Assembly (NCBI RefSeq): GCF_001194135.2
Contig: NC_068989.1
Location: 26,909,407 to 26,960,715 of the forward strand
Length of the DNA: 51,309 bases
Reading direction: 5' to 3'
Origin: Octopus bimaculoides
Lineage: Eukaryota
Part shown: positions 1-51,309 of the stretch, piece after piece
Position numbering within the stretch: position 1 is the stretch's first letter
Layout of the letters: every line of letters begins with the position of its first letter
The notes under the pieces: model-generated
The model's input: the letters and a program-made list of their open reading frames with translations, nothing else
What the model was told of the DNA's origin: nothing
Database searches by the model: none
Made by a program: the position numbers and the translations under genes

Positions 1-82
1 GAGTTTCTCTGCCCTAGGTGTACGGAAAACACTCGGCGAGAAATGGAATAAAATTTGAAGAAAGAAGGAAAAAAACAACATG

Positions 83-168
<86 letters not shown>

Positions 169-180
169 CATCATCATTAT
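83..180. repeat. (AAT)n followed directly by (ATT)n/(ATC)n microsatellite, forming a palindrome
   Basis: Read directly. AAT run 83-119 is the reverse complement of the ATT run starting at 120. Confidence 0.95.
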
Positions 181-1825
181 TAGGATCGGCTGAGAAGTTC
201 ATAGGCTGGCAAAGGTATTCTAATGGAATGTGACCAAATGAAGTTCATTTTTTAACATTGTCCGCCTTACTTACGATTCATACAGGATTTTTTTTACTTG
301 CCTTCAATTTTTGAAATTTAAAATTAAGTGAACATTTTCGAATTTGATATTTTGATATCATTTTGCACGGTGAATCTGATGTTATTATTCATTTGTACCA
401 GAAATGTTTTAGAAAAATGTTACAGTGATTTAAAATTGATAATTTTAACTCAATTAGAAAAAAAGATTTGGAAGTTGGCATTTTGTGCGTAATGAAACCA
501 TTACAACGACTAATGGCAACATTGCAACGAGAATACATTCAGCGATGGAAGTTTCAAGTTTTAATAAATAAAATTATGTGAAATATTTGAACAAGCAATG
601 CAAAACGCACAGTCTTAATTTACGAAAAACAATACTGTAGTTTAGTTCATGCAAAAAAATACATATTCTGCAGGGAGAACGTTAAATGACAGAAAAAGAA
701 AGTAACTGTACTGCAGTTTATGTGACGATCAAACTGTTGTTTACGTTTCGATTGACTAAAATTACCCAAAATTTTCAGATCTTAAAAGCTATTAACGTTT
801 TATTTGCGTTATGGCTTAAAGGGCTTTCATGCAGAAGTACATCAATACACTAAATTTGGAATCAATTGGAACGAAATTGAAGGAATTGAAAAGTGATAAC
901 CAAACAGAAAAGATCCTCCATACACTTATCGGTGTTGCGGTGCTTCGATCGCGTTGGTGGAGAAGGATTTCAACAGCAGATAAGACGTTAATATTGTGAA
1001 AAGGCCAAATCATCAAAGTGGGTAAAGTGATCAAGCACTTCAAAGCCAGCAGATAACAGCACCATACTGGATATCATAATGAGGCCATGGGGCATCCTTT
1101 CCCCATATGTGCGGTTTTTCTTTGCACCCTTGGAACGTTGAATAACTTTCACGGTACAAATTTATGTCACATGCAAAATATCGATGGCACTTTTTCACAT
1201 GCTGGAAAAGGTTAATCATTAATTTGTTCACAGGATTGCACCTCTGCAACTTCCGCTGGTCCCGCATCCTCTTAACATGATGAAGTACTGAAGAAATCTG
1301 TAAGTCTCGTCACTTTAGCTTCTCGTGGATTTCACATAGTAGACAGTGATGAAATAAATGAGATAGGTGTAAGCAGATTAACAATTTCATATTTGAAAAC
1401 ATGGTTATTTAAAATAATTTTTGACTAATACATTTAAAGCTACTTGTGCAACGTCGTTATCAGACAGAAAAAAGTATGATATACAATTATGTATTTGTGA
1501 TTTAAATTAAACGAGTATATGTAACGTATAGTATGTTGCATGTTAAAATTTTAATTTCGGAGATGCCCCAAGCGAAGCAAATATAAGAAGTAAAAATACA
1601 AATTCAAAATATTTCGAAATGCGGGGCACTATACGGTGTAAAATAACAAAACAAAAATAATTTAGTAGTGCTCGTGTTCCAAAGGTACGATAAGAGGGAT
1701 CAAGAGAATGATAGAAAGACTGGATAGAAGGGAATAAAGACAAAACGAAAGAAAATATAGAATGAAAAGAGAAAAGACAAACCAAGGGTCTGAAGTGAAT
1801 GTGAGGTAGTAACTGAAGAAACACG

Positions 1826-1995
1826 TCTTACCTAGGCACCCGATGGTGTCCAAGGGAAAGGCAAAAGACGATGCAACTTGGCACTAGTGATGTAGCAACT
1901 CATTTCTATAGCTGAATGAACTGGATCAACATGAAATAAAGTGTCATGCTTAAGAACACGACACAGAGCCTAGTCCGAGGATTGAACACACACGA
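1826..1995 (-). mobile_element. tRNA-derived SINE fragment
   Basis: Minus strand reads GTGTTCAATCCTCGGACTAGG..TGTGTCGTGTTCTTAAGCATGACACTTTATTTCA, a B-box-like element followed by a CTTGAGCAAGACACTT-type SINE core. Family recognised from memory. Confidence 0.55.
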
Positions 1996-2009
1996 GTCAA
2001 AGAGATTTG

Positions 2010-2480
2010 AAGTTTTTTCTTTACAAAATGTTGTCTAATGTCTCGGAAACATAATAGCCGATGCAAGGTCTGGTGAATATGGTGAATGACAGAGTACTTA
2101 CAACGTCAGTTCCTGTAACTTGAGTAGCGTTCTTTGTGCAACATGTGGTGGAACATTGCCTTGCAAGAGTATTGGCTTCTGTCTATTGACCAATCTCGGT
2201 TGTTAATTGTAAGTTCCCGCATCATTAAACCAATTGGTTGAAGTATACATCCGCTGTAATTGAAATTACCACTTCTCATAAATCTGTAGAGGATGACACC
2301 AGCACTGGACCACCAGACACCATTGGCTTTTCCTGGTGAATATTCTCTTTCGTGTTTTTGCACTTCATCTCCATCCAACCACCGTGCAGAACGCTTGCTA
2401 TTATTGAAAATAATCCATTATGCATCACACGTAAGAATACGATGAAATAATGGTTCGTTTTTACCGTGACAGCAAAGAAC
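2010..2480 (-). pseudogene. Degraded mariner (DD34D-type) transposase
   Basis: Frameshifted minus-strand translation gives VWWSSAGVILYRFM, PILLQGNVPPHVAQRT and HSPYSPDLA, matching the mariner catalytic motifs (HDNARPH, YSPDLAP). Confidence 0.85.
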
Positions 2481-2680
2481 AGCAAGTTTCAAGACGACGT
2501 GTTATTTGATGCTTGTTATTTTATTTAACGACTGTCAAAATTTGTGCATATGAAAATCGGACATTTCATTCTTAATGACTTGATATATGACAAAGGGTGT
2601 TTTAACACCTACGATGCTAGAAATAAGAACTTAAGTGCTCTGATGCTGCAGTTAACGAACACAATATTATACACACGTAC

Positions 2681-3205
2681 TGACAGTGACTGCAAACGGC
2701 CGAAAGTTGCAGTCGTGATATCCCTGGACCCTGCCGTTTAGAGTCGCTGTCGGTATGTATGTATACAATTGTGTGCGTTGACTGCAGCATGAGAACACTT
2801 TAGCTCTTATTTCTAGCACTGTAGGTTTTCCAATATCCTCCCTCACATTTCATGACAATCATGATTTACCTTTTTGATGACATATTGCTAAACAGCTGCT
2901 AATTTTATTATGTACAGACATATATACTGCTGACGTCTTTTCCAGAAACTGCAAGTTTTGCCGACCCTGTTGATGAGTGCTTCGGTCTTAAAACCGAAGC
3001 CGTCGAAGATCCATGGATATCACGACTTCTACGTTCGGCCGTTTCCGACCGCTGTCTTTATATATTTATTCAATTGTGTTCGTTGACTGCAGCATCTTTA
3101 GATTTTATTTTTAGCATTGTAAGTATTCTAACAACCTCAGTTATATTTAATGACAAATATAATTCTCCTTTTTGGTGATACATTGCTAAAAACTGCCTAA
3201 TTTAA
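2681..3205. repeat. Two diverged tandem paralogous units, each with a hairpin-forming head
   Basis: CAATTGTGTGCGTTGACTGCAGCAT...GCTAAACAGCTGCTAATT (about 2765-2905) recurs as CAATTGTGTTCGTTGACTGCAGCAT...GCTAAAAACTGCCTAATT (about 3071-3205). Confidence 0.75.
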
Positions 3206-3332
3206 TATATATATATATATATATATANNNNNNNNNNNNNNNNNNNNNNNNNNNNNNNNNNNNNNNNNNNNNNNNNNNNNNNNNNNNNNNNNNNNNNNNN
3301 NNNNNNNNNNNNNNNNNNNNNNNNNNNNNNNN

Positions 3333-3477
3333 TAAGTATCTTGCTTACCAACCACATGGTTTTGGGTTCATTCCCACTGCGCGGCAAGTGTTCTACTATA
3401 ACCTCGGGCCGACCAAAGCCTTGTGAGTGTATTTGGTAGACGAAAACTGAAAGAAGCCCGTCGTATATATGTATATG

Positions 3478-3519
<42 letters not shown>

Positions 3520-3760
3520 AATGTATGTATGTATGTATGTATGTATGTATGTATGTATGTATGTATGTGTGTGTATATGTTTGTGTGTCTGTGTTTGTAC
3601 CCCAACATCGCTTGACAACCGATGGTGGTGTGTTTACCGAGAGAATAAGTACTAGGCTTACAAAGAATAAAGTCCTGGGTGGATTTGCTCGACTAAAGGC
3701 GGTGCCCCAGCATGGCCACTGTCAAATGAATGAAACACGTAAAAGAGTAAAAGAGAGAGA
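3333..3760 (+). mobile_element. tRNA-derived SINE with internal (TG)/(TATG) microsatellite; 5' end lost in gap
   Basis: GGGTTCATTCCC B-box-like head, GGCAAGTGTTCTACTATA core, microsatellite, then a tail CGCTTGACAACCGATG...GGTGCCCCAGCATGGCC...GAAACACGTAAAAGAG. The same tail occurs at 8740-8910 and, inverted, at 49165-49340. Confidence 0.85.
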
Positions 3761-3831
3761 TATCAGACAAGAACAGATAACAAAGCCAAGGCTGTGAGGA
3801 GTTTTCATGGCATTTATAAGGAAAGAGATAT

Positions 3832-4220
3832 AATGTTACAGCTGTTTCTGGGATATTATAGATGTCGCGTCACCAGAGACGATGTGAGGTAAATGTTCGA
3901 AATTAGGAAATTATTATGGAAAAGGAGGAGATAGGGAAAATAGAGGAGAAATATGAGAATGAAAGTAGAAATAACAAACGTTTGTCGTTGCAGTTCCATT
4001 ATTCGAGTAAAGTGGTGCATATAAGTGGTAAAAAAGTTTCTTGTACATGGTATGTAAGTTCCGATTGTAGTTCGTGTTCAGTCATTTCAAAGTATGGAGC
4101 CATGGATTCTGTGTTGCCCATTGGAAGGTGTTTTCTGGTGTGAATGAAAATTTGAGAATGGTAGTACTTGTGGATAGATGAGCCGGAAAACTGGATGATT
4201 AGAATGAAGAAATAGGTCAA
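3832..4220 (-). mobile_element. Penelope-like element 3' remnant (GIY-YIG C-terminus plus decayed hammerhead-like motif)
   Basis: Minus frame AHLSTSTTILKFSFTPENTFQW..WLHTLK*LNTNYNRNLHTMYKKLF resembles the end of a PLE endonuclease. Downstream is CTGGTGA-stem-GAAAC-AGCT-GTA at 3832-3881. Confidence 0.55.
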
Positions 4221-6249
4221 AATGAAGAGAGGAAGGGAAAAATGAGAGGAAGAGAGAAAAAAGAAAAAAGAATAAAAGAGTAATGAGAGTAAAAAGAGCG
4301 AGAGAGAGAGAAACGAAGCGGAAGAGACAAGAAAAATATGAAGGCTGACAGACGTGAGAAAAGGAGTATCAGTTGGTTGTCAAGATAATGTGGGGGAGGA
4401 TGGGAGAGGAGTGGGAGAGAAATGGTTAAGAAGTGATGAGAAGGTAAGGAGTGAGTAAGTGTGAGATATACGGGTAGGGGTGATATGATAGTTCTGTATT
4501 AAAGGATGGGTAGAGAAAAGGATGGGTGGGTGATACCAAAGTAAGCAGTAGTTTTAGTAGTAAAATTCAAAGTGGAGGGAAGAATACAAGGATGTCAAAA
4601 TTTCTCTAAATACACGTATGTAATAGGTTGGTGTGAGAGGCAGAAATCACAGAGGAGGAAAGAAGGTATAATGACATGCGTACGCTCGCACCTACGTACA
4701 TATACATATGCGCATTTTCATACATATATATAAACGTGCATGCTCACACGCATTCATAAAGCATTCATACACGCATATGCGTGCGAATACATATACATGC
4801 ATGCACACATACATATATGCAGGCGCACGCACGCGCGTATACTTATAGACACATACACACACACTTATATATATTTGTATATACATATGCACGCATATAT
4901 GCATTCCACTTTTTTCGACTTGTTTCACTTTTATCTCGTTCTCCTTCTACCTTTCTCGTCCTTCCCTTGTCTCGCCACTAATAACGCCCACACCGACATT
5001 CACATCCTCTCACCATGCCTGACCTTCACTCCTTCCTCCAACATCTTCAGTCCCTTCTTCGCCGTTTTCTTTCTTTTTTCCCCCACAATGCTTGCAACCC
5101 ACAAAAAACCTCTCTTGCTTGCTTTTCAAAAAGNNNNNNNNNNNNNNNNNNNNNNNNNNNNNNNNNNNNNNNNNNNNNNNNNNNNNNNNNNNNNNNNNNN
5201 NNNNNNNNNNNNNNNNNNNNNNNNNNNNNNNNNNNNNNNNNNNNNNNNNNNNNNNNNNNNNNNNNNNNNNNNNNNNNNNNNNNNNNNNNNNNNNNNNNNN
5301 NNNNNNNNNNNNNNNNNNNNNNNNNNNNNNNNNNNNNNNNNNNNNNNNNNNNNNNNNNNNNNNNNNNNNNNNNNNNNNNNNNNNNNNNNNNNNNNNNNNN
5401 NNNNNNNNNNNNNNNNNNNNNNNNNNNNNNNNNNNNNNNNNNNNNNNNNNNNNNNNNNNNNNNNNNNNNNNNNNNNNNNNNNNNNNNNNNNNNNNNNNNN
5501 NNNNNNNNNNNNNNNNNNNNNNNNNNNNNNNNNNNNNNNNNNNNNNNNNNNNNNNNNNNNNNNNNNNNNNNNNNNNNNNNNNNNNNNNNNNNNNNNNNNN
5601 NNNNNNNNNNNNNNNNNNNNNNNNNNNNNNNNNNNNNNNNNNNNNNNNNNNNNNNNNNNNNNNNNNNNNNNNNNNNNNNNNNNNNNNNNNNNNNNNNNNN
5701 NNNNNNNNNNNNNNNNNNNNNNNNNNNNNNNNNNNNNNNNNNNNNNNNNNNNNNNNNNNNNNNNNNNNNNNNNNNNNNNNNNNNNNNNNNNNNNNNNNNN
5801 NNNNNNNNNNNNNNNNNNNNNNNNNNNNNNNNNNNNNNNNNNNNNNNNNNNNNNNNNNNNNNNNNNNNNNNNNNNNNNNNNNNNNNNNNNNNNNNNNNNN
5901 NNNNNNNNNNNNNNNNNNNNNNNNNNNNNNNNNNNNNTACATGTACCCACATACATATATATACATACATAAAAATACATGCAGACATTTAGACAAACAT
6001 GTATCCGGTTGTGTGTCCAAATACGTAGTATTTAAAGATTGAGATACATAAAGTAAGATAGGAGCGTTAAAAAATTAAATATTAAAGATTAAAATGGAGA
6101 TAAGGGTAAGTTAAATAGAGTTGTTGGGGATTACCTAAGGGATGTTCTGGGTATATGCTGTGTCGTTATTTAGGTTACATTGAGAGTTGTGGTAACGTTT
6201 GAAGGTATGAAAAAAGCGGTGGTTGCATGTACCTAGGGCTTCATTATAT

Positions 6250-6620
6250 TTTTTTAGTAGTGTCAAGGAGTTGTGTTTTAATATGTGGAATGCCTCTTTT
6301 AGGCATAGATTACAGCCTAAGCGTTGACCTTGGTATGGAAGCCCTGACTATATTATGGACCATGCCGAAATACAGGGAATATTTCTATTTTTTGATGATG
6401 TATATGACTGGCGAGTGTTGTGGATTTACTGTGTTTTTTGCATCTAAAAGAACTGAGATGAGCGGCATATCGCCTTTTAAAATTTACGGTTGAACCTATA
6501 TATATGGCTGTAGTATAGTGTAATGTATTGAGGACGGAGCATTTATAAATTACATTAGATCTTCTACAATGGGTTTGTAGAGGGCAGATGGACCCAGGAC
6601 GGCAGTTACAAGTGGGTGAA
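6250..6620 (-). pseudogene. Penelope-like GIY-YIG endonuclease with Cys-rich linker (Neptune-like), frameshifted
   Basis: CNCRPGSICPLQTHC..NVIYKC..YIGSTVNFKRRYAAHLSSF..STTLASH, then in a shifted frame PYQGQRLGCNLCLKEAFHIL. Confidence 0.9.
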
Positions 6621-8439
6621 TTTTGGGGATTATTTTCAGGAATGGAAGAGGTAATACTGTTCAAAGGGAGGTTAGAGATGGGGGTAGAAAGGTCCAAGTT
6701 ATTATTTTTATTACTATTTTCATAATTATTGCTATCGTTGTTGTGAATTATTCTATCTATAACGGTGGTGGAAGTTGTGGTAGTAATTTGGATAGTGCTA
6801 GTATGATAGGCTGGGTTATAGTTGTAGTCTAACGTATGGGGTTCAATATTGGAGCTAAATCTTTCTTTTCTCTGTGTCTCTCGTTCTCTCTGACGTTGTC
6901 CTGTCTATTCCATTTTGTCTTTCTGTATCATGTTTCCATATCTGACGACAGAAGGCACAATAGGAAAAAAAAGAAAATGGTACAAACAATATAATACATA
7001 AACCCATGCAAACGTACACAAAGCTTGCAAATAACAAACACTTTGACACGCATACAGGTAAACACCTGAAGCATGTGTAGATAGGCACACATACTACGGA
7101 AAGACATGGTGGAACACACAGAACAAAACCAGAGTGAAGAGGAGACATGGAAAAGAACAGATAGTTATTGAAGAGGTCGCAAAATGTGTGACGAAAGACC
7201 TCTAACAAATAAACCAATAATAATAATAAAGCTAAAATAAATAGTGCATTTGCTTACTGGCTAAGTACCCGCCCCCAAATATAATAATAATTCCACATTC
7301 TATATCATAACATGGTAAAATCTACATTTATAATGTTTCACTTGACATACCAGAAATTTGATAACCAAATCTTGTCAAACTTCCAAAAGGAATACAGAAA
7401 AGTAATAACATATTCAAGATATTACGAGACGGGCTATTGCACGCAAAATATGTAAGGAATACCAGTTTAAAATTGTATATGGCAAATAGTGAATTTCCTT
7501 GTTGTATAAAGATTTTACCTCACAGCGCATGCCATCTTCAAGATTTAAAAGCGGGATTAAATTACAATAAATATAAGAGAAAATAAGATTATGTATATGG
7601 TAAGATACTCTACAGCGACGTCGTTTTTCATTCCATGAGACATTAATACGAAACATTGATTTAGGTCTCTTTACAGATTTAATGTTTAATTGTAAATTTT
7701 ATGGAATTGTATGACTATATATAGACGCCAAGATGTATTTGTATACCAACACACATTCAAACCTACAGTGATACACAAACTACATGTAGGCACGTACTTG
7801 TTTTCTCTGTTTCATCTTTTCTCTCTCTACTTATACACACACACTATCACGCACACACATACACTCTCGCATGCACACGCACTAACGCACACACATAATA
7901 CACACGCACGCACACACACACGCACGCACACATACGCACATAGTTATCTACAAAAATATTTGGCTTAAACAAATATGTATCCCATGTGTATACACATACT
8001 CACAGACATGGTGTGGTATACGTTTCTGTGATCTAATGGACATGAATAAAAGGTGTTTGCATCCACTCATATGCAGACAACTAACAAGAATCATCCTATT
8101 CGCTAGCAAGAATGAATGGCAGACGAATATTGGAACAGTAAAACAAGAACAATAGAACAATAGAAACCTAGCAATTTTGGATCAATTTTACGAAGGCGTA
8201 CTTAAACAGAATCAACTACTTTCAAATGTAAAGGAATTAATACACTTTCCCCCAGATAATTCTGCAGCAATATTTGCAGACAGTCAGCCACACTGTTCGT
8301 TAAAACTGCAAACCTAGAACATTAAAGAATTATTTTGAAGCTATGAAAATGCTGAAAGTCTTCTTTATGTCCATGTGTGAATATGATGTAACATCCACTA
8401 ATTGAGACTTCGGCATTTCCCGGTTGGTACAGTATTATA

Positions 8440-8910
8440 CCTGTGTGGTTGTATGGTAAGAATTGTGCTTCTCAGCAATATAGTCTTGTGTTCATTTCTA
8501 CTGCCTGGCTCATTGGGCAAGTGTTTTCTGCTATAACCTCTGTCTGATCAAAGACTTGTGTGTGTATCCGCTAGATGTCGCATATATATATATATGTGTG
8601 TGTGAGTATGTGCGTGTGTACGCCTCTATGTGTGTTTGTGTGTATGGTGGTGTATGGGTGTGTGTGTGTGTATGTGTGTGTGTGTNNNNNNNNNNTGTAT
8701 GGGTGTGTGTGTGTGTATGTGTGTGTGTGTGTGTGTAGTATCCACCGCCACTGTACAGCCAGTGTTGGTTTGTTCCGTCCCAGTAACATAGAGGTTCATG
8801 AAAGAGAAAGAAAAAGTAAGTAATAGACTTAAGAAATGTGTATTGTAGTCAGTTTGTTCAAATTTTTTCAAGATAGTGCTCCAGCATGGCAGCAGTATAA
8901 TGGAAAAACA
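8440..8910 (+). mobile_element. Diverged SINE, same family as 3333-3760
   Basis: GTGTGGTTGTATGGTAAGAA head, TGGGCAAGTG core, (TG)n tract and GTGCTCCAGCATGGC tail. Confidence 0.6.
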
Positions 8911-8962
8911 AAACAAGTAGAAAGTATAGACATGGAAGGATCGAAAACCTACAGCAGACGCA

Positions 8963-8970
8963 GCTCCTGC

Positions 8971-9011
<41 letters not shown>

Positions 9012-9060
9012 ATGATGAAGATGATGATGATGATGATGATGATGAAGATGATGATGATGA
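8963..9060. repeat. Compound (GCT)n(GAT)n trinucleotide repeat
   Basis: Read directly. Confidence 0.95.
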
Positions 9061-10359
9061 CACTACCACACAGATTCTTGGGCCGAAAATCACCATCAAC
9101 TTATTTCCGTTAGTATTTTCTTTTATTCATAATATACCTCGAATAATGGAATGTATGCGCATGTACAAAGGACCACATAAACTGAATTCAAACAACTATG
9201 ACTCTCACAAACTTGCGTATTGTATAATATTTAGCACGGATAAAATGTCACGCTATCCATCTATTAATGTTCGGTGATAGATGAAGAAATGCATGTAGAC
9301 ATTCTTTCAGAGAAATATTCCTTTCTGCGATTTTGATTGTGCAAAATTGATCTTTACCTAAAACTTGCTTGTGAGAAAGCATACGTAGGTAGATATAATC
9401 TAGAAAACTCTTCCACAGAGGATCAGAATAGTGAACCCCATCATTCCTCATCTCAGCAATAAAATATTTAATGGTTGAAACAGACACATTCAAATTCTTT
9501 TGTACGACGCTTACTTCCGGATTAAAAACGCATATACTGTTGGAACCAGCATAAAACCTCTTCATGATATAATCGCACGTAATGTTTAAAAGCCACTTCA
9601 TAGACATAAACTGGAACTATACTACTGAAACATAGCGGACATAAAACTAATCTTTAAAATAGCTGTATAAAATAATATCATAGAACTTGAAAAGAACACC
9701 ATGGAAATCATCCAATGCGTGTCAATATGTATCCAACAGAGTATTAAAAAAGCAACACTGTATTTCACAATATTGATCTGTTCGTCCTTAAAACTGGACA
9801 AGAAATTATAAATAAGATCACACATTAAGCAAGAACTAATATCACCGTGTATTTTGGTGTAGCGGAAATCTGGTATAGTAGAAAACTTCAAGATTAACAT
9901 CCTAATAACGAACTTTTTTTAATTATTGGGAAATATATCACCCTTGTGTCAACAAGGGAATTAAAAACAAAGAACTTTTACAAGGAGAGATTCCTCCTGC
10001 TCCAAAAAAAAAAATGGATGAAAAATTAGAAAATAAATTAATTTCACATTCTTTGTCGTATCAAGGTATGTGAAATATATCTATTCTATAATAAAAAGCA
10101 ATTTCCAGTGAATTATATTTTCTAGCACTATCACAAAAGAGACCTAGCTTTTAAATTCAGCAAAGTATTACGCGATTTGAAACTTAAAATTAAAATATTT
10201 GAAAGTATAAAGAATGGTCAATTTCTACCAGTTAGATAATGACTCGCACGTTGCTATTTAATGAGCATCCACATTAGTATCTGCAGAATGTGACATGTTG
10301 TACTACGTGATACTAAACAGGACTAAGATATTCGAAAGCTAGACAAGTTATTTAAGATT

Positions 10360-10610
10360 ACAGATCAGAGATGTACAGCGAGAATATTTACAAAGACACA
10401 GGTGCCATTTTAAACAGAATATTGTGAAACTCATACATAGATAAACTATAATTCGAAAAACACGTGGAACGCAAAGGCAAACATGTCAACTTAAATTGCA
10501 AAATGGCTTGCAGAATAGAGAATATAATATTCTGAACCAAGTGGTAGGAAAAGAAAGAGCCATGGCTCTGAACTCGGCTGACAAAGGTGGAGCTGTAATT
10601 GTATGAAGTT
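10360..10610 (+). pseudogene. Penelope-like RT N-terminal remnant
   Basis: Plus frame ends ..NQVVGKERAMALNSADKGGAVIV*. (K/P)ADKG..V.V is the conserved pre-RT motif of PLEs. Confidence 0.55.
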
Positions 10611-10809
10611 CAGGCATCTGCTCCGTCTGGAGCTGGATTTAATTTTCTCTCCATACTACAGTTCAAATATTCAACTCCTTTCATTTAATCCCCTCCGCAT
10701 ACATTTAAACACATCACAGGTGTCTTACCTTCCAACTCCACACACACTAGCACCCTAAATTATTACATATCCCAAAATTTCCTATTTTTGTCACATCTTC
10801 CTAAACACT

Positions 10810-11240
10810 TCTATCTAATACTAGCAGAGACACCAGGCGTTGCCCGTGTCACATGGAATTGAAGAATTATACTTTTCTTTTATATTTTCTCGAATGAACT
10901 GTAATACCTATGATTCGAATTTCATCAAAATTGCAGTTTAAGAATTTTAATGAGTGTTCTTTCCCTCTTTACACACCCTAACAAAAGTTCTAATCAGGAC
11001 ATATTTATCCCATACTACTCATCTTTATTCCCAGATTCCAAAATCTAAATCTTATAAAACCTATTCAAAGATGTTTCCTCCTGAAAAACGGAACACATGG
11101 AGCTCTAAAATGTGGGTGCTAAGGCCCCCTATTAGGGGCGGGGTCTTAAAGTCAATCAGAGATGTTGAGTTGTTGGGAATTCTTTTTACTTTCTCTCATA
11201 TCTATTGTTCAAATTTCTTTGAAATCGGAAATACATGAAT
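10810..11240 (+). mobile_element. Helitron/Helentron-type non-autonomous element (HINE-like)
   Basis: Begins TAATACTAGCAGAGACACCAGGCGTTGCCCG and contains AATTTCATCAAAAT and AAATTTCTTTGAAATCGG blocks typical of these elements. Recognised from memory. Confidence 0.5.
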
Positions 11241-11399
11241 GTTCACTGGGTTTGTAAAAGCGAGCAAAGCTAAAGGAAACTAACAAAGAAATAAAAAACG
11301 AATGAACACAATAAGCAGTCATCTACCGTACCCTAGTCATTACCACTCCCCAATATAGGATTCATCACCATACAGGTGACCGGCACAGCCGTAAGATGC

Positions 11400-11620
11400 A
11401 TTACGGATATATAGCAATCGGAAGGGTGTTACCCAACTCAAATAAACATTAACAACTATTTGACGTGAGGGTTAAGGGGAAATGAAAGTTTCACCTCTGG
11501 CGTTTGCCAATGATCACTATGCCGATAGGTACCTGAACAGAATAAATTTGCAATCTATAAATCATTTTGAATGATCAATCACATATCTGGAAAGGCCTTG
11601 AAATCAATGTTAACATCTGG
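11400..11620 (+). pseudogene. Highly decayed non-LTR RT fragment
   Basis: RKGVTQ..., MKVSPLAFAND (FADD-like) and GLEINVN (GL.IN..K-like) occur in the expected order, with stops. Confidence 0.4.
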
Positions 11621-12446
11621 GGACCCTCTCTGATCCAGTGATAACAAGAAGACTGAAAGGATGTCTGCAACCAAATAACTTTACTCAAACTAACACTTTG
11701 CAACTGAATCAGTGGACGTAAAGATGCCTCTCTTTACTCGATAATTTATGCACTACATTGCAGAAATCACAATCTAAATATATCTCAAAGGAAACTTTTA
11801 AACTGTTGTACCATTGAATTACAAATAACGCTCACCTTACAAAACTACAATTGTATCCGTCTTGGCTTAGGAAAACTGACTAAATTGTGGGGGCTAAATA
11901 CTCATAACGGGTCTTAATAACTCCTAAGAGGTTGAAATTTTAGGAATACAACTTCATTTGTGTCGAATATCTACGGTCAAAATTTCATCAACAGCAAGAG
12001 GGAGAAACACAGACGCAAAAACACACACATGGACTTACATTTATACATACATACATATATATATATANNNNNNNNNNNNNNNNNNNNNNNNNNNNNNNNN
12101 NNNNNNNNNNNNNNNNNNNNNNNNNNNNNNNNNNNNNNNNNNNNNNNNNNNNNNNNNNNNNNNNNNNNNNNNNNNNNNNNNNNNNNNNNNNNNNNNNNNN
12201 NNNNNNNNNNNNNNNNNNNNNNNNNNNNNNNNNNNNNNNNNNNNNNNNNNNNNNNNNNNNNNNNNNNNNNNNNNNNNNNNNNNNNNNNNNNNNNNNNNNN
12301 NNNNNNNNNNNNNNNNNNNNNNNNNNNNNNNNNNNNNNNNNNNNNNNNNNNNNNNNNNNNNNNNNNNNNNNNNNNNNNNNNNNNNNNNNNNNNNNNNNNN
12401 NNNNNNNNNNNNNNNNNNNNNNTATATATATACATATATATATATA

Positions 12447-13738
12447 CAGGGTGGGGAAGCAAAATTTACAATGAACTTTAAGTTGCTTTTTCTCAGCAGG
12501 CACTAAGTCAATTGTTTTGAAACCTAGCATATATTGATGTCAGGATCATACTTGACACTATTATCCTTACCTTTTCAGAAATTTTTGCCCACGTGAGTAA
12601 TCAGGAAAGCAAATGTCAAAGAGTGTGTGATTTGCTGAATGCACTCGCCACACCAAAGGAGATTTCAAGAATAGTTGGAGTGTCCATAAAGACTATTTAT
12701 AATGTAAAGAATAGAATGGATATGAGAAAAAATATTACGAGGAAGTCTGGAAGTAGAGAATCAACAAAAAACGTACCAAAGCTTTTATTAAAGCTCTCAA
12801 ATCCAAAATTCTGAAGGATCCAACCAAATCCACGAGAAAGATGGCAATTGAACTTGAAGTAGACCACAAGGCCATTACAAATGCAGTAAAATATGATTTG
12901 AGGTAAAAAAAATCTTACACAAGAACACCAAAACACTTGTTGACAACAGCTATGAAGGAAAAGGGATTGGAAAGGTGCAAGAAAATTATTACATGGTTCA
13001 AGAAAAAGTCCTCCATTGTAACGATCGTTTCAGATGAAAAGATCTTCACTGTCAATGCTGTTCTGAGCCGCAGAAATGACAGATTTATCGCAAAACCAAC
13101 TGCTGAGGTTAAGGGGACATTCAAAATAAAACATCCTGCTCAAGTTATGGCTATTGGTGTTGTGGCTTCCGATGGAAAGAAAATACCTATAAAATTCTAC
13201 AAAGCTGATGAAAAGATCAATGTTAATACTTACTACAAGACTCTGAGATACCAGGTATTGCCATGGCTTAAAGCAAATTACCCAGATGGTAATTATGTAT
13301 GGACACAGGATGGTGCTCCAGCCCACACAGCTAGAAATATACAAGATTTCTGCAAATCCAACTTTAGCAATTTTTTGGAATCATGTTTATGGCCGCCTTT
13401 TAGCCCAGATCTAAACCCTCTGGATTATGCTATTTGGGGCGTTTTAGAACATGCTATCAATAGAACATCACACAGCAATGTCGACTCTCTTAAAGATACT
13501 ATTAAAGAAGAATGGGAGAAGTTGTCTCCTGAATATTTGAGGAACACTTGCACAAGTTTCAGGAAGCGTGTGAAGGCAGTTATTGAGCAAGAAGGAGGAC
13601 ACAGAGAATAAAAACATTTTCTATTATGTAGATTTTCTTGTGACAAATAAATTCTCATAACTTTCGATAAACTAATTGGTCATACACTGTCTTTCAATCC
13701 CTGCCTCCAAACATTGTAAATTTTGCTTCCGCACCCTG
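12447..13738 (+). mobile_element. Full-length Tc1/mariner element, DD37D (maT-type), 1292 bp
   Basis: 27-bp TIRs CAGGGTGGGGAAGCAAAATTTACAATG (12447-12473) and its complement at 13712-13738 with 1 mismatch, flanked by TA within a (TA)n tract. Confidence 0.95.
12593..13611 (+). pseudogene. DD37D transposase with one frameshift (about 12755) and one in-frame TAA (12904)
   Basis: N-terminal HTH-like region EISRIVGVSIKTIYNVK. Catalytic SDEK, QDGAPAH and SPDLNPLDY motifs with 37 residues between the second and third Asp. The start codon reads GTG. Confidence 0.93.
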
Positions 13739-14449
13739 TATATATATATGTATATACACACAAAAAATCATGAGTTAGAGGTTATACAACCGTCTAAGGG
13801 TTGAATATATCTGTAGGCACTACTGGTGTATAACCTCGCTATGTATAGGCCTTGCTATAAGGGTAACAGTAGTTGGTAATTTAACTGGTAGAACCGTGGT
13901 TTAATATATTCAGATAAGAAAAGAAATGGAGCAACAATTATCAATTAGAAGTTGATCATTGGTATTAAAAGATCATAGTTTAATTGTAGTTCAAGAACAT
14001 TTACAGCTGTTTGAGTTTGTGATTTCGTCGTAAATTTTCATCTATGTCCTTCCATTTAACAAACATCGTCAGAATGATTTAGAGTTTATTGGAGGAAAAT
14101 AGGATGGAGAAAAAGGAAAATAAAAAGAAAAAGGAAAAAACGAAGAAGTTCGTTAAGCCTTTAGGCTTACATTTTTGTGCCCTTGTAGGTTTCGTGTGTG
14201 TGTACGTTTCTTCAATTAGATGCATGGAGCAATAAGTGGGGAAAATGACCAGTTGACCGGCGGTGTTAGTCGAAGGAGTTTTACCTAGTAGTAATATCCG
14301 GTGCTGTTAAATGTAAGAAATAACGCTGACAATGTTTATTAAAGGGACCGAGAAAAATGCAGATGCTTATGCAACTTCTATCTACAATGCAACAAATTAC
14401 TCTATCTAGATACGATCAGGAAGAACCGATGCTCTTTGCTCATGCACAT

Positions 14450-14830
14450 ATTGGCGTGTTCCGAAAATCCAGTGGGAACCTGTCAGTCAGTTGGAAGTGA
14501 CTGAGTAGTTCTGTGAGGATTTTACATCTCCTCACCTACCGACTAGTCCCACCCGAATTACAAGTGCGTCTAATATCGCCAACAAGACCTAAAGAGTGAG
14601 GCGTCTCAATGAAGTCTTCCAAACATCTGAAGAAATCTGACTTCCCCGCCCCAGTCCAGGAAAATAGTCCGTGTCCAGGAGTATCATACGTATCCTGCCT
14701 CCCATTCTAGGCTGACTAAGAGATACGTCCAAATTAGGGGCTAGATCGTGTGTGTCAGAAACCCTGGTCTCATTGACTATCGTCACATGCATAGCTAGTG
14801 ACCTGAATACTAGTTGTTCTCTGCTTTGCA
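14450..14830 (-). pseudogene. APE endonuclease fragment of a Tx1/L1-like LINE
   Basis: Minus strand gives ETRVSD, SDFFRCLEDFIETPHSLGLVGD and LLSHFQLTDRFPLD. Similar at DNA level to 26640-26930 (+) and 30875-31141 (-). Confidence 0.7.
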
Positions 14831-14849
14831 ATTTGCGCTTTACAGACGG

Positions 14850-16510
14850 AGAATTTGAGTTTCATGAATCGCTCTTTCAATTAGAGCAGGGAACATTTCA
14901 TTAGGTAAACGTCAAGGTTAATTGTTTTTGCCTTTCTTCCATCTCTCAAGGATGTTCCAGTCTTGCTCTTTTTGTACATGCTGGCTCTCTAAGCATTGCT
15001 ACAGAGCATTAATGTTTCGAGGGAAAACCCCTGTGCGGAATGTTTATATCGGCTTATGCAGACGACGTCGACGTAATATTGTGGTGATCGGCACTACCCT
15101 AGGGGAATACGAAGCGGTGACAAGAGGAAAGATAAGCCAGAAGTCGGTGGACCTGCACCTCGGCACCTGGAGAGTCAAGTCCCACAGCATCGTAGTATGC
15201 TCTTCGCAAAATCCTTTTTAAAATGCACAAAACCTCGTTTGGTTCGGACCTCTAGACAGAGAACTGTGGGACGTGACGAGCAGGAAGGTAAATCTCATCC
15301 AGAAATAGACAGAGAGGAAGGTATCTCAAAAATGTCGGGTAGGGTGGTAAATACGCACATCGCTTCTGTCATCTAGTACCGCGTCATCGTCACGGCTAAT
15401 TTTGTACTCGAGTGCACTGATACTTCGATATCTTCTGCATGTCCTTGCCGTTGAGCAAGTGTAGCTGCCGTTCGTCAGGCAGGAATTATCTGCAGCTCGT
15501 CCTATTGACGGAGTTATAGTCATGCATCTAGCGTATACCGAGAAAGGGTGCTGGGCTTCTAAAGTGCCCAGAAGTGCTCACAGCTCCCTACCAATCAGTC
15601 AATATAGCTGGAGGAGTTTCCATATCGGAGCTGTAAAGTGGATTAGTGACGGACAAGAGCGATGACGTCCTCATGGAAACCCGGAGCGTCGGGAAGGGAC
15701 AAACAACTGATCTTTACCAGGGGATTTTCGGGCTGGGGCCTATGGATAATTTCCAGAAATCCATCGCTTGGCAATACTACCGGGGTATCTCTGCCGGTTC
15801 GAGAAAAGCTCAACAGGCATGAAAGTGCTGTCTGACGGGCCTGTTTGAGATGTGCACAGGGCGATGAAACTGTTCTGCATGCACTGTTACAGTGCCCGAA
15901 AATTGCCGACTTGTGGAGCTTTGTGGAACAACTGCTGGTGTGTGTAGGACGGCAGAGTCAGAATCGCTGCACCACCTTATTTTGGCTGAGAAAGGTATAT
16001 AGATTGCTTTTGTTTAGTGGCTATGTCGAAAGAGATATCATGGTGGATGAGGATTAAAGAACTGAAGACAGAGCCTCTCCACTTTGGCGAAGTCCTCATT
16101 GGCTTACAAGTTCTACTTGTAATGGAGAGTGAGGGGGAGAGTAAAATCTTTCCGCTACTGCCAGTTTTTTTTGTTTGTTTTTTTTTAGAACGTGGATGAA
16201 TGTTACGAGGATGGCCCCTATGAATGGGCCTGCTCTGAACATACACTTGTAAACAGGAGGAGTTTAGGAAGAGAGAAGTAAGTGTCGGAGAGATAACTGT
16301 CGGAATACCCTTGGCATTCGGTATAGCCAGGATGTGTGGGGTTTCTTACTTGAACTAAGGTGGAAATTCCGATTTTGCGAAATTTGAAATTTTCTTGTTC
16401 AAATTTTGGCTTTAATATATACACATGTCCTTGTACTAAAGCGCACCTATTCCTTGTTTTGTATTGTTCCTTATTGTTTTGTGTTCAGTTCTTGTTGCCT
16501 ATTATAAAGA
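14850..16510 (+). mobile_element. Tx1/L1-like LINE 3' half (RT, CCHC finger, 3' UTR), decayed
   Basis: QGC motif near 14955, ISAYADDV near 15050, C-terminal RCAQGDETVLHALLQCP finger at 15845, and a T-rich UTR ending TATTATAAAG. Confidence 0.85.
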
Positions 16511-18349
16511 CTATTATTATTAGATCTTAGTTATTCCTTAATATCCATGTAGACTGTTCACTTTCATCAAATTTAGCAGCATTATCATGTGCAAGAAGCT
16601 ACAGCATAGCGCTATAGTTAAATCAAATGTAAATTGATACAGTCTATAGTCGATTAAAGCAACATTAACAATAAGTTTTGTGACTGAAGGAAAGCTAATT
16701 GAGGATTGTGCTTTAGTTGTGTAAAATACTGACAATGCAGCTTTATATATCAACGAGAAGAAGTTCAAATCTAAAGTCTCAAAGTCGATTATTGCTAAAT
16801 GTGAAAAAGGATCTAATAGGAACCAAAGAAATACTTTAAGTCATTCTTTTCAACGATCTAAAATTATTTCCCTTAAGAGTCAACTTTTATGATGATTATG
16901 CGATGGTAACTATATTAGATTTTTATAGGAATTAACTACGCTGCAATGATCATACACAAAGGATTAGTAAATATTTTAAATGCAGCCACAATAAAATATA
17001 CTTAAGGAAGCCTATAGTCGATTGAAGCAACTTTAACGTTTCCATTTCGGAATGCTAATGATATGAGAAAGATAAAATGCATGGTTGTCGTCAAATATGA
17101 TTTCAATAAACACTTAAAATAGATATCGCGAAACATTTTGTCCTACGCTTTAAGATCCCTTGTCACTCATTAAAGATTAATTTGAATATCTCGATGCGGA
17201 TTCCATTTTTAGTAGCTACCAGTTTGTTTTTTTATATATATATATGTTAAGCTTTTGGTCGTATATTTCCACTATTTTACTACGTTTTATTGAAATTCAC
17301 AGTATTGAAGCAATTTCAGAAAACTGAATAAAAGTAAATAAATCAGTGTAAAATATGTCTTGAACATATGTTATAATATTTTCTACTATTGGATACTTTA
17401 CCCCAAAGCTATGGAATATTTCAAAATTTTAAAACAAATTCTCAATGATAGATCGATGACAAATAGCTAATACTTATATATCTAAATATTTTTACATTTT
17501 TTAAGAGAGAGAAAGAGAGAGTGAGAGAGAATATGTGAGTGTGTGTGTGTGTGTGTGTATGTGTTTGTGTTATTTTTTCTGCTTGGTGTCTGATTATTTG
17601 AATCCAAATGAAAACATATTGATCTTCTAGTCATACAGAATGAAAGTGAAGTAAGTCAAAGAATATTCAAATGAAAGTCGTGCAAAGAAACAATATATTG
17701 AAGGACACTTGGAAGAGCATAATATTGATAAGAATTATAATCAATCGATATTTTAATATTTGCATTTGAATCTAACCTCTGTGTAGAATCGAAAGATATG
17801 AAAAAAAGTCTGACATACAAATGACATACAAATAATGCGATATATTCAGACTTCAACGTCAGAAAAAAAATTCGAAAGTATTTATGTTGTGTTGTATATT
17901 TTTATTCTGATCTTAGTTTTTATTTATTAAAACATGAAGATCGCCATTAATCATTTTCATCACCATCGTAATCATCAACATCGTCCTACTTATCATCATC
18001 ATCATCATTATCAATATTATCGAAAGAAAAAAATTACAAATATCATCGGTGTCGTTGACACCAATATTTTTGTTCTTTTTGCTGTTTTGATTTTCTCAAT
18101 ATCACATCTACATTTAAAACTGTCGTTTTTTTTTACTATTTCTGCTCTTACGATAACTAATACTACAATTGATACTAATACATGTTAAAGCACAAAGATT
18201 TAGTTTGTAGTCTCATTTACATCCTGTTTCATCTGGTACCAGTTACTTATTGATTGCAAAGATATATAATGTGTAATGTCCGAGAGGAAGAAGTCTGTGC
18301 TAATATACGAAAACATCATCATCATCACTATCATTATTATTATTTGATA

Positions 18350-18624
18350 TGATATGGTGTTTTCCACAGTTATAATGTGTGGCCATTTTTGTGACTGTAG
18401 CTGTTGTATCTACTCTGGTAGCCATGATTTTTTTTTTGTATTAGATACAGCGTATCCCTTCTATACCGGAATGGTAATAAACCGCTTCGTCTATCATGCT
18501 ATCGCTGATAGCTCTGCAAAACACCGAATTTGAACTGTCTACCTTGACTCTGACTCGAACTCGACTAAACATGCAACTTACTCTTAACTCCAATTCAGAC
18601 TCGCACAACGACTGACACATGACC
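18350..18624. repeat. Left part of an interrupted LTR-like repeat (target of the retroposon array)
   Basis: Collinear with 23302-23580 (TTCCACAGTTATAATGTG, CTGTAGCTGTTGTATCTAC, GACTCGAACTCGAC, ACTCGCAC, CAACGACTGA.ACA.GAC). Confidence 0.85.
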
Positions 18625-20163
18625 CAATTTCTTTATATGGCCACACAGGACCTGACATAGAGGCGACAAAAAAGGACAAAGTGGGGAAGACAAAAAGAAA
18701 ACGAATGAAAAAGATGGAATTGAAAACTGAAAAAGGAATGAACGCTACTCGACCCCATGACCGGGTAGTTTCATTGAATCTTTTTTACAACACATTCGAT
18801 TGCTTTTTCTTTTCTTTTTTCCTTCTAAATCACAGTCAAAATACTACGATAACAATTACAGTTATATGTTGGATCCTACTATACACAATTACATAATCTT
18901 TTTCCATTTTTATTGGGGGGGGGCACAATTATAAAACATAACTTAAGCCGTTAAAACATTACTGTGATAATCATTGTTCAAAACTGAGTCAAAGATTTTT
19001 AAGTTGCAATTACCGTTCATTCTTATTGTCCCTGAATAAATTTCACTCAAACTTACATTACGCTGTAACGTGTTCAGGTCGACGTCTCTTCTCGTGTAGT
19101 AGACATATCTCCTGCATTTGCTTTTTAACTTATGATAATTCACTTTCAACATGAGGAAACACCTTACACTTGGGTGTAACACTTCTATATCAGAGTTCAC
19201 CATCTCAACTTCTTTTCTCACTCAGACGTTTACACTGTTGTATAAAGCGATAAGGTACGTTTCCCTGGATGAAGGGTTGGGAGTTTGTTGGTTTTGTGTG
19301 TTTGCATTATTTGTGTCTCTATCTGGAGGGGTAAATATAGGGTTGGGTGGAGCAGGAGAGAAGGTACTGGATTGGGTTGGGGTTCTTCCTCACAGGTTTG
19401 CTGTTTTCTTTTTTCCTGTTCTCTTTTCCTCTTCTCTTTTCCTCTTCTTGCCCACCTCTGTCCATTATGTTGATTTTTCTTTTTGTACTCCTGTTTTTTT
19501 CTTTTCTCTACTGGAGATTCTTTTGGTTCTTCTACGGGGTGGAGAGGAAACCACTTGGCCTTTATGTGTCCCAACTGTCCACAGTTGTAGGACCTCGGCC
19601 TTCTACCTTCCACCACAACTCTAAACCTCACCTCGTCTCCTCCCGTTATATTGTTGACCATCTCTAAGGCATCCTGGATTATTATTATTTCCAGTGTCTG
19701 CACTAGCCAATTCTTCGTTGGTATCTTTGTCGTCTGTAGGATTGTAATCCTTTCCTCGAAGCCCATTACAATTGTCGCAATTATCCAGTTTATTCCTTCC
19801 ACTCTTACCCTAGTTGCACGTCTTCCCAGGTAGATAGGTAGAAGTGCTACCTTGTCTGTCTTTATGGAGATCGCGAAATGATACCTGGCTATCGCCTCGC
19901 AGGTAAACCGTACCTCCACCGCCGCGAATTTCGGCCCTCTGGTAATGTAGATAATGTCCCGCCAGGTGGGTCTTAGTGCTTTTCTATTAGGTCTTTAGCC
20001 AATATTTCCATCTTGTTGGATTTCGGGTTATCTGTTCTGTATGCGATACTTCTTTCCTTGATAAATCTTGTATTGTCGATAGGGGGCGACGCTTTCACCT
20101 GCTGTCCAACGTTTCTTTACATTTTTGCATTTCCTTCTGTATCACGATGTTAACAGGATGAAA
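18625..20163 (-). mobile_element. ORF1-only LINE derivative B (about 1.5 kb)
   Basis: ORF 19919-19230 plus 19221-18943 contains LPIYLGRRATRVRV and a degenerate knuckle RSYNCGQLGHIKAKW. About 320 nt of 3' UTR ends GGCCATATAAAGAA. No ORF2. Confidence 0.8.
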
Positions 20164-20179
20164 GACTGACACACGACTC

Positions 20180-21424
20180 TTCTTTTTTAATTAGCCACAC
20201 AGGGCCTAACACAGAGAGAACAGCACATGTTGGGGACAGAAAAAAAATGGATGGAAATGATTAATTAGATAAAATGATAAATGAAATGAATCCGTTTGGC
20301 CCCACCTCCAAGCGACTTCATTGAACCTATTAATACAACTTCGTTTTAAAATATCATTTGTGACAGTTTAAAACATTATTTCTAACAGCTAATTTTCATC
20401 TTTCCGAAGAATATCAGGTGGGTCGTGGATTGGGGTTGGTGTCTTTAAGAAGGAGTTGGAGAAGAGTGGGTGTGGGTGGGAGTCGGGTGGGTGTGGGTGG
20501 AAGTCGGGTGCGTGTGGGTGGGAGTTGGGTGCCTGTGGGATGGGGTCGTCATTTACAAAGTGTTCGTTTTCCTTCTCTTCTTTTTTTCCAGCCGTTTCCC
20601 ATCCGTTCTTTTCCTCGTTCACTTCCTCNNNNNNNNNNNNNNNNNNNNNNNNNNNNNNNNNNNNNNNNNNNNNNNNNNNNNNNNNNNNNNNNNNNNNNNN
20701 NNNNNNNNNNNNNNNNNNNNNNNNNNNNNNNNNNNNNNNNNNNNNNNNNNNNNNNNNNNNNNNNNNNNNNNNNNNNNNNNNNNNNNNNNNNNNNNNNNNN
20801 NNNNNNNNNNNNNNNNNNNNNNNNNNNNNNNNNNNNNNNNNNNNNNNNNNNNNNNNNNNNNNNNNNNNNNNNNNNNNNNNNNNNNNNNNNNNNNNNNNNN
20901 NNNNNNNNNNNNNNNNNNNNNNNNNNNNNNNNNNNNNNNNNNNNNNNNNNNNNNNNNNNNNNNNNNNNNNNNNNNNNNNNNNNNNNNNNNNNNNNNNNNN
21001 NNNNNNNNNNNNNNNNNNNNNNNNNNNNNNNNNNNNNNNNNNNNNNNNNNNNNNNNNNNNNNNNNNNNNNNNNNNNNNNNNNNNNNNNNNNNNNNNNNNN
21101 NNNNNNNNNNNNNNNNNNNNNNNNNNNNNNNNNNNNNNNNNNNNNNNNNNNNNNNNNNNNNNNNNNNNNNNNNNNNNNNNNNNNNNNNNNNNNNNNNNNN
21201 NNNNNNNNCATTGCTTCATTTATTCTCTTCAAACATTCAATCAGCCCTTCCTCAGACGACGTAAAGTCTGAAGAAGAAGTATTCAAACCTTCGTATTCCA
21301 TTATGAAGGCACGAAACTACGACATTCCCCCATCAAACAAGATGTCGAACAATACCACCGCAAGACGGCAGAACGCACGTGTTCTACACAAAGACACCAG
21401 TTGAACAGTAATCAACAAGGCAAT
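20180..21424 (-). mobile_element. Short LINE derivative C (about 1.25 kb including a 580-N gap)
   Basis: ORF starts MEYEGLNTSSSDFTSSEEGLIECL (compare element A, MASEEAIEECMEEC), ends in an E/K- and P/H-rich tract, and has the same 3' tail (TAGGCCCTGTGTGGCTAATTAAAAAAGAA). Confidence 0.7.
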
Positions 21425-21438
21425 GACTGACACACGAC

Positions 21439-23195
21439 ATATCTTCATTGGCCATCGGGGCCCTACACAGAAAGGACAGCACAAGGACAGACACTACAAT
21501 ACAAAGTGAGGACATAAAACATGAACGTATGGAGGGGAATGAACTATATAATAAATGAAGGTGAAATGGCGACACGAGCCCCATTTTCGAGTGGTTACGT
21601 TAAGCTGCTTTTGATGTTATAGGATTTTTATCTGTTTTTCATTTAATAATATCAAAATTTACTCACATTTTTTTACCAGTTTATATATGGTGCTAATCCT
21701 TCAAAGTTTACGACTGGAGGTAGGGTATTGTACTACACCTCCAATCTTAAAGGGTCAATCTTCGAACCGAAAAATTCCCTCAATATGGCGGGTCTTTCCC
21801 TGTCTATCAGTATGCATTTTGTGTTTTCTGTGTAATCTTCTGCCGGCAATTTAACTCTTATCACCGATTTGAAGTTGGTGATAATTCGTTCAATATCCGT
21901 GCTTTTAGTATGCCATTATGTATGCTTAGTTTTTAGGGAGGATTTTGCGGGACTGTGTGTTATGCCACTCTGTGCCTGTGTATGCTTGTTTACGTGGACT
22001 ATCTGGGATGGTTTCCTTTTGGAGGAACTTTGCTGTGTATGTGTATCTTGTGTGCTGTATGCTTGCTGTATAATCTCCTCTATTTTGCTGTTCTTCCTCT
22101 TCTACTTTGTAATTTTAGGAGATGTATTCACCGTTTCCTTTCTTTACTTTTTCGATACTTCAGCGAATCCCTCCTCCTTTGTATCGTCCATACTCTCCTC
22201 CTGGGCTCGGGCTGCCGTTACGGTAGCCTTCTTCGTTCCTCTGGTTCTCTGTGATTTCACAGTTTATCGGGAAGCACTTTATTTTAATGTGCCCCTTTTC
22301 TCCACAGTGGTAGCAGGTAAGCGGTTTTCCCTCTAACACTGCTCTCAGCTCTGTATCTTGCGGCAACAGCACCTATTCTGCTATTTCATCCAAGAGTGGC
22401 CTGGATAAAGATTTCCAGGCCGTAATCCCACTAATTCATTTTCTTCGTTCTTGCAACTTGGATTAACTGTGCAACTTCTGTGGTTCTGTACATCACAGCT
22501 GCCCCCAGCCACGCTTCTTTCAGGTGACACTCTGCTGATCATAATTCTTGCAAATCTTTTGCCGTAATAGTTCGGAAGGAGCACGCACTCTTGTGATCTC
22601 AGCGGCACAGTGGAATGATTGCCTCTTCTTCTGTGGAAAACCTCACCCCACTGTGCCATATCTTCTCCCTCTAGTGTAGAATGTCGCAGCACTCTTCCAT
22701 ACATTCCTCAATGGCTTCCTCTGATGCCATCTCTATTTTCTTATTGGTTATGGACATCGTTCTGTATACCACCGTCCTCCTTCTGGTGGTTACATCCTCC
22801 GGAGGTGGGGGAGGGGTCAACCTTTATCTTAATCCCTCCTTCTGGATCAGTTCCTTGCACCTCTCCAACTTCTCTCTTTCAATCGTCACTTCCGTACCTC
22901 CACGACATTCATTGTGGTGGTACAACTTCCAGCTGCCGAGGCATAGCTCCCGGTATAGGCTCGTTCCGGTACGCTGTTCATTTTTTCCAAAGTCTCTTCG
23001 CCCTTAAATGGGGAAAAGAAAACAAACAATTTCACAGGCCCGCAGACAAAACGGCAACAGTCTTCAAAGGAATTCAACAATAGGCACAAAGCTTTCAACA
23101 GTCATACAAACAAGGATAATCGACGAATCACAAGGGTTTAAGCAAAAGCGAATAACGCAGATACTCGGCTGTACACCGAACGGCGTACATTCGCT
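21439..23195 (-). mobile_element. ORF1-only LINE derivative A (about 1.75 kb)
   Basis: Frameshifted ORF1 with LPNYYGKRFARIMI and an intact gag-type knuckle CYHCGEKGHIKIKC, followed directly by a 3' UTR ending GGGCCCCGATGGCCAATGAAGA. No ORF2. Confidence 0.85.
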
Positions 23196-23301
23196 GACTG
23201 ACACACAACTACCTGTACTGGTGACGTTGTCTCACTCTATAGTGGCTGTGGATGGTTGCTTATATTCTCACGAATTGCTTATATTATCGTCACAACTGTT
23301 A

Positions 23302-23888
23302 TGATGTGGTGCTTTCCACAGTTATAATGTGACGCCACCGTTGTTACTGTAGCTGTTGTATCTACCCTAGCAGCCACGATATTTCCGTGGTATCGTATAC
23401 AGCCTTTCTCTTCTATACCCTCTTCAATACACCGTTTCGTCTATCGCTGACAGCTCTACAACACACAGAATTTGAGCCATCTAGCTTGACTATGACTCGA
23501 ACTCGACAATAACACGTGACTGACACTTAACTACAACTGAGAACTCGCACAGCGACTCTACAACGACTGAAACACGACTCCCTGTACTGATACAGCCCGT
23601 GGCGTGTGCAGACAATTCGCCGATTGGACAATGGGCTGATTGGGCAATAAGTCGATTGGACAATTGGCTGATGGACAATATGTCGACATGCGGAACGAGG
23701 AGAAAGAAAGCTTCTATACAAAGCGAACACCTATATTATTGATAGATCCAATCGGTGAATCATCCTGTCTGTAAGTTATCTGCCGGCCAATTGTCTGTTG
23801 CCGGCCATTTGTCTGTTGGCCATCTGTCTGTCAACGAATTGTCCGTCTAGCACTCTGTGGCAGGGGGTGTACCATTTCCGATACAACA
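23302..23888. repeat. LTR-like repeat with an empty target site; carries a MITE insertion at 23604-23856
   Basis: Termini TGATGT... and ...ACAACA (TG..CA, 5/6 inverted match). Contains the uninterrupted GACTGAAACACGACTCCCTGTACTG at 23565-23589. Confidence 0.65.
23604..23856. mobile_element. MITE with repetitive subterminal arms
   Basis: Left arm AGACAATTCG plus GGACAAT repeats, right arm complement CGAATTGTCC plus TGTCTGT repeats, flanked by the direct repeat GTGGC (23599-23603 and 23857-23861). Confidence 0.7.
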
Positions 23889-23903
23889 TTCTAATTATTG
23901 TTG

Positions 23904-24286
23904 TTATTGCCTCCACCTTCGCGAAGGCGGAGGTATTGTTTTTAGTCGTCTTTGCTTGTTTGTTTCTTTGTTTGACGATGGACAAATTATCTCACGAACC
24001 GCTGGATGGATTCGGATGAAACTTTCAGAGATGTTTGGTCTCATGACTGGCACGCGTTGGTTAGATTCTGGAATCGAGCCGGCACCGGACAAAGATACTG
24101 GATTATTTTTCCTGTATTTTTTTACTTCATTTTGAAGAGCAGTCGAGTTCATTTTAGTATTCTTGTTTGTTAGAGTAGTCGGGTTTATTTCAGATATTTT
24201 CATTTTAAAAATAATCTCTGGCTAATCGTTGAGAGGATGTTAGTGTTGCCTTGGCGGAGATTTGCGATCTCTGGGTGCTCTTGTTA
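23904..24286 (+). mobile_element. Helentron-associated non-autonomous element (DINE-1/HINE-like)
   Basis: 5' hairpin CCTCCACC-TTCGCGAA-GGCGGAGG, a (TTTG)n tract, GGATGAAACTTT, and a 3' subterminal repeat GCCTTGGCGGAG followed by CTCTGGGTGCTCTTGTT. Confidence 0.7.
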
Positions 24287-24559
24287 GTATTATTATTATT
24301 ATTGTTCTTGTTCTTGTTATTGTTATTATTATTATTATTGGCGCCATAACTGGAGGTGTGTTTACGGAGCACTATACATTTATGACTAATTCATTAGTTT
24401 TAAAAAGGATCTATATTGTATTTTGTTGGTTAAATCGTTTTGCAACCCAGCTACCCATCTGGTGGGGAATGACGCTTGTTAATCAAAGACCCATTTTGGG
24501 GGTGATACAAACCTTTATGTTTTCGAATTTCTCCGAAAATTTGCTTTGAAAGAAGTAAA

Positions 24560-26950
24560 CATTCAAGATGAAGACGAAAAGCGGGAGTGAGGAAGGAAGG
24601 TGTTACGGCAATTTGCACGAGGACTTCCACCTCGCCACCATGATTGGCAGTAGACAGCAGGAAGAAAAGAAAGAAAGGAAGAAAGAAAGAAAGCAAGAAA
24701 GAAAGAAAGAAAGAAAGAAAGAAATAAAGAAAGAAGAAGAAGAAGAAGAAGAAGAAGAAGAAGAAGAAGAAGAAGAGTCAAAATACGAAGAAATAAGAGG
24801 AAGAGCAGAAAGATGGCGAGAGGAAGGAGGAAGTAAAGTCTTTCACATTACGTAGATATTGTAGGAGCACGAGGAACAACATTGACAACAATTACGGAGA
24901 GTCTAACAAAATGGAGTAAACGGAGGGAAAGGGACTTTTGCAAATATCGTGGCAGCTAAGGAATTGTTTAATATCTCATTGGAGAACAAAATTAAAAAAA
25001 AAAACTAGACAAGATAGCAAAATATATGAAGATGAATGGAAGGAAGGCAAAATCGACGTCTCCAAGCGATGTGCTTGAAGCAACAGCGAAACGGACAGTT
25101 GACTAAAGGTGCGTGAACACAAAGACAAGGAAACTCGAAAACACTACACGCGAAGAGGAGCAAAAGGCCTTGAAAGACATATAGCAGGATATCCACCACA
25201 TTGCGAGAGCGAGGCAGCACGGCGGAGTAGAGGTCCTTTTTAAGAGTGAGGAGCAGGCGATACAGAGCTCGGTGACTACGCGTCGTAGCGAGGAAATCGC
25301 ACACTTCCCAACGTACATGGGAAGAATGGCGGTACGAATTACGGTACCTGAGTTCCACCAGGCCTGGATTTATGGTGGATCCTCGTCTGTATTTGTATGG
25401 ACAGGGGAGAGAAACTCCTGAATATTAAAAGATTGAGGAGGGAGAATAGGGTTGCGACTACCTTGGAGGTTCTTCTCCACGTGATGCCAGAGCAGTTAGA
25501 GAAAGTCCCAGGCCTGATTTTCCTCTCGAATGGAGTAGAGCTAAGAGGGAACGTGAAGGGCAGACAGTTGAGGTGCCACGATTGTCGTTCAACGGGCCAA
25601 TTACGTTTTTTCTACCCGCAGAACCAGAACAGAAGGGCAGAAAGAAATGTCTAAACGAAAGCACCATAACCCATCAGTCGACTATAACAACAACAACAAG
25701 AACAAAAAAGGCAGGGAAATAGAAATAGAAATTAAACCCAAGGAGACAAAAAGGGAAGGTATTACAGTGAAGGTGGAAGTGGGAGCAGCACTAGCAGCAG
25801 TGGCGGAAGCTATAGTAGCAGGAGTAACAACAACTACAATAGAACCAGAAGAAACAACACCAGAAGAAACCATAAAAGACATGGACTCCTCCATGTATCC
25901 AAGTGATGAAGAAGTGGAAAGCCCAAAAGGCAAAAATCAAGAAAGATACACAGGGAAAAGGCTGAAATCCAAGAATCTGCAAACACAGACACACTGATAA
26001 CACCAACATCACAAACACCTACAACAGAATCAAAACAAAACAAACTTTTATAAGAAAAATGTCACTGCAACAACAGCCATCTGCGCAGCAGCGGAATTTC
26101 GTGCTGGTGAGGAGGTCCAATAAAGGTCTGATGGCTATCATAGCACAAAACGAGAAAATTGAAACATAGGGTGTGACTTGCGCCCTAGCACTTTTAGAGT
26201 ACCAGAGAGCTTAATGATGGTATGAGTGACATTAGAGACTTATACGAGCATTAAACGGAGCTACCAGTATTTCATTGGATTTCCCAGTGAAACGGCCAGG
26301 AGATGACTTTTAAGGGGGTTCCCTGAGTAACCCAACAAAACAGACTGGGTGGGAGAACCACACGACTACAAACAGCACCAGAAGTGTTAGTAACAGTCCA
26401 TTTTCTGTTCGTTACTTCCTGGCCAGCATGGCGGTTCTTATAGTAGATTGTATAAATAAACGTGACTTTAGGTTGTCATGGAAGCAACGATGCTTGCGCA
26501 TCGACCTCAAGTGGCTAAGTCTGGATGCAATAGCCGTCAGTGAGATCACGATCGTGGACATACGGTCCTTGGCTCCCATTTTCGAATGGAGGTTTGGGTT
26601 ACAGTGTTGTTCAGAAAAGGTCTGGATCTCGAGATACGGGAGATTTTCCTGGACCTGGAAAGTAAGTCGGTGTTCCTGGACGTGAACGACAACGAAGGCA
26701 GTGCTTCTAGACTAGTTTCTGTGTACACACCAACTGGAGTGAGGCAACCGGAGTTCTTCAGGGACGTCTCACACTTTAGTCTTAGTGAGTGAATGGAACG
26801 CTATTTTAGATGTACGTGTGGATTGGGTGAGGCGAGTAGATGAGGAAGTGGAGTACGCAAGTCTTGCAAACCTGCTCAATCGTTCCCAGGTGGCGAACAG
26901 GTTTAGGCTGGATTTCTTGAACACTCCAGTGTGAACATGGGCAAACATTG
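24560..26950 (+). mobile_element. Tx1/L1-like LINE 5' half D: decayed ORF1 plus start of ORF2 APE endonuclease
   Basis: ORF1 motifs PTYMGRMAVRITV and GRQLRCHDCRSTGQ are homologous to elements A and B. ORF2 from about 26428 has LDAIAVSE, RLVSVYTPTGVRQPEFF and WNAILD. Truncated at about 26950 by an R4-like insertion. Confidence 0.8.
24660..24776. repeat. (GAAA)n(GAA)n purine microsatellite
   Basis: Read directly. Confidence 0.9.
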
Positions 26951-26954
26951 TTGG

Positions 26955-27250
26955 GTCGTCCAAATCTTTTCTGAAGAGGGATGAATTGCATCTTGTGTTT
27001 CCTAACTTGTTCAGTTTTGAGGCTTCTCTTCTACTCAGGTCTTGTCTTAAAGTCTTCACTATAAATTGTAGTCTCATTTTCCACATTTGCCATTTCTTAA
27101 TCTTTCCCTGTGAGATATATAATCTTCTGCTGACTACTGCCCCTCCTACATAGATCAATAAGTTAGTGTCTTCCATATTTTTAGTATCTATCTTCCTGAT
27201 AGCAGAATCTACTTTCGTTGTCATTTCCAAAATGTTTAGCGTCATTGCAT
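26955..27250 (-). pseudogene. R4/Dong-like LINE N-terminal fragment
   Basis: IDTKNMEDTNLLIYVGGAVVSRRL..WKMRLQFIVKTLRQDLSRRE matches the pre-RT region pattern of R4-clade ORFs as I recall it. Confidence 0.65.
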
Positions 27251-27405
27251 CTGTTTTTACGTCCTGATTTCAAATTCCGCCAAGGTCAAATTTGCCTTGC
27301 ATCAGTCCAGCGTAGATAAATTAAGTATCAGTGAAACACTGGATCGATGTAATCGCCTGGTCACCTCCCCTAGGTTTCAGGCCTTGTGCTTTTAGTAGGA
27401 AGTAT
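27235..27405 (+). mobile_element. SINE, second family (core TTCAAATTCCGCC..GATAAATTAAGTA..GTCGAT)
   Basis: Shares its core with copies at 33585-33800, 35385-35565 and 42285-42530. Confidence 0.75.
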
Positions 27406-27445
27406 TGTTATTGTTATTATTTTTGTCATTGTTGTTGTTGATTTT

Positions 27446-27545
<100 letters not shown>

Positions 27546-27856
27546 NNNNNNNNNNNNNNNNNNNNNNNNNNNNNNNNNNNNNNNNNNNNNNNNNNNNNNN
27601 NNNNNNNNNNNNNNNNNNNNNNNNNNNNNNNNNNNNNNNNNNNNNNNNNNNNNNNNNNNNNNNNNNNNNNNNNNNNNNNNNNNNNNNNNNNNNNNNNNNN
27701 NNNNNNNNNNNNNNNNNNNNNNNNNNNNNNNNNNNNNNNNNNNNNNNNNNNNNNNNNNNNNNNNNNNNNNNNNNNNNNNNNNNNNNNNNNNNNNNNNNNN
27801 NNNNNNNNNNNNNNNNNNNNNNNNNNNNNNNNNNNNNNNNNNNNNNNNNNNNNNNG

Positions 27857-27979
27857 AGTAGCCCATCCTGCTCAAAAGGTCCCTGAATAAGGTTTGTTTA
27901 AAGATGTTGAGCAAAACACCCATGTTTCCAAAGGTGAATTATTCAAACCCCAAAGAATTCCTCTCAACACGTGGCTATG

Positions 27980-27980
<1 letters not shown>
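27857..27980 (-). repeat. Fragment of the dispersed repeat also present at 32330-32900
   Basis: GAGTAGCCCATCC.GCTCAAAAGGTCCCTGAATAAGGTTTGTTTAAAGATGTTGAGCAAAACACCCATG is near-identical at 32547 onward. Confidence 0.9.
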
Positions 27981-28050
<70 letters not shown>

Positions 28051-28089
28051 AAAAAATCAGTTTATTTTGCTGTGTATTTTGGAAAATGT

Positions 28090-28880
28090 CAGCTGTCCAT
28101 AGCCAGCAGGCTACGCTAACACTTGTTTAATGGTCATGCTTCAAGAAGAATGCTGCGAAGAATTCTTACAGCTCCCGGCAATGCTGATTTTGTAGGTGTA
28201 CCTTCACACTTGCACCAATCTTTTTTCAGCCATGTTGGTATTTAAGTGCTGATACTTCCAAGTGCACCAAATACTATCACGTCTACCTACTTCATTGACC
28301 ACAAGCTTCATATTTCCCACTTTAAATCGTCATAGTTTTTTTTTTCTGTTTTCACATTGATCCTGTTCTCACCTGGGCATGCTATGTCGATTATCATACA
28401 TGTTCTATCTTTCTTATTCCACAAAACAATGTCCGGTTCCGGTGTCTGATCAGGTGATTTTGCAATTCTCATTTTAGGTGACTCATTCTGGGGTTTCTCA
28501 TACCACATCTTTGCTCTTTGTGGGTCGTGATTTCCACAGAATTCTCAAAGGATCATTCTTGTCATATTACAATGGCCTCTTTTGTATTCGCGTTGTGCCA
28601 ATTTCGAGCATTCAATAACGATGTGCCATACTGTTTCACCACTCTCACGGAATATTGTGCATTTGTTTATTAATAGTTCATCTTTTGTACCTCAACATCT
28701 CCTTGTACAGCCTTAGGTCGGATATAAATATTTCTTATCAAGTTTATAAAATTCTTCTGCAATTCCTCCTGACAGTAACTTTCAGATTAATGGGGGAAGG
28801 AAACTGGTCTGTAATTGTCAGCAGCATTTTTCTTTGGTTCCTTTTCTCGACCTTTTACCATTTTGATGGAAAGTGCTAAT
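28090..28880 (-). mobile_element. Internally deleted R4-like LINE 3' end (RT start fused to CCHC plus RLE)
   Basis: ADNYRPV and GTKDELLINK are joined to GETVWHIV, then PDIVLWNKKDRTCMIIDIACPGE..YDDLKWEI..GALG, a PD-(D/E)xK restriction-like endonuclease. Confidence 0.85.
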
Positions 28881-30279
28881 ATCTAACTATATATGTGTAT
28901 GTGTGTGTGTGTATATATATATATGTGTGTGTGTGTCTGTCTGTCTGTGTGTGTGAATGTTCTTCTGGTGATTCTTTTGTGAGATGTTTCTTTTGTTTTG
29001 GGGGAAAAGGAGAGAGAAAGAAAAGTAAAGATGTGGGAAATAGAAAGAGAGAGGGGGGTTAAGGACAATCAAGAAAGAGGAGAAAAATAGAGAATGGGAA
29101 AAGAATAGACAGATAGATAGATAGATATCTTTTTATTATAGACACACAGGGCTAAATACAGAAAATGGACAAATTACAAAGTAGAGCTTTTCTTGGGGNN
29201 NNNNNNNNNNNNNNNNNNNNNNNNNNNNNNNNNNNNNNNNNNNNNNNNNNNNNNNNNNNNNNNNNNNNNNNNNNNNNNNNNNNNNNNNNNNNNNNNNNNN
29301 NNNNNNNNNNNNNNNNNNNNNNNNNNNNNNNNNNNNNNNNNNNNNNNNNNNNNNNNNNNNNNNNNNNNNNNNNNNNNNNNNNNNNNNNNNNNNNNNNNNN
29401 NNNNNNNNNNNNNNNNNNNNNNNNNNNNNNNNNNNNNNNNNNNNNNNNNNNNNNNNNNNNNNNNNNNNNNNNNNNNNNNNNNNNNNNNNNNNNNNNNNNN
29501 NNNNNNNNNNNNNNNNNNNNNNNNNNNNNNNNNNNNNNNNNNNNNNNNNNNNNNNNNNNNNNNNNNNNNNNNNNNNNNNNNNNNNNNNNNNNNNNNNNNN
29601 NNNNNNNNNNNNNNNNNNNNNNNNNNNNNNNNNNNNNNNNNNNNNNNNNNNNNNNNNNNNNNNNNNNNNNNNNNNNNNNNNNNNNNNNNNNNNNNNNNNN
29701 NNNNNNNNNNNNNNNNNNNNNNNNNNNNNNNNNNNNNNNNNNNNNNNNNNNNNNNNNNNNNNNNNNNNNNNNNNNNNNNNNNNNNNNNNNNNNNNNNNNN
29801 NNNNNNNNNNNNNNNNNNNNNNNNNNNNNNNNNNNNNNNNNNNNNNNNNNNNNNNNNNNNNNNNNNNNNNNNNNNNNNNNNCTTTCATTTTTCTTTTTCC
29901 ATGGTATATATATCACCATATTTGTAAATAAATACAAGTTTTCTCAAAAGGGGCTTGGTGACCTTTCCAAAATGTCAAATTTAGGAAGTAGGAGGGGGGA
30001 AAATAAGAGAAGAGGGGATGCTGCGTTCATCACTGAAAAATAAAAATGAGTTCAAAGTTCAAAGCCCAAGGTCCTATGAAGATGTATATCCCTTTACACT
30101 TGTATGGTGAAGTTCCATATTCCATATAATTCCAAGGTTTGCATGAACAAACATATCGCTATATTGTATAAAGGTAAAATTTAGGGTTATCAAGAAGATT
30201 ATTAAGAAGAATATTATAACCAAAAGAATAAAATTTGTGAATATTCTTGAGTATATACCAAAATTTACCACAACAGAGA

Positions 30280-30595
30280 GAGCACGATGTCTTACCCACA
30301 ACGTAATTTATAAACGTACAATAATATATATATTGGTTGTTCGATTAATATGGATAAACGTCTGTGCAATCACATATCCTCTTTTAAATTTAAAAGCAGA
30401 ATTGAATTTAGACTTAAATGGAAAATAATAAATGCACAGCCTTATAGTAATAGTAGATATTATGAGCTGTGCTCTATAGAAACATATGAAATTGTTAAGC
30501 ATAAAGATAAGTGCAACCGGATTAATAATAGAATCGACCTTAGGGTATCATGCGTAAATAGGGTTACCTGTACTTTTAAATATTTTCGAAAGTAG
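30280..30595 (+). pseudogene. Penelope-like GIY-YIG remnant (Neptune-like)
   Basis: CLTHNVIYK, then KRLCNHISSFKFK..FRLKWKIINAQPYSNSRYYELCSIE..INNRIDLRVSC. Confidence 0.7.
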
Positions 30596-30874
30596 CATTT
30601 TATAGGTCTTGTGCTTGAACTGATTTTGATGGACACTTAATTCTAATATTTTTAGTTTGCAAATTAAAATACATTGCATATATTACAATATAATAAAAGC
30701 TATATAGTTTAGTTAGTTAGTGTGCTAAACAAAGTTAATATACTATCCATATGAATTTTCCTGCCTAGTTGGTCAGATTACATCATGGTTTTACTAATTA
30801 CTCTATTTATCCCTTTCCTAAAGTGTTCCACCCTCCTAATCTTAGTATTTAAAAGGGCCTTTATGTAAGTAGCA

Positions 30875-31141
30875 CTTCTAATTAAGTACCCCTGAGAAAT
30901 TATAACCCACGTCCCTATCCGCTCGCCTCACCCAGTTCACATGAACATCCAAAATAGCGTTCCTTTCGCCCACTAAAAGTAAAGTGTGAGACGTCCTTAG
31001 AAAGGCCTTCAGGCGTCTGAAGAGCTCCGGCTGCCTCACTCCACTCGGTGTGTGCGCTGCGACTAGTCTAGAAGCACTGCCTTCGTTATCCTTCACGTCC
31101 AGGAACACCGACTCACTTTCCAGGTCCAGGAAAATCTACCG
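30875..31141 (-). pseudogene. APE endonuclease fragment, close relative of 26640-26850
   Basis: FLDVKDNEGSASRLVAAHTPSGVRQPELFRRLKAFL..LVGERNAILD. Confidence 0.85.
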
Positions 31142-31847
31142 NNNNNNNNNNNNNNNNNNNNNNNNNNNNNNNNNNNNNNNNNNNNNNNNNNNNNNNNNNN
31201 NNNNNNNNNNNNNNNNNNNNNNNNNNNNNNNNNNNNNNNNNNNNNNNNNNNNNNNNNNNNNNNNNNNNNNNNNNNNNNNNNNNNNNNNNNNNNNNNNNNN
31301 NNNNNNNNNNNNNNNNNNNNNNNNNNNNNNNNNNNNNNNNNNNNNNNNNNNNNNNNNNNNNNNNNNNNNNNNNNNNNNNNNNNNNNNNNNNNNNNNNNNN
31401 NNNNNNNNNNNNNNNNNNNNNNNNNNNNNNNNNNNNNNNNNNNNNNNNNNNNNNNNNNNNNNNNNNNNNNNNNNNNNNNNNNNNNNNNNNNNNNNNNNNN
31501 NNNNNNNNNNNNNNNNNNNNNNNNNNNNNNNNNNNNNNNNNNNNNNNNNNNNNNNNNNNNNNNNNNNNNNNNNNNNNNNNNNNNNNNNNNNNNNNNNNNN
31601 NNNNNNNNNNNNNNNNNNNNNNNNNNNNNNNNNNNNNNNNNNNNNNNNNNNNNNNNNNNNNNNNNNNNNNNNNNNNNNNNNNNNNNNNNNNNNNNNNNNN
31701 NNNNNNNNNNNNNNNNNNNNNNNNNNNNNNNNNNNNNNNNNNNNNNNNNNNNNNNNNNNNNNNNNNNNNNNNNNNNNNNNNNNNNNNNNNNNNNATATAT
31801 ACACACACACACACACACATATATACACATATATATATATATATGTG

Positions 31848-31900
<53 letters not shown>

Positions 31901-32329
31901 GATTTCGGTGATGGTCTGATCACTTCGGCTCAAGCCAGAGATTTCTATAGGGTAGTCCATCATTTCTGGATGATTCTCATGAAGGCAGTTGATTTCAGTC
32001 CTCTCTTTAAAGGGTGAATCCATTGAAACACACAGTTGCATTTGATCGAAAGTCGAAATAAATGATCTGATAACCGACCCATTTTACATTCTCAGTCCAT
32101 CGAATGAGACCTCTCGCACTCCTTCTGTGCCTACTATCGTGCCACTTCATCAGAAACTGGTGTTCTTCAAGAGCATTATATTCGAAATGGGATGGCGAAG
32201 AGTTGAGTGTCACAATGGTAGAGGGTTACAAGACTGTTAAGATTAAAGATTTTACATGGATATAACCGTGCAAGATATAACGTGTAATCTCCGAGAAGAA
32301 GCGGCTTGTGCTAATATAAGAAACATGTT

Positions 32330-32899
32330 ATCATTATTATTATTGAGTGAGAGAGCAGTACATACCGTCAAAGTGACACTGGGGTAAAATATACGAAGCC
32401 CATTATACCCATCATGACCATCCGTCTGATAAGGGTACACCAGGCACATGCATCACAACCATATGTGCGTGACAGGGTGATCTCATATCAAGGTAAACAG
32501 CGCATGATCTCGCAAGTGAGGCCCAGTTAGAATTTTCTTCAGATCGAGTAGCCCATCCAGCTCAAAAGGTCCCTGAATAAGGTTTGTTTAAAGATGTTGA
32601 GCAAAACACCCATGTTTCTAAAGGTGAATTATTCAAACCCGAAAGAATTCTTCTCAACACATGGCTATGATGCTCCCCCACTACTTCTGCTGGTGATCAG
32701 AGATGCACATATCGTCAGCCACCAAGGGACATGCTCAACTGGCTAAGGTCGAACAACTGACAAGCAAATCTGTGGCATTGAGCAGAAAATTTGCTCTAGC
32801 CCATCTTGTTATACCAAGACAAAACAATGTACATGATAACACTTCCAATCAATTAAGATCAGATGCCACGAGAGCCACTGCTTGGTACTGCATCCGGGC

Positions 32900-32900
<1 letters not shown>
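32330..32900 (-). mobile_element. About 570 bp non-coding interspersed element ending in (AAT)n, SINE-like
   Basis: Partial second copy at 27857-27980. Ends in an AATAATAAT tail on the minus strand and is flanked by ATT microsatellites. Confidence 0.7.
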
Positions 32901-32971
<71 letters not shown>

Positions 32972-33035
32972 CATCATCATCATTATTATTACTATTAATA
33001 TTATTATCTTATCATCGTCATCATCATCATTATTA

Positions 33036-33093
<58 letters not shown>

Positions 33094-33130
33094 CATCATC
33101 ATCATTATATTATTATTATCATTATTATTA

Positions 33131-33205
<75 letters not shown>
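32900..33205. repeat. Long (ATT)/(ATC) microsatellite
   Basis: Read directly. Confidence 0.95.
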
Positions 33206-33584
33206 GTCAAGACGAAGACCGCAATTCAATTGTATAGATATTTTATTCGTTGAACAATATGTCAAGTTCAAAACAAGAAGTGATTAAAAATTCAAAATTT
33301 CAGAAATTTAGACGTAAACTATGAACGAGAGTAAACAGCGTCCATACGTTGATGGAATGACATCATCGGTTTTTAAGTTTTATAACAGGCAGAAAGAAAG
33401 AAAACATTTTTTTTTAATGTATGAGGAGAAATATGTTTGCGGGTTATTAACATCACGCCCTGGAGGAATGAATAACATGAGAGGAGAATATCATCAAATT
33501 TATACAAAACTGCTTGATTAAATATTCTTCTTTCTCTCTTTTTCTTTCCTTTTTTTCTGTCGTCTTCCTTTTTCTATTATTAAT

Positions 33585-33800
33585 GCGGGGAAACGGCAAA
33601 ATTCTTAGCACGCCAGTCAAAATGCTTAGCGGCATTACGTCCGTTTTTACGTTCTGAATTCAAATTCTTTCGTGGCCGGTTTTGCCCTACGTACTTTCGG
33701 GGGTGGTTGGAATATATACTAGTAGAACATTGGCGCCGCTGTAATCGAATTGCCTCCTCCAATCTTGCTGACCTAGTGCCAAGATTTGAAATGATTATTA
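33585..33800 (+). mobile_element. Diverged SINE (second family)
   Basis: TTAGCACGCC..AAATGCTTAGCGGCATT..TTTACGTTCTGAATTCAAATT. Confidence 0.7.
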
Positions 33801-35384
33801 TTATTTCTGTAGCCGTTAATATTTTGAGACTAGAAAGATGCACATCATATAACATTGGTTGCCAAGCTAAAACTTGTATTCCGTTATTATTGCGCTTGCA
33901 TAATCGAACAAATTTACACAAATAGATCCTTTCCATCTAGATGAAACTATCTATCACGGGGAGCAATATTTCATCACGGCAAGCAGTGACAGCATTTCAG
34001 ACTTCATTGTTTAGCTTCTGGTATGTGCATAGTCATAAGGGAAAATTAAGAAAAAGGAGTAAAGAAATAATAGAAGACAGAACACCAAATAGACACTCAA
34101 CTGGAATTTTTTGCTAAGTGCGATTTTATAAAACATGTGTTTAAAAGCTGCTCTATTAGTAAAAGAACACATATATTTTATAAAATGCACATGTTTTGTA
34201 ATAACGTATCAAGTTTTTGAAATTGCTTAGCGTAGTAAAACAATGTTGAGGAAATGCAGAAACTAGAAACGCTTATGACGAAATAACATTGAAACTCCAT
34301 TATTATATTTATCTTCTGAAAGGAAAGGACAGAAACTGCGTTGTTATTCAGTAATATAAGAGGGAATTTTATTCGATTAAATGCAGCAACGGTGGCATTG
34401 TAGGTAGACACCAAAGTAATACTACAAATGAAAATGTTATATTAATTTGTTTATGCATCTGAAAATGAAAATTTATCTGTGAAATGTGGTAAAATTTTAG
34501 TATTACAAATAAAGAAAATGCTCTACCAGAGTTATGTCTTTGATCTTCCTCTCACATGTAACAATAATTATCTATCATATATTGCAGTAAATTTAATAAC
34601 ATACACATTTTCTCTCTAATTTGTAGTCTTAATGCAATATTTACAAACGAATATTAACAATGAAAATGATCATGATAAGCAGAATATAATTTCCTAAAAT
34701 GACTCCAATGCAAATGCTAACATAGCATTGCATGAAATATTAAATGCTTTTTTTTTNNNNNNNNNNATGTATGTATGTATATATGAATGTATGTATGTAT
34801 GAATGTATGTATGTATGTAGTGTGTTTCTGTGTCTGCTTGCGTGTTGAGTATGTGTGTGTGTGTTTGCATAAAGAAGCAAAATCTACACAGTCCAATAAA
34901 CAAAAAAAAAGCCTGCCACAGAGCCTCAGCTATTCGAGATGTGCTGTACAATTTTGTGTCAAACGTTTTAGTAATGACAAGTGAGATCTAAAATATTTTT
35001 CGATTTCACCTCAGTTCCTTGCATTTAATGGTGGAGCATAAAACATTTAAAGCGCTCCTATCAATAAATAAAACAAATCGAACCCGTCACACAGTTGGAA
35101 CTCTAAATGCAGATGCAATAATACTGGATAATCTTATTGTGTTGTCATTGTAATGTACAGCAGTGCCATAACACTAATGATAACATCCTGTCAGAAGCAC
35201 AGGGGTGTTAATATCCATTCCTTTCCATGTCGTCGATAAAATAGATTTCGCGTTGAAGTTTGTGATTCAAATGGGAAAAAAAACAAAAACGAGATGGAGA
35301 GAAGACAAGTGGAAGTGGTTACAATATCAAACATATTTTAGTAATACTAATAAAAATATCTAAATTTCATCAAATACGGATTAA

Positions 35385-35565
35385 TATTCGTAGCGGTATT
35401 TCGTCTGTCTTTACGTTCTGAGTTTAAATTCCGTCGATATCGACTTTGCCTGCCATCCTTTCTTTTCGGGTCGATAAATTAAGTACCAGTTGCATACTGG
35501 GGTCGATCTAATCGACCAGCCCTCTGCCTCAAAATATCGGGCCTTGTGCCTTAGGTAGAAAATAA
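35385..35565 (+). mobile_element. SINE (second family)
   Basis: GCGGTATTTCGTCTGTCTTTACGTTCTGAG..GGGTCGATAAATTAAGTACCAGTTGCATACTGGGGTCGATCTAATCGAC. Confidence 0.85.
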
Positions 35566-35631
35566 TTTTCAGAATGTTACTGATTTAGTTTTCAGTTTAA
35601 CAACAACGAAAAAGAAATGATAAGAGAAGAT

Positions 35632-37078
35632 GGAGTAAGTTGAGCTTTTGATCTAGGCACATTACGCCTGAAATTACAGAACTTTTCAGAAATTTAATCC
35701 TTGGGAAACATTCGTAGCATGTTCTTACTTTTTTGCGACGGTTTTCGTTTACTTCCTGACTGCTATTTTTGGAAATAGGTGAATGCATATGGAGAAAGCA
35801 TGATATGATGCAGATTGGGTGAAATAGTTTTACAGAAGGAGAATGGTTGAACACTATTTGCTTCTGTTGTGGTGGGACAACCTCACTTGACAAGTCAGCA
35901 ACAGGATTGTCACCTGTTGGCCTTGCATCTTCAGGGGTTGGATTCACCTCGGCGCCACCTGCATCTTGCTCGCGGTTATTTGGGGCAGCAGGAGAAAAGT
36001 CTCGTTCATTTAAGATGTCGCTGTCGCTTGAAGCCTACAATGATGTCCAATAGCATTACGGCAATCACTTGGGCTTAGGTCACCAGATTGGAATTTCGTA
36101 GACTGTCATAGTTTTCCCGTGGTTAAAAAGTTGCCACCCATCTATGGTTCTGCTATAAGTAGTCTTAAAGGGCTCACATAAAGACACTTCACATCACCTT
36201 CAGAACCTGGAGGTGATTTGAAGTGTAGGGCCGTATTGTAAGCAGGACAACACCATAAGACTTTGCACTGTCCACAGCATTAAGGAAAATGTGCCATGTT
36301 TGTCGAGTATCTTTGGCAAGCGTTTCAAAGAACTTATCAATCGCTGTTTGGCTGAAGCAGTAGCACGCCCAAAAGATGAATTCTAATCATGAATTTTGTC
36401 CAGCCTTCTTCTCACCATCCCAACTTGCTGATACATCCGGATTGCTTCGTTTCATAAACTTGTAAGCCAGTAAACAGCACCTATTGACCGACAATTCAGG
36501 GTATATATCTGCTCCACTGTATCACATGGTCAACTAAATCTTTTCCCATGTCGGGAGGAAACATCAGTTACTGAAATCCCACGGTATATAAACACTCCCT
36601 TGTTGTCAATCTCTCTTTGGAAAGTATCCTTTAAGTTTCATTCGATCGATGGTAAAGTTCTTAGCTGCACTGCGCACACTCAGCCCACCCGCAACAGTAT
36701 CAGCCACTCGTTCCATAACATCATGGGGAATTTGTCCGTGGTTTGCATTTAGCTTGTAGTTATGCACATCTCATGCACTTCTGAAAGAGAACAAAATAAA
36801 TATTTACTATGTTGTATGTGGTAATGAAATTTCATCTCAAAACATTTTAAATACTTGATTGAAAATTGTTAAATTGGTTAATAATCGTACAGTCCCCTTC
36901 TATCAAGGTAGTTAGTCCTGCAGGCCTTCGCCGCAGTCATCAAACGTCACACGTGTTATTCTTCGTAGTTAGGAACAGTATCAGAGTGACCATTTTTGCG
37001 ATTTTTCTCATCATGAACTTATTATAGAAAGTTGAGTCATAGCTCGATTTTCCCCGTTAGGCCTGGCTCATATTCCCC
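35632..37078 (-). mobile_element. pogo-like (HTH_psq + CENP-B + DDE_1) DNA transposon, internally deleted and decayed
   Basis: Minus strand gives HNYKLNANHGQIPHDVMERVADTVAGGLSVRSAAKNFTIDRM, GRATAF-like, and YGVVLLTIRPYTSNHLQVL..PLKTTY. Candidate TIRs are GGAGTAAGTTGAGC (35632) and GGCTCATATTCCCC (37065-37078). Confidence 0.8.
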
Positions 37079-37390
37079 TTAAAGGTAACAAAACTATTGA
37101 AAATACTCAATCAAGAAGTTCTGAAGGAGTAATTACGAAGGACACATGAGCAATGAATGGAATACTTGTGATACTCTTACATTTATTTCTTTATTCTCTT
37201 CCCGTTCATTCATTTCTTTCATATGTATATATATATATATATACACTGTTTATATACTGTTCGTAGGCATTTTATGTGCCTTATATTTTTATATTTTAAT
37301 TTTTCATTTATTTATTTTTATTTTTATTTTTTACCACTGCAGGGGTACGATACATGGTGACGATAGTAAATATAGATGTGTGTGTGTGTG

Positions 37391-37448
<58 letters not shown>

Positions 37449-39122
37449 AAGAGGATAGGAGAAGTCATCGAATACAGCAGTTATTTCAAAAGCGCTTCAG
37501 ATGTATCTTTCATAGCATTATGAATATCCGGCAACTATCTGGTGCGCTTTCTCTTCAGGTGTATTGGACATTCTTGTTGAAATAGTCTGCTGCAGAAGAA
37601 AAAGCAAAACCAGGCTGGCTGAATAAAAACAAAAAGAAGTGGGAGTGGAGACTGGAATCGGTAAAGAACAAATAGCGTGCCTTATTCACCGATTATCTAA
37701 AATAGATAAATTGGGGCGTGGTTTCATTCGTTACTACCATACACATATTGCTGTAGTGGCTATTCTAGATTATAATCACATTAATGTATACGTGGTGTCA
37801 ATGAGGGGAAGGCAATGCGTCGAAAACTGAGATGTTTATTGATTACGATAGATAAATGATAGATAAAAAATGGGAAATAAAACCTTAAATGACGAATCCA
37901 TTCTATTCTCTCTCCTCTACCCCTCTCTCTCTCTCTCTCTCTAAATCTATATATCCTCTCTCTCTAACCTTCTCTCTCNNNNNNNNNNNNNNNNNNNNNN
38001 NNNNNNNNNNNNNNNNNNNNNNNNNNNNNNNNNNNNNNNNNNNNNNNNNNNNNNNNNNNNNNNNNNNNNNNNNNNNNNNNNNNNNNNNNNNNNNNNNNNN
38101 NNNNNNNNNNNNNNNNNNNNNNNNNNNNNNNNNNNNNNNNNNNNNNNNNNNNNNNNNNNNNNNNNNNNNNNNNNNNNNNNNNNNNNNNNNNNNNNNNNNN
38201 NNNNNNNNNNNNNNNNNNNNNNNNNNNNNNNNNNNNNNNNNNNNNNNNNNNNNNNNNNNNNNNNNNNNNNNNNNNNNNNNNNNNNNNNNNNNNNNNNNNN
38301 NNNNNNNNNNNNNNNNNNNNNNNNNNNNNNNNNNNNNNNNNNNNNNNNNNNNNNNNNNNNNNNNNNNNNNNNNNNNNNNNNNNNNNNNNNNNNNNNNNNN
38401 NNNNNNNNNNNNNNNNNNNNNNNNNNNNNNNNNNNNNNNNNNNNNNNNNNNNNNNNNNNNNNNNNNNNNNNNNNNNNNNNNNNNNNNNNNNNNNNNNNNN
38501 NNNNNNNNNNNNNNNNNNNNNNNNNNNNNNNNNNNNNNNNNNNNNNNNNNNNNNNNNNNNNNNNNNNNNNNNNNNNNNNNNNNNNNNNNNNNNNNNNNNN
38601 NNNNNNNNNNNNNNNNNNNNNNNNNNNNNNNNNNNNNNNNNNNNNNNNNNNNNNNNNNNNNNNNNNNNNNNNNNNNNNNNNNNNNNNNNNNNNNNNNNNN
38701 NNNNNNNNNNNNNNNNNNNNNNNNNNNNNNNNNNNNNNNNNNNNNNNNNNNNNNNNNNNNNNNNNNNNNNNNNNNNNNNNNNNNNNNNNNNNNNNNNNNN
38801 NNNNNNNNNNNNNNNNNNNNNNNNNNNNNNNNNNNNNNNNNNNNNNNNNNNNNNNNNNNNNNNNNNNNNNNNNNNNNNNNNNNNNNNNNNNNNNNNNNNN
38901 NNNNNNNNNNNNNNNNNACCGATGCGTCCTGGCCAGCTCTTCGAAGCGCCGGTGTTAAAACGGGTGTAGCTGATGAAGAAGAATGTTCTCTATGTGGCTT
39001 GTGTGTTTTCTCGTCTACGTTTTGTTTGCAATGTCCTGTACCCAGATATGCACCTATACATACAGGTGGATGTCGGTATGCACATGCCTGTACGTATATA
39101 TGCATATGCTCATTTACTATTT

Positions 39123-39159
<37 letters not shown>

Positions 39160-39519
39160 AAAGACAAAGAGCCGAAGAACCCGATTTCTGTAAAAACCCC
39201 AGGTACACAACTTCACCCCGACGACTGTTATTATTACTGCTGCTGCTAGTTATTCGACTGCTACACCCACTCCTATAGGTAACAAGTCTTGATCACACTG
39301 TCTAATTTACCAAAACAAACAGATAGTAGTAATTTGCGGTCACAGACAGTTCAACTTGTCATGTCACGAAAATTAAAGGAAATTACCACGTACTCTTGCA
39401 GAAAAAAGAAAATAAAAATGTATCCAATTTTATGAAAATAGAATTTTCGTCCTTCTTTTCCATATATATATGTCGGTGTGTGTGTGTGTATGTACNNNNN
39501 NNNNNNNNNNNNNNNNNNN

Positions 39520-39552
<33 letters not shown>

Positions 39553-39799
39553 GTATATATGACAGAATGTTTGAAATTTGAATTTTTGCCCTAATGTGGC
39601 TATTAATGACAGCTTCATATTTTTTCCATGTAACTGAAGATACTCTAGCCAGTTCTGCCCATTTTATAATTAGAAAAGTATTATAAATAGAGAGATAGTT
39701 TAGATAGTTGACCACCTATGCCAATTTCAAAAATCACACTTATCACTGAGTTGAAATAGTATTTTATGCAGACCACGTGCCATAAATTACATATCCACC

Positions 39800-40600
39800 C
39801 AAAACTTTTCCAAAATGTATATATATCGTTTCTTCAATACTCGCAATAATATATAACTCATTTGGTTTCAAAGCGAAGAACTCTGAAATGTCAGTGTCGA
39901 CTTCCTCCTGGGGTGCAAAGTTATGTTCCCCAAATTATTCTGTAACTTATGAAACAAATGTTAGTCTGAAAGAGCAAGGTCGGGAGAATAAGGTAGATGA
40001 GAAATCTTTGCAGTGTGGGGTCGCGCATTGTCTCGATGAATCATCACTCCTTTTCGATTCACTAAAGCAGGTCTTTTTTTCTTCAAAGCTTGGTTCAAAC
40101 GATCTAATTGCTGACATTAGACTTGAGCATTGGTTGTTGCATTAGGTGGTAACAATTCAAAGTGAAATACTCCAGATAGAGAGAAGAACCTTTTTTGTAT
40201 GAAGTTCCCTTCTCGGTTGTGGTTGAGATTTTTTCCTTTTACCTACGACGTTTAGCGTTTCGATAGAAGAACCATTTTCGTCACCAGTCACTAGTCTATC
40301 CAAAAAGGGTGCAATGATTTCACGAGAATGGAGAGAAGAGCAGATGTCAACTCGATATTTGCGATTGCTATCGGACAATTCATGAGGCACCCATTTTCTA
40401 AGTTTAGGAACCTTCCCAAGTTGTTGAAGATGACGATGAATAGTTTATGTGGATTGAACTAAGCTTTATTGCCAATTCTTCAACTGGTAATGCAGGATTT
40501 TTCTTCAAGTAATGCCTCAAGGAGCTTATCAGCAATACTCTTTGGATACTTCCATGTTAGAAAAGGTTTTAATCAAAGAAATTTTAATTCTATTCTTCTG
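39800..40600 (-). pseudogene. Decayed mariner transposase
   Basis: PHELSDSNR..PFLDRLVTGDE, KKVLLSIW, KRPALVNRKGVMIHRDNARPHTAK, PYSPDLALSD. Confidence 0.92.
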
Positions 40601-40678
40601 TAAAATAATACTTAACTAGTTTAAATGTACACAAATGTATACAAACAATTTTTAATTCCATTAGACATTAAAAAATAC

Positions 40679-41491
40679 GGATCTTTTTTAAAACGGGGGC
40701 CACATTTTTCATTAATGTTTTACGTAGTGTTTTTGGTACCGAAAGACTTTCAAACTTCGTATACTTATCTATTTTGTGTTATAGAACAGAAAAATATTTT
40801 TGTATCCGAATTTATTTCATGTAAAAAATTGTCTTATTTCGATAATTTCAACCAATCACTGACAAGTATTCAGTTGTTTACATTTACTCCTTTGGCTCAT
40901 TAAACGATGTAAAGCGTATTTAATCTCCATACCTTCGTTTTATTTGCTTTTTTCATTTTAAATTTGCTTTAACCCTAACCCTAACTCTAACCNNNNNNNN
41001 NNNNNNNNNNNNNNNNNNNNNNNNNNNNNNNNNNNNNNNNNNNNNNNNNNNNNNNNNNNNNNNNNNNNNNNNNNNNNNNNNNNNNNNNNNNNNNNNNNNN
41101 NNNNNNNNNNNNNNNNNNNNNNNNNNNNNNNNNNNNNNNNNNNNNNNNNNNNNNNNNNNNNNNNNNNNNNNNNNNNNNNNNNNNNNNNNNNNNNNNNNNN
41201 NNNNNNNNNNNNNNNNNNNNNNNNNNNNNNNNNNNNNNNNNNNNNNNNNNNNNNNNNNNNNNNNNNNNNNNNNNNNNNNNNNNNNNNNNNNNNNNNNNNN
41301 NNNNNNNNNNNNNNNNNNNNNNNNNNNNNNNNNNNNNNCGACAACTTTAACATGGAATAATTTATGGATTTCTTTTTTTTTTTTAAGAAGACTAAGAGAA
41401 AAGGATGTTTTATATGACACATTCTACCAGTGTTCCAAGTTTCAAAGTGTTTCGTTAATGAAAAATGTGGCCCCCGTTTTAAAAAAGATCC
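40679..41491. mobile_element. Non-autonomous element with 39-bp inverted repeats enclosing a (TAACCC)n tract and a gap
   Basis: 40679-40717 is the reverse complement of 41453-41491 with 1 mismatch. TTAACCCTAACCCTAACTCTAACC runs into the gap at 40993. Confidence 0.85.
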
Positions 41492-42284
41492 AAAAATACT
41501 ATTAAATTACATTCAATTTTAAAAAAAGGTAAAATCGGACAGAGCTTATAGTATGACCTGAAAATTTCATTTAAAAGATTACTTAGCTCGTACACATAGA
41601 AATTTCGAAGCATAGAACACATTACACTAACCTTTTAATTATCTTTATCACTAATCTATTGTACTATTTAACGAGTTAAATGCAATATATTCGACGTTTC
41701 TAGTGTACTTCACTGATTTTAACTCTTTGTTAAATGTAATTTTAAAGGTAATATTAATCATAATTCTCATTTAAATATTCAACGTGTGATATTGTGCCAC
41801 GATTCCAATTTTCCACTGCCTATTCCTGTGACTGTTACTGGTCATAAAGTGTTAACTATCATATGTGAACTGTCGCTTGTCCAAAACTGATTTATTATTT
41901 CTTTCAATTTTCATAGTTCTTACTATCAGCAATAAATGTCTGATACTTTTATTTGCATATTTCAGAATTATAATCTCATATTTTATATCTCTTTTCTCTG
42001 GTCATGTGTGGCGTGCATAAGTATACGTGTGCGTTGCTTATATGAATAAGCAACATAGAGAAGTATGATGAACATTTAAAATGCTAAATCCCGTATAATC
42101 ATCGGTTGGTCAGGTTGAACTACAACAAATTGATTTACATTCTTTCTCTAAACTCTGACAATTATATTGGATGACAATTTTATGTATTTATCTTAATAAA
42201 CAAAAATATTCATTGAAAAGGAGAGAATATAATCAGGACAAAATTTAAAGCTGCCGTGAAAAGCTTGTAACATATATTATCAAT

Positions 42285-42380
42285 AAGACGGTGAGCTGTT
42301 AGAATCGTTAACAGGCCGGGTAAAATGCTGAACGGCATTTCTTCTTTTAAGTTCTGAGTTCAAATTACGCCAAGGGCGTA

Positions 42381-42421
<41 letters not shown>

Positions 42422-42530
42422 ATCCTTTAGGATCGATAAAATAAGTACCACTTGAGTAATGGGGTCGATGTATTCGACTAAACCCCTCCCCTGAAATTGC
42501 TGGCGTTGTGCCAAACATTAAAAGCATTAT
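42285..42530 (+). mobile_element. SINE (second family) with internal (CT)n expansion
   Basis: GACGGTGAGCTG..AGAATCGTTA head and GATCGATAAAATAAGTACC..GGGGTCGATG core. Confidence 0.8.
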
Positions 42531-43551
42531 TTAACAATCTACAGTGATAAATCACGATACATCAGAGACAATTGAAAGAAAAGATGAGATTTACAAACAA
42601 CATTTTTCGTGCATTGACACGTTTCAATTTCAGGAGGGTTTTTTTTTGTTGTTTTCTTTTTATGTTGATGGTCAGTTAGAAACTATTCAATATTGAATAA
42701 CAAATATTAATAAGCAGTGATATTTTCTTACTGCTTTGGAATTGAAACGGTTATATTTTCAAGAAGTGCACTGAATATGATTGTACCTGATATGCTATTT
42801 TAAATTATTAACTTATTAATCATTTATATATTTTATCCAAAGAATATTCAAGACTCTTCTTGTTATATGGTATGTGAATGAATATTGAATTATACACAGA
42901 ATGAAAATAGATTCTCATATTAATATTCAGGTCCACAACTAATAAGTGGTGATTTACGAGACAATGTGATTTGATCAAATCTTTGTCAAATAACTTTGAG
43001 TATATACAAGTAATGCGTTTCGAGGGCAATATGATTCTTTTCATCCTCATGTGTATTATACTATGATCATTGTAATCTCGAATATTATAATATTATATAG
43101 AATATGGAAATTTATAATACGACAACATGTATGGTAGCAAAATAACAAATTCCACAATTTAGAATACTATAACACCTCCATAACTGACAACCATCTGTTC
43201 ATTTACGCACAGATATGGTTGAGCAAAAATTGAAGCCACACATACCAAGCCACACTATTGTTCAGACAATTAACATTGGAAGGAAATTCTTATGGATTTA
43301 ATTTTGGGGAAACTGTAAGGCAGATTTCACCTCCAGAAACTCACCCCTATTTCATTTGATAACCACTATTGCACTATCATTCTTTGCCGTGGTTCATAGC
43401 CGCTCGGAAGAATTCATAGCACGGTACTATATTTTTGTCCGCTATACGAGGAAGAACCTACTAAATAGATTTCATACATATTCACTTTAGAGTGACTGAC
43501 TATGTTATACGGAAATACTTTGACTCTATCTGCATAGGTAACATAAATGTT

Positions 43552-43615
<64 letters not shown>

Positions 43616-43749
43616 NNNNNNNNNNAATGAAAATTGTTCAAACTAAAGTCCTTCTTGAGCGACAGATATTTCCAAATAAATAGACTTGAATATTAAGTGT
43701 TTATGGAATTTTCATTTACTGTCGGGTGACTTTTGGTCAATCCAATATA

Positions 43750-44250
43750 TATCTCATCTGTAGTGCAGCTTCGTATTATCTCATTTTGTTTTGGAATATT
43801 GGTCAGTTGATGACAAAAGTTTCTTGAAAGGCTCTGATGGTTGGGGCGTTTCAGAGTTTCACCTTTCCATCAATGCAGCACAGTGGAAATGTCTCTCCAG
43901 GCCACTTCCTTGCTTTACATTCAGTTGTCATTGCACCAACGGAAACTCTAATGTCAGCTGCGTAATGAACTTCTGGATCATAATTTAAAGCTGCTTCATA
44001 CAAGTGACTTCTCTGACCTTCTCTGTTGCAACTGCTCTTCGTTCTGCAGTAGAGATCCTACCCCTTGTTAGCCATGCATACCTCTGTTCATCACTTTGAG
44101 ATGTCTGTTCGTTTCTTGATATGCCTTCCTTTCTGCAGCTGTCTTCCTTTCTCTGGACAGAGAATTTTGCGGGGTGACTTGGACGTTGTGTACAAATTAT
44201 ATCCATATACAGAAATGCACGGGTGCAGATGATAATAAACAACGAAAATA
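43750..44250 (-). pseudogene. Helitron RepHel N-terminal fragment
   Basis: ALNYDPEVHY..VGAMTTECKARKWPGETFPLCCIDGKVKL..PSEPFKKLL matches the Helitron pre-Rep motif YDP..G.M...C..C.A.K...E....CC..GKV.L...PEPL. Confidence 0.85.
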
Positions 44251-44300
44251 ACTGGGTAACAGAAATTATATTTCTTAATACGTCAGGCAGGAAGTAAATA

Positions 44301-44403
44301 AATATTCAGGCATGGTTTTTTTTTTCTTTTCTGTTCAATATTCAGGCATGGGTTTTTTCTTTTCTGTTCAATATTCAGGCATGGGTCTTTTTCTTTTCTG
44401 TTC
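44301..44403. repeat. Three tandem copies of a 33-36 bp unit at the truncated end of the R4-like LINE
   Basis: AATATTCAGGCATGG(T)nCTTTTCTGTTC x3. On the minus strand the unit continues the RLE-coding sequence (PDIVVVNRKEK). Confidence 0.9.
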
Positions 44404-47110
44404 ACCACAACAATGTCAGGTTTGCGATGTTTAATTTGGTGGTCACACTGTATCATTGTATCCCACGAGATTTTGCAAACCTCATTCTCGGTAAGTCTTT
44501 CTGGAATCTGGCCATGTCACATCTTTGGTCTTTCCAGGCCGTAATTTCCATAAAGCTCTCAATGGATCATTTTTACCACATTGTCACGTCACTTTTTGTA
44601 TTTTTGTAATGGCACATTTCGAGCATTCACTAACAAAATGTCACACAGTTTCACCTGTCTCACCGCACATTCTGCATTTGTCACTCTCAGTTACATTTTT
44701 TACCAATTCTGCACTTCACATATATTGTTCTCAGTGCTTGTTCGTGTACTGCACATATAAGCACAACTGATTCTACCTTCAAATATCTCATCCGCATCCA
44801 TAACCTCTGGCTTTCTGTATTCGTCTTTGAGCTCCGTACATTTTCTTTCTTTTCCATGCCATTTTCTTTTTCGACTTTTTTCATCTTTAAACTTTTCTTT
44901 CTTATCAGATTTATCAGACCCCTTCGCATTTACGCTACTGCATGCTAATTTAGTGAGCAGGTTTTTTTATCTTGAAATTTGGTGACAAAGTATTTCTGTC
45001 TTTAGGTGTCATTTCGGGCGTTGTACTAAGTGCATCGATTACAAGGTCTTTCACAGTCTCCTCAGTTCTTTGACTAAAACCTGGTATTTCTCACTTTTTC
45101 AATTTCTGTGGTATCGACACTGCTATCATTTCGAATTGCAAAATCTATAACCTTACACTGTTTATATTGTCCTCTATAGACGTGCCCGATCTTCTTGCCT
45201 CAATAGTATGGAATGTTTTTAATGGCAAAATCCCACATCTTGTAATTCTCATTCTGTATAATAGCCCTAGTTTCAAGCAACACACTCGGCTAAAATCCCA
45301 GTGCATGGTTGCCTACACAGCCATGTCTGCGCTTGTAGTTCTTTTGTGCTAGTATACACCAGTCACTTAAAAGTGTGATTGATATTCTCATCTTCTTTCC
45401 TGAAATTGATACATTTGCTGGCTGTCTGGCTGAATTTCCTCAATCTTTGACTTAATCAGATTTGTTCTAAAGGTGTGTTCCTGAGCGGTTATTATTCGTG
45501 TTTCTGTTTCTTGTTCTAAGTTCCTGTGTGCCAACCACAGACAGAGATCTTCACTTCTAAATTGTTCGGTTTGTTGCCTGAGTTAGCCCTACATTTCTAT
45601 TTCTTTCTGTTTGTTTATTCTGTTGTTCTTCCTTTTCTCTTTGAATTCTCCTACTGTTTCAGTCAGTTTCTGAGCGTCTTTGACTGCGGAGGTATTCTTT
45701 CTTTAGTTTGAAAAACAATTTTTTGAGAGCCAGTATTACTCTCACAACTTCCCTTCTTGGCAGGAATTGCGTAGTATACGGTTAGGATGGAGTATGTACG
45801 TTACCCAGCTCGATCTTTCTCCATTTCAGAAGGGGAGCAGAATAACTCAATACTGGCATTTCCCATGTATTTATAGTTTTAATGATGTTTCCTATATTGA
45901 ATTTTGTTTCGATCCCCTTCTTAATTCTCTTCTTGTACTATTTAGTGACTCTATTTCTCATTTCTCTTCCTATTATCTTGCAGCACACCTAGGCATTTGT
46001 ATCACTCATTATTCTACAGCGATCTAATGTTGCTGTCTAGTGGTGATTTTATGATACCAGACTTTATCTCTCGGCCTCACCTTATAGTTAGTAACGCGCA
46101 CTTCTCTACACTAAACTGCATTCCAATCCCTTTACTGAGTAATCTCACTGTTTGGATCAAAGAATCCAGGTCTGTTTCATTTTTTGTATATATGTTGAGA
46201 TCATCCTTATAAAGTAGGTGATTTATTCTTATCTTGGATTCGGTAAAACAGAGAAGTCTGAATTTTCTCAATATATTTGTCAGAATGATTAAAGCAACAA
46301 TGAAGAGTAACGGAGAGTCTGAGGCCCCTTGGGAAGTGTCCCTTAGTATTTTCACGTTACCTAGGAATTCATTTGCACATGTCATTTCTACTACCCACAC
46401 TTTCATTGCTTTCTCTGAAAAGTTGTTTATCTTCTCATTGTCTCCGAGGTCCTCAGACAATCCACGAGCCAGGTGGGTGTCACTTGCTGTAATCTATAGC
46501 CCTTTCTGTAACCTATTCATCCAACAGGTATATCATTCTCCTTATTCACACCTCATTTAATATTCTGCTCTCTGTATATATAGCAGATCAGCATTTCCCT
46601 TTGATTTCTTCTTATATCCCCTTTGCTCATCTGGCAGTAAGTTCTCATTTTCCACTAAATTATATACTTCATCTATTATGAAACCAGCTAATAATTTCTT
46701 GAGAAATGGTAAGTAGTAATAGGTCTATAGTTGGCGACTTACCATTTTCTCTCTTTACCATTCATTTTGTCATCAATGTTGGTGTACTTTTCCTATATTG
46801 TCAATAAAAAAGCATGTTCGTATATAGCTGAGTATAGTTGGGTTGTTTTTTGAGCCAGAACCCTGGATACCGTATGATCCGTGGGCTTCCCAGTTTGCTA
46901 TTTTCTAGAACGTCTCTTTTACTTTGTGATCCGTGATTGTTATATTTTCTTGTGTCCCTCACCTTCTAATTCTATTTCATGTTCCAGTAAACCGTTATCC
47001 ATTATTCCTCTTTCTTAACGATCCTGTATCAATCGGGCATTATTAATTTGCCTGTACGGCTGATAATTCACTTGTCACTCGTGATGGTATTTTAATAACA
47101 TCCCTTCTTA
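44404..47110 (-). mobile_element. R4/Dong-like LINE (RT + CCHC + RLE), decayed
   Basis: ANYRPIT, DTSQGASDSPLLFIVAL, INHLLYKDDLNIYTKNE..GIGMQFSVEKCA, CDMCGETGETV*HFVSEC and PDIVVV occur in order. Confidence 0.92.
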
Positions 47111-47539
47111 TATNNNNNNNNNNNNNNNNNNNNNNNNNNNNNNNNNNNNNNNNNNNNNNNNNNNNNNNNNNNNNNNNNNNNNNNNNNNNNNNNNNNNNNN
47201 NNNNNNNNNNNNNNNNNNNNNNNNNNNNNNNNNNNNNNNNNNNNNNNNNNNNNNNNNNNNNNNNNNNNNNNNNNNNNNNNNNNNNNNNNNNNNNNNNNNN
47301 NNNNNNNNNNNNNNNNNNNNNNNNTATATATATATATATATATATGTATATGTATATATATATCAAATGGATGTCTTATAAAATTATTCCGCATATACAA
47401 TAACAGCCACACCAACCTAACACACATCCATCATCAGCTACACCACGCATATTAGCAAGGTTTCGACATCTGAGCCGTATCATTCCATCTGGCAGTGTCA
47501 ACTGCACTAAAATAAATGTTGTTTGAGAACAAACATTCC

Positions 47540-47900
47540 TTAGATATTACCATATTCATTCAATCTTAATTCTAGGAAGGATTAAACACTAACATTATTA
47601 ATTAAGCTACAACAATGAAACCACATTTATCCTACATATAAACCAGTATCGGTAAATTAATAATTCTAAGAGTAAAGCTATAACTAACTCTTAAATTATC
47701 TAAATAAAGAGCAACCTAGCCCTTGAAGTTCATACAGATAATATTCCCACCAGTCTTCCATTGCTATTAATATGAAAATGAAAGCTTTTATATTCTATTA
47801 TTTCGAAAACAAAACAAACTGAATTGAACTTAACTAATAATATAACTACTTCTAAGTGAATTGCAATATTTCATACCCCAAAAGTTAATAATTATAACAC
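47540..47900 (+). pseudogene. Possible Penelope-like RT thumb remnant, heavily decayed
   Basis: SLDITI followed by NTNII..TTMKPHLSY resembles FLD..I..T.VY.KPT. Many stops. Confidence 0.35.
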
Positions 47901-48147
47901 TCTACACATATTAAATATTCGTTATCCTCTCATGCTTTGAAGTTAAACTTATACCAGTAATTTTACAGATGATGCTAAAATATCCTTATTAAATCAGAAA
48001 CTAATAAAAGAAAGCCTATAATTAACAATGAATATTAAAAACCTTGTTATGATTAAAGCTAAATATATAACTGTTTCAAAGATAATATGACATATAATCT
48101 GGACACACGAAATTCAAGTCAATATCTTCTCAAACAAAAAGACATTC

Positions 48148-48270
48148 ATTATTTGGTGGCGTGGTGCGTAGTCCACTACTTTCGCAAATGTCTTAACTAT
48201 TGGTGACGTGGTGCGTAGTTCACTACATTCTCAAATGTCTTTAACTATTTTAGTGACGTAGTACGCAATT
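48148..48270. repeat. About 2.5 tandem copies of a 48-bp unit
   Basis: GGTG.CGTGGTGCGTAGT.CACTAC.TT..CAAATGTCTT.AACTATT repeated. Confidence 0.85.
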
Positions 48271-48879
48271 AGAGTGACTTGTAAACAGTCCAAATATGGA
48301 CAAACTACAATCCAAATCATTAGACGTTTACAAATATTTATTAAGTGTAAGGCTAGATATTATACAATATTTATTTAAAATTCCAAGTCTCTCACCTAAA
48401 CAGCGACTAAACGTTGTAACTTATTTACCATATCTATAGCCTTGTTCTACTAAATGTCTTAACAGTTGATTTATTCTTTCCCAAAACCTATCACTATTAT
48501 TTATAATAGTGCCATACCTGATAGTGTGGCCTGAAANNNNNNNNNNNNNNNNNNNNNNNNNNNNNNNNNNNNNNNNNNNNNNNNNNNNNNNNNNNNNNNN
48601 NNNNNNNNNNNNNNNNNNNNNNNNNNNNNNNNNNNNATATTGTCTTATTGTACAGAGTTAAAATTCAGGGTAATCAAGAAGATTATTAAGAACGAAATTT
48701 TAACAACATGATAAAAAAAACCTTCTATGAATATTAAGAGTATATACCAAAATATTTTGGTATTCCGAGACTTTTCCAGGTGGTGTCATTGAGTTAGTCA
48801 TGGCCTGGGCCTATAATGGTCGAAGCCAATCTAAGTTATCTAAGTTACGTATATATTTCAAATGATTCTAACAAATAAA

Positions 48880-49150
48880 GGATTATATATATATCAGCAT
48901 TCTTTTACCAATAGAAACAGAATTAACTCGACGGGATTAAGTAAGCATACTTGGGAACTTAAAGATAGTGATAGTAGCTTCACATTAGCATGGGAAATCC
49001 TCGCTACTGCACTTTCGTATAACGAAAAAAAAAGGAAATGTTATCTTTGCATTAATGCACTTTTTTCATTCTAACAGCACGAAACCCACTATTGAACCTG
49101 AGAGAGGAGAGAAGTGTAACTTGCCTCCACAAAGGGAGGTCCAATTTCGA
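48880..49150 (+). pseudogene. Penelope-like GIY-YIG C-terminal half (Neptune-like)
   Basis: HSFTNRNRINSTGLSKHTWELKDSDSSFTLAWEILATALSYNEKKRKCYLC..LLNLREE..TCLH. Confidence 0.85.
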
Positions 49151-49164
49151 TTTTTGTTATTCTT

Positions 49165-49340
49165 TTATTCTGTCATTTGTGTCGGTCATTTGACTGCTGG
49201 CATGCTGGAGCACCACCTTTAGTCGAACTAATCGATCCCAGCACTTATTCTTCGTACGCCTAGCATTTATTCTATCGGACTCTGTTGCCGAACCGCTCAT
49301 GTTACGGGGACGTAAACACACCAACACATCGATTGTCAAG
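49165..49340 (-). mobile_element. SINE 3' tail (first family)
   Basis: Reverse complement of the tail at 3600-3760 (CTTGACAATCGATG..GTGTTTACGTCCCCGTAAC..GGTGCTCCAGCATG). Confidence 0.85.
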
Positions 49341-50049
49341 TACCTTTTATACCATGGACGTATTTACTTGTTGGCACTGGTTGTAATTTAGACTTATGTC
49401 TGTACTAACTTATTGTTCTTCCTCCACTTAAAATAGACCTTAATAGCCCTACACACCTAGGAACAACATTACCCCTGTTAGGTTTGTTTTATTGCACTCA
49501 ATTTTACCTTCCTTCACCATACATTGTATGGGTCTACACTTGGTATTATAGTAGTTGTACTTACCAGGAGATATTTGTAAAATGTGGTTTTACTATGTAG
49601 GATTGAATGTGTGATCTGTTGGTAGAAATAATATGTCTGCACCCACATAGGGTTAATATATTTTTTTAATTATTAAGTTTAATGATATGAACAATCTAAT
49701 TTTTAGGGTAATGTAATGCATATTAAATATATTTAGTAAACTGTTTGAACATGAAAACTATATTAATAATGCCAGTTAACAAGCGATTTGGTCTTGAATC
49801 TTAATCGTTTAAATGTTAGTGGTTTTGTGATTTTCCCTCGTCGTGTAGCTATACAGTGGAATTTTCTTAGGTACGTGTACTCATTTGTTTGTCTATTATT
49901 ACCACCACTCGAATTCTATTTGCTATCTAGGATGTAAAATCCAACATTATTTTAGCATTATTTTTAAAATATATTCATATGTAATATCTGTACAAGTTGT
50001 TTCCACCTTAACTATAAGTTATTGTATTCATTTTACCGAATTTATCTAT

Positions 50050-50820
50050 TTATTTTCCTCATTTATGTTATCTCGAGAAGCTACTGAAGGATATAAGCGA
50101 TTTCGTGCCACTTCTAACATGGTCTTCTCTCTTGCACCCTTTACTTATTTACTTATTTTTATTTTATTTACATATCCATTGAAACGGTTGTAACGTTTGC
50201 CCTCGGTTCAAATGTTATTGACCAATTGTAGAGATCACTGGACTTAGACCTGTCCCATTCCGGACAACAGGTGGCGTTCTCTCTAATATTTGTGTAAGTA
50301 CGCTATCATAAGAACCTTTCTGTGATATCTTGGATAAATTTTAACTAGAATTATTTATCTTAGCATAGGTAATGCCCTTTTTAGGCATGTTAGTAATTAT
50401 CTTGTAGACCAGTGGCTAAGGATTAGGTTGTTAGCTGTGTAAATTTCACATGTTAAGTGGTACAATGAGTTTTATGTCTGAATAGCTATTTGTGTATGTA
50501 CTCTCTTAAAGTTTATCAAGTTTTGCTTCGTACTTTTGTCAGAAAGTATTTTCTTTGTCCGTGCTTTATCTGTGGTATTCACTAAACATAGATAGAGTGG
50601 GAAGACCTGGAAATTGGTGTACGTATTTTTTTCACATATGTTTACGTGGCCACTCTGTCTAGTGCTGGGGTTCCGTATTTGTTGTGAGATTATGGTCAGT
50701 CTATTTCTCTGCGAAAGCTTTCTTTGACCTGTGTAATCTTCATTACATCCTTAACATTTCATAGAGTATATTAAATTTCTTGAGCAGCCTGTAAAATGAT
50801 TTTTCACGGCAACAAGCTGG
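50050..50820 (-). pseudogene. Old Penelope-like RT N-terminal remnant
   Basis: TPPVVRNGTGLSPVISTIGQ resembles PK.HK.G.PLRPIVS.IGS, and NRLYPSV resembles SLYP.I. Multiple stops. Confidence 0.4.
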
Positions 50821-50857
50821 CCTAGAAGTCTCACCAATGTATGACTCGACTAACCCA

Positions 50858-51142
50858 GAGTCATACATTGGTGAGACTTCTAGGAGTATCAATGATAGGT
50901 TCAAAGAACACCTGGACAACTCCATTGAAAAGAAACCTAACTCCATTTTCTATCAGCATGATGTAGACTGCCACAAGGGCTCCTTAGGAAGTCTTAAATT
51001 AAACATCTTGTCCAAACATCCCACTGATGCAATACTGAGACAGGTCACTGAAGCTGTCTGTATACAGGAGTACAAACCCTCTCTCAACCGTAAATCCGAG
51101 TGGGGTAACATCCAGATTCCACACGGGAGTACACCTCTATAG
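50858..51142 (+). CDS. Open 5'-truncated Penelope GIY-YIG endonuclease segment
   Basis: YIGETSRSINDRFKEH..SIFYQH..KLNIL..RQVTEAVCIQEYKPSLNRKSEWG with no stops. It lacks the first GIY strand, so it is a fragment and not a functional gene. Confidence 0.85.
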   Translation, partial: ESYIGETSRSINDRFKEHLDNSIEKKPNSIFYQHDVDCHKGSLGSLKLNILSKHPTDAILRQVTEAVCIQEYKPSLNRKSEWGNIQIPHGSTPL

Positions 51143-51180
51143 TCACTCTTCTTTCTCTTTTACATCGTGGAATTCCTTTC

Positions 51181-51242
51181 CATACATACATGTTGAGATG
51201 CATAATACATACATACATGTTGAGATGCATAATACATACATA
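51181..51242. repeat. Tandem duplication of CATACATACATGTTGAGATGCATAATA
   Basis: Read directly. Confidence 0.9.
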
Positions 51243-51309
51243 TATGTTATTATATATAACCGTATGGGCGTATATAGTTTGATATGTGTGTGCGTGTGAG
51301 TAGATGTAT

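What the first reader, a model, noticed from the sequence alone, without database searches (positions are those of the whole stretch)
18350..23297. Three retroposons stacked head-to-tail at one sequence-specific site inside an LTR-like repeat
Seen: the motif GACTGACACACGAC(TC) occurs four times, at 18610-18624, 20164-20179, 21425-21438 and 23196-23210. It separates three minus-strand elements (B, C, A) that share a related 3' tail ending in GGCC/GGCT plus an A-rich run abutting the motif. Joining the flank left of 18624 (TCGCACAAC-motif) to the flank right of 23196 (motif-CCTGTACTG) rebuilds the uninterrupted sequence present next door at 23545-23589. Known: the Tx1 clade includes sequence-specific families, for example Xenopus Tx1L/Tx2L, which insert into other transposons. 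Inference: repeated, independent, same-orientation insertions at one target, each duplicating about 14-16 nt, by a site-specific APE-type LINE machinery that targets another repeat. The three elements are diverged from each other, so this is not a tandem duplication.
Basis: partly seen in the sequence, partly recalled or inferred. Interest (0 to 1): 0.85.

Follow-up and report, generated by a model that had tools for sequence, protein, structure and literature searches.

The report
Stacked gag-only retroposons at one octopus target
Three old, unrelated-looking copies of a small "gag-only" jumping gene sit head to tail at exactly the same 14-base spot of an Octopus bimaculoides repeat, the signature of a target-specific L1/Tx1-type LINE machinery, which is a known kind of behaviour with a new target and new passengers.

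Summary
GACTGACACACGAC occurs four times at the stated places and a fifth time in an uninterrupted paralogous repeat next door. Shuffles give 0.15 matches on average. Joining the outer flanks rebuilds that paralog.

The three minus-strand inserts are not ordinary truncated LINEs. Each carries only a decayed ORF1 (gag-like, with a CCHC knuckle) and a 3' UTR. None has any trace of ORF2. Their last ~50 nt align with the 3' ends of full-length octopus LINEs that carry the same ORF1 family and an APE+RT+zf-RVT ORF2, whose closest solved relative is human L1 ORF2p.

A and B share only 26-44% of ORF1 residues, and B starts inside ORF1. So the motif at B's 5' end is target DNA, a 14-nt target-site duplication (TSD), not an element terminus. 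The assembly gap lies inside C, and both of its sides are colinear with one related element.

Best reading: sequential target-primed insertions of ORF1-only, trans-mobilised retroposons into one site that each TSD regenerates. Kojima 2015 describes the same behaviour for Tx1-Mar/SINEU in crocodilians.

Verdict: new member of a known kind, moderate interest.

The parts
18345..18609 (.). Host repeat, copy 1, part left of the insertion site
   Evidence: 77% identical to 23297-23557. Alignment.
18610..18623 (+). Target motif/TSD copy J1 (GACTGACACATGAC), between the host repeat and the 3' end of B
18625..20163 (-). Element B, 1539 nt, ORF1-only and 5'-truncated. The ORF1 core with its CCHC knuckle is open over 19233-19994. 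A weak C-terminal-domain match lies in ORF 18943-19221. The 3' UTR and tail span 18625-18940.
   Evidence: The ORF1 profile matches B at E=1.7e-55. The N-terminal profile shows that B begins at about profile position 52, inside ORF1 and ~300 nt short of A. No ORF2 remnant was found.
20164..20177 (+). Target motif/TSD copy J2 (GACTGACACACGAC, followed by TC as in the empty site)
20178..21424 (-). Element C, interrupted by assembly gap 20629-21208. The 5' UTR and ORF1 start (MEYEGLNTSSSDF...) lie at 21209-21424, and the ORF1 end, 3' UTR and tail at 20178-20628.
   Evidence: Both sides of the gap are colinear with the related element in L001. Tail alignment.
21425..21438 (+). Target motif/TSD copy J3 (GACTGACACACGAC)
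21439..23195 (-). Element A, 1757 nt, apparently full length. It comprises a 5' UTR, a whole ORF1 spread over three frames (at least 3 frameshifts plus stops), the CCHC knuckle at ~22270-22310, the ORF1 C-terminal domain, and a ~240-nt 3' UTR and tail.
   Evidence: ORF1 profile pieces are colinear across the frames. zf-CCHC matches at E=7.7e-5, the C-terminal domain at E=1e-7 and the N-terminal profile at E=3e-17.
23196..23209 (+). Target motif/TSD copy J4 (GACTGACACACAAC)
23210..23221 (.). Host repeat, copy 1, last ~12 nt right of the insertion site (TACCTGTACTGG)
   Evidence: Aligns with 23579-23589 of copy 2.
23297..23589 (.). Host repeat, copy 2. This is the empty site, with the uninterrupted motif GACTGAAACACGAC at 23565-23578.

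Best explanation
Three separate target-primed reverse transcription events placed three diverged, non-autonomous, ORF1-only retroposons (A, C and B, all on the minus strand) into the same 14-nt site of a ~290-bp Octopus bimaculoides repeat.

The elements encode only a gag-like ORF1 protein: two RRM-like modules, one CCHC knuckle and a C-terminal domain. They keep the 3' UTR and tail of autonomous octopus LINEs of the L1/Tx1 type. They are therefore presumably copied in trans by that LINE's ORF2 protein (APE endonuclease, RT and zf-RVT).

Inferred steps:
1. The endonuclease nicks the window's + strand after ...GACTGACACACGAC.
2. The freed 3' end primes cDNA synthesis on the A-rich RNA tail.
3. 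The other strand is cut 14 nt away, so the 14-mer is duplicated on both sides of the insert.
4. Because the whole target is duplicated, every insertion leaves two intact targets. Later insertions then stack head to tail with one motif between neighbours.

Shown: the anatomy, the divergence of the elements, B's 5' truncation, the empty paralogous site, and the shared tail with autonomous LINEs. Inferred: trans-mobilisation, the nick positions, and sequence recognition by the endonuclease.
For: - Motif: four copies plus the one in the empty paralog, where 0.15 matches are expected by chance.
- The joined flanks rebuild the paralog.
- The elements are independent. A and B share 26-44% aa, and the only DNA match is 69% over 116 nt of the 3' UTR/tail, between B and C.
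- B starts inside ORF1 yet is still bounded by the motif. The motif is therefore not an element 5' terminus.
- C's relative L001 has the same tail but no motif after it. The motif is therefore not a fixed 3' terminus.
- There is no ORF2 remnant within 18625-23195, although ORF2 relics are detected elsewhere in the window.
- The same ORF1 family sits upstream of an APE-type ORF2 in L002, L007 and L008.
- That ORF2 has Exo_endo_phos, RVT_1 and zf-RVT domains, and its best solved match is human L1 ORF2p at E=2e-71.
- The terminal ~50 nt align between A, B, C and the autonomous LINEs.
- Relatives are target-bound. L008 is flanked on both sides by (ATT)n.
- Relatives also lie head to tail: L007 is an array of at least 3 LINEs, and four Logan contigs show the same arrangement.
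- Precedent: Tx1-Mar and SINEU insert into Mariner-N4_AMi with a 16-bp TSD, and tandem insertions sandwiching a TSD are reported (PMC4494074).
Against: - Specificity for this motif rests on one locus, that is three events plus one empty paralog. No genome-wide tabulation of flanks was possible.
- The intact target in copy 2 (23565-23578) and a 10/14 look-alike (23518-23531) are unoccupied.
- In another sample set, relatives' tails are always followed by CTTGCYTCCGG... This could be a conserved 5' terminus rather than a TSD. MAFFT places the window motif in the same 14-nt slot.
- The tails show no complementarity to the proposed primer.
- No partner ORF2 with this target has been identified.
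- C's continuity across the gap is inferred, not read.
Confidence: 0.72

Rival explanations
1. The 14-mer is a native terminal sequence of this retroposon family, for example the start of the 5' UTR. The 'host repeat' would then be a fourth family member or a solo 5' end. Arrays would arise because new copies land exactly beside resident copies, or through read-through or recombination, without a TSD.
For: In Logan contigs L001, L009, L010 and L016, every observed 5' end starts with the same CTTGCYTCCGG... directly after another retroposon's tail. MAFFT puts the window motif in that same 14-nt slot, and the distance to the next conserved anchor is 21 nt in both. The host repeat read on the minus strand is GT-rich like the 5' UTRs and ends in an (AAT)n/(GAT)n run.
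Against: B begins inside ORF1 and still carries the motif at its 5' side. The sequence just after the motif is unrelated in A, C and B. In the empty paralog the motif has 11-12 nt of conserved host sequence on its other side, CAGTACAGGKA, which is also found upstream of A. C's relative L001 lacks the motif.
Confidence: 0.13
2. The array was built elsewhere and arrived here as a block. This could happen by DNA-level duplication or conversion between host-repeat copies, or by retrotransposition of a read-through transcript spanning several elements. In that case this locus records one event, not three.
For: The host repeat is locally duplicated. Read-through across head-to-tail junctions is plausible if the Logan contigs are transcripts.
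Against: B, the 3'-most element of the array, is the 5'-truncated one. A single read-through cDNA would truncate the 5'-most element, A. Sequential site-specific insertions are still needed at the source locus. No second copy of the array exists in the window.
Confidence: 0.1
3. The array is an assembly or scaffolding artefact that stitches unrelated contigs together at a short shared motif.
For: The assembly is a draft with 15 gaps in 51 kb, one of them inside C.
Against: All four junctions lie within contiguous sequence, two per contig. A 14-nt repeat is too short to misjoin contigs. The two sides of the gap match one related element colinearly.
Confidence: 0.03

Closest known systems
Tx1-clade target-specific LINEs and their SINE passengers: Tx1L in Tx1D (Xenopus), and Tx1-Mar with SINEU in Mariner-N4_AMi (crocodilians), Kojima 2015, PMC4494074
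   Same: - An APE-type LINE machinery inserts into one short site inside another repeat.
- The TSD is 14-16 nt.
- Non-autonomous passengers share the target.
- Tandem insertions 'sandwiching a TSD' are explicitly described there.
- Relatives here also include a microsatellite-bound member (L008 in (ATT)n), like Kibi and Koshi.
   Different: - The host is a mollusc.
- The target is an unclassified ~290-bp repeat, not a known DNA transposon.
- The passengers are ORF1-coding elements of 1.5-1.8 kb, not snRNA- or tRNA-headed SINEs.
- Clade membership of the partner was not shown by RT phylogeny.
HAL1 (half-L1) elements of mammals, and HeT-A of Drosophila
   Same: These are non-LTR retroposons that keep ORF1 (gag) and the 3' end but have no ORF2, so they depend on an RT supplied in trans. 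HeT-A also forms head-to-tail arrays. (From my own knowledge, not tested here.)
   Different: HAL1 has the L1 type-II ORF1 (coiled coil, RRM, CTD) and no target specificity. HeT-A attaches to chromosome ends and not to an internal sequence. The ORF1 here has RRM-like modules plus one CCHC knuckle.
R1 elements of arthropod 28S rDNA
   Same: Site-specific APE LINEs with a 14-bp TSD. (From my own knowledge.)
   Different: R1 targets a conserved rRNA gene. Its ORF2 lacks the L1-type zf-RVT C-terminus seen in the octopus relatives. No rRNA or other Rfam family matches the target here.

Membership tests
Non-LTR (LINE-dependent) retroposon inserted by target-primed reverse transcription | Target-site duplication flanking the insert, supported by an empty site | tested here: met
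   A 14-nt motif lies on both sides of each of the three inserts. The joined flanks align with the uninterrupted paralog.
Non-LTR (LINE-dependent) retroposon inserted by target-primed reverse transcription | A conserved 3' end with a short, variable A-rich tail, and 5' truncation in some copies | tested here: met
   Tails align and their A-rich runs differ. B is truncated inside ORF1.
Non-autonomous, ORF1-only LINE derivative (HAL1-like architecture) | ORF1 is present, ORF2 is absent, and the 3' end is shared with an autonomous LINE | tested here: met
   ORF1 profile hits are found in A and B. tblastn with a related ORF2 finds nothing in 18625-23195 but does find relics elsewhere in the window. 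The tail is shared with L007 and L008. For C, the middle is hidden by the gap.
Tx1 clade of LINEs (as the mobilising partner) | The RT domain groups with Tx1 in a phylogeny (RTclass1 or similar) | not testable with these tools
   No reference RT set was available. Indirect evidence: relatives' ORF2 is APE+RVT_1+zf-RVT and closest to human L1 ORF2p, and L1-Tx1 is the only L1-type class listed among the recently active LINEs in O. vulgaris (PMC13282606). None of 107 homologues carries a Tx1 name.
Tx1 clade of LINEs (as the mobilising partner) | An autonomous copy with the same target, or the same tail, in the same genome | tested here: inconclusive
   Similar tails occur on autonomous LINEs of O. 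vulgaris and O. sinensis, and on a relic at 14911-16520 of the window. None of them abuts the motif.
Sequence-specific (target-specific) retrotransposon family | A large share of genomic copies lie in the same target (more than 20% of flanks in Kojima 2015) | not testable with these tools
   Only this locus could be examined: 3 of 3 copies in the window lie at the site.
   The copies are 75 nt apart once the inserts are removed. The ends read TGAT...TACTG. No coding region lies between them.

The most novel reading that the evidence does not exclude
Octopods may harbour a whole class of gag-only (ORF1-only) retroposons that, together with their L1/Tx1-type partner LINEs, build head-to-tail arrays. 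Each insertion would regenerate its own target. Different lineages would have switched targets: this 14-mer, (ATT)n, and CTTGCYTCCGG.... That would be a self-perpetuating 'safe-harbour' strategy. It could seed long arrays or satellite-like arrays, and it would explain part of the unclassified repeat load of cephalopod genomes.
Probability: 0.3. Interest if true: 0.55.

Novelty: new member of a known kind. Interest (0 to 1): 0.4.

Why it matters
Target-specific LINEs are natural site-directed insertion systems, and each new target adds to the known range of endonuclease specificities. This case points to an uncharacterised 14-nt target in a cephalopod.

It also shows that coding, ORF1-only passengers use the target, not only SINEs. 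That bears on how ORF1 and ORF2 functions can be separated in trans. Finally, it offers a concrete handle for annotating some of the many unclassified octopus repeats.

The principle of tandem insertions sandwiching a TSD in another repeat is already published, so the gain is incremental.

Tried and rejected
- **Known RNA gene as target.** Rfam at gathering threshold over the whole window, Rfam at E-value threshold on 23150-23750, and ARAGORN gave nothing usable.
- **More copies in the window.** BLAST of A, B, C and the host repeat against the window found only the copies already described.
- **Homologues of B's ORF through the word index.** One hit, and five with a profile. The exhaustive representative search found 263.
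- **Exact look-ups of the window's own ORFs.** Only the mariner fragment is on record. That identified the assembly but gave no independent contig for the array.
- **P0003 look-up.** No contig on record.
- **L001 3' flank against the host repeat.** No similarity beyond shuffles.
- **Motif in 16 fetched loci.** The exact motif was searched in the first 8 loci, and the motif with up to 2 mismatches in 11 loci. L001, L006, L011, L012 and L016 were never searched with mismatches allowed, and L016 was only read by eye. It was absent in all.
- **Species of SRR11869384-391.** Not found in the literature. The only hit was a different accession.
- **Naming the clade from homologue names.** No Tx1 label among 107 ORF2 homologues.
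- **Linking ORF1 to the fish ZCCHC3-like RBD domains.** hhalign aligned only the knuckle.
- **Fold search with the ORF1 model.** Only weak tandem-RRM matches, best E=0.02.
- **Consensus 3' UTR structure.** A short hairpin with no compensatory changes, so it carries no weight.
Full report
**Source.** An exact look-up of a mariner transposase fragment encoded at 12937-13611 places the window on Octopus bimaculoides GCA_001194135.2, chromosome CM046609.1, near 26.92 Mb. This is a Hi-C-scaffolded short-read assembly, and the window has 15 gaps.

**Observation.** GACTGACACACGAC is found at 18610, 20164, 21425 and 23196, and once more at 23565. With up to two mismatches allowed, shuffles give a mean of 0.15 matches, and none of 100 reaches five. 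The two imperfect outer copies differ at the CpG (TG and CA), which is what decay of a methylated CpG would give.

The sequence left of the first motif (18345-18613) is 77% identical to 23297-23557. Joining 18300-18623 to 23210-23296 gives a sequence that aligns through the junction with the neighbouring copy. Similarity ends about 12 nt past the motif. So there is a filled site and, 75 nt downstream of it, an empty paralogous site.

Nothing supports calling this repeat LTR-like. The two copies are adjacent, nothing retroviral lies between them, and the ends are not TG..CA. Rfam and ARAGORN find no RNA gene.

**The gap.** The gap at 20629-21208 lies inside the middle element, C. Both sides match one related element, Logan contig L001, in the same order and orientation. 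About 780 nt are therefore expected to be missing, against 580 N written. All four junctions lie in contiguous sequence, two on each side of the gap. Only the continuity of C rests on scaffolding.

**What the inserts are.** Read on the minus strand, each insert carries a gag-like ORF1 with one CCHC knuckle, then a 3' UTR and a short A-rich tail.
- An exhaustive HMMER search with B's ORF and its one close homologue found 263 representative proteins. Many come from octopus: O. bimaculoides, O. vulgaris and O. sinensis.
- The family has a variable N-terminus and a conserved core (..IxYKT..CL.PIW..RGxKFGTVEVRF..LLPxYLGRR..IPPE..WLVAA..ILQ..NW.GQ..VEGRKPRCFKCGxKGH). A K/E-rich stretch and a small C-terminal domain follow.
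- An AlphaFold model of B's core (pLDDT 79.9) shows two beta-alpha-beta modules before the knuckle. Its best PDB matches are tandem RRMs, but only at E=0.02. 'RRM-like' is therefore a weak statement.
- A holds the whole ORF1, spread over three frames, together with the N-terminal region (E=3e-17) and the C-terminal domain.
- B holds an open core (E=1.7e-55). It begins at about position 52 of the N-terminal profile, inside the coding region and ~300 nt short of A.
- A and B share only 26-44% of residues, so they are different, old lineages.
- tblastn with a related ORF2 finds nothing between 18625 and 23195, although it detects ORF2 relics at 14380-15952 and 26598-26979.
- A has ~240 nt between the end of ORF1 and its tail. 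The 3' UTR of the full-length LINE in L007 is ~260 nt.

The inserts are therefore ORF1-only elements of 1.5-1.8 kb, not 5'-truncated LINE tails.

**The autonomous relatives.** The same ORF1 family is followed by an APE-type ORF2 in three places.
- L002, a Logan contig.
- L007, O. vulgaris OX597840.1. ORF1 is followed by an 1132-aa ORF2 with Exo_endo_phos, RVT_1 and zf-RVT domains. Its best solved relative is human L1 ORF2p at E=2e-71, against 1e-24 for R2.
- L008, O. sinensis.

The last ~50 nt of A, B and C align with the 3' ends of these LINEs, with consensus ..TTGTnTTGTCnnCTCTnTGTTnGGCCCTTGTGGCCAAT followed by an A-rich run. That fits trans-mobilisation through recognition of the 3' end.

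A published O. vulgaris repeat annotation lists L1-Tx1 as the only L1-type class among its recently active LINEs (PMC13282606). This makes Tx1 likely, but no RT phylogeny could be run, and no homologue carries a Tx1 name.

**Target behaviour of the relatives.**
- L008 is flanked on both sides by (ATT)n, as in microsatellite-specific Tx1 families.
- A relic in the window ends at ~16520, followed by ATTATTATT.
- L007 is a head-to-tail array of at least three full-length LINEs with a period of ~5.28 kb. Its left edge is visible, and the A-rich tails differ between copies. The units are 99-100% identical, so tandem duplication is not excluded there.
- In Logan contigs of an unidentified sample set (SRR11869384-391), three tails of C-like elements (L001, L009, L016) and one other poly(A) tail (L010) are each followed directly by CTTGCYTCCGG... 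and the 5' UTR and ORF1 start of a further element.

Head-to-tail stacking thus looks like a habit of the group.

**Is the motif target or terminus?** The Logan junctions revive the rival that a shared junction sequence is simply the element's 5' end. MAFFT even places the window's motif in the same 14-nt slot.

Within the window, four facts argue for target DNA:
- B is truncated inside ORF1 and still has the motif at its 5' side.
- The sequences right after the motif are unrelated in A, C and B.
- The empty paralog has conserved host sequence on both sides of the motif, and the same 11 nt (CAGTACAGGKA) precede A.
- L001, close to C, lacks the motif after its tail.

Because B, the 3'-most element, is the truncated one, the array cannot be a single read-through cDNA.

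**Mechanism.** The mechanism is inferred from established target-primed reverse transcription.
1. A sequence-specific APE endonuclease from a partner LINE nicks the + strand after ...CACGAC.
2. The ORF2 protein copies the ORF1-only RNA, which it recognises through the shared 3' end.
3. The second nick, 14 nt away, produces the duplication.
4. Both copies remain valid targets, so later insertions stack.

This is the behaviour Kojima (2015, PMC4494074) described for Tx1-Mar and SINEU in Mariner-N4_AMi, with a 16-bp TSD and 'tandem insertions sandwiching a TSD'.

**Limits.**
- No octopus genome can be searched by DNA with these tools.
- The intact target in copy 2 and a 10/14 look-alike at 23518-23531 are empty.
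- The class of the host repeat is unknown. On the minus strand it ends in an (AAT)n/(GAT)n run and could itself be a retroposon.

**Verdict.** The feature is real and correctly observed. It is a new example of a known kind, with two additions: a new target and ORF1-only passengers.

Noticed in passing
window 12937-13611 (+): A mariner/Tc1-type transposase fragment (DDE_3). The 219-aa version is an annotated protein of the assembly. It identified the window as O. bimaculoides GCA_001194135.2, CM046609.1.
   Followed up: partly
window 14380-14646 (-), 14911-15952 (+), tail near 16445-16520: Relics of an L1/Tx1-type ORF2 (29-42% identical to the O. vulgaris LINE ORF2 across the four aligned pieces). 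The 3' tail resembles those of A, B and C and is followed by ATTATTATT. This suggests a microsatellite-targeting member like L008.
   Followed up: partly
window 25161-25346 (+) and 26598-26979 (+): A further plus-strand relic of the same LINE group, with an ORF1 piece and then an APE piece of ORF2. It runs into the gap at 27546. Its ends were not mapped.
   Followed up: no
window 23518-23531: A second motif-like 14-mer, GACTGACACTTAAC (10/14), lies inside the empty host-repeat copy, 47 nt upstream of the true target. It is unoccupied. The target region is built of degenerate GACTN units.
   Followed up: no
L007 1-13026 (O. vulgaris OX597840.1): A head-to-tail array of at least 3 full-length ORF1+ORF2 LINEs with a period of ~5.28 kb and 99-100% identity. 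Each unit has an internal 26-31-nt poly(A) about 30 nt upstream of the ORF1 start. The ~250 nt between the LINE tail and that poly(A) may therefore be a separate short retroposon.
   Followed up: partly
L001 1587, L009 815, L010 1079, L016 1538: Four independent junctions in Logan contigs of an unidentified sample set. In each, a retroposon tail is followed at once by CTTGCYTCCGG(T)... and the 5' UTR and ORF1 start of another ORF1-only element. Whether this is a TSD of another target or a conserved 5' terminus is unresolved.
   Followed up: partly
window ~23918-23941; L007 ~5866-5881; L008 ~5897-5908: A near-palindrome, CCTCCACCTTCGCGAAGGCGGAGG, lies in the window downstream of the host repeat. 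Similar CTTCG(N)CGAAG palindromes occur in the 5' UTRs of the two full-length LINEs. Whether they are related is unknown.
   Followed up: no
P0036, P0125 (O. bimaculoides gene models): Annotated octopus proteins fuse an LDL-receptor-A gene or an astacin/ShK gene to a C-terminal piece of this ORF1 family. These are probably gene-model artefacts caused by intronic or adjacent copies of the retroposon.
   Followed up: no
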